Assembly: GCA_050695655.1 (NCBI GenBank)
Contig: JBOGTU010000264.1
Span: forward strand, 35 to 64,034
Source of the DNA: Chloroflexota bacterium
GTDB taxonomy: Bacteria > Chloroflexota > JAJPGV01
DNA: 64,000 nucleotides
Direction of reading: 5' to 3'
Every line of letters begins with the position of its first letter. Position 1 is the stretch's first letter. Below, piece after piece: positions 1 to 64,000 of this stretch. The notes below the pieces were generated by a model that did not search any database, had not been told where the DNA came from, and worked only from the letters and a program-made list of their open reading frames with translations. The translations under genes and the position numbers were made by a program.

Positions 1-83
1 TAGTCGGGGTCGGCCTTGAAGCCGTCGAAAAAGTGCTCCGCGTCAAAGAACGTGGTGCGCCCGCGCGACTTGAGGTAGGCGAT
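1..83. repeat. 83-bp exact direct repeat; copy 1 at the window edge, copy 2 at 337..419
   Basis: Bases 1-83 are identical to 337-419 (tagtcggggtcggccttgaagccgtcgaaaaagtgctccgcgtcaaagaacgtggtgcgcccgcgcgacttgaggtaggcgat). Both copies lie in-frame inside the LeuA-like CDS and re-encode IAYLKSRGRTTFFDAEHFFDGFKADPDY. Confidence 0.9.
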
Positions 84-800
84 GACTAATAGATCGCCAT
101 AGCCGTTGATGGTGCCCTGGATGTGGCTGGCGCCGGCCTCGACCGCGGCCAGGGTATTGGCGACTGCCAGCTCGGAATCGTTGTGAGCATGGATGCCGAT
201 GCGCGTGCCTGGCACCGCTTCCACAGCCTGGCGCACCATGGCGTGCACATCGGCTGGCAGCGTGCCGCCGTTGGTGTCGCACAGCACGATGCAGTCCGCA
301 CCGGCGGCGGCCGCCGCGCGCAGGCAGCGCGTGGAGTAGTCGGGGTCGGCCTTGAAGCCGTCGAAAAAGTGCTCCGCGTCAAAGAACGTGGTGCGCCCGC
401 GCGACTTGAGGTAGGCGATCGAGTCGCCCACCATCTCCAGGTTCTCGTCCAGCGTGGTGTTGAGCACGTCGCGCACCTGCCAGGCCGAGCTCTTGCCCAC
501 CAGGCATACCACCGGCGCGCCGGATTGAATGAGAAAGCCGAGCGTGGGATCCGTTTCCGCCGCGCCATGAGCTTTGCGGGTGCTGCCGAAGGCGCACAGA
601 CGCGCGTGTTCCAGGCGCAGCTGGCGCGCCTGCTGGAAGAACTCGATGTCCTTGGGGTTGGCTCCGGGCCAGCCGCCCTCGATGTAGTGGATGCCGAGGT
701 GGTCGATCTTGCGGGCGATCTCCAGCTTGTCTTTCACCGAGAGTGAGATGCCCTCGCGCTGCGTCCCGTCACGCAGGGTGGTGTCGTACAGCTCAAGCAT
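1..800 (-). CDS. 2-isopropylmalate/citramalate synthase family (LeuA/CimA-like), N-terminal part; gene continues beyond window start
   Basis: Manual minus-strand translation from ATG (complement of 798-800) gives MLELYDTTLRDGTQREG...IEGGWPGANPKDIEFF...HAHNDSELAVANTLAAVEAGASHIQGTINGYG, the HMGL-like/LeuA catalytic-domain signature. Frame stays open to position 1. Not in the ORF track because it is truncated by the window edge. Contains an anomalous 83-bp internal duplication (see repeat feature). Confidence 0.8.
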   Translation of the reverse strand, partial: MLELYDTTLRDGTQREGISLSVKDKLEIARKIDHLGIHYIEGGWPGANPKDIEFFQQARQLRLEHARLCAFGSTRKAHGAAETDPTLGFLIQSGAPVVCLVGKSSAWQVRDVLNTTLDENLEMVGDSIAYLKSRGRTTFFDAEHFFDGFKADPDYSTRCLRAAAAAGADCIVLCDTNGGTLPADVHAMVRQAVEAVPGTRIGIHAHNDSELAVANTLAAVEAGASHIQGTINGYGDLLVIAYLKSRGRTTFFDAEHFFDGFKADPD

Positions 801-1004
801 GATGGTGGTGCCTGTTCCTTCCTTTCCTCCGCTCTCCCGAGCGAGGGCCAACAAAAAACCCCCCGCCTGGGCGCGAGGGGCAAACGTTTTCCGGCTTGGT
901 CCAGCGTGACGCTAGCTCGGTGGCGTTCCCCCGAGCTGAATAATCATGATGCCGGCCTTGTGTTGCATAGTATGGCTACTGTACCGCCCGTCGCTCCCCT
1001 ACAC

Positions 1005-1202
1005 CTAGCCTTCGACCTGAAAGTCGAGGTAGTGCGAGTGTGGCAGCTGATTCACCCAGTAGTCGATAGTCTTGCCAGGCGCCAGCTTCAGGATGTTTTC
1101 AGCGCGGCCCTGGCCAACCAGGCTGCCATCGGCCTGCTCGACGATGGCGCCGGCATCGTCCCCACTCTTCATTGTTAGCTTGATCTGTCGCATTGGGGAC
1201 AA
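1005..1202 (-). CDS. hypothetical small protein (65 aa)
   Basis: ORF-track ORF with high GC3 and coding-like composition; no family recognised. Confidence 0.3.
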   Translation of the reverse strand: MSPMRQIKLTMKSGDDAGAIVEQADGSLVGQGRAENILKLAPGKTIDYWVNQLPHSHYLDFQVEG

Positions 1203-1234
1203 GCTTACCAGACGGTGCGGCCGGCGCTGACGAA

Positions 1235-1621
1235 TCAGGCCAGCAGGGGGTCCATCGCGAGGACGAGGACGTTGCCCAGTGGATCCGCCCCAAGGTCATC
1301 CACCAGCAGGCGATCCAGCCACAGGCCGAATTCGTTTGGGACCAGCTTGGGGCTGATCATGAATAGGCCATCGACCGCCCCACGCCGCACCAGTGCTGCT
1401 TGCCGGGCGGGATCGTCTGGCTCCAGCTGGCACACGCAGGTGATGGCGTTACCGTGGCGCGTCAGAAGAAAGCGCCCGGCCGAAGTATCGAACGCCATGC
1501 TCCGGTTCTCGACGCCCTGAGCCAGCCGTTCGAATTGAACCGCCAGGAAGCCCTGGCGAGTGCGCGCATCCAATCCTCTTCTCCCGCTGCTAACTGTAGG
1601 TGGCGAAGGTGCGTTTGCCAT
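1235..1621 (-). CDS. VOC (glyoxalase/bleomycin-resistance) family protein
   Basis: C-terminal ...GLFMISPKLVPNEFGLWLDRLLVDDLGADPLGNVLVLAMDP resembles the VOC beta-alpha-beta-beta-beta module; start uncertain. Confidence 0.5.
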   Translation of the reverse strand: MANAPSPPTVSSGRRGLDARTRQGFLAVQFERLAQGVENRSMAFDTSAGRFLLTRHGNAITCVCQLEPDDPARQAALVRRGAVDGLFMISPKLVPNEFGLWLDRLLVDDLGADPLGNVLVLAMDPLLA

Positions 1622-1663
1622 TTGTCGGCCCGGGACAAAGGTGGCACCGGGCGCTGGTTCGCG

Positions 1664-2198
1664 TCAGGCAGCAGCCTGAGCCAGATCAAGCGCCCGGCTG
1701 GGCAGCGCGAATGCCAGCCCCTTCTGGTTCTCCTGGCGAGCGAGGCGGTCGAGGTTCGCGCCCACAAAGCGGGGCCACTTGGCCGCTTCCGGAGTGGCCA
1801 GCACATCCGCCGCGTGCTGCAGGCTGGTGAGTGTGTGGACGATGAGCCCAATCTCCGAGCGCTGGTAGAACCAGCGCGCATAAGCCTGCGTGATCTTGGG
1901 ATAAAGCGGACCCTTCTGGTCGCCCGTGAGCTTCTGCAGGGCGCTGGTAGAGAACTTGGTGATGGGCAGCGTGGACTGCACGTTCTGTGCGTGAGCGGCC
2001 ACCAGCTCCGGCTCCAGCGCGGCCTGTCGCCCGGCGGATCGGCCTCCCCACAGCCAGCTGTCCACCACTGTGGAGTGCAGCAGCTCCACGCCGCCGCTGC
2101 GTCCCAGTTCCAGCAGGCCACGCACGGCCTCCGTTTCGGGGGCCGTCTTCTGCTCGATGAGCAAGCTGAGCGAGGCAGTGTCTAAGTACACGCGCATG
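1664..2198 (-). CDS. hypothetical protein with PIN-like N-terminus (MRVYLDTASLSLLIEQ...)
   Basis: Internal ATG at complement 2196-2198 gives MRVYLDTASLSLLIEQKTAPETEAV... The upstream part of ORF 1664..2602 is low-complexity R/A/P-rich and overlaps the WecA-like gene. The acidic-residue pattern is only weakly PIN-like. Confidence 0.4.
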
Positions 2199-2229
2199 GC
2201 AGGAGGGATCGTAGCAAGGCCCCCGCGGC

Positions 2230-3357
2230 TCAGCTGGCGGCGGGGCGTTTGCGGGTGAGGTAGGCGAGGATGGCCCCTACCACCAGCAGCAAGCCCACAA
2301 AGCCGTAGATCTTCACACCCCAGCCGGAGCTGTGCAGGCTGGTGAAGGCCAGTGCGTAGGCGCCAAAGGCCGCTGATATGCCGTAGTACAGCACCAGCGT
2401 TTTGCGCTGGGAGAGCCCCACGTCCAGCAGGCGGTGAAAGAGGTGGCCGCGATCGCCTCGCCAGAAGGGCTGCCGGCGCAGGCTTCGCAGCACGATCAGC
2501 AGCGCAACGTCGAACACGGGCACGCCGATCACCAGCAGCGCGGTGGAGAGCTTGGCCCCGCCGATGATGGACATGGTGGCCAGCGTGTAGCCCAGGAACC
2601 ACGAGCCGCTGCTGCCCATGAACTGACGCGCGGGGGGCAGGTTATGCGGCAGGAAGCCGGCCGCGGCGCCTGTGAGGGCCAGGCACTCCAGGGCAACGCC
2701 GGGCTGGTTCAGCCGTACGGACGCGAAAGCCAGCACGGCCGCGCCAATGGCGACAACGCCCGCGGCCAGGCCATCCATGCCGTCCAGAAAGTTGACGGTG
2801 TTGATGGTGCCAGTGATCCAGAACAGCGTCACCGGCACGGCGATCACCAGGGGGAAGTGCAGCAGCCCACCGAAGGGCCCACCGATGCGCGGGTCGCGGA
2901 TGGCAACGATGCTCACCCCAAAGGCGATGGCGATGCCGGCCGCCAGCAGCTGACCGGCGAACTGCACCACGGGCGGGAGCTCGCGGGACGGTGGCCGCAA
3001 CTTGTCATCCAGCAGGGCCACCGCCAGGCACACGGCCGCGCCGACCAGCACGCTGGCCAGCTTCGGGTCCAGCGGATGGCGGCTGACGAGCAGCCCCGCC
3101 ACAAAAGCCAGGTACATGGATACGCCGCCAACGCGCGCGCGGATGCCGGTGTGCTTGCGACGCTCGTCCGGCCGGTCCACCATGCCGGCCCGCGTGGCCA
3201 GGTGCCGCTCCGGTATCGCCAGGAGGTACGAAACCAGCGCCGCCGCCGCGAACGTGGCGAGCGCACTGAAGATCAGATCGCTGGGCCTGCCCGCGAGATC
3301 ACCCGGCAGTGGCGCCTGTGGTCGGCTGTTCGATCTCGCCGCAGCCTGGAACAGCAA
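2230..3357 (-). CDS. glycosyltransferase family 4 (WecA/MraY-like UDP-HexNAc:polyprenyl-phosphate HexNAc-1-P transferase)
   Basis: Has [21 protein letters not shown] and [12 protein letters not shown] (the NxxDGxDGL motif) and multiple TM segments. The annotated start overlaps the glyA 3' end by 58 nt, so the true start may be slightly downstream. Confidence 0.8.
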
Positions 3358-4576
3358 ACTGGCGGCACAGCGCCCCTACCTCAGAGCGCAGGGCCGCGGC
3401 CAGCCGCTCGTCCTGTGGGGCGCGCACCACCTCGCATATCCACTGGCCGATGCGCTCCATCTCAGCCGTGCCCATGCCCCGCGTGGTGGCGGCAGGGGTG
3501 CCCAGCCGGATGCCGCTGGTGACCGTGGCCGGCAGCGGGTCAAAGGGAATCTTGTTTTTGTTCACGGTGATGCCGGCACGGTCGAGCGCGGCCTCCGCGT
3601 CCCGCCCGCTCACGCCGGCGGGCGAGACGTCGACCAGCAGCAGGTGGTTGTCTGTGCCACCACTCACGAGCTTCAGCCCGCCGGCCACGAGTGCTTCGCC
3701 CAGGACGCGCGCGTTCTCCACCACCTGCCGCGCGTACGCGGCGAACGAAGGTTGCAGCGCCTCCAGGAAGCACACGGCCTTGCCGGCGATGATGTGCTCC
3801 AGCGGGCCGCCCTGGGTGTTGGGAAACACCGATGAGTCGATCTTCTGGCGCAGAGCCTCTTTGGCCAAGATGAGCCCGCCCCGCGGCCCGCGCAGCGTTT
3901 TGTGTGTGGTGGAGGTGACGATGTCCGAATAGAGGATCGGGCTGGGGTGCACCCCGGCGGCCACCAGGCCGGCGATGTGAGCCATGTCCGTCATCAGGAA
4001 CGCGCCGACGGCGTCGCACACCTGGCGCATGCGGGCGAAGTCGATGAGGCGGGGATAAGCGGATGCGCCGGCCACGATGACCCTGGGTTTGTGCGTTTGG
4101 GCCAGCCGTTCCATGTCGTCATAGTCGATGCGCTGGTCATCCCGCCGGACGCCGTAAGCCACGACGTTGAACAGCTTGCCGGAGAAGTTTGCCCGCGAGC
4201 CGTGCGTGAGATGCCCGCCCTGGTCCAGGCTGAGCCCCATGATGGTGTCGCCCGGCTTGATTACGGCCATGTAGGCGGCGTAATTCGCCTGCGCGCCCGA
4301 ATGCGGCTGCACGTTGGCGTGCTTGGCGCCGAACAACTGCTTGGCACGGTCGATGGCCAGCTGCTCGATGCCGTCCACAAACTCGCAGCCGCCATAGTAG
4401 CGGTGCCCCGGGAGCCCTTCCGCGTACTTGTTGGTGAGGATCGATCCCGCTGCCTCCAGCACCGCTGGGCTGGTGTAGTTCTCCGAAGCGATGAGCTCGA
4501 TGCCGTCGCGCATGCGCCCTTTTTCACGCTCGATCAGCGCCGCGATCGCTGGATCCGTCAGCGCAAGTGCAGCCAC
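3299..4576 (-). CDS. glyA: serine hydroxymethyltransferase
   Basis: 425 aa; ...[41 protein letters not shown]... and the PLP-lysine region [12 protein letters not shown]. Confidence 0.95.
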
Positions 4577-4648
4577 TGAAACAGTATAAGGAACGCGGTT
4601 GGGCGGCGCCGAGGTGACCTGCTGGCAGCTACGCCGTTCCTGGCGGAT

Positions 4649-5326
4649 TCAGGCGTTGCCGTAGATGGGAATCGTGGCCCCACTCACGGCGGACCAGTGG
4701 TCCGAGGCCAGGTCCAGGATCACCGCCGCGATCGCCTCCGGTGGTACCCAGTCCTCGTGCTTGGCGCCAGGCATCGCCGCGCGGTTGGCAGGAGTGTCAA
4801 TGATGCTTGGGAGCACGGCGTTGACCGTGATGCCCGTTCCTTTGAGCTCGGCGGCCAGCGTGGAAGTGAGCGCCAGCACGCCGGATTTCGATACGGCGTA
4901 GGCGCTGAAGTTCGGGCTGGGCTGCACAGCCGAGCGGCTGGACAGGTTGATGATGCGCCCAAAGCCGCCCGCCAGCATGGCGGGAATGGCTGCCTTGGAG
5001 CAGATGAAGGCGCTCTTCAAGTTGAGCACCATGAGCTGGTCCCACGTTGTTGTGTCGGCTTCGGCGACCGGCGAGCCACCGGCAAATCCACCCGCGATGT
5101 TGATCAGCGCATCCAGATGGCCGCAGCTGGCGACGATTCGCTCCAGCGCGGGAAGGACAGCGGCTTCACTGGTGACATCGGCCTCTTCCACCAGCACGCC
5201 TGCCAGCTCAACGCGCCGGCGTACCAGCCCGGCCACGCGCCAGCCCGCGGCGGCGAAGCACTCACAGACCGCGATTCCCAGGCTTCCGGCTGCGCCGGTG
5301 ACCACCACGACGCGTGACTCAGGCAT
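4649..5326 (-). CDS. SDR family NAD(P)-dependent oxidoreductase
   Basis: VVVVTGAAGSLG glycine-rich loop and the Y-x3-K catalytic motif (YAVSK); 225 aa. Confidence 0.85.
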   Translation of the reverse strand: MPESRVVVVTGAAGSLGIAVCECFAAAGWRVAGLVRRRVELAGVLVEEADVTSEAAVLPALERIVASCGHLDALINIAGGFAGGSPVAEADTTTWDQLMVLNLKSAFICSKAAIPAMLAGGFGRIINLSSRSAVQPSPNFSAYAVSKSGVLALTSTLAAELKGTGITVNAVLPSIIDTPANRAAMPGAKHEDWVPPEAIAAVILDLASDHWSAVSGATIPIYGNA

Positions 5327-5449
5327 GATTCATTCACTCCCCTTCACAGCGTTGCCTCCAGCCTCCCGACAGCGCAAAGACCGGTCCCATGCGCCTGGCA
5401 GGACCAGCGCTTCATCAGCCCACGAAGGGCTCCGCCCGGGAGACGACAA

Positions 5450-5698
5450 TCAGGCGATGCGCTTGGCGACGGCGTCCTTGAGCTCCTGAAGCTCGGGGAA
5501 CTTGCCGGCGGCGGTCTTGGAATAGATGAGGTCACCATCGATCACAAATTCGAACTGGCCCCGCCCGCCCGGCTTAAGCGCGAATTCCCCGACATCCTCC
5601 TTAAATGTCTGCAGGATTTCGAGCGCCGTCCACGCGGCGCGAGGAGTGTAGTTTCAAGGAACGCAATACGTGAGCGATAAAGAAAGCTTCTTCTGCAT
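5450..5698 (-). CDS. SelW/Rdx-family selenoprotein with in-frame UGA (Sec) in a CxxU motif; 82 aa
   Basis: Manual translation of the minus strand from ATG (complement 5696-5698) gives MQKKLSLSLTYCVPU(TGA, complement 5654-5656)NYTPRAAWTALEILQTFKEDVGEFALKPGGRGQFEFVIDGDLIYSKTAAGKFPELQELKDAVAKRIA*. This matches SelW/Rdx hallmarks YCxxU...RAAW...EL...TF...G.FE(V/F).(V/I)DG.LI(Y/H)SK...G.FP. A GC hairpin (gcgccg-cgtgga-cggcgc) starts 13 nt after the UGA. Missed by the ORF track, which splits it at the TGA. Confidence 0.75.
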
Positions 5699-5765
5699 GG
5701 CCGCAGCTTATCAAAATTCGCCGAACAAGCCTGATGGCCGGTGCCGGCAAGTCGCGGCGCACCCT

Positions 5766-7013
5766 TCATTCCTCAGGTTCGATTGCGCGCGACAAGCGCT
5801 CGCGCTCCTCGGGCGGGCGGACTTTGGCGAACATGGCCAGGAGCAGCAGATCGTAGGCGCCCTTCACGGCGCCGGCCAGCACCAGGGGCCAGCCAAAGGA
5901 CGAGAGAGCGAGCATGTAGCCCGACAGGGCCGGACCGGCGGCGCTGGCCAGGCTGCGCGGCACGGCGGTCACACCCGCCGTTGCTGGCCGCTCGGCCGGC
6001 GTGACCACGGCCATGACGTATGAGCTGCGCGTTGGCACGTCCATTTGAGAGAGCGCGCTCCGGGCCATAAGCAGAGCCAGCGCCAGCGGCAGGTTGGGCA
6101 TGAATGGCACCAGCAGCAGCAAGACGTTGGCTGGCAAGTGACTGAACACCATCGTATTGATCAGGCCAAACCGGCTGGCCAGCCGCGCGGCCGCCAGGTA
6201 TGACCCGGCGCTGAGCAGGCCGGTGACGAAGAAGATGGTCCCGGCGGCGGCCAGCGACAAATGAAAGCGCTGGAACAGCCACAGCGCCAGGAGCGACTGC
6301 GCGATGAGCCCTCCGCCGAACGCGTCGATGCTGAACAGCCCGGCGAGCGCGTACACCCTGTGCTTCGATTCCCCAAGCGGCGCTGAGGGCTGGCCGCCCA
6401 CGCCTTCAACGCTGGGCGACAGCCGCCCGTAGAGCACAAACGCCATCGTGCCGACCAGCGCGTACAGCAGGAACATGGCCTGGAGCGCCACCAGCCGGTT
6501 GCTCGATGAGCCGCCGGCGAAGAGTGCCGGCAGGCCGGCGGCCAGCGCGCCGAACGCGCCCAACAGCGAACCCACCAAGCTGTAGCGGGCAAACAACGCC
6601 GTGCGCGACTTGTCGCTCACTGTTTGCGGCAGCAGCGACTGCTCCAGCGGCAGAAACACGCTCACGTCGCCGCTGGACGGATTCAGCGTCCCCACGAAGG
6701 CCACCAGCATCAGCGGCCAGAAGCTGTGCAGGAAGGCGAATCCTACGCCGGTGCCGGCCATCAGCACCGCCGCACTTAGCAGCAGCGGCCGGCGGCGGAG
6801 CCGGTAGGCCCCCAAGGCGACCGCCAGGGTCAGCACCGCTGACCCGGCCAGCGTTGCGCTGGAGATGGCGCCAATCCGCAAAGCATTGAATCCGATCAGC
6901 GTGAGATAGGCGGGCAGCAACACGCTGATCAGGCCATCCGCGAAGGCCCGCAGCCCGCGGCCAGCCAGGATGACGGCGGCGTCCGGGCTGGCCCCAAGCA
7001 CCGGCGGCGCCAA
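5766..7013 (-). CDS. MFS transporter
   Basis: 415 aa with about 12 predicted TM segments and typical MFS loop motifs. Confidence 0.85.
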   Translation of the reverse strand: MAPPVLGASPDAAVILAGRGLRAFADGLISVLLPAYLTLIGFNALRIGAISSATLAGSAVLTLAVALGAYRLRRRPLLLSAAVLMAGTGVGFAFLHSFWPLMLVAFVGTLNPSSGDVSVFLPLEQSLLPQTVSDKSRTALFARYSLVGSLLGAFGALAAGLPALFAGGSSSNRLVALQAMFLLYALVGTMAFVLYGRLSPSVEGVGGQPSAPLGESKHRVYALAGLFSIDAFGGGLIAQSLLALWLFQRFHLSLAAAGTIFFVTGLLSAGSYLAAARLASRFGLINTMVFSHLPANVLLLLVPFMPNLPLALALLMARSALSQMDVPTRSSYVMAVVTPAERPATAGVTAVPRSLASAAGPALSGYMLALSSFGWPLVLAGAVKGAYDLLLLAMFAKVRPPEERERLSRAIEPEE

Positions 7014-7027
7014 GCGGCGGATCAGGC

Positions 7028-7294
7028 TTACGGCTTCTTGACCTTGGGCAGCACGTCGCCACCCACCAGCTTCAAGGCATCGAACTTGCGGACGTTGGGC
7101 ATGTTGAACAGGGCGCGCCGCACGCCCAACTCGCGCCCGCCGGCCAGCGTGCCAATAACCGTGCGGGCGCGATCCTCGAGGGGCGGCGCTGCTGCCTGTT
7201 CTCGAACGCCTATAGGCTGCTCGGTATCCTCAGCGAAGCTGAGGATACCGAGCAGGGTGCGCATTTGATGGGCCGCGGCTGATGAGGACAGCAT
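7028..7294 (-). CDS. hypothetical protein (88 aa)
   Basis: ORF between the SBP and MFS genes on the same strand, with coding-like codon usage; no family recognised. Confidence 0.3.
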   Translation of the reverse strand: MLSSSAAAHQMRTLLGILSFAEDTEQPIGVREQAAAPPLEDRARTVIGTLAGGRELGVRRALFNMPNVRKFDALKLVGGDVLPKVKKP

Positions 7295-7347
7295 TCGCTC
7301 ACCGCGTGCCTTTCTGGCCGACCAGTCCAGCGGGTGCCCGCCCAGGC

Positions 7348-9090
7348 CTACCCCGCCAGGGCCTTCTCGAGCTCGGTTCGGATGTCGTTTCCACCGCCCG
7401 TTTGCCAGTCTTTCACAAGCTGGCCCAGTGTACTGACGGCTGCCCGGCCGTAGATGATGCTGTTGAGGCCGTCCGTGAGCTTTTGATTGAGAACAGCTCC
7501 TTTCGTCGCCGCAGTTTGTGAATAGAGGCCCACGACAGGGCTGGGGACGCCGATGTCGAGGGCCGCTGAGGTCGCCTCGGAAGCCGCCTTCGCAAAGGCC
7601 GTCGAGTGCTGGTCGTAAAGCACATCCGCCGGCGCGCTGAGCTTCCAGATCGGGAAACTGGTGACCTCGGATTGTCCCTGCTTGGTAAGAACGGGGTCGC
7701 CGTTCTTGGCGTATGAGAAGTCCTTGTCTTGGACGCCAAAATTGAGGAGCTGGTTCTCCTGGCTGCCGAACGGGGCGACCATGAAGTCCAGGATCCCGAG
7801 CAATTCCTTAATGCGATCCGGCGATGCTTTCTTCAACACCGTCAGCGAGCTCGAAGTGTTGCCGAGCAGTGATACGCCCGGCTTTCCGTCGTAACCGAAG
7901 ATCGGAACAATGGTGGGCTTAAAGTTGGGATCCTGGAGCACTGCCCGGTCCCAGGACAAGGCGTAGGCGTTGTAGCCATTCTGGTACATGATGACCTTGC
8001 CGGCATACCACTGCGCGACGGCGGTGGTGAGATTGAGGCTAGGCGAGTCAGGGTGCATCACGCCGGCGTCCCAGAGGCTCCGGACGAAGGCGACGGCTTC
8101 CTTGAATTCAGGGGTTTCGATGTCCTTGGTGAGCTTGCCGCCATCATTCCGCCAGTCGTTGGGTGTGCGGAAGACCTGCATGAACCAGCCCAGCGGGTTC
8201 CAGCTGTTGTAGCCGCTGCCCGTGCCTACCAGAGCGTACTGCGAGCCGGGCTTGGTGATCGCCTTGGCCCCCTTGAGGAAGTCGTCCTGGTTGGTGAAGC
8301 TGCTGAGGCCGGCGGCGTCCAGCACTTTGCCTTTGGCGAACATGGCCTGGCCCGTGATGCTCGCCGCCGGGACCGCGTACAGCTTCTTGTTGAACACGCC
8401 GTAGGGCCAGCGGAATGCTGGGAAGTTGGCCAGATTTGGGAAGGCCTTGATGGCGCTCCCACTCAAGTAGGGCGTCAGGTCGGCGCACGAGGTCTCCATG
8501 AACTGGGGCATGTTTTGCAGCGATGTGCCGATGACTGAGATGTAGAACATGTCGGGTAGAGCGCCGCCCGCCACCGTCGTCGTGAGCTTGGTGAGGTAGT
8601 CCGGAGCAGCCACTGCGTTCACGCTCAACGTGACGCCCAGCTGCTTGTTGACTTCCTGCCAGGCGGTGTTCTGACTCACCGGGGGTGGCGGCGCGCCGAT
8701 GGTGAAGGTCATGGTCGATACCGGGCCTCCCTTGCCGGGCACGCTCTGGACCGATTTCACCAGGTTTTTGGGGTAGGTCCCATAGGCTGGTGGGAGGCCC
8801 TTGTCGTTGCCCGGGATGTCCGGCTTTGGTCCGTTGAAGGCGACGAACGTGGGCGTCGTGAAGGTCGATGCCGCCGCCGCTCCTGCGCTGGCGGGCGCCC
8901 CGCTCGCAGCCCCACTGGCGGTAACACTGGCAGACGAGGATGCCGGGGAGGCCGCGCTGCCGCAGGCCTCAAGCAACAGTGGCAACGCCACCGTGCTGGC
9001 CAGCGCTCCACCGGCACCCCACCTGATGAACTGGCGCCGGGAGACGCTTGCGCGTTTCTCCGCTGCGCCGAACCCTTCCTCGATAGACAT
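7348..9090 (-). CDS. ABC transporter substrate-binding protein (extracellular solute-binding family 1), Tat/lipoprotein-type signal
   Basis: Start chosen at internal ATG (MSIEEGF...) preceding SRRQFIRWGAGGALAS (twin-arginine) and a Ser/Ala-rich linker. Paralogous to the partial SBP at 62404..64000. Confidence 0.85.
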   Translation of the reverse strand: MSIEEGFGAAEKRASVSRRQFIRWGAGGALASTVALPLLLEACGSAASPASSSASVTASGAASGAPASAGAAAASTFTTPTFVAFNGPKPDIPGNDKGLPPAYGTYPKNLVKSVQSVPGKGGPVSTMTFTIGAPPPPVSQNTAWQEVNKQLGVTLSVNAVAAPDYLTKLTTTVAGGALPDMFYISVIGTSLQNMPQFMETSCADLTPYLSGSAIKAFPNLANFPAFRWPYGVFNKKLYAVPAASITGQAMFAKGKVLDAAGLSSFTNQDDFLKGAKAITKPGSQYALVGTGSGYNSWNPLGWFMQVFRTPNDWRNDGGKLTKDIETPEFKEAVAFVRSLWDAGVMHPDSPSLNLTTAVAQWYAGKVIMYQNGYNAYALSWDRAVLQDPNFKPTIVPIFGYDGKPGVSLLGNTSSSLTVLKKASPDRIKELLGILDFMVAPFGSQENQLLNFGVQDKDFSYAKNGDPVLTKQGQSEVTSFPIWKLSAPADVLYDQHSTAFAKAASEATSAALDIGVPSPVVGLYSQTAATKGAVLNQKLTDGLNSIIYGRAAVSTLGQLVKDWQTGGGNDIRTELEKALAG

Positions 9091-9256
9091 AAGAGCGTGC
9101 TCCTGTGCTGGACTTCGGAGCATTATGCCATCGCGTCGCTTTGCTCGCAGGCACATGGGGACCGCGCCCGCAAGCCACATGGTCGCCTATACTGAGCTCC
9201 ATTGACGCGGACGTGAGGGTTTGGGCGTCGATTCAAGGCTGGGCGAGGAGGCCAAG

Positions 9257-10591
9257 ATGTTAGCCAAAGAAGACAACCAGATGCTGACGCAAGTCGGCCC
9301 CGGGACGCCGATGAGCGAGCTCTTCCGCCGCTTTTGGCTGCCGGCAATGCTGTCCGATGAACTGCCGGGGCCGGACTGCACTCCGGCGCGCGTGCGGCTG
9401 CTGGGTGAGGACATGGTTGCCTTCCGTGATAGTTCCGGTCGCGTCGGGGTGGTTGACGCGTATTGCCCACACCGCAACGCGCCGCTGTTCTTCGGGCGGA
9501 ACGAGGAAAACGGCCTGCGCTGTGTCTATCACGGCTGGAAGTTCGATGTGAGCGGCAAGTGTGTCGACATGCCCAACTGCTGGGAAGGTGAGACCTTCAG
9601 GCAGAAGGTCAACATCACCTCGTATCCGGTCTGGGAAGGCGGCGGCATGGTCTGGCTGTACATGGGCCCGCCCGACCGCATTCCCCCCAAGCCAGGCTAT
9701 GAATTCCTGGACGTGCCGCCCGAGAACCGTTACGTGCTTAAGTTCCTCGTCAACTGCAATTACATGCAGTCTCTGGAAAACGAGTTTGCCGAGAGCCATG
9801 CTGCCTTCCTGCATAGTACGCTTGGTACCGCGAGCACCGGATCCGGGTTCCGCGCCGTGACTGGCACCGACGTCCGCCTGTCTCAGAAGCCTACCGATCC
9901 GGCGCGCGTGACGGTGCTGGATACCGACTTTGGTCAGGTGCTGGTTCGGAAGGGCGACAACACGCCCGATGGGAAAGAGGCCTACAGTGTCGGTACGCCG
10001 TTCTGGATGCCCTGCTTCTCCGCGGCCGGTGCACTCAATGCGCCGGGCGTGACGCCGCTTAACATCAAGGTTCCGGTGGATGACGATCACATGGTCTTCT
10101 TCCGTTATAAATGGAGCGAGAAGCCGCTCACAGCAAAGGCGCTGTTCGAAATGAAGCACGGCGGCGCAGAGTTTCCAGAGCTGATCCCTGGAACCTTTAT
10201 GCCCCGGCAGAACAAGTCCAACGACTATGAGATCGACCGGGTGAAACAGCGCTTCTTCAACTACAGCGGCATCGTCAATACGCCGGTGCAGGACATCATG
10301 GTGGTGGAGAACCAGCGCGGGCCGGTCGCTGATCGGTCGCGTGAGGTGCTGGTCAGCACCGATAAGTACATCATCCAGGTGCGCCGGCGGATGCTCGACG
10401 CGGCCAAAGCGCTGAGTAGCGGCGTCGAACCCAAGGAGCCCTGGAACCCGCTGGCCTACCGCTTTCGTTCCGGCCGGGTCGAGGTGGCCCCAGGCACGTC
10501 TGTTGAGGACGCGGTCAAACCCTTGCTCGAACCCAGGCCGTTCCCAGAACAAGCTCCATCACGCGAGCGCGAGCTGGTGGCCGCCCGCTAA
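9257..10591 (+). CDS. Rieske [2Fe-2S] non-heme iron oxygenase alpha subunit (alpha-only PDO/VanA-like class), paralog 1
   Basis: Rieske CxH...CxxH motif: CPHRNAPLFFGR...CVYHGWKF. Conserved N-terminus TQVGPGTPMSELFRRFWLPAMLSDELP. A C-terminal catalytic domain is present; the ATG at 9257 was chosen over the upstream TTG. Confidence 0.9.
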   Translation: MLAKEDNQMLTQVGPGTPMSELFRRFWLPAMLSDELPGPDCTPARVRLLGEDMVAFRDSSGRVGVVDAYCPHRNAPLFFGRNEENGLRCVYHGWKFDVSGKCVDMPNCWEGETFRQKVNITSYPVWEGGGMVWLYMGPPDRIPPKPGYEFLDVPPENRYVLKFLVNCNYMQSLENEFAESHAAFLHSTLGTASTGSGFRAVTGTDVRLSQKPTDPARVTVLDTDFGQVLVRKGDNTPDGKEAYSVGTPFWMPCFSAAGALNAPGVTPLNIKVPVDDDHMVFFRYKWSEKPLTAKALFEMKHGGAEFPELIPGTFMPRQNKSNDYEIDRVKQRFFNYSGIVNTPVQDIMVVENQRGPVADRSREVLVSTDKYIIQVRRRMLDAAKALSSGVEPKEPWNPLAYRFRSGRVEVAPGTSVEDAVKPLLEPRPFPEQAPSRERELVAAR

Positions 10592-10766
10592 CCGCAACGT
10601 CGCGAGCGAAAACACCCCGGCCTGGAACTGCCGCGACAATTGTCGATGCGCCGCTGGACCGCCTGGCGTCGTGCCCGAGACAGCAGACTTCCCTGATGGG
10701 TGCAACCGGCCAAGAGCAGGTGGGCCTCGTAGCCGAGGGCTGAATCTGGTCGGGGTCGCCGGGCGC

Positions 10767-12020
10767 TCAGTGGCCCCAGAGTTCCTGAGTGGCGCGACGA
10801 GCGCCCTCGGCCAGCGCTCGGAATTTAGCCCACACCAGGTCTGGGTGGATTTTGGGCCCGAATACGCTCTGGGCAAAACCGCAGTCGGTGCCGGCAATCA
10901 CATTCTCGCGGCCGACGAGGTTGGCCAATCGCACAATGCGCTGCCGAACCAGCTCCGGGTGCTCGATGACGTCGTTGGTGTGGCCGACACAGCCGGGGAT
11001 CAGCACTTTGCCGTCCGGCAGTTTGCGCTGCTTCCATATTTCCCACTCCCATTCATGCCGCGGGTTCTGATCGAATGACAGGCCTTGCGCCCTGACCTGC
11101 AGCAGCAGGTCAATGAAGTCGGGCAGGGCAGCATCTTCCGAATGGGGCCCACGGCCACCGCCATAGCACACGTGCAGCCGAATGCGGTCTTCCGGCAGCC
11201 CTTCCAACGCTTCGTTCAAGACCTCGACCAACAGCCCGAAGCGCTTCCGAAAGCTGGAAACGTCCATGTCCAGGGCGTTGAACTTGGCGACGGGCGTATC
11301 GATCTGCAGTACCAGGCCGGCGTCCAGGATAGCCTTGTACTCGCCTCGGATAGCAGTGGCGCAGGCTCGCAGATACTCCTCTTGCGAGCGGTAGTACTCG
11401 ACCTGACCTGGTTGGTAGCCCATGTTGTCCGGACCGACAGAAGGCAGAAATGCCTCCGCGACTGGCGTCTGCTCCAATGCCGCTTTCAGGTTGCGGATCT
11501 CCTGGTCGATGGGTCCCGTCCCTTTGTACGATATCGGCCCCACGCACACCGTGCGCACCTGGAGCGCCTTCGTGGCCTCGGGAGTTGACAGGTATTCGCG
11601 GCCTTCCCCCACAGCCTGCAGGCGAGCGCGCTCAGCGAGGTACGCATCGAACTCGCCTTTGGCTTGTTCGCGACCACCCAAGCCGCCGCCGGTGGGACCC
11701 GTTCGCGCGTAGGGCTGATCTTCAAGGCCAGCGAGACGCTCGGGCAGAAACGCGGTCCAGCCAAGACGACCCTGCTCGCCATCGCTCACCACGTCGATGC
11801 CGCATTCGGCTTGCTTCTGCACCATCTCGGCCACCGCCGTCTTCACCCGAGCCGCGAACGCCTCCGCGTCGTATGACTGCCGGCCGGCCAGCCGGTCATC
11901 CCACATTTTCCTGAGGTCAATCGGCCGAGGCAGGCTGCTTACTTGCGTGGTTATGATGCGATCCGTGCTGCGCTTCATATCGCTCTCTCTATCGTTCGTG
12001 GGGATGTTGGGCGCGCTCAT
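10767..12020 (-). CDS. MetE-like (UROD/MetE superfamily) cobalamin-independent methionine synthase catalytic-domain family protein
   Basis: Zinc-ligand motifs HVCYGGG and GTDCGF, and TTQVSSLPRP near the N-terminus. Start ambiguous: M at 12020 or 11978, since the ORF's first M at 12107 would overlap the ADH gene. Confidence 0.8.
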   Translation of the reverse strand: MSAPNIPTNDRESDMKRSTDRIITTQVSSLPRPIDLRKMWDDRLAGRQSYDAEAFAARVKTAVAEMVQKQAECGIDVVSDGEQGRLGWTAFLPERLAGLEDQPYARTGPTGGGLGGREQAKGEFDAYLAERARLQAVGEGREYLSTPEATKALQVRTVCVGPISYKGTGPIDQEIRNLKAALEQTPVAEAFLPSVGPDNMGYQPGQVEYYRSQEEYLRACATAIRGEYKAILDAGLVLQIDTPVAKFNALDMDVSSFRKRFGLLVEVLNEALEGLPEDRIRLHVCYGGGRGPHSEDAALPDFIDLLLQVRAQGLSFDQNPRHEWEWEIWKQRKLPDGKVLIPGCVGHTNDVIEHPELVRQRIVRLANLVGRENVIAGTDCGFAQSVFGPKIHPDLVWAKFRALAEGARRATQELWGH

Positions 12021-12087
12021 TGTAGGCCTTATGGATTCGACGTACTGGGGGAGAGCGCAAACCATGAGCCGCGTATACTGGCGGCCC

Positions 12088-13134
12088 ATGAAGACGCGTG
12101 CTGCCATCTATGTGGAATCCGGCCAGCCGATCGTGATAGACGACGTCGAGTTGCCCGACCCGGGCCCTACCCAGGTGCTCGTGAAGCAGTTCGCCACCGG
12201 CGTGTGCCACTCCCAGCTGCATCAGCTGCACAACCCTGCCACCCGCACGCCGCTCTTGCTGGGCCACGAGTCCACCGGCCTGGTCACAGCGCGCGGCTCG
12301 TTGGTCACACATGTCAAGGAAGGCGACCACGTGATGCTGACCTTTATGCTGCGCGATCCCCACGCGCACGTGGAAGTCCCCAAGGTGAAATACCGGGGAC
12401 AGGAGATTCTGGCGCCGGCCGGCTCGAGCACCTGGGCCGAGGACGTCATTTTTGACCAGAACTTTGTCGTGCCGCTTGACCCGGAGGTGCCGACGGACGT
12501 CACGTCCGTCATTGGCTGCGCGGTCATGACTGGGTGTGGCGCCGCCCTCAATACGGCGGGGGTGCGCGCGGGCGACTCAGTGGCCGTGTTTGGCGTTGGG
12601 GGCGTCGGCCTCTGCATCGTGCAGGCTTGTGCCAACGCCAACTGCTACCCCATCATCGCGGTCGACCTGGCGGATGACAAGCTCGACTACGCCGAGAAAT
12701 TCGGCGCCACGCATGGGGTAAATGCCGCTCGTGAAAACGCGGTGGCCCGCATCAGGGAGCTGGCGGCGGGCGGCGCCGATTTCGCCTTTGACGCTATCGG
12801 CGTGCCGAGCACCATGGAGCAGCTTCTGCCGGCGGTCCGCCCCGGACAGCGCGGGCTCCGGCCGGAGGGCGGAACGGCCGTGCTCGTGGGCGTGCCGCGG
12901 GGCGAGCCGAAAATCCCGATGCGGGAGATATTCCAGGCCAAGGTGTACAAGGGCAGCGCCGGCGGGGGATCGCGCCCCGACCGGGACTTCCCAATGTATG
13001 TGCGCTGGTACAAGGCAGGCAAGCTGCCGTTGGATCTGCTGGTCACCAAGCGCTACAAGCTGGAGGAGGTGAACGAAGCGTGCGCGGCGCTGGCTCAGGG
13101 AGAAATTCTCGGCCGGGCGATTTTGGAGCTGTAA
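12088..13134 (+). CDS. zinc-dependent alcohol dehydrogenase (MDR family)
   Basis: GVCHSQLH catalytic zinc motif and GVGGVGL Rossmann motif. Start at MKTRAAIY; an alternative start is 12064. Confidence 0.85.
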   Translation: MKTRAAIYVESGQPIVIDDVELPDPGPTQVLVKQFATGVCHSQLHQLHNPATRTPLLLGHESTGLVTARGSLVTHVKEGDHVMLTFMLRDPHAHVEVPKVKYRGQEILAPAGSSTWAEDVIFDQNFVVPLDPEVPTDVTSVIGCAVMTGCGAALNTAGVRAGDSVAVFGVGGVGLCIVQACANANCYPIIAVDLADDKLDYAEKFGATHGVNAARENAVARIRELAAGGADFAFDAIGVPSTMEQLLPAVRPGQRGLRPEGGTAVLVGVPRGEPKIPMREIFQAKVYKGSAGGGSRPDRDFPMYVRWYKAGKLPLDLLVTKRYKLEEVNEACAALAQGEILGRAILEL

Positions 13135-13201
13135 GCGTTTCTCAGGGATCGGATGGGTCCCGGCGCCGACCGGCCATCAACGCACGCGGGCCACGGGGCG
13201 A

Positions 13202-14251
13202 TTACTCGAACGCGAATTGCCGTAGGCCAGCCTCGTCCACGTCCAGGCCCAGGCCCGGCCTGTCCAATAGCTCCAGCCGCCCATCCGAGGCCAGCCGCGG
13301 CACCTGCTGGAACAGCGGCTCGGCCCAGGGGATGTACTCAACCGTCAGCCCGTTTGGTACCGCCGCGATCAGATGCCCCAGCACCTCCGTGGCGAGATGG
13401 GGGACGATGGGCCGGCCGTACGCTTCGGCCAGGTGTGCCACCTTGAGCGCGCCGGTAAGCCCGAGGTCGAGATCGACCATCACAATATCCACGCCGCGGT
13501 GCTGCACCAGCTCCCGAAAAGGGGCGATGGCGCGGTAGCCCTCGCCCGCGCAGGTGCGGTAGGTCAGCGCCTCCGTCACTTGACGCAGCCCGTCGTAGTC
13601 TTCTTTGGGCACCGCGTCTTCGAGCCAGTAGGGCCGCAGCGGCACCAGCGCCCGCCCAATGGCAATGGCCTCCTTCACGTCCCACAGCTGGGTGTTATCG
13701 ACCATGATGTCGATGTCATCGCCCACCGCCTCGCGGAGCGTTCGCATGTGGGCGAGCGTGGGCTCGAGGCCCTTGCCGCGAGTGTGGAATTTCATGGCTC
13801 GAAAGCCATTTTTGACGTGCTCTTCCGCGTGTCGCGCGAGCGAGATGCTGTCCTGCTCCTCGATTCTCCAGCTGGCATAGCAGTTCACCCGGTTGTTGTA
13901 GCCGCCGAGCAGCCGGTAAACAGGCAGGCCGGCGACCTTGCCTTTGATGTCCCAGCAGGCCACGTCGATGGCACTGGCGGCCCGTTCCTGAAAGCCGGAG
14001 AGGGCACCGCTTCGGCGCGGCCACTTGGCGTAGAGGGCCTCCGTGTCCAACGGGTGCAGCCCGACGGCCTGCCGCGCATAGTCGCCCAGCACCTCGGCGA
14101 AGGCCTTCACCGCCGTTGCCCCGACCCGGCTTACATACGACACGCCGTCGATCCCTTCATCCGTCTGGAGCTGCAGGACGAAGTGAATCCCTGCCCGCCC
14201 CTCGTCGTAAGGTACCCGCGCGACGCGCACGCGGTGTCCAGTGATCTTCAT
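13202..14251 (-). CDS. enolase superfamily enzyme (mandelate racemase/muconate lactonizing enzyme family)
   Basis: 349 aa; MR/MLE N-terminal capping domain and TIM-barrel motifs (KFHTRGKG, IMVDNTQLW, LEDAVPKED). Confidence 0.9.
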   Translation of the reverse strand: MKITGHRVRVARVPYDEGRAGIHFVLQLQTDEGIDGVSYVSRVGATAVKAFAEVLGDYARQAVGLHPLDTEALYAKWPRRSGALSGFQERAASAIDVACWDIKGKVAGLPVYRLLGGYNNRVNCYASWRIEEQDSISLARHAEEHVKNGFRAMKFHTRGKGLEPTLAHMRTLREAVGDDIDIMVDNTQLWDVKEAIAIGRALVPLRPYWLEDAVPKEDYDGLRQVTEALTYRTCAGEGYRAIAPFRELVQHRGVDIVMVDLDLGLTGALKVAHLAEAYGRPIVPHLATEVLGHLIAAVPNGLTVEYIPWAEPLFQQVPRLASDGRLELLDRPGLGLDVDEAGLRQFAFE

Positions 14252-14347
14252 GCGAGCAACCTCCTGACCACGTGCGATTATGCACGGGCACAGCTCTGCG
14301 GCGGGCCGGGCTTGACGGCAGGTCCGAAACGTGAAAACTACTTAGAT

Positions 14348-15706
14348 ATGCTGAGCCGCGAAGAGAACGAGTACATCACCCACATTGGACCGGGCACGCC
14401 GATGGGAGACCTGTTTCGGCAGTACTGGCTGCCGGCAGGCCTATCCTCTGAAGTCGTCGCGGACGGCGAGCCGGTAAGGTTCATGCTCCTGGGCGAGCAG
14501 CTCATTGGCTTCCGTGACAGCAACGGCCAGGTTGGCCTCGTCCAGAATGCCTGTCCCCACCGCGGAGCATCGCTGTTCTTTGGACGCAATGAAGAGTGTG
14601 GTTTGCGCTGCGTGTACCACGGCTGGAAGTTTGACGTGTCGGGCGCGTGCGTGGACATGCCGAACGAGCCGGCGGAATCCAACTTCAAGCACAAGGTGAA
14701 GGCGACCGCGTATCCCTGTCGGGACCGAGGCGGCGTCATCTGGGCCTACATGGGTCCGCGTCCGACGCCACCCGAACTCCCGGATTTCGAGGCGAACACG
14801 CTGGAAGGCTGCCAGGCGTTCGCGGCCATGCGTGACTCGAACTGGCTGCAGGCGCTGGAGGGCGACATCGACACCTGCCATACCGCCATCCTGCACAGCG
14901 GCGCCGTCCAGCCGGACGAAGTGCCGGATTGGGCCTTCGCGCACTTCATGGTTCGCAACCGGGCGCCGCGCTATGCCCTGACCGACCACCCCGCCGGCGC
15001 GACCTACACCGCCTATTGCGCAGCGCAGCCTGGCCACCTGTTCTACAGGCTGGGCCAGTACTACTTCCCCTGCTTCACATCACCGGCGCCGGGCCTGTTG
15101 GGCTACGAACGACGGGTGACGATGTGGGTTCCAATGGACGATGAACACGTCATGGTGTACAACCTGAACGCGCCGCGGACCGAGCCGGGTCAGGCGCCGC
15201 CACAGCGGCTGCGACCGAACCTTTTGCCCAATACGACGGACTGGTTTGGCCGCTTCCGGATGCCCAACCAACCGGGAAACGACTACCTGATCGACCGCGC
15301 CATGCAGCGCGGCAACAAGGGCCCGAATGGCTACACAGGCATTGTCGGCGTGGGCCAGCAGGATGCCGCGATGCAGGGGAGCGGCAGCATGGGGGCTATC
15401 GTCGACCGGACCAAAGAGCGGCTCGGCACCAGCGACGCCATGATCATCCACGTGCGCCGGCTGCTCATCCAAGCAGCGCGCACGCTGGCCGAGCAGGGCA
15501 CGCCGCCGCCGGGCGTGGACCACCCGCGGGCCTACCGGTTGCGATCGGGCGGGGTCATCCTGAAGGAGGGCGAGGACTGGGTCGCGGCGACCGGCGACTT
15601 GCAGCGCGCCTATCTCGACCACGCTGGGCTTGATCTTCGCAACAACGCCCAAGGGTATGCGCGAGCGCTCGGCCGTTCGCCGGCCACGGGGGTGCCGAGG
15701 CCCTAA
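14348..15706 (+). CDS. Rieske non-heme iron oxygenase alpha subunit, paralog 2
   Basis: MLSREENEYITHIGPGTPMGDLFRQYWLPAGLSSEV...CPHRGASLFFGR...CVYHGWKF. The upstream part of the 777-aa ORF is antisense to the MR/MLE gene and was rejected; start at ATG 14348. Confidence 0.9.
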   Translation: MLSREENEYITHIGPGTPMGDLFRQYWLPAGLSSEVVADGEPVRFMLLGEQLIGFRDSNGQVGLVQNACPHRGASLFFGRNEECGLRCVYHGWKFDVSGACVDMPNEPAESNFKHKVKATAYPCRDRGGVIWAYMGPRPTPPELPDFEANTLEGCQAFAAMRDSNWLQALEGDIDTCHTAILHSGAVQPDEVPDWAFAHFMVRNRAPRYALTDHPAGATYTAYCAAQPGHLFYRLGQYYFPCFTSPAPGLLGYERRVTMWVPMDDEHVMVYNLNAPRTEPGQAPPQRLRPNLLPNTTDWFGRFRMPNQPGNDYLIDRAMQRGNKGPNGYTGIVGVGQQDAAMQGSGSMGAIVDRTKERLGTSDAMIIHVRRLLIQAARTLAEQGTPPPGVDHPRAYRLRSGGVILKEGEDWVAATGDLQRAYLDHAGLDLRNNAQGYARALGRSPATGVPRP

Positions 15707-15783
15707 GCCGTGAATTGCCGGCAGTGTAGTGGCGACCCCATTCGGCTGGTCGGTCAGACAGCGCAGTTACTGGAGGACAAGGG

Positions 15784-17121
15784 ATGCTCACACGTGAAGA
15801 GAACGACCTTCTGACGAGGACGGGACAGGGGACGGCCATGGGTGAACTGTTCCGGCGCTTCTGGCAGCCGGTGATGCTCTCGGATGAGCTGCCGGGGCCG
15901 GACTGCACGCCGGTGCGCCTGCGCATCCTCTCCGAAGACTTGATCGCCTTCCGCGACAGTGATGGCCGCGTAGGGGTTGTGGATGCCTATTGCCCGCACC
16001 GCAACGCCCCCCTGTACTTCGGGCGTAACGAAGAGGGCGGCTTGCGCTGCGTCTATCACGGCTGGAAGTTCGATGTGGAGGGCAACTGCGTCGACCTGCC
16101 CAACTGCTGGGAAGGGGGCACCTTCAGGCAGAAGGTCCAGATTCTGGCCTACCCCACGAGCGAGAGGGCCGGCATCGTGTGGATGTACATGGGCCCAAGG
16201 GACCGCCAGCCGCCGCTGCCTGGATATCCCTTCATGGATCTGCTGCACGAGAACGTCTACGGCAACAAATTCGAAACGGCCTGCAACTACTTCCAATCCT
16301 TGGAAGGGGATCTCGATCCGAGTCACAACGCTTTCCTGCACAGCAATCTGGCCACGCGGAAGCCGGGTACCATTGTGCCGCCGATGTGGACCGGTGACCC
16401 GCCGCGGTTCTTCGAGACGGACTACGGCGTGCAGATGGTGACCGTGCGGCCAGCCGAACCCGGCAAGGTAGCGGTGAACGTAGGCCACTACACCATGACC
16501 ACGGCTGCGTCCGTCCGTGGGGGTACGGTGGTGCGGCAGATGAACTTCCGCACGCCGATAGACGACGCCAACAGCCTCTTCTTCCGCATTCGCTACAACA
16601 TGACCGGCCCCCTGGACGAGCGTGAGCTGTGGGAGGCGAAGCACGGGGAATACCTCTACCCGCCGTTAATCCCGGGCACGTTTCGATCGGTGGCTAACAA
16701 GAGCAATGACTACCTGATCGATCGTGTGCAGCAGCGCTTCTTCAACTTCAGCGGCATCAAGTCCTTCATCATCCAGGACGTAGCCGTGACGGATGATCAA
16801 CGCGGGCCAATAGCCGACCGAACCAGAGAGCGATTGGTGTCTGTGGACGAGTACATCATCCGGGCGCGCCGGCGCCTCATGCGCGCGGCGCGAGAGTTGC
16901 AGGAGGGCCGCGAGCCGGCGGCGCCGTTCCAGCCTGAGTGCCTGGGTCTGCTGCCGCTGCGCTTCACCATGGATGCTTCGGCCGATATCGAGGCGGCCGT
17001 TCGGGAACACGTCGAGGAGCAGATGGACCAGGCGCGGCAAAGGCGCCTCCCACCCGAAAGCTCGCACACATCGGCCGGCGACGCCGTACTGAGCCCGGTG
17101 GGCATTGCTGCACCAAACTGA
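15784..17121 (+). CDS. Rieske non-heme iron oxygenase alpha subunit, paralog 3
   Basis: MLTREENDLLTRTGQGTAMGELFRRFWQPVMLSDELPGPDCTPV...CPHRNAPLYFGR...CVYHGWKF. Shares most residues with paralog 1 across the N-terminal ~120 aa, including the 15-residue run GRVGVVDAYCPHRNA. Confidence 0.9.
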   Translation: MLTREENDLLTRTGQGTAMGELFRRFWQPVMLSDELPGPDCTPVRLRILSEDLIAFRDSDGRVGVVDAYCPHRNAPLYFGRNEEGGLRCVYHGWKFDVEGNCVDLPNCWEGGTFRQKVQILAYPTSERAGIVWMYMGPRDRQPPLPGYPFMDLLHENVYGNKFETACNYFQSLEGDLDPSHNAFLHSNLATRKPGTIVPPMWTGDPPRFFETDYGVQMVTVRPAEPGKVAVNVGHYTMTTAASVRGGTVVRQMNFRTPIDDANSLFFRIRYNMTGPLDERELWEAKHGEYLYPPLIPGTFRSVANKSNDYLIDRVQQRFFNFSGIKSFIIQDVAVTDDQRGPIADRTRERLVSVDEYIIRARRRLMRAARELQEGREPAAPFQPECLGLLPLRFTMDASADIEAAVREHVEEQMDQARQRRLPPESSHTSAGDAVLSPVGIAAPN

Positions 17122-17343
17122 CGTGATGCTGCCGGCACCCACGCCACTCGGCTGCATCGCCTAGGCGGCCGGTCGAGACCCTGTGCAGCTCGATGGAGCC
17201 GACTACTATATGACGCTCGCGGGCCTACAAACGGCAGCGTGGCCTCGTGAGGAACGGAGACACGTACGCGAGTTGTCAGCTGAATGTTCGAGCCTTATGG
17301 TGGGGCCCGGGCTCGGGAGCGCGGACCCCACGACCGTCATCGC

Positions 17344-17694
17344 TCAGCGATGGTGGGTTTCGCCGATGCGCGTGTACATCAGGCGCCACAGCGTGTCGTG
17401 TTGCTGCCAGATGTCCGGGCCGGCTGAATACTTTGGGCCCCCGGCCCGCGGTGTACGGGCGAGGTGCGCTTTGGCAAGCTGCTCGTCGGCCACCTCATAC
17501 ACGGCCAGGAAGCGCGGCCCGTTGAGGGTGGGATCGAGCAGCTCGTAGCGCGTGCCAGTGAGGAAGCCAGGGTTGTTGCCGACAACTTCAGGCACGTGCG
17601 TGTGGCTGTAGAAATTGTTGAACGCCTTCAGCTCGGGCGGAGTCGTTTGTGGAATGTTCATGCCAACCATGTAGATGCAGCGGGAATCGTCCAT
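17344..17694 (-). CDS. EthD-like / dimeric alpha+beta-barrel family hypothetical protein
   Basis: 116 aa; FNNFYSHTHVPEVVGNNPGF resembles the EthD-domain pattern F..Y...H.P......PG; weak assignment. Confidence 0.45.
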   Translation of the reverse strand: MDDSRCIYMVGMNIPQTTPPELKAFNNFYSHTHVPEVVGNNPGFLTGTRYELLDPTLNGPRFLAVYEVADEQLAKAHLARTPRAGGPKYSAGPDIWQQHDTLWRLMYTRIGETHHR

Positions 17695-17825
17695 GTGTTA
17701 GAGAGTCCTTTCGCGAACTGTTGCTGGGGTTGGTGTACCGCGCGATGGGGCCATAGTAGCCGGGCTGGCCGGGGAGGCGGATTGCGTCGGTCGCTCGCTT
17801 GAGCGGGCGTGACGACAACCTCGGG

Positions 17826-17855
17826 TTGAGTCAGGTGGCCAGTCGCGCCTATTAT
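17826..17855 (+). promoter_or_regulatory. candidate sigma70-type promoter (TTGAGT-18 nt-TATTAT) giving a leaderless or near-leaderless transcript for the NTF2-like operon
   Basis: AT-rich hexamers stand out in the GC-rich background; the -10 ends 8 nt before the ATG at 17864. Confidence 0.35.
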
Positions 17856-17863
17856 GGTGAGCC

Positions 17864-18277
17864 ATGAGCGTCAGCGCGACCGATCGGCGCGATATCGAGG
17901 AGCTCATTGCTCGCTATAACTGGGCGATTGATACGCGGGACGGCGAAGGAGTCGCGGCGACGTTTACAGCGGACGGGTGCTTCACCATGCGCGACAGGCA
18001 GTTTCAGGGGCACGAGGCGTTGGTGCGCTTCGGCAGCGGCGCGAACCTGGGTCCTGCCGTACCTGAGTCCGGCAGCCAGCACTGGGTGACCAACCTGATC
18101 CTGGAGGGCGACGCTGAGCGCGTCAATGCCAAGAGCTACCTGGTGCGGTTCCACGTGCAGGGTGACGCACGGAGCGTGGCGAACGTTGGCTGCTACATCG
18201 ATCAGCTGCTCAAGTTTGCCGGGCAGTGGCTTTTCGAGCGCCGCGAGATCCATGTCTGGCCCTATCAGCGTGACTGA
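17864..18277 (+). CDS. NTF2-like (SnoaL_4-type) family protein 1
   Basis: DRRDIEELIARYNWAIDTRDGEGVAATFTADGCF...VRFHVQGDARSVANVGCYIDQLLKFAGQWLFERREI matches the SnoaL_4 pattern. Confidence 0.8.
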   Translation: MSVSATDRRDIEELIARYNWAIDTRDGEGVAATFTADGCFTMRDRQFQGHEALVRFGSGANLGPAVPESGSQHWVTNLILEGDAERVNAKSYLVRFHVQGDARSVANVGCYIDQLLKFAGQWLFERREIHVWPYQRD

Positions 18278-18653
18278 CGAAGAGGGCATCCGCCGTACAC
18301 TCGCCCGCTACTGCCAGCTGCTGGATGGGCGCCGGTTCCACGAGTGGTCTCAGCTGTTTGTTGAGGATGCCACCTGGAACGGAAACCGAACTCGCACGGC
18401 TATCTTCGAGAGTATTTCGAAGGGCGCCCTGGCCGCGCACCCGGAGCTCCGCCGGAAGCACGTTTGCACCGACATCGTCATCAGCGTTGAGGGGGCTGCC
18501 GCCCATGCCGAAAGCGATTTCATCATGTATGACGCCGTGAATCCGGCTGACGCCTGGCACGTGGCTGCCTGGGGCAAGTATTTCGATCGGCTGCTGAAGC
18601 GGGACGGTTCTTGGCTGTTCTCCGAACGCGAGCTGGTCAGCAGTTCGAACTGA
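18252..18653 (+). CDS. NTF2-like (SnoaL_4-type) family protein 2
   Basis: EEGIRRTLARYCQLLDGRRFHEWSQLFVEDATWNG...GKYFDRLLKRDGSWLFSEREL. An alternative GTG start at 18270 would give an 8-nt overlap with gene 1. Confidence 0.75.
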   Translation: MSGPISVTDEEGIRRTLARYCQLLDGRRFHEWSQLFVEDATWNGNRTRTAIFESISKGALAAHPELRRKHVCTDIVISVEGAAAHAESDFIMYDAVNPADAWHVAAWGKYFDRLLKRDGSWLFSERELVSSSN

Positions 18654-18661
18654 GAGAGGAT

Positions 18662-19033
18662 ATGTCTGACCACGAGGGCATCCGCCACACCATGGCCCAG
18701 TTCAGCCATTTCCTGGATGGGCGCCAGTTCCGGCAGTGGGCCGACTTGTTCACCGAAGACGGCCGCTTCAATGAGCTGGCAGGGCGCGAGGCGATCTTCG
18801 ACATGATTTCGCACGCCGAGCTGGCATCCCAGCCCGAGCTGCGCCGGAAGCACACCATCGAGAATCTGGTCATCGACGTCCACGCTGATGAGGCCGAAGT
18901 CGCCAGTGACCTGGTCATGTTCGACCGGATAGGTGACGGCCCCTGGACCATCCGCATCGGCCGCTACCAGGATCGCATGGTCCGCCAGGCCGGCCGCTGG
19001 CTGTTCGCCCAGCGGCGCCTCACCTGGCTGTAG
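18662..19033 (+). CDS. NTF2-like (SnoaL_4-type) family protein 3
   Basis: MSDHEGIRHTMAQFSHFLDGRQFRQWADLFTEDGRFNE...GRYQDRMVRQAGRWLFAQRRL. Confidence 0.8.
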   Translation: MSDHEGIRHTMAQFSHFLDGRQFRQWADLFTEDGRFNELAGREAIFDMISHAELASQPELRRKHTIENLVIDVHADEAEVASDLVMFDRIGDGPWTIRIGRYQDRMVRQAGRWLFAQRRLTWL

Positions 19034-19132
19034 GCCTGTGAGATCAATACCAGCTATATGAAGAATCCATTTGTGGAAGAGATTCCCGAAACCGTACGAT
19101 GTTTCTGAGACCCACAAGAGGAGCATTACGCC

Positions 19133-20011
19133 ATGGCAGACGTGCAAGTCCAGCGCCTGTCGCACGTTGGCTTGATGGCCAACGACGTCAACAAGCAAGC
19201 TGAGTTTTACACCGACCGCTGGGGGCTCGATCGCATTGATGAAGACGCGGGAACGATCTACCTCCGCGGAGAGAACGGCGATCACCACTGCCTGAGCCTG
19301 CGGCCAGGTGAGGCGGGTCTGGACTACATCGCCTTTGAGATTGCAAGCGCCGACGAGCTGGAACGGGGGGTAGACAAACTCCACCAGCGCGGGTTGCAGA
19401 TCCTCGACGCGCCGCGGACTGGCCTCGAGCCTGGCGTCGGCAAGGCGCTGCGGTTCAAGGACACGGACGGCAACACCATTGAACTGTTTGCCGGCATGGA
19501 AACGGTCAAGGATTCCTACGGGCCGCGTGGCGTCAAGCCGCGGGCCGTGAACCACGTGGTTCTGCACAGCGCCAACCGGCCCCGGCTGGAACAGTTCTAC
19601 AGCGACGTGCTGGGCTTCAAACTGTCCGACAACCTGAACAACTTCATGACTTTCTGGCGCTGTAACAGCAACCACCACTCGATAGCCCTGGTTGGGCCTC
19701 GACCGGACGGTTCGTCCGGCCTGCAGCACGTGGCCTTCGAGCTGAAGGACTACCTGGAGTGGCTGAAGGGCATTTACACCATGGGCGAAGCGCACATGCC
19801 ACCCGCCTGGGGCCCGGGCCGGCACCTGGCTGGGAACAACCTGTTCGCCTACTACAACGACCCTGAGGGCAACCGCATCGAGTACACCGCCGAGATCGAG
19901 CAGATAACGGATATCAACTACCAGCCGCATGTCTATATGGGTGACGCCGCCATCGCGGACGTATGGAGCATGACGACGTTCGGCGGCCAGCGCCCGGCAC
20001 CAAGGAGTTAG
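19133..20011 (+). CDS. extradiol ring-cleavage dioxygenase (catechol 2,3-dioxygenase-like, two-domain VOC type I)
   Basis: 292 aa with two VOC modules; RLSHVGLMANDVNKQAEFYTDRWGLD in the N-terminal module, NHVVLHS in the C-terminal module and a C-terminal YTAEIE segment. Confidence 0.9.
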   Translation: MADVQVQRLSHVGLMANDVNKQAEFYTDRWGLDRIDEDAGTIYLRGENGDHHCLSLRPGEAGLDYIAFEIASADELERGVDKLHQRGLQILDAPRTGLEPGVGKALRFKDTDGNTIELFAGMETVKDSYGPRGVKPRAVNHVVLHSANRPRLEQFYSDVLGFKLSDNLNNFMTFWRCNSNHHSIALVGPRPDGSSGLQHVAFELKDYLEWLKGIYTMGEAHMPPAWGPGRHLAGNNLFAYYNDPEGNRIEYTAEIEQITDINYQPHVYMGDAAIADVWSMTTFGGQRPAPRS

Positions 20012-20015
20012 CGTC

Positions 20016-20876
20016 ATGCGTCGAGTCGGCAGGACCTCTTTCACGGAGATCTACTTCTGGGGCTGCAACCCCAGCTTCATCGCCACCGATGATGGCGTGG
20101 TGCTGATCGATACGCCGCAGCAGCCCAACGATGCCCTTAAGTGGCGGGAGGCGGTGCTGGAGCACGGCCCGATCCGCTACCTCATCAATACCGAGCCGCA
20201 CCCTGACCACATCATGGGCAACGCCTACTTTCCGGGCGTCGAAGTGATTGGCCAGACGCAGCTCCAATCGCGCTACGAAGCCGCGCTGCCGATGATGATC
20301 GGCCCGGAGCGGCTCGAGACGATGAAGCAGACTGACCCGGACAGCGTGTGGCTCTACAACCACCCGGACTACCCGCCCAATCCGCCCACGCGCCTGTTCG
20401 ACAAGGAAATGACGCTGAACCTGGGCAAGCACACCTTCCAGATCGTCCACATGCCGGGCCACACCGGGCCGCAAACGTCGGTGATTGTGCCGGAGGAAGG
20501 CGTGGTGTTCACCGGCGATAATATCTTTTACAAATGTAAGACCTTCATCCAGGAAGCGGATCCGTGGGAGTGGCTGGCCGCGCTGGACCGGCTGGCAGCG
20601 CTCGATGTGGAAACCATCGTGCCCGGCCACGGCGAGGTTTGCACCAAGGCGTACCTCCACGAGCAGGGTGAAATCATCCGCAACTGGCTGGAGTTGGTGG
20701 AGGGGTTCGTGAAGAAGGGCATGACCGAGGATGACGCGGTCAAACAGCCGTTGGACGCGCCCAAGCTGGATCCGTACCCAATTGGCCAGCGCCTGTTCCC
20801 CATGAGTGAACGCCTGAACGGGATGAATGTGAGCAACATTTACAAGCATGTGGCGGCTCGCCAAAACGCCCGCTAG
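20016..20876 (+). CDS. MBL-fold metallo-hydrolase
   Basis: TEPHPDHIMG (the HxHxDH motif), plus downstream His/Asp ligands (HMPGHTGP, VPGHGE). Confidence 0.85.
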   Translation: MRRVGRTSFTEIYFWGCNPSFIATDDGVVLIDTPQQPNDALKWREAVLEHGPIRYLINTEPHPDHIMGNAYFPGVEVIGQTQLQSRYEAALPMMIGPERLETMKQTDPDSVWLYNHPDYPPNPPTRLFDKEMTLNLGKHTFQIVHMPGHTGPQTSVIVPEEGVVFTGDNIFYKCKTFIQEADPWEWLAALDRLAALDVETIVPGHGEVCTKAYLHEQGEIIRNWLELVEGFVKKGMTEDDAVKQPLDAPKLDPYPIGQRLFPMSERLNGMNVSNIYKHVAARQNAR

Positions 20877-20990
20877 GTTGAAATCCGGCTTCTCGGCGTG
20901 AGCTCCGAGACGCCAGGGGGGATGTGCTCGCAGGCGTGACCCTCTTGACACCCACCGATGGCTGGCGACTACGGGATCAGCGTCGGTGCC

Positions 20991-21365
20991 TCACTCCGGG
21001 ACACCAGGCGTGATGACAGGCAGACCAGCCGCCGCGGCGGCTGTCGCGAGTGGGTGGTCGTAGGGGACAAACGCCGTCAGTTCGTTCCGCAGGACCAGCG
21101 CCCGAGGCAAGGTGTAACGCGTCGAGTGTCCGAAGCGGTGGATCACCGATCTCGCAGGCAATATCCTGGATCGCACGCTCCAAAGGGACAAGATCAACCG
21201 TCCAGCGGCCACCAACCGGGCCCTTGCGCTCTGACAGGGCTGTGGTGGCACGAGCAGCGCGACGAGCGCGCCACGCTCACTCACCTCAATCGTTTGGCCG
21301 GACTTGACGAGAGCAAGGTATCGCGAGGCATCTTGACGAAGTTCTCGCACGCCGATGCGCTTCAC
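20991..21365 (-). pseudogene. degraded Phd/YefM-type antitoxin fused to PIN (VapC) toxin fragments; TA module remnant
   Basis: N-terminal 45 aa (M)KRIGVRELRQDASRYLALVKSGQTIEVSERGALVALLVP is a clear Phd/YefM signature. PIN C-terminal pieces appear in two frames (LRTLDALHLAS in frame +1; ELTAFVPYDHPLATAAAAAGLPVI in frame 0). About 240 nt remain where about 500 are expected, so an internal deletion plus a frameshift are likely. Confidence 0.5.
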
Positions 21366-21511
21366 GCCTCACCTGCAGCACATGTGGTGCTACACGATGG
21401 CTGGGCGTCACCAGCCATCGTGATCAGCGGTTGCGACCGTAGATCCAACAACCCGCCTGCTTGAGGGCGCAGCCCGAAGGCCTGACCGCCTTAGCTCTGT
21501 GAACTCGAAGA

Positions 21512-23293
21512 CTAACCCGCCAACCAGATGTCGTTGGGCATGAAGAACTCGGTCATGTTGTAGGCCATGCCCTGGACCTTGGCGGTTGCGGCTATTCTCG
21601 GAACCGTGTTCGACCAAGGCAGAACCCAGGCTTGATCGAGGATGTAGGCAACCCACTCCGCGTACGCCTGCTTCTGCGTGGAGGGATCGGTCGTGGTGGC
21701 GATAGCGTTGGTGACCTGAGTGAGCTGGGCGCTCGCGAAATTGGCCCAGTTGTGGGCGGCGGCGAAGTAGGCATTGCCGGCGAAGAAGGCCGGCTGAAGC
21801 TGGCCGAACAGGCTTGCGCCCCCGGCGAGATTGGGGTAGCGGCCGCTGAACAGCTCCTGGATGTAGCTGACCGGATCGGCTGGGCGCAGATTGAGCGTCA
21901 CCCCGATCGTTTTCAGGTCCTGCTGCCAGATCTGGAGCACGTTGGCGTAGTTGGGATCGGTCGATGCGTACAGCACCTCCAGGTTCGGGGCGGATACACC
22001 AGCTTGCTGGACGAGTGACTTGGCCTTGGCCAAATCGAAGGTGTAGAACTGATCCTTGCTGGCACTGTAGGCTGGGTTCGTCGGCGTAATCGGCAGGTCC
22101 TTCGGCGTACCCGTGCCGGTTGTGTAGATGTCCGCCCAGCGTGGGCGATCCATGGAATAGGCCAGTGCTTGGCGGAAGGTCTTGATGGTGGTTGGACCCG
22201 CACCCTGCGCGTTCTGGGTGGCGATCACATTGACTGAGCCGCTTGTCTGGTTGTAGCCGACCTGGTATTTCGAGTCTTTGGCCAGTGCCACGGCGTCGCG
22301 CAAGGCCGGGAGGATTGCCACGTCAATGGCCTCACCCTGCAGCTGGGCCAGCATGGACTGCGGATCTTTGAATATCTGGACCACCATCTGGTCGACATAC
22401 GGCTTGCCCGTCTTCCAGTACTGAGGGTTCTTTTTCATGGTGATGTGGTCGCCCTGGACCCACTCGACGAAGGAAAAGGGGCCCGTGCCAACGGGCTTGT
22501 TGGGGTTGGCAGTGAAGGCAGATTGGTTGAGGATGTTGCACCAGGCCAGTACGCTGAAAACGTTTGGCCAGGGGTGGCTCGCCTTGATCACGGCGGTGTA
22601 CTTGTCCGGCGCCTCGACCGAAGACATGGGCAGCAGGAAGTTGGCCTTTACCCCGCCGTCCACTTTCTTGTCAGTTTTCAAGCGCGTGTAGTTCCAGACA
22701 ACATCGGCGGAGGTGAGCTCCTGGCCGTTGTGGAACGTCACGCCCTTCTTGAGATGCAGGGTCACCTGGGTGTAATCGGGGTTCACGTCCCAGCTTTCGG
22801 CCAGCGCGGGGTGCGGGGTGAGCGACGCGTCGAGTTCGACCAGCCGATCCCAGATGGCGTACAAGAAGTTCTGGCCGTTGATGAAGTGGCCGTCGAGATT
22901 CGGCAGATCCCCCAGGTTGCCCAGCCGCAGGGTGCCACCGGCCTTAGGCTGACCCTTGGGCGCCGTGACCGGATCAGGGGATGACTTGTCTGGGCCGAAC
23001 GGCAGGAAGCCAGCCTGCGAAGCCTTGTCGTGGCTGGCAGCGCTAATGCCTGCGCCCGCCGACGCAGAGGCGGAAGGGGCTGCACTGGCCACGGCCGACG
23101 AATTGGGTGCCGGCGCGGCGTTCACGGACGGCGCCGGCGAACCCGCGGGACTGGACGCCGGGGCAGACGATGTTGGAGCCACGGCGCCGCCGCAGGCGGC
23201 CAGCAGCATGCCAGCCCCGCCAGCGGTTAAAGCCACCAAAACGGCTCGCCGCGAGATCTTCGTGGGAAGAGTTGGGTCAGACATGACGCGCAA
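21512..23293 (-). CDS. ABC transporter substrate-binding protein, family 5 (DppA/OppA-like), lipoprotein/Tat-type signal
   Basis: 593 aa; SRRAVLVALTAGGAGMLLAACGG signal, then SBP_bac_5-type motifs (GGTLRLGNLGDLPNLDGH..., FHNGQELTSADVVWN). Confidence 0.9.
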   Translation of the reverse strand: MRVMSDPTLPTKISRRAVLVALTAGGAGMLLAACGGAVAPTSSAPASSPAGSPAPSVNAAPAPNSSAVASAAPSASASAGAGISAASHDKASQAGFLPFGPDKSSPDPVTAPKGQPKAGGTLRLGNLGDLPNLDGHFINGQNFLYAIWDRLVELDASLTPHPALAESWDVNPDYTQVTLHLKKGVTFHNGQELTSADVVWNYTRLKTDKKVDGGVKANFLLPMSSVEAPDKYTAVIKASHPWPNVFSVLAWCNILNQSAFTANPNKPVGTGPFSFVEWVQGDHITMKKNPQYWKTGKPYVDQMVVQIFKDPQSMLAQLQGEAIDVAILPALRDAVALAKDSKYQVGYNQTSGSVNVIATQNAQGAGPTTIKTFRQALAYSMDRPRWADIYTTGTGTPKDLPITPTNPAYSASKDQFYTFDLAKAKSLVQQAGVSAPNLEVLYASTDPNYANVLQIWQQDLKTIGVTLNLRPADPVSYIQELFSGRYPNLAGGASLFGQLQPAFFAGNAYFAAAHNWANFASAQLTQVTNAIATTTDPSTQKQAYAEWVAYILDQAWVLPWSNTVPRIAATAKVQGMAYNMTEFFMPNDIWLAG

Positions 23294-23404
23294 CCTCCTG
23301 TTTGGGCTTAGCTGGCGCCATCCTAGAACGTGTCGTGACAGAAAGAAAAATGCATTGTAGGTATGGGAACTATCCCCGCGAAGAATGGTTAGGTTAGTGG
23401 CGGC

Positions 23405-24574
23405 TCAGGAGCGACGCGGCCCCGATTCCAGCCCAAAGGCCGTCTGGCCAAAAGCCAGGCCGGCGGTGTCCCAGCCGTTCGCCCCATGATTAGCTACCGC
23501 GTGCATGTCGCGCGCGGCGCGGTTGACAGCATTGTCGTTCTCGATGCCGTGGGCGCCAACGGCCAGCGCCAGCCTGTCAACCGCGCGAGAGCAGAGGACG
23601 GTGTTGAAGCTGAGATCGCGCTGGAGCTTGGCCAGGAAGCCGGGGTTCAGCTGCTGCCCCCTTTCCATGGTCCGCTCGATGTGGTCGCAATCCGCCAGCA
23701 GCAGCCCTTCCGCGGCGTCTATTTCCGCGGCCGATTCAGACAGCTTGAGCTGGCGTTGCGGCATGTTCGCGCGCTCGGGCCGGCCGACTTGCTGCTGCGC
23801 GTAGGCGTTCACTGCGCCGCGGGCGATGCCGAGCGCGGGAGACGAGACGTTGAACGGGAACAGGCCCCACAGCGGCAGCCGGTAGTTCCAGTGAGGATTC
23901 ACCTCGCTGCCCGGCGATGGCCGGCCGTCCAGCAGGTTCGTATCAAGCGTGAAGGCCGCCGGTACGAACGCTTCATGGACGCGAACGTCGCCGCTGCCGC
24001 TGCCGCGCAGCCCCGCGGCAAACCACGTGTCCTCCGTTTCCCAGTCCCGGCGCGGCAGCAAACACCAGAGCCGTTTCGGTGGATCGCTGCCTTCGATCGG
24101 CACTCCCAGGATCACCCAACTGCAGGCTCCACTGCCGCTCGAGAACTGCCACCGGCCACTGACAACGTAGCCACCATTGGCCGGCATGCCCTTTCCCGTT
24201 AACATGGCGAAAGAGGATGCGATGAGGATATCGTCGCTGTCCTTCCAGACAGCCTCCTGGGCCTCCGGGGCGAACATTCCAACGCACCAGGCATGGCAAG
24301 CAACGACGGCCTGCACCCAGCCGGTTGAACCGCACGCCTGGCCCAGGATGCTGGACAGTGTGACCTGGGTTCGGCCGTAGGGCAGCTCGTAACCATTGTA
24401 GCGGGCCGGCTGCAGAACTTTGAAGAAGCCCGCCTGGCGCAGTTCCGTGATCGTCTCCTCTGGTGTACAGCGGAGCTGCTCGGCTTGCGCCGCTCGCGCC
24501 CGCAGGTTTGGCAGCAGCGCAGTGGCGCGCTCGGCCATGTCGACTAGACTCGGGGCTCCCGTGCTGACAGCCAT
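23405..24574 (-). CDS. acyl-CoA-dehydrogenase-fold flavin-dependent monooxygenase, oxygenase component (HsaA/HpaB-C2/DszC-like group D), paralog A
   Basis: LRARAAQAEQLRCTPEETITELRQAGFFKVLQPARYNGYE...WQFSSGSG...; 389 aa. Paralogous to 28480..29652. Confidence 0.85.
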   Translation of the reverse strand: MAVSTGAPSLVDMAERATALLPNLRARAAQAEQLRCTPEETITELRQAGFFKVLQPARYNGYELPYGRTQVTLSSILGQACGSTGWVQAVVACHAWCVGMFAPEAQEAVWKDSDDILIASSFAMLTGKGMPANGGYVVSGRWQFSSGSGACSWVILGVPIEGSDPPKRLWCLLPRRDWETEDTWFAAGLRGSGSGDVRVHEAFVPAAFTLDTNLLDGRPSPGSEVNPHWNYRLPLWGLFPFNVSSPALGIARGAVNAYAQQQVGRPERANMPQRQLKLSESAAEIDAAEGLLLADCDHIERTMERGQQLNPGFLAKLQRDLSFNTVLCSRAVDRLALAVGAHGIENDNAVNRAARDMHAVANHGANGWDTAGLAFGQTAFGLESGPRRS

Positions 24575-24884
24575 CGTGGAAAAATGTTAGGCCGACCGCA
24601 GCCATTGGGGAAATGGATATTCGGTATACCTGGGATTCCGTGGGTGCATGACCTCGACACAATCACCTGGATGGATGGCTGCCATCCAGAATTGTCATTT
24701 CCCGACGCTGGCCGGCCAGCCGTAGGGTGAAGCCATGAAGATTGTGCTGTTTGGTGATGCCCGCCGAATGGGCGCGTGGGAAGGCGATCAGGTTGTTGAA
24801 GCCGAACCGGTTGCCTAACGCCGCGCACACGGTGAAAGTCCATGCCCAGTGGCTGGTGCTGCGCCGCAGCGTGGTGGCCAAGTC

Positions 24885-25370
24885 ATGAGCGTGACTGTTC
24901 GCCGAGTTGTCACCGGGCACGATGCGTTCGGCAAATCCATCTTCATCTCGGACGGCCCGGCCCAACAGTTCCACGATCGACCGAGCTTTGTCGAGGTGTG
25001 GAATACGGCAGGAGCGCCTGCGCCCATCACCGCGGGCCCCGGAGCCGAACCAAATGACCGGCCACTCCAGATTGGCCCGCCTGCGTTGGGCTCGATCGTT
25101 CGCGTGAATGAGATGCTGCCCGGGAACCGTTCGCCGATGCATCGCACCAAGACCATCGACTACGGCATTGTGCTCGAGGGCGAAGTGCATCTGGTTCTGG
25201 AGGACTCGGAAACGCTGCTGCGCGCGGGTGACATTGTGATTCAGCGCGGCACCAACCACGCCTGGGAGAACCGCGCGGATATACCGGCGAAGATGGCCTT
25301 CATCCTCATCGACGCCGAGTTTGCGAGTGACTTGCAGGCGGCGCTGCCGGACATGCGCCTGATGCCTTAG
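24885..25370 (+). CDS. cupin domain protein
   Basis: Double-stranded beta-helix motif IDYGIVLEGEVHLVLEDSETLLRAGDIVIQRGTNHAWEN; start at MSVTVRRVV. Confidence 0.7.
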   Translation: MSVTVRRVVTGHDAFGKSIFISDGPAQQFHDRPSFVEVWNTAGAPAPITAGPGAEPNDRPLQIGPPALGSIVRVNEMLPGNRSPMHRTKTIDYGIVLEGEVHLVLEDSETLLRAGDIVIQRGTNHAWENRADIPAKMAFILIDAEFASDLQAALPDMRLMP

Positions 25371-26188
25371 GCGTTCACGCGGCGTGGGTCCAGCGCATCG
25401 CGCAGGGCGTCCGCGAGGAAGTTCAAGCCGACCAGCAGCAGCGCCAGCGCGACGCCGGGCCAGATGCCCATCCACACATCCGTGCGCAAATAGGCCCGGC
25501 TGTTGTTGAGCATGGAGCCCCAGGAGGGTGTGGGCGGGCGGGTGCCCAGCCCGAGGAACGAGAGCCCGGCCTCGGCCAGCACGGCGATGGCCATGAAGAT
25601 GGCCAGCTGCACCAGCAGCGGCGCAATGCTGTTGGGCAGCACGTTGCGCAGCATGATCCGCCAGCTGCGCGCTCCCGAGGCCTTCGCGGCCAGCACATAG
25701 TCGCGCGTGCGTTCGCCCAGTACCACGGACCGCGTGAGCCGAGCGAAGCCCGGCGTGGCGGCGATAGCCAGGGCGTAGGCGACATTGACGGTGCCCGGCC
25801 CGAGGATGGTAAGCACGGCGATGCCTGTCAGGATGGGAGGGAACGCGAAGAGCGCGTCGCAGATGCGCATGATCACCGTGTCTACCCAACCACCGAGGTA
25901 GCCGGCGATCAGGCCAGTCAGGATGCCGACCCCACCACCCAGAACAATGGTGAGGCCGCCCACGATAAATGACGGCCGGGCGCCCCACAGCAGACGGCTC
26001 AGCAGGTCGCGGCCAATGGCGTCGGTGCCCAGGGGGAAGGTGGCACTTGGGCCCAGCAGTTCCATGCCAGCGTGCTGAGCCAGCGGGTCGTAGGGCGAGA
26101 GCCAGGGTGCGCCAATCGCGGCTGCCAGGAGCAGTCCAATGATGCACAGGCCGAACAGGCCCATGGGATTGCGGGCCGTGTGGAGCAA
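25367..26188 (-). CDS. ABC transporter permease (DppC/OppC-like)
   Basis: C-terminal 270 aa of ORF 25367..26776 has the BPD_transp_1 EAA-loop region and about 6 TM helices. The N-terminal ~190 aa of that ORF is Arg/Ala/Pro-rich low-complexity sequence judged non-coding. Start uncertain: TTG at 26188 or ATG at 26164. Confidence 0.7.
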   Translation of the reverse strand: MLHTARNPMGLFGLCIIGLLLAAAIGAPWLSPYDPLAQHAGMELLGPSATFPLGTDAIGRDLLSRLLWGARPSFIVGGLTIVLGGGVGILTGLIAGYLGGWVDTVIMRICDALFAFPPILTGIAVLTILGPGTVNVAYALAIAATPGFARLTRSVVLGERTRDYVLAAKASGARSWRIMLRNVLPNSIAPLLVQLAIFMAIAVLAEAGLSFLGLGTRPPTPSWGSMLNNSRAYLRTDVWMGIWPGVALALLLVGLNFLADALRDALDPRRVNA

Positions 26189-26283
26189 GCTGGCAAGAAT
26201 GGGGTTGAGCGGCCGGCGGTCGTGGAGGGTCAGCGCAATGTCAGCGGGGCGAGCCGCGCTGGAGACCCCAGCTGGCGGCGCGC

Positions 26284-27237
26284 TCAAGACCCGGCGCCCA
26301 GCCGAATACGCGGGTTCAACAGACCGTACGCCAGGTCTGTCAGCAAATTGAGCACAATGAAAGCCGCCCCGAAGTACAACAGGCCGGCCTGCACGATGGC
26401 ATAGTCCCGATTGCCGATGCCGTCCAGCATCAGCGTGCCGAGACCTGGCCACGAGAAGACTGATTCGATGATGACGGTGCCACCCAGCAGAAAGCCGAAC
26501 TGCAGGCCCAGCACGGTGATGACCGGCAGCAGCGCGTTGCGCAGCGCGTGGCTGAAAATCACCGCGCGGCTGGTCAGCCCCTTGGACCAGGCCGTCCGCA
26601 CGTAGTCGTCGTACAGCACCTCGAGCATGGCCGACTTGACGAAGCGTGACAAGGTGCCGACCAGCGGCAGGGCCAGAGCCAGGGTGGGCAGTGCCAGGAA
26701 CCGAATCGATGTGCCAAGCTCGCCCCAGCTGGCCACCCGCCCACCCGGCGGGAGCCAGTTGAATCGAACCGAGCACAGCAGAATGAGCAGGATGCCCAGC
26801 CAGAAGCCCGGGATGGCAATAGCCAGGCTGTTGAAGATGGTGATGATCCAGTCGGCCAGTCCGCGCTGGTTCACCGCCGCTGAAATGCCGGTGACGACCG
26901 AGATAACGAGCGCAAACATCATGGCTGCCAGCGCGAGCTCCATGGTGGCCGGAATGCGCTGCGCCAGCAGCGTGGACACCTCGACGTGGCTCAGGGCAGA
27001 ACTGCCCAGGTTGCCGTGGGCGAGGTGCTGCAGCCAGATGACGTATTGCTGGGGCAGGCTCTTGTCCAGGCCCATGTCGTGCCGGATGGCAGCGACGCTG
27101 GCTGGCGTGGCGTTGGCACCGGCCAACGCTATGGCTGGGTCACCGGGCAGCAGGTGCAGCAGGCCGAACACCATAATGGTTGACAGAAAAACCACCGGGA
27201 TCGCCTGCAGGATGCGCCGAAGCGCATAGGCTGCCAT
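26284..27237 (-). CDS. ABC transporter permease (DppB/OppB-like)
   Basis: 317 aa; MAAYALRRILQAIPVVFLSTIMVFGLLHLLPGDPA... is the classic DppB N-terminus; EAA loop present. Confidence 0.9.
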   Translation of the reverse strand: MAAYALRRILQAIPVVFLSTIMVFGLLHLLPGDPAIALAGANATPASVAAIRHDMGLDKSLPQQYVIWLQHLAHGNLGSSALSHVEVSTLLAQRIPATMELALAAMMFALVISVVTGISAAVNQRGLADWIITIFNSLAIAIPGFWLGILLILLCSVRFNWLPPGGRVASWGELGTSIRFLALPTLALALPLVGTLSRFVKSAMLEVLYDDYVRTAWSKGLTSRAVIFSHALRNALLPVITVLGLQFGFLLGGTVIIESVFSWPGLGTLMLDGIGNRDYAIVQAGLLYFGAAFIVLNLLTDLAYGLLNPRIRLGAGS

Positions 27238-27419
27238 TCAAGGCATGCTAATCAGCTCTTCATGATAGAGCAAATCAATATTCAGAATAGGACACATAAG
27301 CCATTCGAATGGCGCGGCCATGTGCTGGCGTAATAGCAGCCATATCGCCAATCCATTTGTCAGCCGCGAGCCGAGGTCGTAGAGTCTGCAGCAATTCCAC
27401 TACGCCAGAGAGGCTGACC

Positions 27420-28469
27420 ATGAAACTTGCCACCTTCCAGCTCGACACGGCCGCCGGTCCAATCCGCCGCATTGGCGTCGTTATCGATGACGGCCCCAGT
27501 CCGCTGATCGCCGACTTGACCAGCGCGTATGCAGCGTATCTGGAGAGCGAGACTGACGAGCCGACGCCACACGATCTCGCTGCCCTCAGGACGCCGCCGG
27601 ACATGATTGGCTGGCTGCGCGGTACCCACAAGTCGCGCGAGGCGGCCGACCAGGCGCTGGCGTTTGTGAAGAAGCGGCTCCAGCAGGACCAGCGGCCGCG
27701 GGGTTCGCGCGGCGAGCAGCTGGTCTTCCCGCGATCGGAGGTTCGGCTGCTGGCGCCGGTACCGCGGCCGAACTCTCTGCGCGACTTCTCGATCTTCGAG
27801 ACGCATATGAGTAAAGCCCGCGACTTGCCAGCGCCCAAGCCGGCACACTGGTTCCGAAAGCCGCCCTACTATAAGGGCGACCCGGACACCATCCTCGGCC
27901 CGGAAGACCCCTTCCCTTACCCCTCATACACCGACATGCTCGACCTCGAGTTCGAGATCGGTATTGTGGTCGGTAAGGGCGGGATCAACCTATCGCCCGA
28001 GGAAGCCAAGCAGGCCATCGCCGGCTACACGATCTTGATCGACCACAGCGCCCGCGACCGGCAGCGCGACGAGTTCCTGGGCCCGACCAAGGCCAAGGAT
28101 TTTGGTACTACCCTCGGGCCGTACCTGGTGACGCCGGATGAGGCGGACGAAGGCAACCTGAAGTGCCGCTTCCTCGTGGATGGCGAGGTATGGTGGGAAG
28201 GCAGCACAGCCGAGCCGCGTTCCTTCCTGGCACATCACCTGGTGGCCTATGCCTCCGATCAGGAGAGGCTGTATCCGGGCGACCTGCTGGGCACGGGCAC
28301 CATCGGCATGAGCTGCTCCATGGATACCAAGCGCTGGATCAAAGTTGGCCAGACGGCGCGTTTCGAAGTCGATAAGCTTGGCGCCCTGGAACAGAAAATC
28401 GTGGCGGTGCAGGGATCTGACTACGCCCGCGATGGCCTGGACGGCCTGCTGAAAGCGCCGGAGGCGTAG
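27420..28469 (+). CDS. fumarylacetoacetate hydrolase (FAH) family protein, paralog 1
   Basis: FAH-fold regions (DLEFEIGIVVGKGG, PGDLLGTGT); start at MKLATFQLD. Confidence 0.85.
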   Translation: MKLATFQLDTAAGPIRRIGVVIDDGPSPLIADLTSAYAAYLESETDEPTPHDLAALRTPPDMIGWLRGTHKSREAADQALAFVKKRLQQDQRPRGSRGEQLVFPRSEVRLLAPVPRPNSLRDFSIFETHMSKARDLPAPKPAHWFRKPPYYKGDPDTILGPEDPFPYPSYTDMLDLEFEIGIVVGKGGINLSPEEAKQAIAGYTILIDHSARDRQRDEFLGPTKAKDFGTTLGPYLVTPDEADEGNLKCRFLVDGEVWWEGSTAEPRSFLAHHLVAYASDQERLYPGDLLGTGTIGMSCSMDTKRWIKVGQTARFEVDKLGALEQKIVAVQGSDYARDGLDGLLKAPEA

Positions 28470-28479
28470 CAGAGCAGCC

Positions 28480-29652
28480 GTGACCAAGTCCGGTGTCGCG
28501 CTGGGGACGTTGGTCGACCGCGCTCGGGCCATCGGACCGGAACTGCGCGCGGCTGCCAACGAAGCCGGCGACCTGCGCCGCTTGCCGGATCGTTCGATTG
28601 CGGCCATCCGGGAGGCTGGTCTCTTCCGAGTCTTTCAGCCGGCCCGTTACGGCGGCTTTGAACTGGACTACGGCACCACACAGATCGAGCTGGCCAAGGC
28701 CATTGGCCCGGCCAGCGGATCGGCCGCTTGGGTCCAGAGTGTGGTCGCTTGTCACGCCTGGGTAGCTGGCATGTATCCGAAGGCTGCTCAGGATGCGATT
28801 TGGGGTGAGGACCCCGATGTGCTGGTAGCGTCGGCCTTTGGACCAAGCACTGGGCGTGGAAAGCCAGTGGACGGTGGCTACTGGCTGGAAGGTGAGTGGG
28901 AGTTTTCCAGTGGAGTTCATGCCTGCGATTGGATCATTCTGAATGCGCCCATCATCTCCGGTACGGGTGGGCCGCAGGACCTGCGCTTCTGCCTGCTCCC
29001 GCGCGCGGACATCGAGATTCTGGATACCTGGCGCAGTTCCGGCCTTCGCGCAACCGGCAGCCATCACGTACGCGTGAAAGGCGCCACCGTACCCGCGGAC
29101 TTCTCGCTCGACACGGGCCTGGCCGAGGGCCAGCGAGCGCCGGGAGCGGCCGTGAACGACTCGTATCTCTACCGCTTGCCTTTGTGGACCGCCTTTCCTT
29201 TTAACATCGCCGCGCCGGCCATCGGCATCGCTCGCGGGGCCATCGCCGCCTGGGTCGAAGCTACCAAGCCGCGGCCCGACCGCGCCAGCATGCCCACGCG
29301 GCAGGTTCGGCTGGCGGAAACATGCGCCGAGGCGGACGCAGCCGAGGCGCTGCTGAGGAGTGACGCGGCGCAGCTCAAGGCCATGACGCTGGCCAGCGAG
29401 CCTATTCCTGGCGAGCTTCGCGCCAAGTGCGGACGCGACCTCAGCTACGCCGCCCAGTTGTGCATGCGCGCGATAGACCGCTTGATGGGGGCCGTCGGCG
29501 CCCATGGCTTGAGCGACGACAGCGCCATTGCCCAGGCGAGGGCCGACGTGTACGCTATCGTCAACCATGTGGGGCTCAACTGGGATGCCTCCGCGGCTCG
29601 CTACGGCGCCACGCTTCTGGGCGTTGATGCCAGGCCGGGGGCTCATCCTTAA
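28480..29652 (+). CDS. acyl-CoA-dehydrogenase-fold flavin-dependent monooxygenase oxygenase component (HsaA/HpaB-C2-like), paralog B
   Basis: GTG start; AAIREAGLFRVFQPARYGGFE...WEFSSGVH; collinear with paralog A. Confidence 0.85.
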   Translation: MTKSGVALGTLVDRARAIGPELRAAANEAGDLRRLPDRSIAAIREAGLFRVFQPARYGGFELDYGTTQIELAKAIGPASGSAAWVQSVVACHAWVAGMYPKAAQDAIWGEDPDVLVASAFGPSTGRGKPVDGGYWLEGEWEFSSGVHACDWIILNAPIISGTGGPQDLRFCLLPRADIEILDTWRSSGLRATGSHHVRVKGATVPADFSLDTGLAEGQRAPGAAVNDSYLYRLPLWTAFPFNIAAPAIGIARGAIAAWVEATKPRPDRASMPTRQVRLAETCAEADAAEALLRSDAAQLKAMTLASEPIPGELRAKCGRDLSYAAQLCMRAIDRLMGAVGAHGLSDDSAIAQARADVYAIVNHVGLNWDASAARYGATLLGVDARPGAHP

Positions 29653-29785
29653 GGCCGTGCGAGGCAGCATCGACCGCTTCGTCGCGAGTTGCATGGGCCG
29701 TCCCAGGTGTCGGCTGGGCGCCGTTTCGAGCCCTCCCCGAAGCCCGCGGTAAAGCGTCTTTCACTTTCGTTTAGGAGGCAGCTTC

Positions 29786-30791
29786 GTGGCAAATGTCCAT
29801 TTTGTCGGCAGCGTCGCGCTGGACACACCCGAGGAAGTGTTCGCCGCCATCGGCCGGCACTGCGGACCCCATCTCAAACGTGTGCCTGACGGCGAGCCGG
29901 GGCGGGCGCCGGCTGTGGATCAGCTGGCAAATCCCAGTCCTGCGCGCCAATCCCGCTATGGAGCAGGTTGGCCCTGGCCAGGTGCCCCTCAAGCTGGCTG
30001 GCGGCGTAAAGGCGGCGGACATCCATTTTGGCGAGCTTGGCTACGCCCGGGAAGCCAGGCCCTCCTACGAGGATTTCGTGGCGGCGCGCGCAGCCGGCCA
30101 GCTTCCCGCCGGCGTGCGCTTCCAGGTGTCGCTGCCGACGCCGTGGGCGGTGGTCATGCCCTTCGTGCAGCAACCGGACGCGCAGCAGGTCTACCCGGCC
30201 TACGAAGCCGCCATGCTGAAGGAGGCCGAGCGCATCTGCAAGGCCATTCCGCACCAGGACCTGGCCATCCAGTGGGACGTGTGCATCGAGATGGTCGCCT
30301 GGGATGGGCGGGCCGAGAATCAGAGGCCATTTCCGGGCATGGAGCAGGTCTTCGCGGCAAACTTCGCCCGCCTCGGTGCTGCTGTCCCGGCGGACGTCGA
30401 ACTGGGCTTTCACCTGTGCTACGGCGACCTGGACGCCAAGCACTTCGTGCAACCGGAAGATGCGACCAAGATGGTCGAGATGGCCAACCTGATCGCTCGC
30501 TCCGTTGAACGACCGATCGTCTGGCTGCACATGCCCGTGCCCATGGACCGCGGCGACGATGCCTTCTACGCACCATTACGCGGACTGCGGCTAGGTTCGA
30601 ATACAGAGCTGTACCTGGGACTTGTCCACGCGCAGGATGGGGTGGAGGGCACCACTAAGCGCATGGCCGCGGCCCGAAAGTACGTGCCGGATTTCGGGAT
30701 CGCGTCCGAGTGCGGCATCTCTCGGGGCCGCGATCCTGACCTGGCCTTGAAGTTCATCGAGACCTACGCTGGGGCCGCCACGACCGGGTAG
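29786..30791 (+). pseudogene. MetE-like (UROD/MetE superfamily) catalytic-domain protein with an apparent +1 frameshift near 29890-29935
   Basis: Frame 1 (MANVHFVGSVALDTPEEVFAAIGRHCGPHLKRVPDGEPG...) is protein-like for about 40 aa. Frame 2 then carries the rest, including zinc-ligand motifs FHLCYGD and SECGIS. Switch point is in a G-rich run (ccggggcgggcgccgg). Could be a sequencing error, a real pseudogene, or an internal start at MEQVGPG (29958). Confidence 0.55.
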
Positions 30792-30900
30792 TACGTGCCG
30801 ATGTCTCAGGTGTGGATTTCCGACCCGCGGCTGCACATCGATTGCTCGGATGGCTGGTATACAGCCAACGCATTTGTGTCCGCGGCGATTGCCGAGTAGC

Positions 30901-31896
30901 ATGCGATGCGAAATGGCTGCATCTGCGAAACCGTTTGTGATTGCCCTGGAAGAGCACTACTCGGACCCGACCACGGCCCAGCGCCTCGCTGCTCGCACGG
31001 GCGCTGCGGCCGGCGTGGGCGGGCCCCTCGCTCAGCTGGCCCCTCTCCTCAACGATGTGGACGATGTGCGGCTGCGTTCCATGGACGAGGCGGGCATCAA
31101 CGTGCAGGTGCTGTCCCACATGTCGACGGCCCTCCAGCAGGCGGATAGCGGCTTGGCCCTCGACCTGGCCTGTGAAACCAACGATAGACTGAAGGCGACG
31201 ATCGATCGCCATCAGGACCGCTACGGAGGCTTCGCCGCCCTGCCCATGCAAAGCCCCGAGAGGGCGGCAGATGAGCTGGAGCGCTGCGTCACCAAGCTTG
31301 GCTTCAAAGGCGCCATGATCTGGGGCCGCACGCAGGAGAAGTGGCACGACCACAAGATGTTCTGGCCGGTGTTCGAGCGCGCCCAGGCGCTGGACGTGCC
31401 CATCTACCTGCACCCGGGCCCACCGCATCCCAAGATGGTTGAAGCGTTCTACGGGGACTACCTGGAGGACTTCCCGTTCCTCAATTCGGCTGCCTGGGGC
31501 TACACCATCGACACCGCGAACCAGGCCCTGCGGCTTGTTTTGAGCGGACTATTCGAGGCCTACCCACGGCTCAACATCATCCTTGGTCACCTGGGAGAAG
31601 CTCTCCCCTACCTGGTGGACCGCATCGACGAAGCCATCAACCGGCCAGGCAGTAAGAGCATCGCCTTCAAGGACATCTTCTGCCGCAACTTCTACATCAC
31701 CACCAGCGGCTTTTTCTCGACGCCCGCCCTCATGTGCGCGCTGATGGAGATGAGCATCGACCACATCCTGTTCTCGGTGGACTACCCGTTCGTCGAGAAC
31801 TTGCCCGGCATGAAGTGGATGGAAACGGTGCCGCTGGCTGCCGCTGACTACGAAAAGCTGTGCAACGGGAACGCCCGGCGTCTGTTGAAGATGTAG
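30901..31896 (+). CDS. amidohydrolase-2 family metal-dependent hydrolase/decarboxylase (ACMSD/LigW/LigI-like)
   Basis: ALEEHY N-terminal metal site, HPG and ILGHLGE motifs, and a C-terminal DYPF motif, all typical of PF04909 TIM-barrel enzymes. Confidence 0.85.
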   Translation: MRCEMAASAKPFVIALEEHYSDPTTAQRLAARTGAAAGVGGPLAQLAPLLNDVDDVRLRSMDEAGINVQVLSHMSTALQQADSGLALDLACETNDRLKATIDRHQDRYGGFAALPMQSPERAADELERCVTKLGFKGAMIWGRTQEKWHDHKMFWPVFERAQALDVPIYLHPGPPHPKMVEAFYGDYLEDFPFLNSAAWGYTIDTANQALRLVLSGLFEAYPRLNIILGHLGEALPYLVDRIDEAINRPGSKSIAFKDIFCRNFYITTSGFFSTPALMCALMEMSIDHILFSVDYPFVENLPGMKWMETVPLAAADYEKLCNGNARRLLKM

Positions 31897-32841
31897 TTAC
31901 GGCAGGCCGGCGGCGGTCTCGCGAAAGAGCGAACGCAGCCAGATGTGTGCCGGATCGGCCGTGTGGCGCGGGCTCCAATAGATGCCGTCTATCAGGTCGG
32001 GGATGTCGAAAGGCAGCGGCAGGATGCGCAACGCGGCGGAATGGCACAGCCATTCGGCGAGCCGCCGCTGGAGCACCGCCAGCGCGGGCGTGCCTTCGAT
32101 GAGGAACGGCATCAGGACGAAGTTGTCCACGGAGGTGATGTATTTGCGCTCGATGCCAACCGCGGCCAGGCGCCTACCCAGGTAACTGTTGATGGGGGTC
32201 TGGCTGCCGCCGAGCAGATCCACTATGTGCGGCAGCGATTCAAACGTTTCACGCGTCAACTTCTGGCCGATGGCCCGGTTGTCCGACCAGGCAACGCACA
32301 CCCAGCTGTCGCACAGGATGGTCTCATGCGGCAGATCCAGGGTCTGCTGCTGGTTAGGCGAATCGGTAGGCAGGATGGCCAAATCCAAACGTCCATTGCG
32401 CAGCAGATCACTGAGGTTGCCCTGCAGCGGTTCCAGGCGCAGGCGGACGCCTGGAGCTTCGGCGGCCAAACGCCGTAGGAGCGGCCTGACCACCACAGCG
32501 GCCACATAGTCTGAGGTCGCCACCGTGAACTCGCGTTCGGCCGCTTCGGGATCGAACGTCGGACGCTCTTCCAAAAGATCGCTCACCTGCTGCAGCGCGT
32601 GGCGCAGCGGCTCGATGAGCGCCTGCCCTTCCGCGGTCAGCTCGTAGCGCCGGCCTACTCGAACCATCAGCTCGTCGTGCAGCAGGCGGCGGAGACGCTG
32701 CAGTGCATTGCTCATGGCCGGCTGGCTGAGCCCAATGCGTTGGCCTGCCCGCGTGACGTTGCGCTCGTTCAGCAGAGCATCGAGTGCCACCAGCAGGTTC
32801 ATGTCCATCTGGGCCAGGTTCAGCGGCACGATGGCAGGCAT
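31897..32841 (-). CDS. LysR family transcriptional regulator
   Basis: HTH (MDMNLLVALDALLNERNVTRAGQRIGLSQPAMSNALQRLRR) plus a LysR substrate-binding domain. Start at internal M; the upstream part of the ORF is R/P-rich. Confidence 0.85.
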   Translation of the reverse strand: MPAIVPLNLAQMDMNLLVALDALLNERNVTRAGQRIGLSQPAMSNALQRLRRLLHDELMVRVGRRYELTAEGQALIEPLRHALQQVSDLLEERPTFDPEAAEREFTVATSDYVAAVVVRPLLRRLAAEAPGVRLRLEPLQGNLSDLLRNGRLDLAILPTDSPNQQQTLDLPHETILCDSWVCVAWSDNRAIGQKLTRETFESLPHIVDLLGGSQTPINSYLGRRLAAVGIERKYITSVDNFVLMPFLIEGTPALAVLQRRLAEWLCHSAALRILPLPFDIPDLIDGIYWSPRHTADPAHIWLRSLFRETAAGLP

Positions 32842-33021
32842 TATATCTACGAGGAAGATGCCTCGGCTGGGACCATACATTGGTGTGATTCTGCCGTTCC
32901 AGCTGCCACGGTCTCCTGGTTGCTGCCTACGACACACAGGCTTCGAGCGCCCACGCTTCGGCCGTGGAAGCAGGGGCAGCCGGGCACTTCGCAAAGAGCC
33001 CCGCTGGCGGTGGCCGCGGGG

Positions 33022-33984
33022 CTAGGTAGCCGGCAGCAGCTTGCCGGCGTCTTGTGGGCGGTGGCGGCGGACGGCGTCGTGGTGGGTGGAGTCCTCACCC
33101 ATGTAGATGCCGCGTTCCCAGGTGCGCTTCAGTGGGTCGCGCACCGTTACCGAGAACTCGCCGATGCCGTGGATGAGCATGCGCAGCGTTTCGCCGTCCT
33201 GAATCGGGCCGAGCCCTTCATGGTTGGTGCCGCAGGCGATGAGGTCGCCGCTGCGCAAGGTCATGCCGCGGCTGGCGTACTCGATGAGCTCTGGGACACG
33301 GTGCTCCATGTCGTCGGTGTTGTAGTTGTGCCGCAGTTGGTCGTCATCCCAGAACTGCACCCACAGGTCGTTCGGGTCCGCTATTTCGTCCGCCGTGGCG
33401 ATGCACGGGCCGATGGGGCAGAAGGTATCGAATGACTTGCCCAGCCACGTCCCGCGGCCCCAGGTGGAGCGGCCCTCGCCCCGGCCAGTGCCGTCAATGT
33501 AGCCGGTGTACCCAAACACGGCACTGCGCCAGTTCTCCTGGCTCACACGTTTGGCCGGCCCCTTGAGGACGATGCCCAACTCGGCTTCGTGCATGAACAT
33601 CCACGGCACAGTGAAGGCGGGCAGCTCGACGTTGTCGCCTGGGCCGATGATGGCATCCGGATTCTTGAGAAACATGTTGAGCGGGCGCGGCTCGCGTTGA
33701 GCGTGCTCCCAGTAGTTGGCGATGCAGGCCAGGATCTTGCTCGGCCGCGGCAACGGCGCCCGTAGTCGCACGGTGGATAGGGGCAGAGCCGGACCCGCGG
33801 CAATGGCTTGATTGAAGCGTGGCCGCAGCTCCTCGAAGTCATCGATGATGTGCTCCATCGTCTGTTGCGGCGTGTTGCCTCGCGGTGCGATGGCGGCCAG
33901 GTTCACCACCGCGCGGCCGCCGTCCACCAGCGCACCTGGTAGCGTCACACCACCCGGACCCGATTCAAACAGGGCGAGTTTCAT
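33022..33984 (-). CDS. FAH family protein, paralog 2
   Basis: 320 aa; FAH-fold motifs (HEAELGIVLKGPA, GDLIACGT). Confidence 0.85.
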   Translation of the reverse strand: MKLALFESGPGGVTLPGALVDGGRAVVNLAAIAPRGNTPQQTMEHIIDDFEELRPRFNQAIAAGPALPLSTVRLRAPLPRPSKILACIANYWEHAQREPRPLNMFLKNPDAIIGPGDNVELPAFTVPWMFMHEAELGIVLKGPAKRVSQENWRSAVFGYTGYIDGTGRGEGRSTWGRGTWLGKSFDTFCPIGPCIATADEIADPNDLWVQFWDDDQLRHNYNTDDMEHRVPELIEYASRGMTLRSGDLIACGTNHEGLGPIQDGETLRMLIHGIGEFSVTVRDPLKRTWERGIYMGEDSTHHDAVRRHRPQDAGKLLPAT

Positions 33985-34850
33985 GTCGCGGCACCTCCTC
34001 CGGCCACCAGGGCCGCTGCCCGAACACCGACTGAAAGGCGGCCAATATCCTCGATCTCGACGTCTGCCCGATCGCCATCGTGCAGCTCACCGGCGTCCTG
34101 TTCGGAGCTGCCCAGCAACACTATGTCTCCGCTGTGCAGCGTCATGACGGTGGTGATGAAGGCGATCTGCTGGCCAATGTCGTAGTCGGCCGTGGCGAAG
34201 GTGAAATCCTGGCGCGGCTGGCCGTTCAGAAACGAACGGAGGTGCAGGTTGGCTGGTTCGGCGAACTCGTCGGCCGTGACGATGCACGGCCCAAGCGGGC
34301 ACAGCGTGTCCGATTTGGCCACCCACAGATCTCGGCCGAAGGCCGGGCTCTGGCCACGGGCCGCCACGTCGATAGCGCAGCTGAAGCCAAACACAGCGCT
34401 GCGCCAATCTTCGGCGGCCACGCGCTTGGCCGGCCCCTTGATGATCGCCGCCAGCTCGGCCTCCGGCGACAGCTGCCACGGCTCGAACGTGTCCGGCAGC
34501 TCGATATCATCGCGCGGTCCAATCACGCACTCGGCTGTTTTCAAGGTCATCAGCAGCGGCTCCGGTGAGGTGTTGCGTTCGGCCCGGCAAACGCTCGTGC
34601 TGCTGAGGATTTTGCCGGGCCATGGGATCGGCGCGTGCAACTGGACCAGGTCCAGTGGCAGCTTTTCGCCGCTGCCGCCCAGGCGCTCGATGGATCGCTT
34701 CAACGTCTCGAACCCTTCGATGATGGTGAGCATGGCGGCCCGAGGCGCCCTCACCGCCGGAACCAGTTCGGCCAAACTGACGACGCCGTCGTCCAGAAGC
34801 AGGCCGGGAAACACCTCCGACGTTCCGCGACTGAAGATGACCAGCTTCAC
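33981..34850 (-). CDS. FAH family protein, paralog 3
   Basis: 289 aa; collinear with paralog 2 (PEAELAAIIKGPAKRVAAEDWRSAVFGFS...). ATGA overlap with the downstream paralog. Confidence 0.85.
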   Translation of the reverse strand: MKLVIFSRGTSEVFPGLLLDDGVVSLAELVPAVRAPRAAMLTIIEGFETLKRSIERLGGSGEKLPLDLVQLHAPIPWPGKILSSTSVCRAERNTSPEPLLMTLKTAECVIGPRDDIELPDTFEPWQLSPEAELAAIIKGPAKRVAAEDWRSAVFGFSCAIDVAARGQSPAFGRDLWVAKSDTLCPLGPCIVTADEFAEPANLHLRSFLNGQPRQDFTFATADYDIGQQIAFITTVMTLHSGDIVLLGSSEQDAGELHDGDRADVEIEDIGRLSVGVRAAALVAGGGAAT

Positions 34851-35215
34851 TGAGGGTTAGCTTTCGTTGGGGTAGAGCAGGCCAGCGGCATTATGGTGCA
34901 CCATGCGGTCTGCATCCTTCTCGGTGAGTGGCGCCGGTTGAGCCCTGAGCGACGGGCTCGAATTCCAGGTCGATGGGAGCGCGGTTGAGTACCGAACGGC
35001 TGAGCATGCCCCCGCGTGCACGTGTGACCGACACGGGACGGCAGTGAGCGTGAACGTCAACAATCACGAGGCACTTTCGAGGCATTATGCCACGGGTTAG
35101 TCCCGCGTTCGTGGCTCGGTTGGAGACGCCACGGCCATCCGCGAGCCGGCGGAGCCCGCCAGTGAGCATGGCCGCGACTGATTCCCGATTGGTCAGACCA
35201 ACATGTGTTGGTCTG

Positions 35216-35509
35216 ATGCGTTATGCTTGGAGCGTGACTACGCGGCGGTACAAGTCAATCGGCGTCTACCAAGCGAAAACGCATCTCCCTCAGCTGATCG
35301 ATGAGATATCGGATGGCCAAACTACCGTGGTCATCACACGGTATGGCACCCCCGTGGCCGTTCTCGAGGCGCCAGCGGGCGGACCGAAGGGGCAAGACCC
35401 GGTATCGCGAGCATGTAGGGCAGCAGTTGCCTGGGATGCCTTCGGCTCCGACATCAGACTCGGCAGCGATACTTCGATCACGGCGCTCATCGAAGCCGGT
35501 CGAGATTAG
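35216..35509 (+). CDS. type II antitoxin, Phd/YefM family
   Basis: KSIGVYQAKTHLPQLIDEISDGQTTVVITRYGTPVAVLEAP is the Phd/YefM signature. Stop is 10 nt before the toxin GTG. Confidence 0.8.
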   Translation: MRYAWSVTTRRYKSIGVYQAKTHLPQLIDEISDGQTTVVITRYGTPVAVLEAPAGGPKGQDPVSRACRAAVAWDAFGSDIRLGSDTSITALIEAGRD

Positions 35510-35519
35510 CTCCGAGGAC

Positions 35520-35924
35520 GTGCTCGTCGTGGATAACTCTGTCACTGTGTGCTGGCTGTTCGCTGACCAGGCGACTGACTACACGCGGGCGGTTCGCGAA
35601 CACGTGATTGAGCACGGCGCAAATATGCCGGTCTTGTGGCGACTGGAAGTTCTGAACGTGATCGCCGTGGCGGAACGCCAGCGCAAGATTTCCAGCGTGC
35701 AGGGTGACCGGTTCCTGGAATTGCTGGCTGCCCTGGCTATTGTGGTCGAAGACTTGCCTTCGTCGGAACGCACGTTGGCCTATGCAGGCCAGCACCAGTT
35801 GTCGGCATACGACGCCACGTACCTTGCCTTCGCTGTCGCTCATCGCCTCACGCTCGCCACCTTGGATGGCGGACTCATGCGTGCAGCTGAGGCCATAGGA
35901 CAACCACTGTTCAGCCTGACCTGA
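35520..35924 (+). CDS. type II toxin, VapC (PIN domain)
   Basis: GTG start; (M)LVVDNSVTVCWLF...E...AYDATYLAFAVAHRLTLATLDGGL carries the PIN acidic quartet. Confidence 0.8.
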   Translation: MLVVDNSVTVCWLFADQATDYTRAVREHVIEHGANMPVLWRLEVLNVIAVAERQRKISSVQGDRFLELLAALAIVVEDLPSSERTLAYAGQHQLSAYDATYLAFAVAHRLTLATLDGGLMRAAEAIGQPLFSLT

Positions 35925-36051
35925 GCAGCGTCGGATCAGACTGACGTCATGCTCCAAGATGGGAAGCGATGGGCGTCGGTGTCGGCTTTCATTGATATCG
36001 CCAGTGATGCGTTGGGCGTGGAGGCTAAAGCCAGCAGCCGATACAAGCGCG

Positions 36052-36696
36052 TTACCCGGTGGGGACGCGCCGTTCGCGGCCGATGCGCACAATACGCATG
36101 AAGTACTCTTCCGAGTCCACGTAATAGGGATTGCGCTTGATGTATTTGCCGACGATGGCCAGTGGGTGCAGCTTCAACAGCTCGACCACGATTTCGCCGG
36201 GCAGCTTGGCGTAGTTGTACTGCACCACGATGACCACGGGCGAGTTCTGGAACGAGAACACCGCGTCCGCCGCGGCCTCGTACTTGAGCACTTGAGATGG
36301 CGTAGCCGCGCCATCCGTCAGCCAGGACATGTCGATGGCGCCGCGGGCGGCGTTCCAGCCCTCCTTCTGGGAGCGGGCGATGAAGCTCTGATGGTGCGAC
36401 AGCAGGAAGTAGGGGTCGAACCGCCGATTCTGGAGGAAGGACTCGCGGTCGTCCAGAAACACCAGCTGGCCACGGTCCATGGCGGCCGCTACATCAATGC
36501 CCAGCTGCGCGCAGGAGGCTTTCAGCTCTTCGATGATCTCGTTGGGGCCCGCGTAGAAGCACTTCTCCCGGCTCTCCAGCGCGGTTTGGAACAGCGACGC
36601 GGTGACATTGACGACTTCAGAGACTTTGTTGTACAGCTGACAGATGTGCGATCCCTGCTTGATGTGCTCTGTCTTGTTTTCGACCTGAAGTTCCAA
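36052..36696 (-). CDS. MEDS-domain protein (DcmR-like sensory domain)
   Basis: HICQLYNKVSEVVNVTASLF matches the MEDS H-x-C-x-x-Y signature; about 214 aa; TTG start. Confidence 0.55.
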   Translation of the reverse strand: MELQVENKTEHIKQGSHICQLYNKVSEVVNVTASLFQTALESREKCFYAGPNEIIEELKASCAQLGIDVAAAMDRGQLVFLDDRESFLQNRRFDPYFLLSHHQSFIARSQKEGWNAARGAIDMSWLTDGAATPSQVLKYEAAADAVFSFQNSPVVIVVQYNYAKLPGEIVVELLKLHPLAIVGKYIKRNPYYVDSEEYFMRIVRIGRERRVPTG

Positions 36697-37110
36697 TTGC
36701 CGTCTCTGCCCCTTGTGAAGGCTGGAAGTTTGGTCGGGCGGCCACTAGCGGCCTTCCGCTATGCCCCAACGCATGTCGTCGAGCTCAATTGGACCCTGGA
36801 AGGACTTTCCTGAAGAGGACCAATCGTGGAGTCAGCCACAGTAATACCATAAAGCCGGCATCGCCCACTTGAGAACCCATACCCACGCAGAGTCATACGC
36901 GGTTGTGGCACGTTTGTGACGCGGGCGACGATGGGTTCTCCACCAGCCGGCCTGGAAGCGTGGGCCCACAGCCGCTGGCGGCGGTGCCAGGGCGTACGCT
37001 TGCGGCCAGCACCGCCGCTGTTCGCGCGAACTGGCCACATACCGGCGCCCGGGCTCGGGCTTCTCGCGCGGATGCGCTGGAGCTCCCAGCGGCCGCTAGG
37101 TTCGTGCCAC

Positions 37111-38007
37111 CTAGCGTAGGCCGCGCACAACCTCTGCCATGATCTGGCTGGCTTCGGTGGGATTGAGGGCGACGCGGGCGCCGGCGGCGCGCAGCGCGTC
37201 CATCTTGCCCTGCGCAGTGCCGCTGGACCCGGACACGATAGCGCCGGCGTGGCCCATTTTGCGGCCCGCCGGCGCGGTCACTCCGGCGATGTAGGCAACG
37301 ACTGGCTTGTCCATCTCGCGCTTGATAAATTCAGCCGCTTCCTCTTCGGCCGATCCGCCGATCTCGCCGATGAGCATCACCGCCTTCGTTTCCGGGTCCG
37401 CCTGGTAGGCGCGGAGGCAATCAATGAAGCTGGTGCCGGGCACGGGGTCACCGCCGATGCCCACACACGAGGTTTGGCCGATGCCCCGCTGCGTGAGCTC
37501 GTACAGCGCCTGGTAAGTGAGCGTTCCGGAGCGTGAGACGATGCCCACCGGCCCGCCCGGCGTGGCAATGTGCCCGGCGGTGATGCCGATGTTGCACTTG
37601 CCGGGCGAGATGAGCCCCGGGCAGTTCGGGCCCAGCAGCCGGGCAGCCGGAAAGTCCCGCCGCAGGCGGTTGTAGAAGCGGGCCTCGTCCTGCGCGGGCA
37701 CCCCTTCGCTGATGACGACGATCAGTTCGTAGCCGCTTTCGGCCGCCTCCATCACGGCTCCCTCCACGCCGGGCGCGGGTACGAACACGCACGTGGCTGT
37801 GGCGCCCGTGGCCGCCCGCGCACCGCCCGCGGTGGCGAAGATGGGAATGCCGTCGATTTCGGTGCCGGCGCGGCCGGGGTTGGTGCCACCCACCACCTGC
37901 GTGCCGTCGCCGCGATTGCGGCGGGCATATTCCGTGGCGTTGTTGCCCTGGCGCGTGGACATGCCCTGGTAGATGACCTTGGTGCTCTGGTCGACCCAGA
38001 TGCTCAC
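37111..38007 (-). CDS. sucD: succinate--CoA ligase [ADP/GDP-forming] subunit alpha
   Basis: 298 aa; CoA-binding region and phosphohistidine loop (...SRSGTLTYQA...MGHAGAIV...). Confidence 0.95.
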   Translation of the reverse strand: MSIWVDQSTKVIYQGMSTRQGNNATEYARRNRGDGTQVVGGTNPGRAGTEIDGIPIFATAGGARAATGATATCVFVPAPGVEGAVMEAAESGYELIVVISEGVPAQDEARFYNRLRRDFPAARLLGPNCPGLISPGKCNIGITAGHIATPGGPVGIVSRSGTLTYQALYELTQRGIGQTSCVGIGGDPVPGTSFIDCLRAYQADPETKAVMLIGEIGGSAEEEAAEFIKREMDKPVVAYIAGVTAPAGRKMGHAGAIVSGSSGTAQGKMDALRAAGARVALNPTEASQIMAEVVRGLR

Positions 38008-39152
38008 TGGGCCGCTCCCGCCAGCTCTACGGCCGTTCTCGCCGCTTCCACCATGGTGGGCCGCGAGATGAGCCGGTCAGTCTGATGCTGACTCAGGATG
38101 TCGCGGCCCTGCTCCGCGTTGGTGCCGTCGAGCCGGATGACGATCGGCGAACGCAGCGTCACGCGAGCCATGGCCTCCACAATGCCGTTAGCCACTTCCT
38201 GGCCCTGCGTGATGCCGCCAAAGATGTTGATGAAGATGGCGCGCACCTTGGGGTCGGCGTTGATCACCTCCAACGCATTGGCCATCACCGCCGCGCTGGC
38301 CCCGCCGCCAATGTCCAGGAAGTTGGCCGGCGTGCCGCCCACCTGGTTCACGACATCCAGCGTGCTCATGGCGAGCCCGGCGCCGTTGGCGATGATGCCT
38401 ACGCTCCCGTCCAGACCGACGTATTGCAGCCCCTTTTCGCGCGCCAGCTTCTCGCGCGGATCCAGCACCTGGGTGTCGCGATACTCGTCCCACTCGGGGT
38501 GGCGGAAGGCGGCGTTGTCGTCCAGCGTCACTTTCGCATCGAGCGCGTGCACCCGGCCATCCGGCGTGAGAATCAGCGGGTTGATCTCCACCAGGTCCGC
38601 GTCGCCCTCCACGAAGCAGCGGTACAGCTTGATCAGGATGTCCGCGGCGCCCGCCCGAGCCTCAGGATGCAGGCCAGCAGCGTCCACCAGGCCGCGAGCC
38701 ACTGCAGCCGACAGGCCTTGTACTGGGTCGATCTCCACCCTGGCGATGGCGGCCGGATCCTCCGCGGCCACCTGCTCTATCTCGACACCGCCCCTGGCAG
38801 ACACCATGCACAGGTGCTTCTTGGCGGATCGATCGAGTGTGAAGCTCGCATAGTATTCGTGCGCAATATCCGAGGCGTGCTCCACCCACAGGCGCGACAC
38901 GAGGTGGCCACGGATATCCATGCCCAGGATGTTGCCGGCATGGTGACGGACCTCCTGCTCGTTGGCGGCCAGCTGAATGCCGCCCGCCTTGCCCCGCCCG
39001 CCAACCTGAACCTGTGCTTTCAGCACCACGGGATAGCCCGCGGCCGCGGCGCGAGCCACCGCTTCATCCACCGTGTCGGCCACACCGCCCGGTGAGACGG
39101 GGATGCCGAAGCGCGCAAAGTACTGCTTACCCTGGTATTCGAACAGATCCAA
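38004..39152 (-). CDS. sucC: succinate--CoA ligase subunit beta
   Basis: TTG start at complement 39150-39152 gives (M)DLFEYQGKQYFARFGIPV with a GGGAGG SD 7 nt upstream. ATP-grasp region, then a ligase-CoA domain. 4-nt overlap with sucD. Confidence 0.93.
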   Translation of the reverse strand: MDLFEYQGKQYFARFGIPVSPGGVADTVDEAVARAAAAGYPVVLKAQVQVGGRGKAGGIQLAANEQEVRHHAGNILGMDIRGHLVSRLWVEHASDIAHEYYASFTLDRSAKKHLCMVSARGGVEIEQVAAEDPAAIARVEIDPVQGLSAAVARGLVDAAGLHPEARAGAADILIKLYRCFVEGDADLVEINPLILTPDGRVHALDAKVTLDDNAAFRHPEWDEYRDTQVLDPREKLAREKGLQYVGLDGSVGIIANGAGLAMSTLDVVNQVGGTPANFLDIGGGASAAVMANALEVINADPKVRAIFINIFGGITQGQEVANGIVEAMARVTLRSPIVIRLDGTNAEQGRDILSQHQTDRLISRPTMVEAARTAVELAGAAQ

Positions 39153-39260
39153 ACGTGATCCTCCCTGAACGCGAACCGCCCCAGGCGGTCCGCGTAGCGA
39201 GGGCTGAGCGCCCCCTACTGATCGGTCCCCCATTGTACCGCCGCGAGTGGGCTGAGACTA

Positions 39261-39917
39261 TCAGCCGACAGCGGGAGTGGAGGCCAGGCGCTGCCGCGCA
39301 TGGAGCCGGCGCCGCCACAGCAATCCTCCGCAGATCGCGAGCGCAAGGATGAGCGCGGCGCTCACAAACCAGGCGCGTCGGGTGAGCACAATGGCCAGGC
39401 CGAGGTGCTGCGCGGTAGCTCCAATGTAGAGGAAGAAGGCCACGCGCAGGCAGGTGGCGACCAGGGCCCACAGCAGGCAGGGCACTGGCGGCACGCGAAA
39501 CACGCCCGCCGCGGCCCCGGTGGGCACGCGCAGGCCGGGCGTGATGCGGCCCATGAGCACGGCCGGTGGTCCCAGGCGGACCAGCCGTGCCTCGGCGGCG
39601 TTCAGCTTGGCGTCGTTCAGGTGTAGGCGGGCACCCAGCCGGAGCAGCAGCCGGCGCCCGCCCACGCGGGCGACAGCATACAGGATGCCGCAGCCAATCG
39701 CCGACGCGGGCAGCACCGCGCCGAGCAACAGGCCAGTTGACATCTGGCCGCGAACGAGGCGCGCACCGGCCACTACCAGCAGCGACTCCACCGGCAGCGG
39801 CAGGATGCACCCGGCCTCCTCCAGCAGCACCAACACGAACAGCGTGAGGTAGCTGTGGGCCAGGAACAAGTGCAGGCAATCGTGCGAAGCGACGAGCAGC
39901 CAGCCGGGCAAAGCCAA
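39261..39917 (-). CDS. DedA/TVP38 family membrane protein
   Basis: 218 aa with multiple TM segments and DedA-type motifs (GRITPGLRVPTGAAAG). Confidence 0.75.
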   Translation of the reverse strand: MALPGWLLVASHDCLHLFLAHSYLTLFVLVLLEEAGCILPLPVESLLVVAGARLVRGQMSTGLLLGAVLPASAIGCGILYAVARVGGRRLLLRLGARLHLNDAKLNAAEARLVRLGPPAVLMGRITPGLRVPTGAAAGVFRVPPVPCLLWALVATCLRVAFFLYIGATAQHLGLAIVLTRRAWFVSAALILALAICGGLLWRRRLHARQRLASTPAVG

Positions 39918-39983
39918 GCCTCCTCTATGCTCTGCAGGGAGCTAGAGTTGAACCTGGGTCACTCTAGCGGCCCAACCAGCAGC

Positions 39984-41468
39984 ATGTCAATGATCAGCCA
40001 CACACTGGCCGGCGTCCTGGCGGCCGAAATCCAGGACCTGCCGTTGCTGACGCGGCTGGGAGAAACGTTCAGCGCCGCGAGCGAGCAGCTCTACCTGGTG
40101 GGGGGCTGCGTGCGCGACCTGCTCATGCGCCGCGCGGTGAACGACTATGACCTGGCCACCAGCGCCCATCCCGATCGCATCGTCAAGCTGCTGGGTTCCA
40201 CGCATCCCGAGGCGCTCTACACCATAGGCAAGCGTTTCGGTACGATCAGCGCCCGCTATCCGCTGGGCACTGTGGAAATCACCACCTTCCGGCGAGATCG
40301 CTACCTGCCGGGCGACCGACACCCCGAGGTGGAATTTGCCCCCGGCATCGAGGATGACCTTGTGCGGCGCGACCTCACCATCAACTCTATGGCGGCGGAT
40401 CTCGCCAGCGGAGACCTGATCGATCCGGCGGGCGGCGTGAGCGACCTGCGCCAGGGCATCATTCGGGTCACCGGCGACGCGCGGCAGCGCTTCGAGGAGG
40501 ATCCGTTGCGGCTGCTGCGCGTGGTGCGCTTTGCCGTGCAACTGGAGTTCGACTTGGCCTCTGGTTTGCGGCAGGAGCTGCTGGATTCGGCGTCGCTGCT
40601 GCAGCAGATCTCGCGCGAGCGCATCCGCGACGAGCTCAACAAGATTTTGCTCTCAGCGCAGCCGGGGCGCGGCCTACGGCTCATGGTGGACCTGGATCTC
40701 GCACGCTGGTTCTGCATCGACCTGCTGGACCTTAAGAACATCAACACGCCAGACGAAGCCAGCACCAACGCGGATGGCCGCATGCGTGTCCCGGCCGGTG
40801 CTCGCATGAAAAATCTGTTCGAGCACGTCATCCAGGTGGTGGACAATTCGCCGCCGCGGCTGGTGGCACGGCTGGCGGCGCTTTTCCACGACATCGCCAA
40901 GCCGCGCACCTTCAGCTTCAACAACGGCGAGGTGCACTTCTTTGGGCACGACACCGTGGGTGCGCGTATGACTCGCCGCATCCTGGCGGACCTGCGCTAC
41001 GACCAGGAGACCATCGAGCTGGTGAGCCGGTTGGTAGAGCTGCACATGCGCCAGGCGTCCAACACGGACGAGTGGAGCGAGCGTGCCGTGCGGCGCTTCG
41101 TGCACACCGTCGGCGTGGAGACGTTGGACCCGCTGCTCACGCTGGCACGGGCGGACATCACCAGCTCCAATCCGCGCCGGGTGCAAAAGCACCTGGGCCG
41201 GCTGGACCGGCTGATCGAGCGCTGCGACGAGTTGATTGCCGCCGAGGGAGCGGAGCAGGTGGTGAGCCCGTTGGATGGCAATGAGCTCATGATGCTGGCG
41301 GGCCGTGGGCCCGGACGCTGGATCCAGCCGATTAAGGAAGCTCTCTTAGAGATGGTGCTGGATGGTGAGCTCGCGCGGGACGACAAAGCCGGCGCGTGGG
41401 AGGCCGCGCGCCGCCTGGTGGCCGATCAGGAGCGGGCCGCGGATGCGCCTGGAGCTGTCCCCGGTTGA
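39984..41468 (+). CDS. cca: CCA tRNA nucleotidyltransferase (PolyA_pol head domain plus HD domain)
   Basis: GGCVRDLLM...DYDLAT nucleotidyltransferase motif, RDLTINSMA, and an HD domain (HDIAKP...H). Start at ATG 39984 to avoid the divergent DedA gene. Confidence 0.85.
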   Translation: MSMISHTLAGVLAAEIQDLPLLTRLGETFSAASEQLYLVGGCVRDLLMRRAVNDYDLATSAHPDRIVKLLGSTHPEALYTIGKRFGTISARYPLGTVEITTFRRDRYLPGDRHPEVEFAPGIEDDLVRRDLTINSMAADLASGDLIDPAGGVSDLRQGIIRVTGDARQRFEEDPLRLLRVVRFAVQLEFDLASGLRQELLDSASLLQQISRERIRDELNKILLSAQPGRGLRLMVDLDLARWFCIDLLDLKNINTPDEASTNADGRMRVPAGARMKNLFEHVIQVVDNSPPRLVARLAALFHDIAKPRTFSFNNGEVHFFGHDTVGARMTRRILADLRYDQETIELVSRLVELHMRQASNTDEWSERAVRRFVHTVGVETLDPLLTLARADITSSNPRRVQKHLGRLDRLIERCDELIAAEGAEQVVSPLDGNELMMLAGRGPGRWIQPIKEALLEMVLDGELARDDKAGAWEAARRLVADQERAADAPGAVPG

Positions 41469-42780
41469 CCCGGCTGGGCCAGGGCTGCCAGTGAGGCAGC
41501 GCCTCAGCCGCGCCGCGGGCCGGGCCCTGGCGCAGATCGATCGCCTCATCCGGCGCACCGCCGGGCGGCCGCTCAACCCCGATCCACTCATCCGAGTGAC
41601 AGGTGTGCGCCTCTTCCTGCGCGGCTACTATGCTGCCTTCATTGATGCGCACGGCATGCGCTTCTCGGATGTGGATGAGGTGCTGGGGGGCATCCGCAGC
41701 TCGCGGCCGGCCGCCTGGGTCAGCGCATGGAGCAGCCGGGCTGATCATTACCAGTGCCTGGCTCGCCTAGCGGAACAGGAGGGGCGTGGGGAGACCGCGG
41801 CAGAGCTCTCGTTTACAGCGTCCACCGCGTACCGCCTGGCGGAGATGGCCTTACCATACGATTCTGATCCGCGCAGGGCCTTAACAAAGCGCATGGTGGA
41901 GAGCTTTCGCCTGGGCGGACGCTTCAGTGAGCCACCGCTGCGCTGCGTGCGCATTCCGGTGGGAAACGTGCAGGTGCCAGCGTATCTGCGCGTCCCCAGC
42001 GGCCTCACACCGCCGCCAGCCGTGGTAGTGGTGCCGGGCCTGGGCATGCTGAAGGAGCACGGCGACTTTCCGCCGGAGCCACTGCTGCGGCGAGGCCTGG
42101 CCACGCTGGTGGTGGATCTGCCGGGGCAAGGGGAAAGCCACGGTCAGCTGCCTATGACGCGCCAGTGCGCCGAGGAGCTCATTCGGGCGGCACTGACGTA
42201 CCTGGAGGCGTGCCCTGCTGTGGATGGTTCGCGGCTGGGACTGCTGGGCACCAGCATGGGCGCCACGGCCTGCATGTTCGCCGCCGCGGATGACGCGCGA
42301 GTGAAGGCCATAGTTGAGCTCTCGGGCTTCTTTTACCCCGCGAGCTGGTGGGACTACTTCTTAGCCGATGGCATTAAGGAGTTCCTGCGCCAGGTGTCCG
42401 GCGCGCGAGACGAACAGGAGCTGCGGGCACTGGTCCGCTCGATTAACCTCAGCGGCCAGGTGGGGCGTATCAACTGCCCGCTGCTGGTGGTGCACGGAGC
42501 AAGGGACGGCATTGTGCCCATCAGCGAGGCTCGGCGCATCTTCGCCGATGCACACCAGCCCAAAGAGGAGCTTATCTTCCCCACAGGTGACCACGGCTGC
42601 GTGAATGTAGGAGAGGCGCGGCCGCTCATCGCGGACTGGCTCGCGGCCAAACTCGGCCATCCGCTTGACTGCTTCGGGTATAATCCCGCGAGGTCTGCTG
42701 AGAGTGCGACCAATACGCAACAAGGGGAAGGACAGCCTTGGAAGCTTACTGCGTCAAGTGCAAGGCCAAGCGCGACATGA
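41443..42780 (+). CDS. alpha/beta hydrolase (dienelactone hydrolase/peptidase S9-like)
   Basis: GTSMGAT nucleophile elbow, Asp and His (GDHG) triad. 26-nt overlap with cca. The C-terminal about 25 aa of the ORF may be non-genuine, since it overlaps the small zinc-ribbon gene. Confidence 0.75.
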   Translation: MRLELSPVDPAGPGLPVRQRLSRAAGRALAQIDRLIRRTAGRPLNPDPLIRVTGVRLFLRGYYAAFIDAHGMRFSDVDEVLGGIRSSRPAAWVSAWSSRADHYQCLARLAEQEGRGETAAELSFTASTAYRLAEMALPYDSDPRRALTKRMVESFRLGGRFSEPPLRCVRIPVGNVQVPAYLRVPSGLTPPPAVVVVPGLGMLKEHGDFPPEPLLRRGLATLVVDLPGQGESHGQLPMTRQCAEELIRAALTYLEACPAVDGSRLGLLGTSMGATACMFAAADDARVKAIVELSGFFYPASWWDYFLADGIKEFLRQVSGARDEQELRALVRSINLSGQVGRINCPLLVVHGARDGIVPISEARRIFADAHQPKEELIFPTGDHGCVNVGEARPLIADWLAAKLGHPLDCFGYNPARSAESATNTQQGEGQPWKLTASSARPSAT

Positions 42781-42881
42781 AGGACTCGAAGGCCGTGACC
42801 ATGAAGAACGGCAAGCCGGCCACCGAAGGTGTGTGCCCCACATGTGGGACCAAAATGTTCAAGATCGGCAAGGCCGCCTAA
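42738..42881 (+). CDS. small Cys4 zinc-ribbon protein (DUF5679-like), 47 aa
   Basis: TTG start with an AGGGGAAGG SD 7 nt upstream. (M)EAYCVKCKAKRDMKDSKAVTMKNGKPATEGVCPTCGTKMFKIGKAA has two CxxC pairs. Too short for the ORF track. Confidence 0.6.
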   Translation: MEAYCVKCKAKRDMKDSKAVTMKNGKPATEGVCPTCGTKMFKIGKAA

Positions 42882-43039
42882 GAGTCGCCAGGCTGGATGG
42901 GGCGCTGGGTTGGGCGCGCCAGGAGGCGAGGGAGGCCATCGCGCGCCGGGGCGCGATAGGCCTCTTCTTCTTATATGAAAGATCTCTCCGGTATGAATGA
43001 TCCCTCCGGCGGTCGCTCTTTCGTGATCGGGCCAGGCTT

Positions 43040-43876
43040 CTAGCGGCGCAGGTAGCAGGCAGCAACAGCGCCCGGCCCGCAGTGCGTGCCGATCACCGCC
43101 CCAACCGGCAGCACTTCCACATCGCCGTGCAGGGGTCGCAGCTGCGCCGCCAGCTCGTCCGCCAAACCGGAGTTGCCGGCGTGCAGCACAGCCAGGTGGC
43201 GGAAAGGCGCGTCGCGACTGGCGAGCGCTACCAGGCGCTCCAGGCCCTTGCGCAGCGTGCGGCGGCGGTCCACCGCGGCTACGACGCCGGCTCGAATGGA
43301 GATCACCGGCTTAATCTGCAGCATGCCCGCCATGAGCGCTTGCGCCATATTGATGCGGCCGCTGCGCTGGGCGAAGCGCAGCGTATCCAGCAGGGCGTAG
43401 AAGCCGGTACCCAGCGTATCCACACTGATCTCCCGCGCCACCTCGGCGGCACTGGCGCCCTGCTTCGCCACCTCGGCCGCGGCCTGAACAATGCAGCCCA
43501 GCGACATGGATACTGTGCCCGAGTCATAGACCCGGATGTCTCGCTTGTGCAGTTGTGCCGCTGCCGCCAGCGCGCTGGCATAGGTGCCGCTCAGTTTGGA
43601 AGAGATGTGAATGGAGAGGATCGTTTCGGCTGTAATTCCATCGTAAACGGCCTGAAACTGGGTGACTGAGGGCTGCGAAGTGGTTGGGACTTCGGGCGCT
43701 TGCGCAGCGCGGCGGAAGAACTCGGCCTGGTCCAGTTCACCGTCCGTGTAGCTCACGCCGTCGATCAGCACGGTGAGCGGTACCACCGCGATGCCCAGGC
43801 GCAGCGTCCGCTCCGGTGGCAAATCGGCCGTGCTGTCCGTGACGATGGCCACGCGCTGGGATGCCGGCGCGCTCAT
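43040..43876 (-). CDS. DegV family fatty-acid-binding protein
   Basis: VAIVTDSTADLP N-terminus; 278 aa. Confidence 0.85.
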   Translation of the reverse strand: MSAPASQRVAIVTDSTADLPPERTLRLGIAVVPLTVLIDGVSYTDGELDQAEFFRRAAQAPEVPTTSQPSVTQFQAVYDGITAETILSIHISSKLSGTYASALAAAAQLHKRDIRVYDSGTVSMSLGCIVQAAAEVAKQGASAAEVAREISVDTLGTGFYALLDTLRFAQRSGRINMAQALMAGMLQIKPVISIRAGVVAAVDRRRTLRKGLERLVALASRDAPFRHLAVLHAGNSGLADELAAQLRPLHGDVEVLPVGAVIGTHCGPGAVAACYLRR

Positions 43877-44154
43877 ACGGTGGCGAGCTGGTTGATGCGA
43901 CCTGCGAGAGCAAGGTCACGATCGGTGATGCCGCCCTCGGAGTGCGTGTGCAGCGCGAAGCGTACGCGGTTGTAGCGCAGGTCGATGTCGGGATGGTGGT
44001 CGGCTGCCTGTGCCGCCTCGGCGACGGTGTCGATCAGTGCTACCGCGGCGAGGAAGCCCGCGCACTCCACCGTGCGCACAATGTCTCGCCCATCGTAGTC
44101 CCAGCCAGGCAGGGCCGCGAGGCGCGCGCGAACATCGGCGTCGGCGTAGGTCAT
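43873..44154 (-). CDS. 4a-hydroxytetrahydrobiopterin dehydratase (PCD/DCoH)
   Basis: ...LPGWDYDGRDIVRTVECAGFLAAVALIDTVAEAAQAADHHPDIDLRYNRVRFALHTHSEGGIT carries PCD motifs; start at MTYADAD. Confidence 0.8.
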   Translation of the reverse strand: MTYADADVRARLAALPGWDYDGRDIVRTVECAGFLAAVALIDTVAEAAQAADHHPDIDLRYNRVRFALHTHSEGGITDRDLALAGRINQLATV

Positions 44155-44753
44155 GCGGAGGCCGGCAGGTGGTGGCCGTTGGAGCGGAAATGGTCGTGCG
44201 ATCCAACGTCCATGGGCCGGCCGCACAGCGGGCAGCGGTCGCGACCCGCGGCGACCAGGGCGAACACCGCCTGGCCAAAGGCCTGCAGCTGCGGCCGGTT
44301 CACCAGGCAGCTGAAGGCTGGCCCCGCGTCCTGCGCGCCGGCCACATCGTGGGCCAGGATCATGAACAGCCGCCGCTGCTCCTCGTAGCCGAGGGCCAGC
44401 TGGCCCACCTGAAATTCCAGGTTCGGGCGCAGATCGAATGAAAGCGGACCCTCGCGCGGCGGGTGATCAGGGTCTTCGTAGTCGGCTGGCGTGCTGGACA
44501 CGTCCTGCAGCAGCTTCTGGATTGCCAGGGCCATAGCCTGCAGCTGCTCCCGCTCCACCCACAGGTTGGCCAGCTCGTGGTCGTTGCGGGCGAGGATGCG
44601 AAAGCGCCTGTTGCCGGGCTGCCCTACCGCGTCCGCCAGGATGCCGCTGGCTCGGCCCAGCTCATAGGTTTCTTCTGCCAAGGCGCCTCCGCGAGGATGG
44701 GTGGTGGAGTGGGGTTCCGAAGCAGTATACGGCCTTGCTAGAGTGGGCTCCAT
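44151..44753 (-). CDS. DUF3090 family protein
   Basis: C-terminal CPLCGRPMDVGSHDHFRSNGH is diagnostic of DUF3090. Confidence 0.7.
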   Translation of the reverse strand: MEPTLARPYTASEPHSTTHPRGGALAEETYELGRASGILADAVGQPGNRRFRILARNDHELANLWVEREQLQAMALAIQKLLQDVSSTPADYEDPDHPPREGPLSFDLRPNLEFQVGQLALGYEEQRRLFMILAHDVAGAQDAGPAFSCLVNRPQLQAFGQAVFALVAAGRDRCPLCGRPMDVGSHDHFRSNGHHLPASA

Positions 44754-45162
44754 GGACGAAGAGCAGGCGCGGGCTTACGCGCGGCGCAACCACCGGGGTG
44801 TTCTGGCGACGATCCGGAAAGACGGCCGGCCTCAACTTTCCAGCGTGGCCTACCTCCTGGATGATGACGGGCGAATCAAGATCTCGGTAACGGAAGATCG
44901 CGCCAAAACCAGGAACCTGCGCCGCGATCCGCGGGCCAGCCTGCAGTGCCTGGATGACGCGAACTGGTTCAGCTACGTGGTGTTGGAGGGTGCCGCGTCA
45001 TTCATCGAAGGGGAAGCGGCATTGCCTGCTCTGCGGCACGTGTATCGGGCCATTCGGGGGGCCGACCACCCCAACTGGCAGGAGTTCGATGCCGCCATGC
45101 GCAGCGAGCGCCGCGTGCTGCTGGTCATCCAGCCGGAGCGGCTGTACGGCATGGTTCGATAG
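44752..45162 (+). CDS. pyridoxamine 5'-phosphate oxidase family protein (F420-dependent PPOX class)
   Basis: RRNHRGVLATIRKDGRPQLSSVAYLLDDDGRIKISVTEDRAKTRNLRRDPRASL. Confidence 0.75.
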   Translation: MDEEQARAYARRNHRGVLATIRKDGRPQLSSVAYLLDDDGRIKISVTEDRAKTRNLRRDPRASLQCLDDANWFSYVVLEGAASFIEGEAALPALRHVYRAIRGADHPNWQEFDAAMRSERRVLLVIQPERLYGMVR

Positions 45163-45167
45163 CGGGC

Positions 45168-47979
<2,812 letters not shown>

Positions 47980-48127
47980 TGCCCCGGCAGTGAGGGGCGC
48001 AGCCGGTTTTCGCGGCTCGCTGCCCCCTCGCCCCGGCCAGCCGCGGCACCACATCCGAGAGCAAGCTCTGGTATTTCCGGGTGATAGCTTGTGCCCCGGC
48101 CGCGCGCCCTTTACGCTGTACGCCAGG

Positions 48128-49204
48128 ATGCAAGGGGGCATAGATTTCCGGCGGGGCTACGGGCACCGGTGGCGAGCGGCTGGCCCCGCGCTGGCGGCAC
48201 GCGGTTGGGCCGCGCGGCGGCTGGGCGCAGCCGCCCTGGGTGCGCTGCTGGCGCTGCTGGCGCCGGCGGCGGCACTCGCGGCGCCCTACTGGGCCGTGCT
48301 GGGCGATTCGCCACAGGCGCAATCTATCCAGCACCTGTTCTGGATCGTCATCGGCGTGGCATTCGTGTTTTTGTTCGGCATCGAGGGCACGCTGCTGTAT
48401 GTGGTGTTCCGCTTTCGAGCGCGCCCAGGCGACGAGGGCGAAGCGCCGCAGGTGTACGGCAACCGGCGGCTGGAGGTGTGGTGGACCATCGTCCCGGCGT
48501 TGATCCTCGTGGTCATGTTCATTTTCACCGTGCGCGCGGTGGGCGAGGAAACGGCCGTGGCGCCTAATGCGCTGCCCGTGACGGTCATTGGCCACCAGTG
48601 GTGGTGGGAGTTCCGCTATCCCACCCTGGGCGTGGTGACGGCAAACGAGCTCCACGTGCCGGTAGGGCGCTCCATTGCCTTTACGCTGCAATCGGCGGAC
48701 GTGGTGCATAGCTTCTGGTTTCCACTGCTGGGCGGCAAGGAGCAGCTCATTCCCGGCCAAAGCAATCGCTGGACCTTCACGGTGGACAAGGCCGGCAACT
48801 ACGATGGCGCCTGCTCCGAATACTGCGGCGGCGCACATGCCTGGATGCGCTTAACGTTGGTAGCCGATGCGCCGGCGCAGTTCGATGCCTGGGCAAAGGC
48901 GCAGGCCGCCCCCGCGGCCAGCACGGCCACCTCGAAGCAGGCGCTGCAGGTGTTCACGCAGAACGCCTGCTCGCAGTGCCACGCCATTCGGGGCACCACC
49001 GCCAACGGCGCCGTAGCGCCGGACCTCACGCATGTGGGCAGCAGAACCACGCTGGGTGGGGGCGTGTTGGCGAACAACGCGGGCGACATGGCGCGCTGGC
49101 TGCAGAACCCCCAGGCAGTGAAGCCGGGCGTCCTCATGCCCGACCTGCACCTGAGCGCGGACGATCTGAGCACGTTGACCGCGTATCTGGAAGGGTTGCG
49201 GTAG
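48128..49204 (+). CDS. ctaC: cytochrome c oxidase subunit II with C-terminal cytochrome c domain (caa3-type)
   Basis: CuA motif H...CSEYCGGAHAWM and heme-c site CSQCH. Start at MQGGIDF; the upstream ORF part is P/R-rich. Confidence 0.9.
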   Translation: MQGGIDFRRGYGHRWRAAGPALAARGWAARRLGAAALGALLALLAPAAALAAPYWAVLGDSPQAQSIQHLFWIVIGVAFVFLFGIEGTLLYVVFRFRARPGDEGEAPQVYGNRRLEVWWTIVPALILVVMFIFTVRAVGEETAVAPNALPVTVIGHQWWWEFRYPTLGVVTANELHVPVGRSIAFTLQSADVVHSFWFPLLGGKEQLIPGQSNRWTFTVDKAGNYDGACSEYCGGAHAWMRLTLVADAPAQFDAWAKAQAAPAASTATSKQALQVFTQNACSQCHAIRGTTANGAVAPDLTHVGSRTTLGGGVLANNAGDMARWLQNPQAVKPGVLMPDLHLSADDLSTLTAYLEGLR

Positions 49205-49208
49205 CGCC

Positions 49209-50876
49209 ATGGCTGCCACTGTGCTGCCCCCCGGCACCTACCCCAAGGACATTGGTGGCGAGTCGCACACCTGGCTGTTGAGCTGGGTGGCCACCGTGGA
49301 CCACAAGAAGATCGGCATCATGTACATCGTCACATCGCTGGTCTTCTTCGCGGCCGGCGGCATCGAGTCGCTGCTCATGCGCTGGCAGTTGGGTACGCCC
49401 GAGAATACCTTCCTCACGCCGGACGAGTACAACCAGATTTTCACCATGCACGGCGTGACCATGATCTTCTTCGCGGTCATGCCGTTCCTGTTCGGCCTGG
49501 CCAATTACCTGGTGCCGTTGATGATCGGCGCCCGCGACGTGGCCTATCCGCGACTTAACGCCTTAAGCTTCTGGCTGCTGGCCTTCTCCGGCATCATGCT
49601 GTACTACTCCTGGGTCGGTGGCGGCGCGCCCAATGCGGGCTGGTATGGCTATGCGCCCCTCACCGAGCATGTCTACGCCACCGGCAATGGCGACAGCTAC
49701 TATGCGCTGGCGCTCATTCTCAGCGGCATCGGCACCATTGCCACGTCCATCAACCTGATCGTCACCACCATCTACCATCGCGCGCCAGGGATGACCTTGC
49801 GGCGCATCCCCATCTTTGTGTGGATGATCATCGTCACCTCATTTCTCTCGCTGTTCGCGCTGCCTTCCCTCACCGGCGACATGGTGATGGTGCTGGCGGA
49901 CCGGCTGCTGGGCGCGCACTTCTTCGACGCCAACGCCGGCGGCAGTGATGTGATGTATCAACACATCTTCTGGATCTTCGGCCACCCCGAGGTGTACATC
50001 ATGGCCTTGCCGGCTTTTGGCGTGATGTCCGAGGTGATTCCGGTGTTCTCGCGCAAGCCCATCTTCGGCTACACGTTCGTGGTTGGGTCGGGCGTGGCCA
50101 TCGGCTTTCTCAGCTTCGGCGTGTGGGCGCACCACATGTTCACCGTGGGGATGACGCTCACGCAGGATTACTTCTTCTCCGCCACCAGCATGGCCATCGC
50201 CATTCCCACCGGGATCAAGATCTTCACCTGGGTGGCCACGGCCTGGGGTGGGCGCATCCGTTTCCGCACACCCATGCTGTTCGCCTTCGGCTTCATCGCC
50301 ATGTTCCTCATCGGAGGGTTGTCCGGCGTGACGCTGGCCATCATCCCCATCGACTGGCAGGTGAACGGCAGCTACTACCTGGTGGCGCACTTCCATTACG
50401 TGCTGTTTGGTGGAACCGCCTTCGCCGTGTTCTCCGGCGTGTTCTACTGGTTCCCTAAGATGAGCGGCCGCATGCTGTCGGAGCGGCTGGGCGTGTGGCA
50501 GTTCTGGATCATGCTCATTGGCTTCAACCTGACCTTCTTCCCCATGCACCTCATGGGCTTGGAGGGCATGCCGCGCCGCGTGTACACGTATCCCGATCAA
50601 CTGGACCTGGGCGGGCTCAACGCCATCTCCACCCTGGGCGCCTTCATTCTGGCGGTGTCCATCATCATCTTCATCGTCAATCTCTGGGTCAGCATCCGGT
50701 CCGGCGCGCCCGCGGGCGACAACCCCTGGGAGGCCTGGACGCTGGAATGGGCGACCAGCTCGCCCCCGCCGGCTTATAACTTTTTGGAGATTCCCGTGGC
50801 TACCAGCCGCCGGCCGCTCTGGGACCTGGCCCATCCGGAGGATCCGGATTGGATGCATGAAAGGGAGCGCGACTGA
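49209..50876 (+). CDS. ctaD: cytochrome c oxidase subunit I
   Basis: 555 aa; canonical heme-copper oxidase subunit I sequence (GHPEVYI..., HHMF...). Confidence 0.95.
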   Translation: MAATVLPPGTYPKDIGGESHTWLLSWVATVDHKKIGIMYIVTSLVFFAAGGIESLLMRWQLGTPENTFLTPDEYNQIFTMHGVTMIFFAVMPFLFGLANYLVPLMIGARDVAYPRLNALSFWLLAFSGIMLYYSWVGGGAPNAGWYGYAPLTEHVYATGNGDSYYALALILSGIGTIATSINLIVTTIYHRAPGMTLRRIPIFVWMIIVTSFLSLFALPSLTGDMVMVLADRLLGAHFFDANAGGSDVMYQHIFWIFGHPEVYIMALPAFGVMSEVIPVFSRKPIFGYTFVVGSGVAIGFLSFGVWAHHMFTVGMTLTQDYFFSATSMAIAIPTGIKIFTWVATAWGGRIRFRTPMLFAFGFIAMFLIGGLSGVTLAIIPIDWQVNGSYYLVAHFHYVLFGGTAFAVFSGVFYWFPKMSGRMLSERLGVWQFWIMLIGFNLTFFPMHLMGLEGMPRRVYTYPDQLDLGGLNAISTLGAFILAVSIIIFIVNLWVSIRSGAPAGDNPWEAWTLEWATSSPPPAYNFLEIPVATSRRPLWDLAHPEDPDWMHERERD

Positions 50877-51483
50877 CGTGGCGACGCTCACGGTGCCGGT
50901 GGCCGGCGCTCACGCGGAGCCGGCGCTGGGGCCGAAGCGGCTGGGCATTCTGCTGTTCATCGCCTCGGAATCCGTGGTCTTTTTCGCGCTTATCGCCATG
51001 TACGTGGTGGGCCAGGCGCACCCCAACGGGCCTGTGCCGCGGGATCAGCTGGACGTGGGGCGCATGATCCTGTACTCGGTGGCGCTCTGGGCCAGCAGCG
51101 CCACCATGGCACTGGCCTTGCCGCGCGTGCAGCGGGATGACCAGCGCGGCATGCGCTGGTGGCTGCTGGCAACGGTGGTGTTGGGCGCCATTTTCGTGAT
51201 CGGTGAGGCGCAGGAATGGTGGCTGCTGTACCAGGACCAGATTTCCGCCGCGCGCAACCTGTGGGCAACCACCTTCTTCATGCTCACCGGCATTCACGGC
51301 TTGCACGTGATTATCGGGCTCATCGCCATCGTCACCATCGCGCTGGTATCGTTCCGCGCACCCGTGAGCAAGAGCCACGAGTCGGGCCTGGAGGTGGTAA
51401 GCCTGTACTGGCACTTCGTCGACGCGATGTGGATTCTCATTTTCGGCACCATCTACGTGTGGTCGGCGGTGCTGGGAGGGTGA
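50857..51483 (+). CDS. ctaE: cytochrome c oxidase subunit III
   Basis: 208 aa, 5 TM segments, ...GIHGLHVIIG...YWHFVD...; 20-nt overlap with ctaD. Confidence 0.85.
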   Translation: MKGSATDVATLTVPVAGAHAEPALGPKRLGILLFIASESVVFFALIAMYVVGQAHPNGPVPRDQLDVGRMILYSVALWASSATMALALPRVQRDDQRGMRWWLLATVVLGAIFVIGEAQEWWLLYQDQISAARNLWATTFFMLTGIHGLHVIIGLIAIVTIALVSFRAPVSKSHESGLEVVSLYWHFVDAMWILIFGTIYVWSAVLGG

Positions 51484-51776
51484 AGGCGTTGGCGGAAGAA
51501 GACGCACACGCAAGCCGCGTGGCACGTGTGCTGGAGGAGCTGCCGGCACCAACCGCGTGGCCTATGCTGCTGGCTTTCGGCGTGGTGCTGGCCGCGTTCG
51601 GCATCATCACATCCGGCGTGTTCTTCTTCGCCGGCCTGGTGATCGCCGTGCTGAGCCTCGCGAGTTGGATGCGCCTGCTGGTGCAGGAGGGCCGCCAGGC
51701 AGCCAGGCATGAAGGCGATGGTAAGAGCCACGACTCAATGAACGGGGGTGAAGGGCCATTCCGCGCGAATTTTTGA
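51480..51776 (+). CDS. small membrane protein (possible oxidase subunit IV/assembly factor), 98 aa
   Basis: GTG start overlapping the ctaE stop (gGTGA) with a GGGAGGG SD. One or two TM helices (PMLLAFGVVLAAFGIITSGVFFFAGLVIAVLSL). The upstream part of ORF 51216..51776 is antisense-frame overlap with ctaE. Confidence 0.45.
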   Translation: MKALAEEDAHASRVARVLEELPAPTAWPMLLAFGVVLAAFGIITSGVFFFAGLVIAVLSLASWMRLLVQEGRQAARHEGDGKSHDSMNGGEGPFRANF

Positions 51777-52279
51777 GGCCACGGCTTCACGAGGGCCACG
51801 GCGACCTGTCGCGGCGTGCGTTTCTCACGAAGGTCACCGTCGGCTTCAGCGGCGTCATTGGCTTACTCGCTGGCGTGCCGGTGCTGGGTTATCTGCTGGG
51901 GCCCATCACCCGGCCGGTGCCGCAAAAGTGGATCAGCCTGGGGCCGACCAACAGCTTCCCCATCGGTGAAACCAAGCTGGTGAAGTTCACCGACGATACC
52001 AGCTTACCCTGGTCGGGCCTTACCGAGCTCACGGCGCTGTGGGCGCGGCAGCAATCGGCTGGCGTGTTCGACGTGTGGGCGGTGAACTGCACCCATTTAG
52101 GCTGCCCGGTGAACTGGTTGCCGGAGGCGCAGCTGTTCGAGTGCCCCTGCCACGGCGGCATCTTCTACTCCAATGGCACCGTGGCCGCCGGCCCTCCGCC
52201 GCGGCCGCTGTACAAACATCCCGTGCGGGTGCAGAACGGCATGCTGCAAGCCCTCACCTTTCCCCTGCCGACGGACTGA
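51773..52279 (+). CDS. Rieske [2Fe-2S] subunit of cytochrome bc-type complex
   Basis: Tat signal SRRAFLTKV, then CTHLGC...CPCHGG Rieske boxes. TTG start in a TTGA overlap with the upstream stop. Confidence 0.85.
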   Translation: MRPRLHEGHGDLSRRAFLTKVTVGFSGVIGLLAGVPVLGYLLGPITRPVPQKWISLGPTNSFPIGETKLVKFTDDTSLPWSGLTELTALWARQQSAGVFDVWAVNCTHLGCPVNWLPEAQLFECPCHGGIFYSNGTVAAGPPPRPLYKHPVRVQNGMLQALTFPLPTD

Positions 52280-52286
52280 TCGCGCC

Positions 52287-53753
52287 ATGGCAGCGGTATC
52301 GATTGAGGACGAGGTCGAGAAGCTCGATAAGAACCCGGTCATCAACTGGATTCAGGAGCGGACGCACATCTTAGATGGGCTGCTGCCTATCATCCAGCAC
52401 CCCGTGCCCAAATCGATCAACTGGTGGTACGTGCTGGGCAGCGCTACGCTGCTGAGCTTCGTGAACCAGGTGGTGACCGGAGTGGCCCTGGCCATGACCT
52501 ACGTGCCGGCCCCCAACCAGGCCTACCAGTCGCTCAACTTCATCAGCACCAACGCGGTGTGGGGCAGCGTGCTGCGAGGCATGCACTTCTTTGGCGCCAG
52601 CGCCATGGTGGTGCTTATCAGCGCGCACGTGATCCGCGTGTTCCTCATGGGCTCGTACAAGTTCCCGCGGGAGCTGAACTGGATTACCGGCGTGTTCCTG
52701 CTGGGGCTCACGGCGGCCATGGCCTTCAGCGGCCAGCTGCTGCGCTGGGATCAGGATGCGTACTGGGCCGTGGTGGTGGCGGCCGAGCAGGCCGGCAAAA
52801 CGCCCATCCTCGGGCCCATCCTCGCGCAGGTTGTGGTGGCGGGGCAAACGGTTGGCGGCGCCACGCTCACCCGCTTCTTCGCCACGCACGTGTTCCTGCT
52901 GCCGGCGCTGATGTTCATGTTCATAGGCGTGCACCTCTACCTGGTGGTGTTCGACGGCATCTCCGAGCTGCCTAAGGCCGGCGAAGTGGTGGACCCGAAG
53001 ACGTACAAGGAGAAGTACCACCACCTGCTGGAAACCGAAGGCGAGCCCTTTTTCCCGGACGCTGCCTGGAAGGATGCCGCGTTCGCCTGCCTGGTGATGG
53101 CTGTCATTCTGGCGCTGGCCATCTTCGTTGGGGCGCCGCACCTGGGCCAGCCGGCCGACCCTACCGTCATTCAGGCGTCGCCCCGACCGGATTGGTACTT
53201 CCTGTGGTACTTCGCGGTGCTGGCGCTGATTCCGCCAGCCATGGAGAACTGGGTCATCCTGGGGGTGCCGGCGCTTATCGGCGCCCTGCTCTTCGCCGTG
53301 CCCTTCGTATCCCGCGGAGGCGAGCGATCGCCGCTGCGGCGGCCCTGGTCGGTGGCGGCGGTGGTCTTCATGCTGGTGGCGCTCACGGCGCTTACCATCG
53401 AGGGCAACAGCGCCAACTGGTCGCCCCAGATCGATGCTGCCGAAGTGTCACCCATCCCCGCGAGCATCACACAGCACCTCTCCGGCGAGGCGCTCGCCGG
53501 GGCGCAACTCTTCCAGCAGAAGGGCTGCCACACCTGCCACACCTTGGCGGGAACCGGCGGCAACAAGGGCCCCAATCTCACCTACGTGGCGGACCGGCTG
53601 AACCAGGCGCAGCTCATCACTCGCGTGCTCAACGGCGGCCACAACATGCCGGCTTTTGGTGGCACACTCAGCGATGCGGAGGTACACCAGCTGGTGAGCT
53701 TCCTTCAAACACTCAAGTCGCCTGACCAGCTGCCGGCGACCGCGGGGCCGTAA
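52287..53753 (+). CDS. cytochrome b (bc-complex) fused to a C-terminal mono-heme cytochrome c domain
   Basis: Cytochrome b motifs (heme-ligating His pairs in TM helices, PDWYFLWYFA) and a C-terminal CHTCH heme-c site. Confidence 0.9.
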   Translation: MAAVSIEDEVEKLDKNPVINWIQERTHILDGLLPIIQHPVPKSINWWYVLGSATLLSFVNQVVTGVALAMTYVPAPNQAYQSLNFISTNAVWGSVLRGMHFFGASAMVVLISAHVIRVFLMGSYKFPRELNWITGVFLLGLTAAMAFSGQLLRWDQDAYWAVVVAAEQAGKTPILGPILAQVVVAGQTVGGATLTRFFATHVFLLPALMFMFIGVHLYLVVFDGISELPKAGEVVDPKTYKEKYHHLLETEGEPFFPDAAWKDAAFACLVMAVILALAIFVGAPHLGQPADPTVIQASPRPDWYFLWYFAVLALIPPAMENWVILGVPALIGALLFAVPFVSRGGERSPLRRPWSVAAVVFMLVALTALTIEGNSANWSPQIDAAEVSPIPASITQHLSGEALAGAQLFQQKGCHTCHTLAGTGGNKGPNLTYVADRLNQAQLITRVLNGGHNMPAFGGTLSDAEVHQLVSFLQTLKSPDQLPATAGP

Positions 53754-53774
53754 AGCGCCTGGCGCCAGGGCCAC

Positions 53775-54920
53775 TTACTCGCGGCTGGCGCCGGTGGTGT
53801 TCACCATGGCCGCCCAGCGCTCTTCGACGTGTCGCGTCTTGAACACGCTGAAGGCGATGAGCCAGGCGACGAGGAAAGCCGCCACTATGATAAAGCCGAG
53901 CGTACTCAGGTCGAAGTTGCTTGCCCAATCCCAGAAGGCGCTGTGGAGGTTGGCGATCCGTGCCACCATCTGCAGCAGCTCGACCAACCCCACGAAGAGG
54001 GCGATGAATACGGATAGCCCAGTCATGGTGAGGTTGTAGAAGAGCTTGCGGGTGGGCTGGGCGAACGCCCACAGGTAAGCCTTGGACATGAAGGCGCCAT
54101 CGGTCGTGTCCATGAGCGTCATGCCGGCGGCAAAAATGAGCGGCAGCGACACAATTGGCAGGAAGGGCAGCCCCTGCGACGCCGCCCCGGCAGAGATGGC
54201 CAGCAGCGCCACCTCCGATGCCGTATCGAACCCGAGCCCGAAGAGGAAGCCTAGCGGATACAGGTGCCAGCTTTCCGTGATGAACCTGAACAGGCCACTG
54301 AACACTCGCGTGAGCACGCCCCCCGACACCAGCCGCTGCTCCAGGGCGGCGCCGTCATACTCCCCGCGGCGCAGATGCCTGTACGTGGACACGATATCGA
54401 GCAGGATCACCAGGTTCAGCAGGCCGATAATCACCAGGAACGCGCCTGAGACGCTCGTTCCAACCAGGCCGCCCAGGCTCTTCAACTGTCCGTGCTCGCT
54501 GATCACGCTGTTCACCACCGCTTTGGCGACCAAGCCCAGGGCAATGGCGATGAGGAATACCACCGTGGAGTGCCCCAGCGAGAAGAAGAAGCCGGCCGCT
54601 ACCGGCTTCTGGCCGTCCCGCAGCAGTTTGCGGGTGGTGTTGTCGATCGCGGCGATGTGGTCCGCATCGAAGGCGTGCCGCAGCCCAAAGCTGTAGGCCA
54701 GCGCCCCCAGGCCCAGCAGCGCTGGGAAACGCGGCGACTGCCACACGAGAAGCCCCAAGCCGGCGAGGTGGAGCAGCAGCACAATGCCGTAACTGCCTGC
54801 CAGGCGCAGCCGCTCCCCGCGGTCGAAGCCGCGGCCCAAAGCATGGGCGATCAAAGCCACGCAGCCTCCCCAGAGCAGCAGTACAGCTTCGAGTCTAAAC
54901 CAGATGCGATTGATTCGCAA
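53775..54920 (-). CDS. NiCoT family nickel/cobalt transporter (HoxN/HupN/NixA)
   Basis: HAFDADHIAAID is the NiCoT signature (HX4DH); 8 TM segments. Confidence 0.85.
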   Translation of the reverse strand: MRINRIWFRLEAVLLLWGGCVALIAHALGRGFDRGERLRLAGSYGIVLLLHLAGLGLLVWQSPRFPALLGLGALAYSFGLRHAFDADHIAAIDNTTRKLLRDGQKPVAAGFFFSLGHSTVVFLIAIALGLVAKAVVNSVISEHGQLKSLGGLVGTSVSGAFLVIIGLLNLVILLDIVSTYRHLRRGEYDGAALEQRLVSGGVLTRVFSGLFRFITESWHLYPLGFLFGLGFDTASEVALLAISAGAASQGLPFLPIVSLPLIFAAGMTLMDTTDGAFMSKAYLWAFAQPTRKLFYNLTMTGLSVFIALFVGLVELLQMVARIANLHSAFWDWASNFDLSTLGFIIVAAFLVAWLIAFSVFKTRHVEERWAAMVNTTGASRE

Positions 54921-55112
54921 TTAGGAGTGGTGTCGAAGGCCGGCTACGGGATTGTGGCACAGGCTTGAGGAAGGCGTTGAAGGAGTCTGCAGCCTCCCAT
55001 TTGGCGGTGAGAGGCGCAAGGATGCCCCCAACGTGCGAACGAGCCGGCGGGTCATTGGTGTTGACTGAGGTAATGATGACAATCACCGTGCTGCATGAAT
55101 TGAGGTAATGCG

Positions 55113-55373
55113 ATGCGTGAGCTGGTCACCTCACTGACACAGCGGGGTCAAGTGACGACCCCGGCCGAGATCCGCGCCCGGCTGGGTCTTAAACCTCGGG
55201 ACAAGGTCATCTTTGAACTTGACGCGGAGGCGGTGAGGTTGCGCCCGACCGCCTCAAACGTGCGTCGACACTTCGGCGTCGTCCCACCATTGGACCGCCC
55301 GGAGGATTTTCAGGAGCTGCGCGTTGCCTTTGAGGAAGGAGTCGCGCGGGAGGTTGCTTCCCAGGGCAAGTAG
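55113..55373 (+). CDS. type II antitoxin, AbrB/MazE/SpoVT family (VapB-like)
   Basis: MRELVTSLTQRGQVTTPAEIRARLGLKPRDKVIFELDAEAVRLRP is a swapped-hairpin AbrB-type signature. Confidence 0.8.
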   Translation: MRELVTSLTQRGQVTTPAEIRARLGLKPRDKVIFELDAEAVRLRPTASNVRRHFGVVPPLDRPEDFQELRVAFEEGVAREVASQGK

Positions 55374-55781
55374 TTGATGCCGGCTCGCTTCCTGGACACC
55401 AACATCTTCATTCGTTACTTCACGAGGGACGATGAGGCGAAGGCAGCCCGGGCGCTGGCGCTGTTGGAGCGTGTTGAGCGGGGCGAGAAGGTGGTTACCT
55501 CAGTGATGGTGGCTTTCAAGGTGGTCTTCACCCTGGAGCGCAGCTATCAGCTCTCGAAGCCGCGCGTCCACGAATTGCTCGCAGATCTTCTGTCGCTGCA
55601 ATCTCCAGCTTCCTGGTAAGCGCCTGCTCATCGAAGCCCTTCGGCTGCACGTCGCTGCCAACATCTCCTTGGCCGATGCCTACAGCGTGGCCACCATGCA
55701 AGAGCGGAGCATCTCGGAAATCTACAGCTGGGATACCGATTTCGACAGCTTGCCGATGTCACTCGGACGGAACCAAGCTAA
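55374..55781 (+). pseudogene. VapC (PIN) toxin interrupted by stop plus frameshift
   Basis: N-terminal half (MMPARFLDTNIFIRYFTRDDEAKAARALALLERVERGEKVVTSVMVAFKVVFTLERSY...) ends at TAA 55617-19. The +1 frame then continues with the PIN C-terminal half (RLLIEALRLHVAANISLADAYSVATMQERSISEIYSWDTDFDSLP) up to the stop at 55779-81. Confidence 0.6.
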
Positions 55782-55879
55782 CGGAGGAACTGCCCAGCGG
55801 CACCCCTCCACCGCGGAGGCGCTTGTCTGAAGACAGCCTTCCGCGCGGTGCATCGCGGCGGGGCCGCTGCTCTTCGCCC

Positions 55880-56158
55880 TCAGGCGATGATGTCCACGAT
55901 GCGACCCAGGCGGGGGCGCAGCACGGCGTGGTACGTCTGGAAGAGCAGGCGCGCGATCCAGCTCATCGGGCCGGAGCCCGGTGGGAAACGAACCAGCAAC
56001 TCGGCCTGGTACTCGTCCTCGAGCGTCTCGTCGGCTCCATCGGCGGCGTCCTCGGAGCCCTGGCCATACGAGGTTTTGCGCCGGCCGGCGAGCTTCTTGT
56101 CGTTCGGCGGTGGCAGCAGATACGGGCCGCCGGATTGGACCGGGCCGACGCTTGCCAT
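55880..56158 (-). CDS. hypothetical protein
   Basis: C-terminal 92 aa of ORF 55880..56275 from internal M (MASVGPVQSGG...); weak, no family recognised. Confidence 0.2.
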   Translation of the reverse strand: MASVGPVQSGGPYLLPPPNDKKLAGRRKTSYGQGSEDAADGADETLEDEYQAELLVRFPPGSGPMSWIARLLFQTYHAVLRPRLGRIVDIIA

Positions 56159-56517
56159 GTCCGCGCGAGTATAGCACCGCGCCCTTGCGCGCGGGCGCAG
56201 CCGTAACTTTCGCCGGGCCATGCCCGTTCTGCTTACGGAGGAGAGAGGAGCAAATCTTGGCCCATGTACACCCACCGCTGGCTGGCGATGCGCTGCCGCG
56301 CCACGCCTTGATGGACAGCGACGTCGTGGACTGGTTGATGGCCGATCCGGGTGCCGCGGCCACGTTCTTTCGAGAGCACCGGGTGCAACTGCTGGAGGGT
56401 GGCTTTCAAAGCGCCCCTACGCTGCTCATCCTCACCCGAGACTCCATGCCCGGCCTGGGCGTGTACCCCTAACACCGCGGCCGGCCCGCAGGGCGGGGGA
56501 CCGTTCAGGGACCCGGC

Positions 56518-56916
56518 TTAGGCGATTAAGGCACTGCCCGGTAGGCGCGCGAGCCCGCGCGATACCAGGTCGCGCCGATCACAGCTCACCAGCTCCGCGT
56601 TCGCTGTGCGAGCTGCCGCGACGTACACGGAGATGCCGTGCGTACCAGCGACCGCCGCTGCACCCGCGAGAGGATCCACGCTGGCACGAAGGAGTCCACC
56701 GTCCTCGCCGATCGCCGCCACCCGCTCCCGCAAGCGCCGCGCGGCTGGCTCATCATTCCACGCGCGCAGCGCCACGTTGGTCACTTCGTAGAAGGCGAGA
56801 TCCAACGTGGCCAGTGGCTCACTCGACAGGAGCAGGCGATTGGCGTCCGCGCAGTTCTCGTCATCTGGGTCCTCGCTCGCCAGCAAGACGCTGGCATCGA
56901 GGAACCAGATTGTCAA
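56518..56916 (-). CDS. type II toxin VapC (PIN domain)
   Basis: TTG start in a TTGA overlap with the antitoxin stop. (M)TIWFLDASVLLASEDPDDENCADANRLL...FYEVTNVALRAW...ELVSCDRRDL. The upstream part of ORF 56518..57219 is R/G-rich and non-coding. Confidence 0.75.
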   Translation of the reverse strand: MTIWFLDASVLLASEDPDDENCADANRLLLSSEPLATLDLAFYEVTNVALRAWNDEPAARRLRERVAAIGEDGGLLRASVDPLAGAAAVAGTHGISVYVAAARTANAELVSCDRRDLVSRGLARLPGSALIA

Positions 56917-57149
56917 TGGTCGGTCCGAGCCGACTTGACGACTTCCGCAACCTTTCCGCCGTCGCCCTCGGCGGGGCCCCGTTGGTCGCTGATCTCCGCC
57001 ATTCGCTCGGCCCGGCGGGCGCTGCCCCGGCGCAGCATCTCCTCCGCCAATTGAATCAAGAGCCCATTTCGCGTGATCCCTCTGCGCCGTGATTCGATGT
57101 CGACGGCTCTGAGCACGTTCTCCGGCAGTGAGACCATCACTTTGGCCAC
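56913..57149 (-). CDS. type II antitoxin, ribbon-helix-helix (CopG/RHH) family
   Basis: MAKVMVSLPENVLRAVDIESRRRGITRNGLLIQLAEEML is an RHH signature. Confidence 0.75.
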   Translation of the reverse strand: MAKVMVSLPENVLRAVDIESRRRGITRNGLLIQLAEEMLRRGSARRAERMAEISDQRGPAEGDGGKVAEVVKSARTDH

Positions 57150-57406
57150 GGCGGCAGTATATCTGGTAGTGCTCGGCCATGCAGGTCAACAGTGCGCTGC
57201 CCGCCCTCCAGCTGGGCAAAGAAAAGCGGGCAGCTGCTGGAGCGGCGGTTTTCGGACTGCCCCGCGTAACGCTCGCCCGCCTCTACGGCCGTGGGAGCGC
57301 AGGCTGAAGCTGGAGGCGAATCAGCGCGCGGAGAGCGCACTGAAAGCGGTCAATCCAGCGTCGCGGGCGTGGTTCGGCAGGCAGTAAGCGGCGCTCTTGA
57401 GCTGCT

Positions 57407-58126
57407 TCAACCAGGCCTGGCGGCGCTCCCTTTGAGGTACACCAGCACGGCTTGCACGCGGGGGTGAATGGCGCCGGGGCCGCCGGTTTGAATGCCCAGT
57501 TCGCGGTACAGCTGGTTGATGTGGTGCTCCACGGACTTGGGTGCGATCACCAGCTTCTCGGCGATAGCGGCGTTGCTGTAGCCCTGCACAATCAGCTCCA
57601 GCACCTGCCGCTGGCGGGGGCTGAGCCGATCGATGGGCCCATCGGGCCGCGGCGTGCGCGCCTCCACCAGCTGGTCATCTACGACCACCAACTGGTGCAC
57701 AGCGCCCTCCAGCGCCCGCGCCAGTGCATCCGTATCGCGCACGCTGCGCTTGTGCAAATAGGCCCAACCGGCGGCCGACCCCTCCGGCAGCAGCGAGAGA
57801 ATGTGCGGCAGAATCTGATTCGTGAGCAGCACCACGGCAATGCGGGGCAGCTTCCGGCGCAGCGCGAGACCCATGCTCACACCGTCCATCCCGCGGCCCA
57901 GGTCAACATCCACGAGCACGCCGTCCGGCGCCAGCTTCACCATCGCGGCGAGGGCTGATTCGGCATCGGTGAACGTCCCCACCACCTCCACCGCCGGGTG
58001 GCGCGCGAGGGCGATCTTCAGCATGTCGCGGTACAGGTCATCGTCCTCGACGATGGCCAGCCGCAGTTTATGGCGCCCGAGGCTGCGCTCCGCCGCGCCG
58101 GGCGCAGCCGAATTCAGTGGCGCCAC
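57407..58126 (-). CDS. response regulator, NarL/LuxR family (REC plus LuxR HTH)
   Basis: REC domain (LRLAIVEDDDLYRDMLK...D...) and a C-terminal LuxR HTH (LSPRQRQVLELIVQGYSNAAIAEKLVIAPKSVEHHINQLYRELG). Exact start uncertain. Confidence 0.8.
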   Translation of the reverse strand: MAPLNSAAPGAAERSLGRHKLRLAIVEDDDLYRDMLKIALARHPAVEVVGTFTDAESALAAMVKLAPDGVLVDVDLGRGMDGVSMGLALRRKLPRIAVVLLTNQILPHILSLLPEGSAAGWAYLHKRSVRDTDALARALEGAVHQLVVVDDQLVEARTPRPDGPIDRLSPRQRQVLELIVQGYSNAAIAEKLVIAPKSVEHHINQLYRELGIQTGGPGAIHPRVQAVLVYLKGSAARPG

Positions 58127-58388
58127 ACCTCGAGCTCAGACCATGTTGACGTAACCGTTGCCCGCCTGCCCTTCTGACCCATAAGCGTAGGGGATAACCC
58201 TCAGTTCCTGGTTAAGCCTACCAACCGAGGGGATGCCAACGTGGGGAATCCCCAATTGAGCCTACCCCGGTTGTGCTCTAGAGTGAGTTTGTCGCTTGGA
58301 GCCGGTCGCGGCGGTCTTGGGGGAGAGAGTGCGCACAGGCTATGTCGCGGCGAAGCCGAGGCGGCCGGCCCCGGGGGACGGCAGAGGC

Positions 58389-58437
58389 GGTCCCGGAAGT
58401 GGACGGGGGGAGAGACCGAGGTGTCCACTTCCGGGAC
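58389..58437. promoter_or_regulatory. perfect 15-bp inverted repeat (GTCCCGGAAGTGGAC / GTCCACTTCCGGGAC) with 18-nt spacer in the divergent RR-HK intergenic region
   Basis: Read directly from the sequence (58389-58404 and 58423-58437). Lies between the LuxR-type RR gene and the histidine kinase gene. Confidence 0.4.
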
Positions 58438-58528
58438 TTTGCCTGCGCCGCGGAACGCGGCCGGATGCGCCGGCCGGCCGGCCGTGGGGTGCGCCAGGGG
58501 CCTGGCGCGGCCAGCCTGCCCGCGCAGC

Positions 58529-60952
58529 ATGAAGTCTCGCAGCCGCCGAGCGGGCTTGCAAGCGGCTGACCCATTCGGTCCCTGCTTGGTCCTGCTGGTA
58601 GAGGGCATGCCTGGCTCACTCGTCCGGTTGTCTCTGAGGCGCACCGGCGAAGCCGGACGCTTCACTAGAATTGCGGCGGAAGGTGGGATTGATGTGGGTG
58701 CGCTGGGGGAGACCGACGCCCCGTTAGCCGCCTGGCGGCGCCTTTTGCCTCTAGGCGGCGTGCGCTCGCTGCGGTTGAAAGTAGGGCTGCTGCTGGGCGC
58801 CGTAGCTGCCACGGCTGTGCTGCTGCTGGCCGTGGCGGACGTGGTGCTGCAAACACGGCAGCTGCGTGACACGGCGAATCGGGCGAACCTGGAGATGGCC
58901 CGGTTGCTGGCCGCCCAGGTCGCGGGCGATGTGACCGGAACCTTCGAGGGACTTGCGATGCTGACCGCCAGTCCCGGCTTCGTTCAGGCCGCGGCCACCC
59001 ACGATTTCACGGCCATGACACCGTGGCTGGCCGCCGCGGCCCCACACGATCCTGACCTGGTCGCTCTCGCGGCCGTGGATGTGGACGGGCACGTCTGGGC
59101 AACCAGCCTGCCGCCGACTTCCGTGCTGCTGAGCAGCCCCCGCTTTGCCGCGGAGCCGGGATTTGTCGCGGCCGCGCTGCGCGGGGTACCTGGTGTGGGG
59201 CAGGCGCGACCAGCGCGCATCCCTGGCATCGCCGTGGTGCCCCTGTGGGTGCCGATTCGCCTGGGGGGCCACGTGGTAGGTGTGCTGCAGGGCTCCCTCA
59301 GCCTGTCCAAGCTCACGCGCGAGATCAACACCGTGCAGGTGGGCGAGAAGGGCCACGCTACCCTGTACGATTCCGGGGGCACGGTGCTGGCCGATCCCAC
59401 CGTCAGCCGCATCCTCAGCACAGCCTCCACTACCGATCGGGCGACGCGGCAGGCGGAGCACGGCATCGAAGCCACCGCCGTCACGACGTCGAGCTTGGGC
59501 CAGCGCATCTTCGTGGCCGCGGTACCCGTTGCCTCGCTGGGCTGGATCGCGGAAGTCCAGCTGCCGGCGGCCGAGGTGCTGGCGCCTTCCAACCTGCTGG
59601 TGCAGCGAGCGATCCAGCTGGCGCTGCTGTCCTTCCTGCTGGCAACCGCACTGGGCGCGATCGTGGCACAGCGGCTGGTCCGGCCCATTGAGCTGGTGCG
59701 GGGCGCCGCGCGACGCATGGCCCTGGGCGATTACACGCCGCCAAAGCTGGATATCCGCACCCACGATGAGATGGAAGATCTGGCGCGCGACGTGACTACC
59801 CTGGCTGCCAACCTGCGATCCGCCGTGGCCGACCTGCAAGCGCAGGTGGACCGCGCAGACATGGCCAGCGGCGAAATGCGCAGCGTACTCGATGCCACGG
59901 GCGAAGGCATGATCTTTGTGACCGGCGAGGGCCGGTTGGGCCGCATCAACGGGCGGGCCGCGGAGATGTTTGGCTTGCCCCCAGAGGAGGTGCTGGGGAC
60001 TGAATCCGAAGAGCTGCTGGAGCGGATGCGCGAGGTGTTCGACGGTTCCGAAGCCTTCTTCGTCGACCTGGCCCGCCGCCTTGCCGATCATGGCACTGGC
60101 GCCAGTTTCACGCTGGAGCTCAGCCAGCAGCACCCGCGGCGGCGCGACATTGAGCTGTTCTCCACGCCGGTAGATAGCCCCGCGGCGCACCGCTTAGGGC
60201 GCCTGCACGTTTTTCGCGACGTGACGCACCAACGCGAAGTGGAGCGCTTGAAGAGCGAATTTGTGGCCCTCGTGTCGCACGAGCTGCGCACGCCCCTGAC
60301 CTCCGTGGCCGGCTATGTGGACCTGCTGCTGGATGGTGAAGCCGGGCCTCTCTCAGAGGCCCAGCGCAGCTGCCTCACCATCGTCCGCAAGAACTCGGAC
60401 CGGCTCGCGGCGCTCATCAGCGATCTGCTGGACCTCTCACGCATCGAATCCGGCCGCTTGGAGCTGCACCTGGAACCGCTGCAGCTGCCTCTGCTGGCGG
60501 CGCAAGCCGTCCAGATCGTCCGACCGCTCACCGAGCAGAAGAAGCAGCGCCTGGAGCTGAGCTTCGCGCCGAACTGCCCGGCCGTGCTGGCCGATGGCAA
60601 TCGGGTGGAGCAGGTGCTCACCAATCTGCTGTCCAACGCGTCCAAATACACGCAGGAGGGCGGCCAGATATGGCTGTCCGGCGCGCTGGTGGATGGCCTG
60701 GCACGGGTGGACGTGCGCGACACTGGCGTGGGCCTGTCAGAAGAGGAGCTGGGCCACCTATTCACCCGCTTCTACCGGGCGCACAACCCGGCGGCGCGGC
60801 AGGCGGGTGGCAGCGGGCTGGGGCTCTCTATCGCCCGGTCGTTGGTAGAGATGCAAGGCGGGCACATGTCCGTTAGCAGCACGCCGGGACAGGGTTCCAC
60901 GTTCAGCTTCACCCTGCCATTGGCGCCGGCCCCGGTGGGTGTGTCGTTATGA
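58529..60952 (+). CDS. sensor histidine kinase (periplasmic Cache-like sensor, HAMP, PAS, HisKA, HATPase_c)
   Basis: TM helix then a ~300-aa extracytoplasmic domain; second TM plus HAMP; PAS-like region; H-box SHELRTPL; N/G boxes (NLLSNASKYT, DTGVGL, GGSGLGLSIA). Start at ATG 58529; the ORF-track upstream extension is G/R-rich. Confidence 0.85.
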   Translation: MKSRSRRAGLQAADPFGPCLVLLVEGMPGSLVRLSLRRTGEAGRFTRIAAEGGIDVGALGETDAPLAAWRRLLPLGGVRSLRLKVGLLLGAVAATAVLLLAVADVVLQTRQLRDTANRANLEMARLLAAQVAGDVTGTFEGLAMLTASPGFVQAAATHDFTAMTPWLAAAAPHDPDLVALAAVDVDGHVWATSLPPTSVLLSSPRFAAEPGFVAAALRGVPGVGQARPARIPGIAVVPLWVPIRLGGHVVGVLQGSLSLSKLTREINTVQVGEKGHATLYDSGGTVLADPTVSRILSTASTTDRATRQAEHGIEATAVTTSSLGQRIFVAAVPVASLGWIAEVQLPAAEVLAPSNLLVQRAIQLALLSFLLATALGAIVAQRLVRPIELVRGAARRMALGDYTPPKLDIRTHDEMEDLARDVTTLAANLRSAVADLQAQVDRADMASGEMRSVLDATGEGMIFVTGEGRLGRINGRAAEMFGLPPEEVLGTESEELLERMREVFDGSEAFFVDLARRLADHGTGASFTLELSQQHPRRRDIELFSTPVDSPAAHRLGRLHVFRDVTHQREVERLKSEFVALVSHELRTPLTSVAGYVDLLLDGEAGPLSEAQRSCLTIVRKNSDRLAALISDLLDLSRIESGRLELHLEPLQLPLLAAQAVQIVRPLTEQKKQRLELSFAPNCPAVLADGNRVEQVLTNLLSNASKYTQEGGQIWLSGALVDGLARVDVRDTGVGLSEEELGHLFTRFYRAHNPAARQAGGSGLGLSIARSLVEMQGGHMSVSSTPGQGSTFSFTLPLAPAPVGVSL

Positions 60953-61905
60953 GCTCCGAGCTGCCCGCAAGCGGGCAGCGCGTGCTGGTAGTGGACGATG
61001 AAGCGGATATCGCGAATCTGCTGGCGCTGCGGCTGCACGGAGCGGACTGCACGGTGCGAACTGCCAACAGCGCTCAGGAGGCGATGGCGCTGCTGGATGG
61101 GGAGCCAGCCGACCTGGCCTTTCTTGATGTTTCCATGCCTGGCATGACGGGCCTGGAGCTCTTGGATTGGATTCGTGAGCGCCAGCTGGATATGGCGGTG
61201 GTGTTGATGACCGCGTTCGGATCCGAGGAGGTGGCGGTGGACGCGCTGCGCCGCGGTGCGGACGATTACCTGCGCAAACCCTTCAGCATGGCGGAACTGG
61301 GAGCCGTGTTGCAGCGCACCCTGGATGCGCTGCGCATGCGGCGCGAGAACGCCCGCTTACGCCAGGAGCTGGCCGAGCGGGCCGCGCTGATGGAGCTGCA
61401 GTCGCTGACGGATGCGCTCACCGGCCTGGCCAACCGCCGCGCGTTCGATCGCGAGCTGGCCCGGTTGGCGGCACTGGCAGAACGTGGCGGCCATCACTTC
61501 TGCGCGCTCATGGCGGACATCGATCACTTCAAGCTGGTGAACGATCAGCACGGTCACGCCGTGGGTGACGCGGTGCTGCAAGCCATCAGCGCCGCGTTGC
61601 AGTCCCGCGTACGCTCCACAGATGTGCTGGCGCGCGTAGGTGGTGAGGAGTTTGCCCTGCTGCTGCCCAACACGGAGCTGGCGGGTGGCAGCCAGGTGGC
61701 CGAGGAGCTGCGCGCGGCTGTGGAAGAGCTGGCCATCGCGTCGCCTGCCGGCCCCTTGCGCGTCACCATCAGCCTCGGCGTAGCCCACTCGTCCGCGCCC
61801 GAGCCACCGCTGCAAGCCGCGGACGCGGCCTTGTACGAAGCCAAAAACGGCGGCCGCAATCGTGTGGTTACGCACCAGCCGGAGGCTGATCCGCCAGCTG
61901 GCTGA
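60949..61905 (+). CDS. response regulator with GGDEF diguanylate cyclase domain (PleD/WspR-like)
   Basis: REC (VLVVDDEADIANLL...D...KP) and GGDEF with an intact RVGGEEF active site and an RxxD-like I-site. ATGA overlap with the HK gene. Confidence 0.9.
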   Translation: MSSELPASGQRVLVVDDEADIANLLALRLHGADCTVRTANSAQEAMALLDGEPADLAFLDVSMPGMTGLELLDWIRERQLDMAVVLMTAFGSEEVAVDALRRGADDYLRKPFSMAELGAVLQRTLDALRMRRENARLRQELAERAALMELQSLTDALTGLANRRAFDRELARLAALAERGGHHFCALMADIDHFKLVNDQHGHAVGDAVLQAISAALQSRVRSTDVLARVGGEEFALLLPNTELAGGSQVAEELRAAVEELAIASPAGPLRVTISLGVAHSSAPEPPLQAADAALYEAKNGGRNRVVTHQPEADPPAG

Positions 61906-61916
61906 TGCGCCGGTCT

Positions 61917-62333
61917 TCAGCTTTCCCAGCCCAGTATGCTGGACACTTCGGCTGCCAGCAGCAGGGGCCGGAAGGGTTTGGTTATGAGGCCGGCGATGCC
62001 CCAGGCTGCGAGTAGCGCCTCATCAAGGCCCTCCGGCGCGGCGGTCATGAGGATGACCGGGACGGTTGCCAGTGGGCTTGACGGCGCGGCACGCAGTGCT
62101 CGGAGAAGGGTGGGCGCATCGCCGTCCGGCAGCAGGAAATCGAGCAGCATCACCTCCCAGGGCTCGGCCGCGGCCAGGCGCAGCGCCTCCTCGCAGGAGC
62201 CCGCGGTGGCCACCTGCCAGTTGGACGATCGAGCAAGGCCGTCGACGGCCAGCTGGCGGAGCACAGCCACATCCTCCACCAGCAGCACGTGGTGCCGCCC
62301 CTGAAGGGGTCGGGCGCGCTCAGCATCAATCAT
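61917..62333 (-). CDS. single-domain response regulator (CheY-like REC)
   Basis: Start at internal M (MIDAERA...); HVLLVEDVAVLRQL...MLLDFLLPDGD...LITKPF. Confidence 0.7.
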   Translation of the reverse strand: MIDAERARPLQGRHHVLLVEDVAVLRQLAVDGLARSSNWQVATAGSCEEALRLAAAEPWEVMLLDFLLPDGDAPTLLRALRAAPSSPLATVPVILMTAAPEGLDEALLAAWGIAGLITKPFRPLLLAAEVSSILGWES

Positions 62334-62403
62334 CCTGCGCTCGTCAGGCCTCACCCTGCCGCCGGCTCGCGCAGGCGGCAGGGATGGGCACGTCGTCAGC
62401 GGG

Positions 62404-64000
62404 TCAGCGCGACGCCGCGTAGGCCTGAGCGAACTCCTTCTTGATCGCGTCGCCACCGCCGGCACGCCAATCCTTCACCGCCTGGTCGAAGTTGGTGAGT
62501 GGATCTCGGCCAGCCACGATGCCGATCATCGCGTCCGCGAACTTCTGCTGAATGGAGAAGCCGATCTTCTGGCTGGTGGCGGAGTACAGGCCCACTGTGG
62601 GGTCGTAGACACCCACCGCCTCCATCGGCTTGAGCGAAGCGTTCATGCCGGACGCGTAGTTCGGGTTGTAGGAGTCGTACAGCACCGGTGGCGCACCACC
62701 CACCACGCCCAGCCAGGCGATGATGTCGGCCGTGCCCAGCTTGGTGCGGGCCGGGTTGCCGTGCGAATCCATGTTGTAGTCCTTACCGGGCACCCCATAG
62801 TTGACGGCCAGGTACTCCGTGCTGCCGAATGGGGCAACCAGGTAGTTGACGATGTTGAGCAGCTCCTTGATGCGGTCCGAGCTGGCCTTCTTGAGCATGA
62901 CCAGGCCAAAGTTGCCGATGCCGTAGTTGTACTGCCCCTTGCCGCCGGCTTGCGCGGGAATGGGTGGAGCGAGCCGCACCTGGGCCGGCGGGGTGAAGTG
63001 CAGCACCGCGTTGGGCAGGTTGGTGCCGGAGTCGAAGTTGGTGGGGTTGAGCGCGCCGTCGAAGCGGAATGCCATCTTGCGGGCTTGAAATGCCTGGTCG
63101 GCCGTTGGCGTGGTGTAGCTGGTGTTAGGGTCAAACTCGCCCGCCGCCTGGACCTCGCGCGCCAGACCTACGGCGGCTTTGAACTGCTCCGTCTCCCAGT
63201 CCTTGCTGAAGGAGCCGTCGCTGTTCACGCCCCAGTTGTTCGGTGCGCCGTAGATGGACGGCCAGAGCGAGCCGCCTACTGGCGTGAGGCCGTACGCGTA
63301 GCGGTTACCGATCTCGAAGCCGATGCCGTAGATGTTCTTCTGCGGCTGATTCACGGCGCTGAGGACCTTCTTAAAGTCGTCAGCGCTGTTGGGCCATGTC
63401 ACCTTGGCCGCATCAAGGAGCTCCTTGTGGCCCCACAGCGCCCAGTAGAAGATGGAGTTCGCGGACGGCAGGGCCATGAGCTTGTTGTTGAACACCATGC
63501 CCTTCCAGCCGGTGGTGGGCAGCGCCGCGAGATTCGGATACTCCTTCACGTTGTCGCCGCTGAGGAACGGCGTGAGATCCTGCATCTTCGCTTCGAGGAA
63601 CGCGGGCAGCTCGGGGATCACGCCGCCGATGGGCGCGAAGAGGATGTCCGGCAGGTCGCCGCCGGCAACGGTGGTCTGGAACGTACCAAAAGCGTAATCG
63701 TTGAAGGGCGCCAGCTTGAGCTTGAGGTTGACGTTCAGGTTCTTGTTGAGCTGCTGCCACAGGGTGTTCTGGCTGAGAGGGGCAAGCGGCGCGAACGTTT
63801 CCGCCACGATGGTCACGTCGCCCCCCTTGCCCGGAGGGCTGCTCACGGTTTGCACGGGGGCCTTGGGGTAGCTGGCGTACCCATCGGGGATGACACTGGT
63901 TCCAGGCACGTCGGGCTGGGGGCCCTTAGCCGGCACGTACGTCGGCAGCAGCTTGGCGGCGCCGCCACCGCTGGCGGACGGCGCTGTGCTGGGGGCGCTG
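62404..64000 (-). CDS. ABC transporter substrate-binding protein (family 1), partial; N-terminus beyond the window end
   Basis: Reading frame stays open to position 64000 (...SAPSTAPSASGGGAAKLLPTYVPAKGPQPDV...). The mature region is collinear with the SBP at 7348..9090. Confidence 0.85.
   Translation of the reverse strand, partial: SAPSTAPSASGGGAAKLLPTYVPAKGPQPDVPGTSVIPDGYASYPKAPVQTVSSPPGKGGDVTIVAETFAPLAPLSQNTLWQQLNKNLNVNLKLKLAPFNDYAFGTFQTTVAGGDLPDILFAPIGGVIPELPAFLEAKMQDLTPFLSGDNVKEYPNLAALPTTGWKGMVFNNKLMALPSANSIFYWALWGHKELLDAAKVTWPNSADDFKKVLSAVNQPQKNIYGIGFEIGNRYAYGLTPVGGSLWPSIYGAPNNWGVNSDGSFSKDWETEQFKAAVGLAREVQAAGEFDPNTSYTTPTADQAFQARKMAFRFDGALNPTNFDSGTNLPNAVLHFTPPAQVRLAPPIPAQAGGKGQYNYGIGNFGLVMLKKASSDRIKELLNIVNYLVAPFGSTEYLAVNYGVPGKDYNMDSHGNPARTKLGTADIIAWLGVVGGAPPVLYDSYNPNYASGMNASLKPMEAVGVYDPTVGLYSATSQKIGFSIQQKFADAMIGIVAGRDPLTNFDQAVKDWRAGGGDAIKKEFAQAYAASR

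Follow-up and report, generated by a model that had tools for sequence, protein, structure and literature searches.

Bacterial SelW-like selenoproteins, which are said to have been described by Zhang, Gladyshev and co-workers, are proteins of about 75-90 aa with an N-terminal CxxU motif, in which selenocysteine (Sec) is encoded by UGA and a SECIS hairpin with a G in its small apical loop lies just downstream, inside the coding sequence. In eukaryotic Rdx selenoprotein genes the SECIS is instead a kink-turn in the 3' UTR, used together with SBP2 and eEFSec. SelW-like was already a known family in the 2005 Sargasso Sea study, where it was the most abundant one (48 Sec and 7 Cys forms; PMC1088965), and in GOS it was again the most abundant family, with 427 Sec versus 56 Cys forms (PMC2398784). 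Few or no Cys homologs of SelW-like proteins occur in organisms that use Sec, and Sec decoding was already known from the Chloroflexi (PMC1794560). Glutathione binding has been noted for SelW (PMC1088965). Bacterial SelW-like CxxU selenoproteins with exactly the features of the gene reported here have been described before (PMC1088965, PMC2398784, PMC1794560).

The gene lies on the minus strand of a 64-kb window, the whole stretch of DNA that was analysed, and its host is an uncultured, apparently aerobic member of the Chloroflexota, whereas the classic SelW-like proteins come from marine metagenomes, Deltaproteobacteria and Clostridia. It shares with the described bacterial proteins the size, the N-terminal CxxU with Sec encoded by UGA, the hairpin inside the coding sequence with a G in its small loop, and the predominance of Sec forms among close relatives, here all 80 of the 80 nearest; the window copy is without a Shine-Dalgarno motif, but nothing of substance differs. 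We put at about 0.9 the probability that this is a genuine Sec-encoding SelW-like gene, that is, an intact gene of expressed type for a member of the Rdx (SelT/SelW/SelH) thioredoxin-fold family, with Sec inserted at a UGA as residue 15. The locus is an unannotated member of a long-known family, an annotation miss rather than a discovery. It opens no new question: the CxxU motif, the SECIS inside the ORF and the prevalence of Sec over Cys had, like the family itself, all been described in 2005-2008. To call the gene cryptic, as the initial annotation did, is to overstate the case, since few selenoprotein families of prokaryotes are better known or more abundant than SelW-like (PMC1088965, PMC2398784). 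The features of the locus are:

5450..5698, minus strand: complete coding sequence of a SelW-like (Rdx family) selenoprotein, 82 residues plus terminal TGA, from translation, profile matches and substitution pattern
5696..5698, minus strand: ATG start codon, from the sequence; the same ATG starts the ortholog L001, 14 codons before the UGA
5654..5665, minus strand: redox motif C12-V-P-U15 (TGC GTT CCT TGA), from translation; aligns with the CxxC of 2fa8 and 2oka
5654..5656, minus strand: in-frame UGA, residue 15, read as Sec; TGA stands at the aligned codon in homologs
5450..5452, minus strand: terminal TGA stop of the same gene, from translation
5623..5640, minus strand: candidate bacterial SECIS hairpin, from the minimum-free-energy (MFE) fold, the bSECIS model and a clade-level compensatory change
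5635-5640, minus strand: 5' arm of the hairpin, GCGCCG
5629-5634, minus strand: loop of the hairpin, CGUGGA
5623-5628, minus strand: 3' arm of the hairpin, CGGCGC
5705..5713, minus strand: possible extended -10 element TGATAAGCT, 6 nt upstream of the ATG, which we infer

Translated on the minus strand from position 5698 to 5440, the window reads MQKKLSLSLTYCVP, a stop symbol, NYTPRAAWTALEILQTFKEDVGEFALKPGGRGQFEFVIDGDLIYSKTAAGKFPELQELKDAVAKRIA and a second stop symbol, which reproduces the 82-aa reading frame, the ATG at 5698, the TGA at 5654-5656 and the motifs quoted in the initial annotation. The frame has one internal TGA and is without frameshifts or other stops, and since an in-frame TAA lies three codons 5' of the ATG, the codon at 5696-5698 is the first possible start. 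Its GC1/GC2/GC3 values of 0.61/0.42/0.75 are the signature of genes in the source genome. The two minus-strand ORFs that had been dismissed as junk, 5344..5538 and 5542..5769, are both entered in the mechanical ORF list, in frames different from that of SelW, and the SelW frame itself appears there only as a 31-aa GTG ORF (5450..5545). An identical gene (100% at the nucleotide level) is found on two short NCBI MAG contigs which are 99.8-99.9% identical to window positions 3847-6205, namely L083 (JBOGTW010000349.1, GCA_050695675.1, 328-576) and L084 (JBOGTV010000381.1, GCA_050695635.1, 508-756). On both contigs the public gene calls show a gap between the MFS and SDR genes that flank it, and the SelW-like gene is uncalled; gene callers miss it because of the in-frame UGA.

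With U replaced by C, the translation matched the Pfam profile PF10262 (Rdx; formerly PF05169) at 77.8 bits (cut-off 22.6, E = 7e-22), with residues 8-78 on profile positions 3-73 of 74, so that the match spans the TGA. It also matched TIGR02174 ('SelT/SelW/SelH family'), a dedicated NCBIfam model with CXXU in its name (CXXU_selWTH), at 59.1 bits (cut-off 34.2), and the SelW/Rdx assignment made earlier from motifs is thereby borne out by two profiles. Against the narrower, Campylobacter-type equivalog NF041051 (SelTWH_Campy) the score was 67.3 bits, below the cut-off of 88, and the 82-aa protein is related to that equivalog group without being a member. Six solved bacterial Rdx-family proteins and human C17orf37 are homologous to residues 4-78, with a best E of 1e-16 for 2FA8, and the CxxC of the solved homologs aligns onto C-V-P-U; from this homology the protein is predicted to adopt a thioredoxin-like alpha/beta fold. 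The Cys-type Rdx proteins of known structure (Agrobacterium Atu0228, 2FA8, and 2OKA, 2OBK, 3DEX, 2OJL and 2P0G; E = 1e-16 to 3e-12 over residues 4-78) have their redox motif in the matching place and share the RAxW, EILQTF-like, G-x-FE and FP motifs. They differ in having CxxC (e.g. YCTQC), in being longer by about 20 residues and in requiring no signal for recoding. With SELENOW, SelT, SelH, SelV and Rdx12 the protein shares the family profile and, as far as sequence allows a prediction, a CxxU at the start of the first helix and the thioredoxin-like fold; a thiol-dependent redox function like that of the mammalian and other eukaryotic members is presumed.

The strongest evidence comes from the conservation of the UGA. 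A scan of one genome per species confirmed 121 relatives, the best 80 of which were retrieved. This sample carries no bias toward TGA, since the scan patterns left out the codon for Sec and Cys would be favoured in tblastn scoring. In these best 80 of the 121 relatives, TGA stands at the aligned codon in every case (80/80, tblastn), and all 80 alignments begin at query residues 1-7 and cross it, so that homology is not confined to the part downstream of the TGA. The hosts belong to the Chloroflexota (Tepidiformaceae, Dehalococcoidia, Caldilineaceae and Anaerolineales), Acidobacteriota, Planctomycetota, Acidimicrobiia, Myxococcota and others, and in the 81-member alignment C12, position 15, Y17, G47, G55, S60 and K61 are invariant. 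TGA is also the terminal stop in 33 of the 81 family genes, including the window gene, so it has not been globally reassigned.

The substitution pattern agrees with this. Between the window gene and the ortholog L001, which is 93% identical, 21 codon differences are synonymous and six are non-synonymous, split 4:1 in the 14 codons before the UGA and 17:5 downstream of it; within codons 16-51, all of them ahead of the one internal start that is possible and hence beyond the reach of any internal start codon, the ratio is 10:1. Purifying selection thus acts on both sides of the UGA, and the pattern implies that both sides are translated in the SelW frame as one protein. The earlier view that the UGA is a Sec codon with conservation continuing past it has therefore gained support from both the homologs and the selection on either side.

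In the wider family the picture includes Cys. When the 67 residues that follow the UGA served as query in a library-wide HMMER search, 354 representatives were returned; 151 were examined, namely the 150 listed and P0001 from a word-indexed protein search. Genuine Cys forms with CxxC, among them a YCVPCNY form, made up 94 of these 151, and a further 33 were calls truncated at the Sec position, that is, N-terminally truncated fragments. The UGA therefore sits exactly where distant relatives have the redox Cys, and on these alignments a UGA in that place reads as the classic signature of a selenoprotein. That word-indexed search found one relative only, itself truncated, because Sec forms are mis-called in protein databases. 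Two of the proteins matched by HMMER, P0002 (3686 aa) and P0131 (1493 aa), are very long and align with residues ~15-52 of the 67-residue query in 8-11 repeated stretches; these matches are probably repetitive or low-complexity rather than Rdx domains.

According to the bSECIS model a hairpin has a loop of 3-9 nt, a stem of 4-16 bp and a G in the first two loop positions, lies 16-37 nt from the UGA and has an MFE of at most -7.5 kcal/mol (PMC13188914, Fig. 2). The window hairpin begins 13 nt after the UGA, and both this spacing and the arm sequences gcgccg/cggcgc had been given correctly in the initial annotation. It forms in the minimum-free-energy fold and lies within all four constraints, with a 6-nt loop, a 6-bp stem, 19 nt between UGA and loop, and -10.6 kcal/mol. 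The loop CGUGGA has a G at position 2 followed by U and fits N1-G-[G/U]-N-N2-N, with N1 and N2 able to pair. Like the SECIS elements of E. coli fdhF and fdnG, it is a stem-loop directly 3' of the UGA within the consensus bSECIS limits (PMC13188914), but it has no sequence similarity to them and its stem is without the bulged U; it also departs from the E. coli and consensus bSECIS in that the stem register differs between phyla within the SelW-like family. No Rfam family matched at gathering thresholds, and at permissive thresholds the matches were chance ones only.

Taken alone, the hairpin is weak statistical evidence, being equalled in 11% of synonymous resamples. Its folding energy is unexceptional, with z = -1.04 relative to dinucleotide shuffles and z = -0.56 relative to synonymous resampling, and family-wide the mean z against synonymous-codon resampling is -0.64, no better than for another segment of the same genes. 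Global folding energy was dropped as a test for SECIS elements, being uninformative in 65% GC DNA. The proposal that the region after the UGA folds thus stood as far as the fold itself, its agreement with the bSECIS model and a compensatory change are concerned, but not as regards energy alone. In the same window (64 kb, 65% GC) the generic bSECIS criteria were passed by 10.4% of 1,658 other TGA trinucleotides, and an equally strong hairpin at a spacing of 17-22 nt followed 0.84% of background TGAs. Under a strict test that allowed no bulge, 37 of 80 family members (46%) had a qualifying hairpin at 17-22 nt, against 3.5% of background TGAs. The mean stem at the SECIS position is 5.46 bp, compared with 4.23 bp when codons are resampled synonymously and 3.94 bp at other places in the genes. 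A G is present in the loop of 80 of the 81 members, and 62 of the 81 have GU there.

A single consensus structure for the 81 sequences was tried and dropped, RNAalifold giving 3 pairs only at -1.29 kcal/mol. The window's own stem register pairs 70% of cells family-wide, and since the register is lineage-specific, register-free and clade-specific tests were used. In an alignment (A1) of the 51 nt from the UGA in 81 loci, a homologous, ungapped coding segment, the paired-column sums are 51 in the window's clade, 54 in the Planctomycetota and Caldilineaceae and 46 in the Acidimicrobiia, and the stem is bulged in the Acidobacteriota; across phyla the stem keeps a spacing of 17-22 nt, and G26 does not vary. 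With i+j = 54 as the register, changes are double-sided in five of the seven pairs, and the score for covariation (0.250 versus 0.145) is reached by 0 of 500 shuffles and lies above all slid controls. In the window's own clade (the window and L001-L008) every cell of the hairpin pairs (100%). Only two hairpin columns vary there, 18 and 33, both synonymous third positions (Arg CGC/CGG and Ala GCG/GCC), and they are paired with each other and switch together between C-G and G-C. Since this compensatory change probably goes back to a single event in evolution, we regard it as suggestive rather than decisive. The hairpin, conserved and covarying as it is, is a credible SECIS, and the conservation of the UGA carries most of the weight.

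We also looked for the Sec machinery. With E. coli SelA, SelB and SelD as probes, no selA, selB or selD was found in the 64-kb window, which holds no tRNA genes either, tRNA-Sec included, in agreement with the earlier statement that none of selA, selB, selC and selD is in it. With the same probes, selD was found immediately downstream of the SelW-like gene in L038 (8329-9351) and L040 (10322-11344) and about 4 kb from it in L078 (14465-15505), and selA plus selB were found 3-8 kb away in two Planctomycetota loci, L043 (12638-15964) and L044 (11250-14512). There is thus a recurrent genomic link between the SelW-like family and the Sec machinery, which says nothing direct about the source organism. 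In 60 related loci no tRNA-Sec was found. A scan of the window for CxxU and UxxC motifs gave no convincing second selenoprotein; a codon-usage scan for TGA-interrupted genes in the window was set aside as too noisy, the SelW TGA itself being unranked.

If the locus were no gene at all, its Rdx similarity would be fortuitous and its ORFs chance products of intergenic DNA, as might be gathered from the short overlapping ORFs that are all the ORF list offers there and from the empty space left by public gene calls on the matching contigs. This is refuted, its probability being close to nil, by the Pfam E-value and the PDB homologs (7e-22 and 1e-16), by the 121 confirmed genomic relatives, and by the coding-type substitution pattern and GC1/GC2/GC3 signature. 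Another reading is that of a pseudogene, a Cys-type Rdx gene which a TGC/TGT-to-TGA nonsense mutation has inactivated, and Cys-type relatives with the same motif context (YCVPCNY) do exist in the wider family. Such a gene would hardly share its TGA with 80 of 80 nearest homologs in several phyla, nor remain free of frameshifts and other stops, nor show purifying selection (21 versus 6) that persists past the TGA, including the 10:1 stretch unreachable from an internal start. Judged by the conserved TGA and the substitution pattern, this explanation is effectively refuted, and we regard it as extremely improbable.

A different explanation accepts the gene and has the UGA decoded otherwise, as Cys by a tRNA-Sec-like tRNA, or by near-cognate read-through as Trp, Gly or Cys, the Sec machinery being absent or lost. 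It is in keeping with the lack of Sec machinery in the 64-kb window and with the statistical weakness of the hairpin by itself, but several observations speak against it. The UGA has been kept in 80/80 relatives though a one-base change to TGC or TGT gives Cys, TGA is an ordinary stop in the window gene and 33 of 81 family members, five homolog loci have selD or selA plus selB near the gene, and the hairpin has SECIS geometry with a G/U-containing loop. Decoding other than as Sec is, in our judgement, very unlikely, and reading residue 15 as Sec is the interpretation that we prefer.

With residue 15 read as Sec, we infer dependence on SelB and selenium incorporation as follows. While the ribosome nears the UGA, the hairpin at 5623-5640 would act as a bacterial SECIS and bind SelB-GTP-Sec-tRNA(Sec), so that Sec is delivered to the A site in place of release factor 2, and the terminal TGA, which is without such a hairpin, would terminate. 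Whereas eukaryotic Rdx genes have their signal outside the reading frame, in the window gene a simple hairpin inside the ORF, starting 13 nt past the UGA, would take that role and would presumably be recognised by SelB. The product would most likely be a small thiol/selenol oxidoreductase, in which C12 and U15 may cycle between the reduced Cys-SH/Sec-SeH pair and a Cys-S-Se-Sec selenenylsulfide, the putative substrate being a disulfide or another oxidised compound that the protein reduces.

Upstream of the gene, the 19 nt before the ATG (ATTTTGATAAGCTGCGGCC; window 5699-5718, minus strand) differ from L001 by one mismatch, and farther upstream the two sequences diverge. The possible extended -10 box in this segment reads TG-n-TAAGCT and lies exactly 6 nt before the A of the ATG. 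No Shine-Dalgarno motif precedes the window gene, and an SD-like motif is found in 59 of 81 relatives. A scan for the sigma-70 consensus in the window sequence gave no promoter and no -35/-10 pair, and a terminator scan gave one terminator-like site inside the ORF, at chance frequency. The -10 box together with the missing Shine-Dalgarno motif suggests a leaderless mRNA for the SelW-like gene; if the mRNA is leaderless, nt 43-45 of the transcript would be the Sec-UGA and nt 59-76 the SECIS, and recoding would take place unusually close to the 5' end. A broader scenario, which we consider unlikely, is that an aerobic Chloroflexota lineage keeps the whole Sec machinery for a very small selenoproteome, with the SelW-like protein as its main or sole client, expressed from a leaderless mRNA, and with the SECIS register shifted across phyla (i+j = 46, 51 and 54) at a kept spacing of 17-22 nt.

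The value of recognising the gene lies mainly in annotation, standard gene callers skipping it and many of its relatives being stored as N-terminally truncated fragments. It also points to the organism as a probable user of selenium, and gives the SelW-like family, known in bacteria for about 20 years, an aerobic Chloroflexota representative.

The minus-strand neighbours of the gene are an MFS transporter (5766-7013) and, on the other side, an SDR dehydrogenase (4649-5326) followed by serine hydroxymethyltransferase. The order MFS-SelW-SDR-SHMT is common to the window and L001 only, and since synteny is limited to that ortholog the neighbourhood gives no functional clue. In 11 Acidobacteriota loci the SelW-like gene has a tRNA-Asp(GTC) gene upstream of it, encoded on the other strand, a conserved local arrangement, at a distance of ~150-260 nt in L009-L011, L013, L014, L020 and L026 and of ~1.6-3.8 kb in L012, L015, L019 and L022.

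Elsewhere in the window there are genes for subunits of cytochrome c oxidase, for a cytochrome b/c complex, for ThiC, NicO and a histidine kinase, and for three oxygenases of the Rieske/LigXa type. This gene content is apparently that of an aerobic heterotroph, with nothing related to selenium. The three oxygenases are paralogs with a Rieske [2Fe-2S] and a LigXa C-terminal domain (plus strand, 9206-10588, 13271-15703 and 15730-17118), clustered with solute-binding proteins and a cobalamin-independent-synthase-like gene, and the cluster looks like one for aromatic O-demethylation or an oxygenase cluster.
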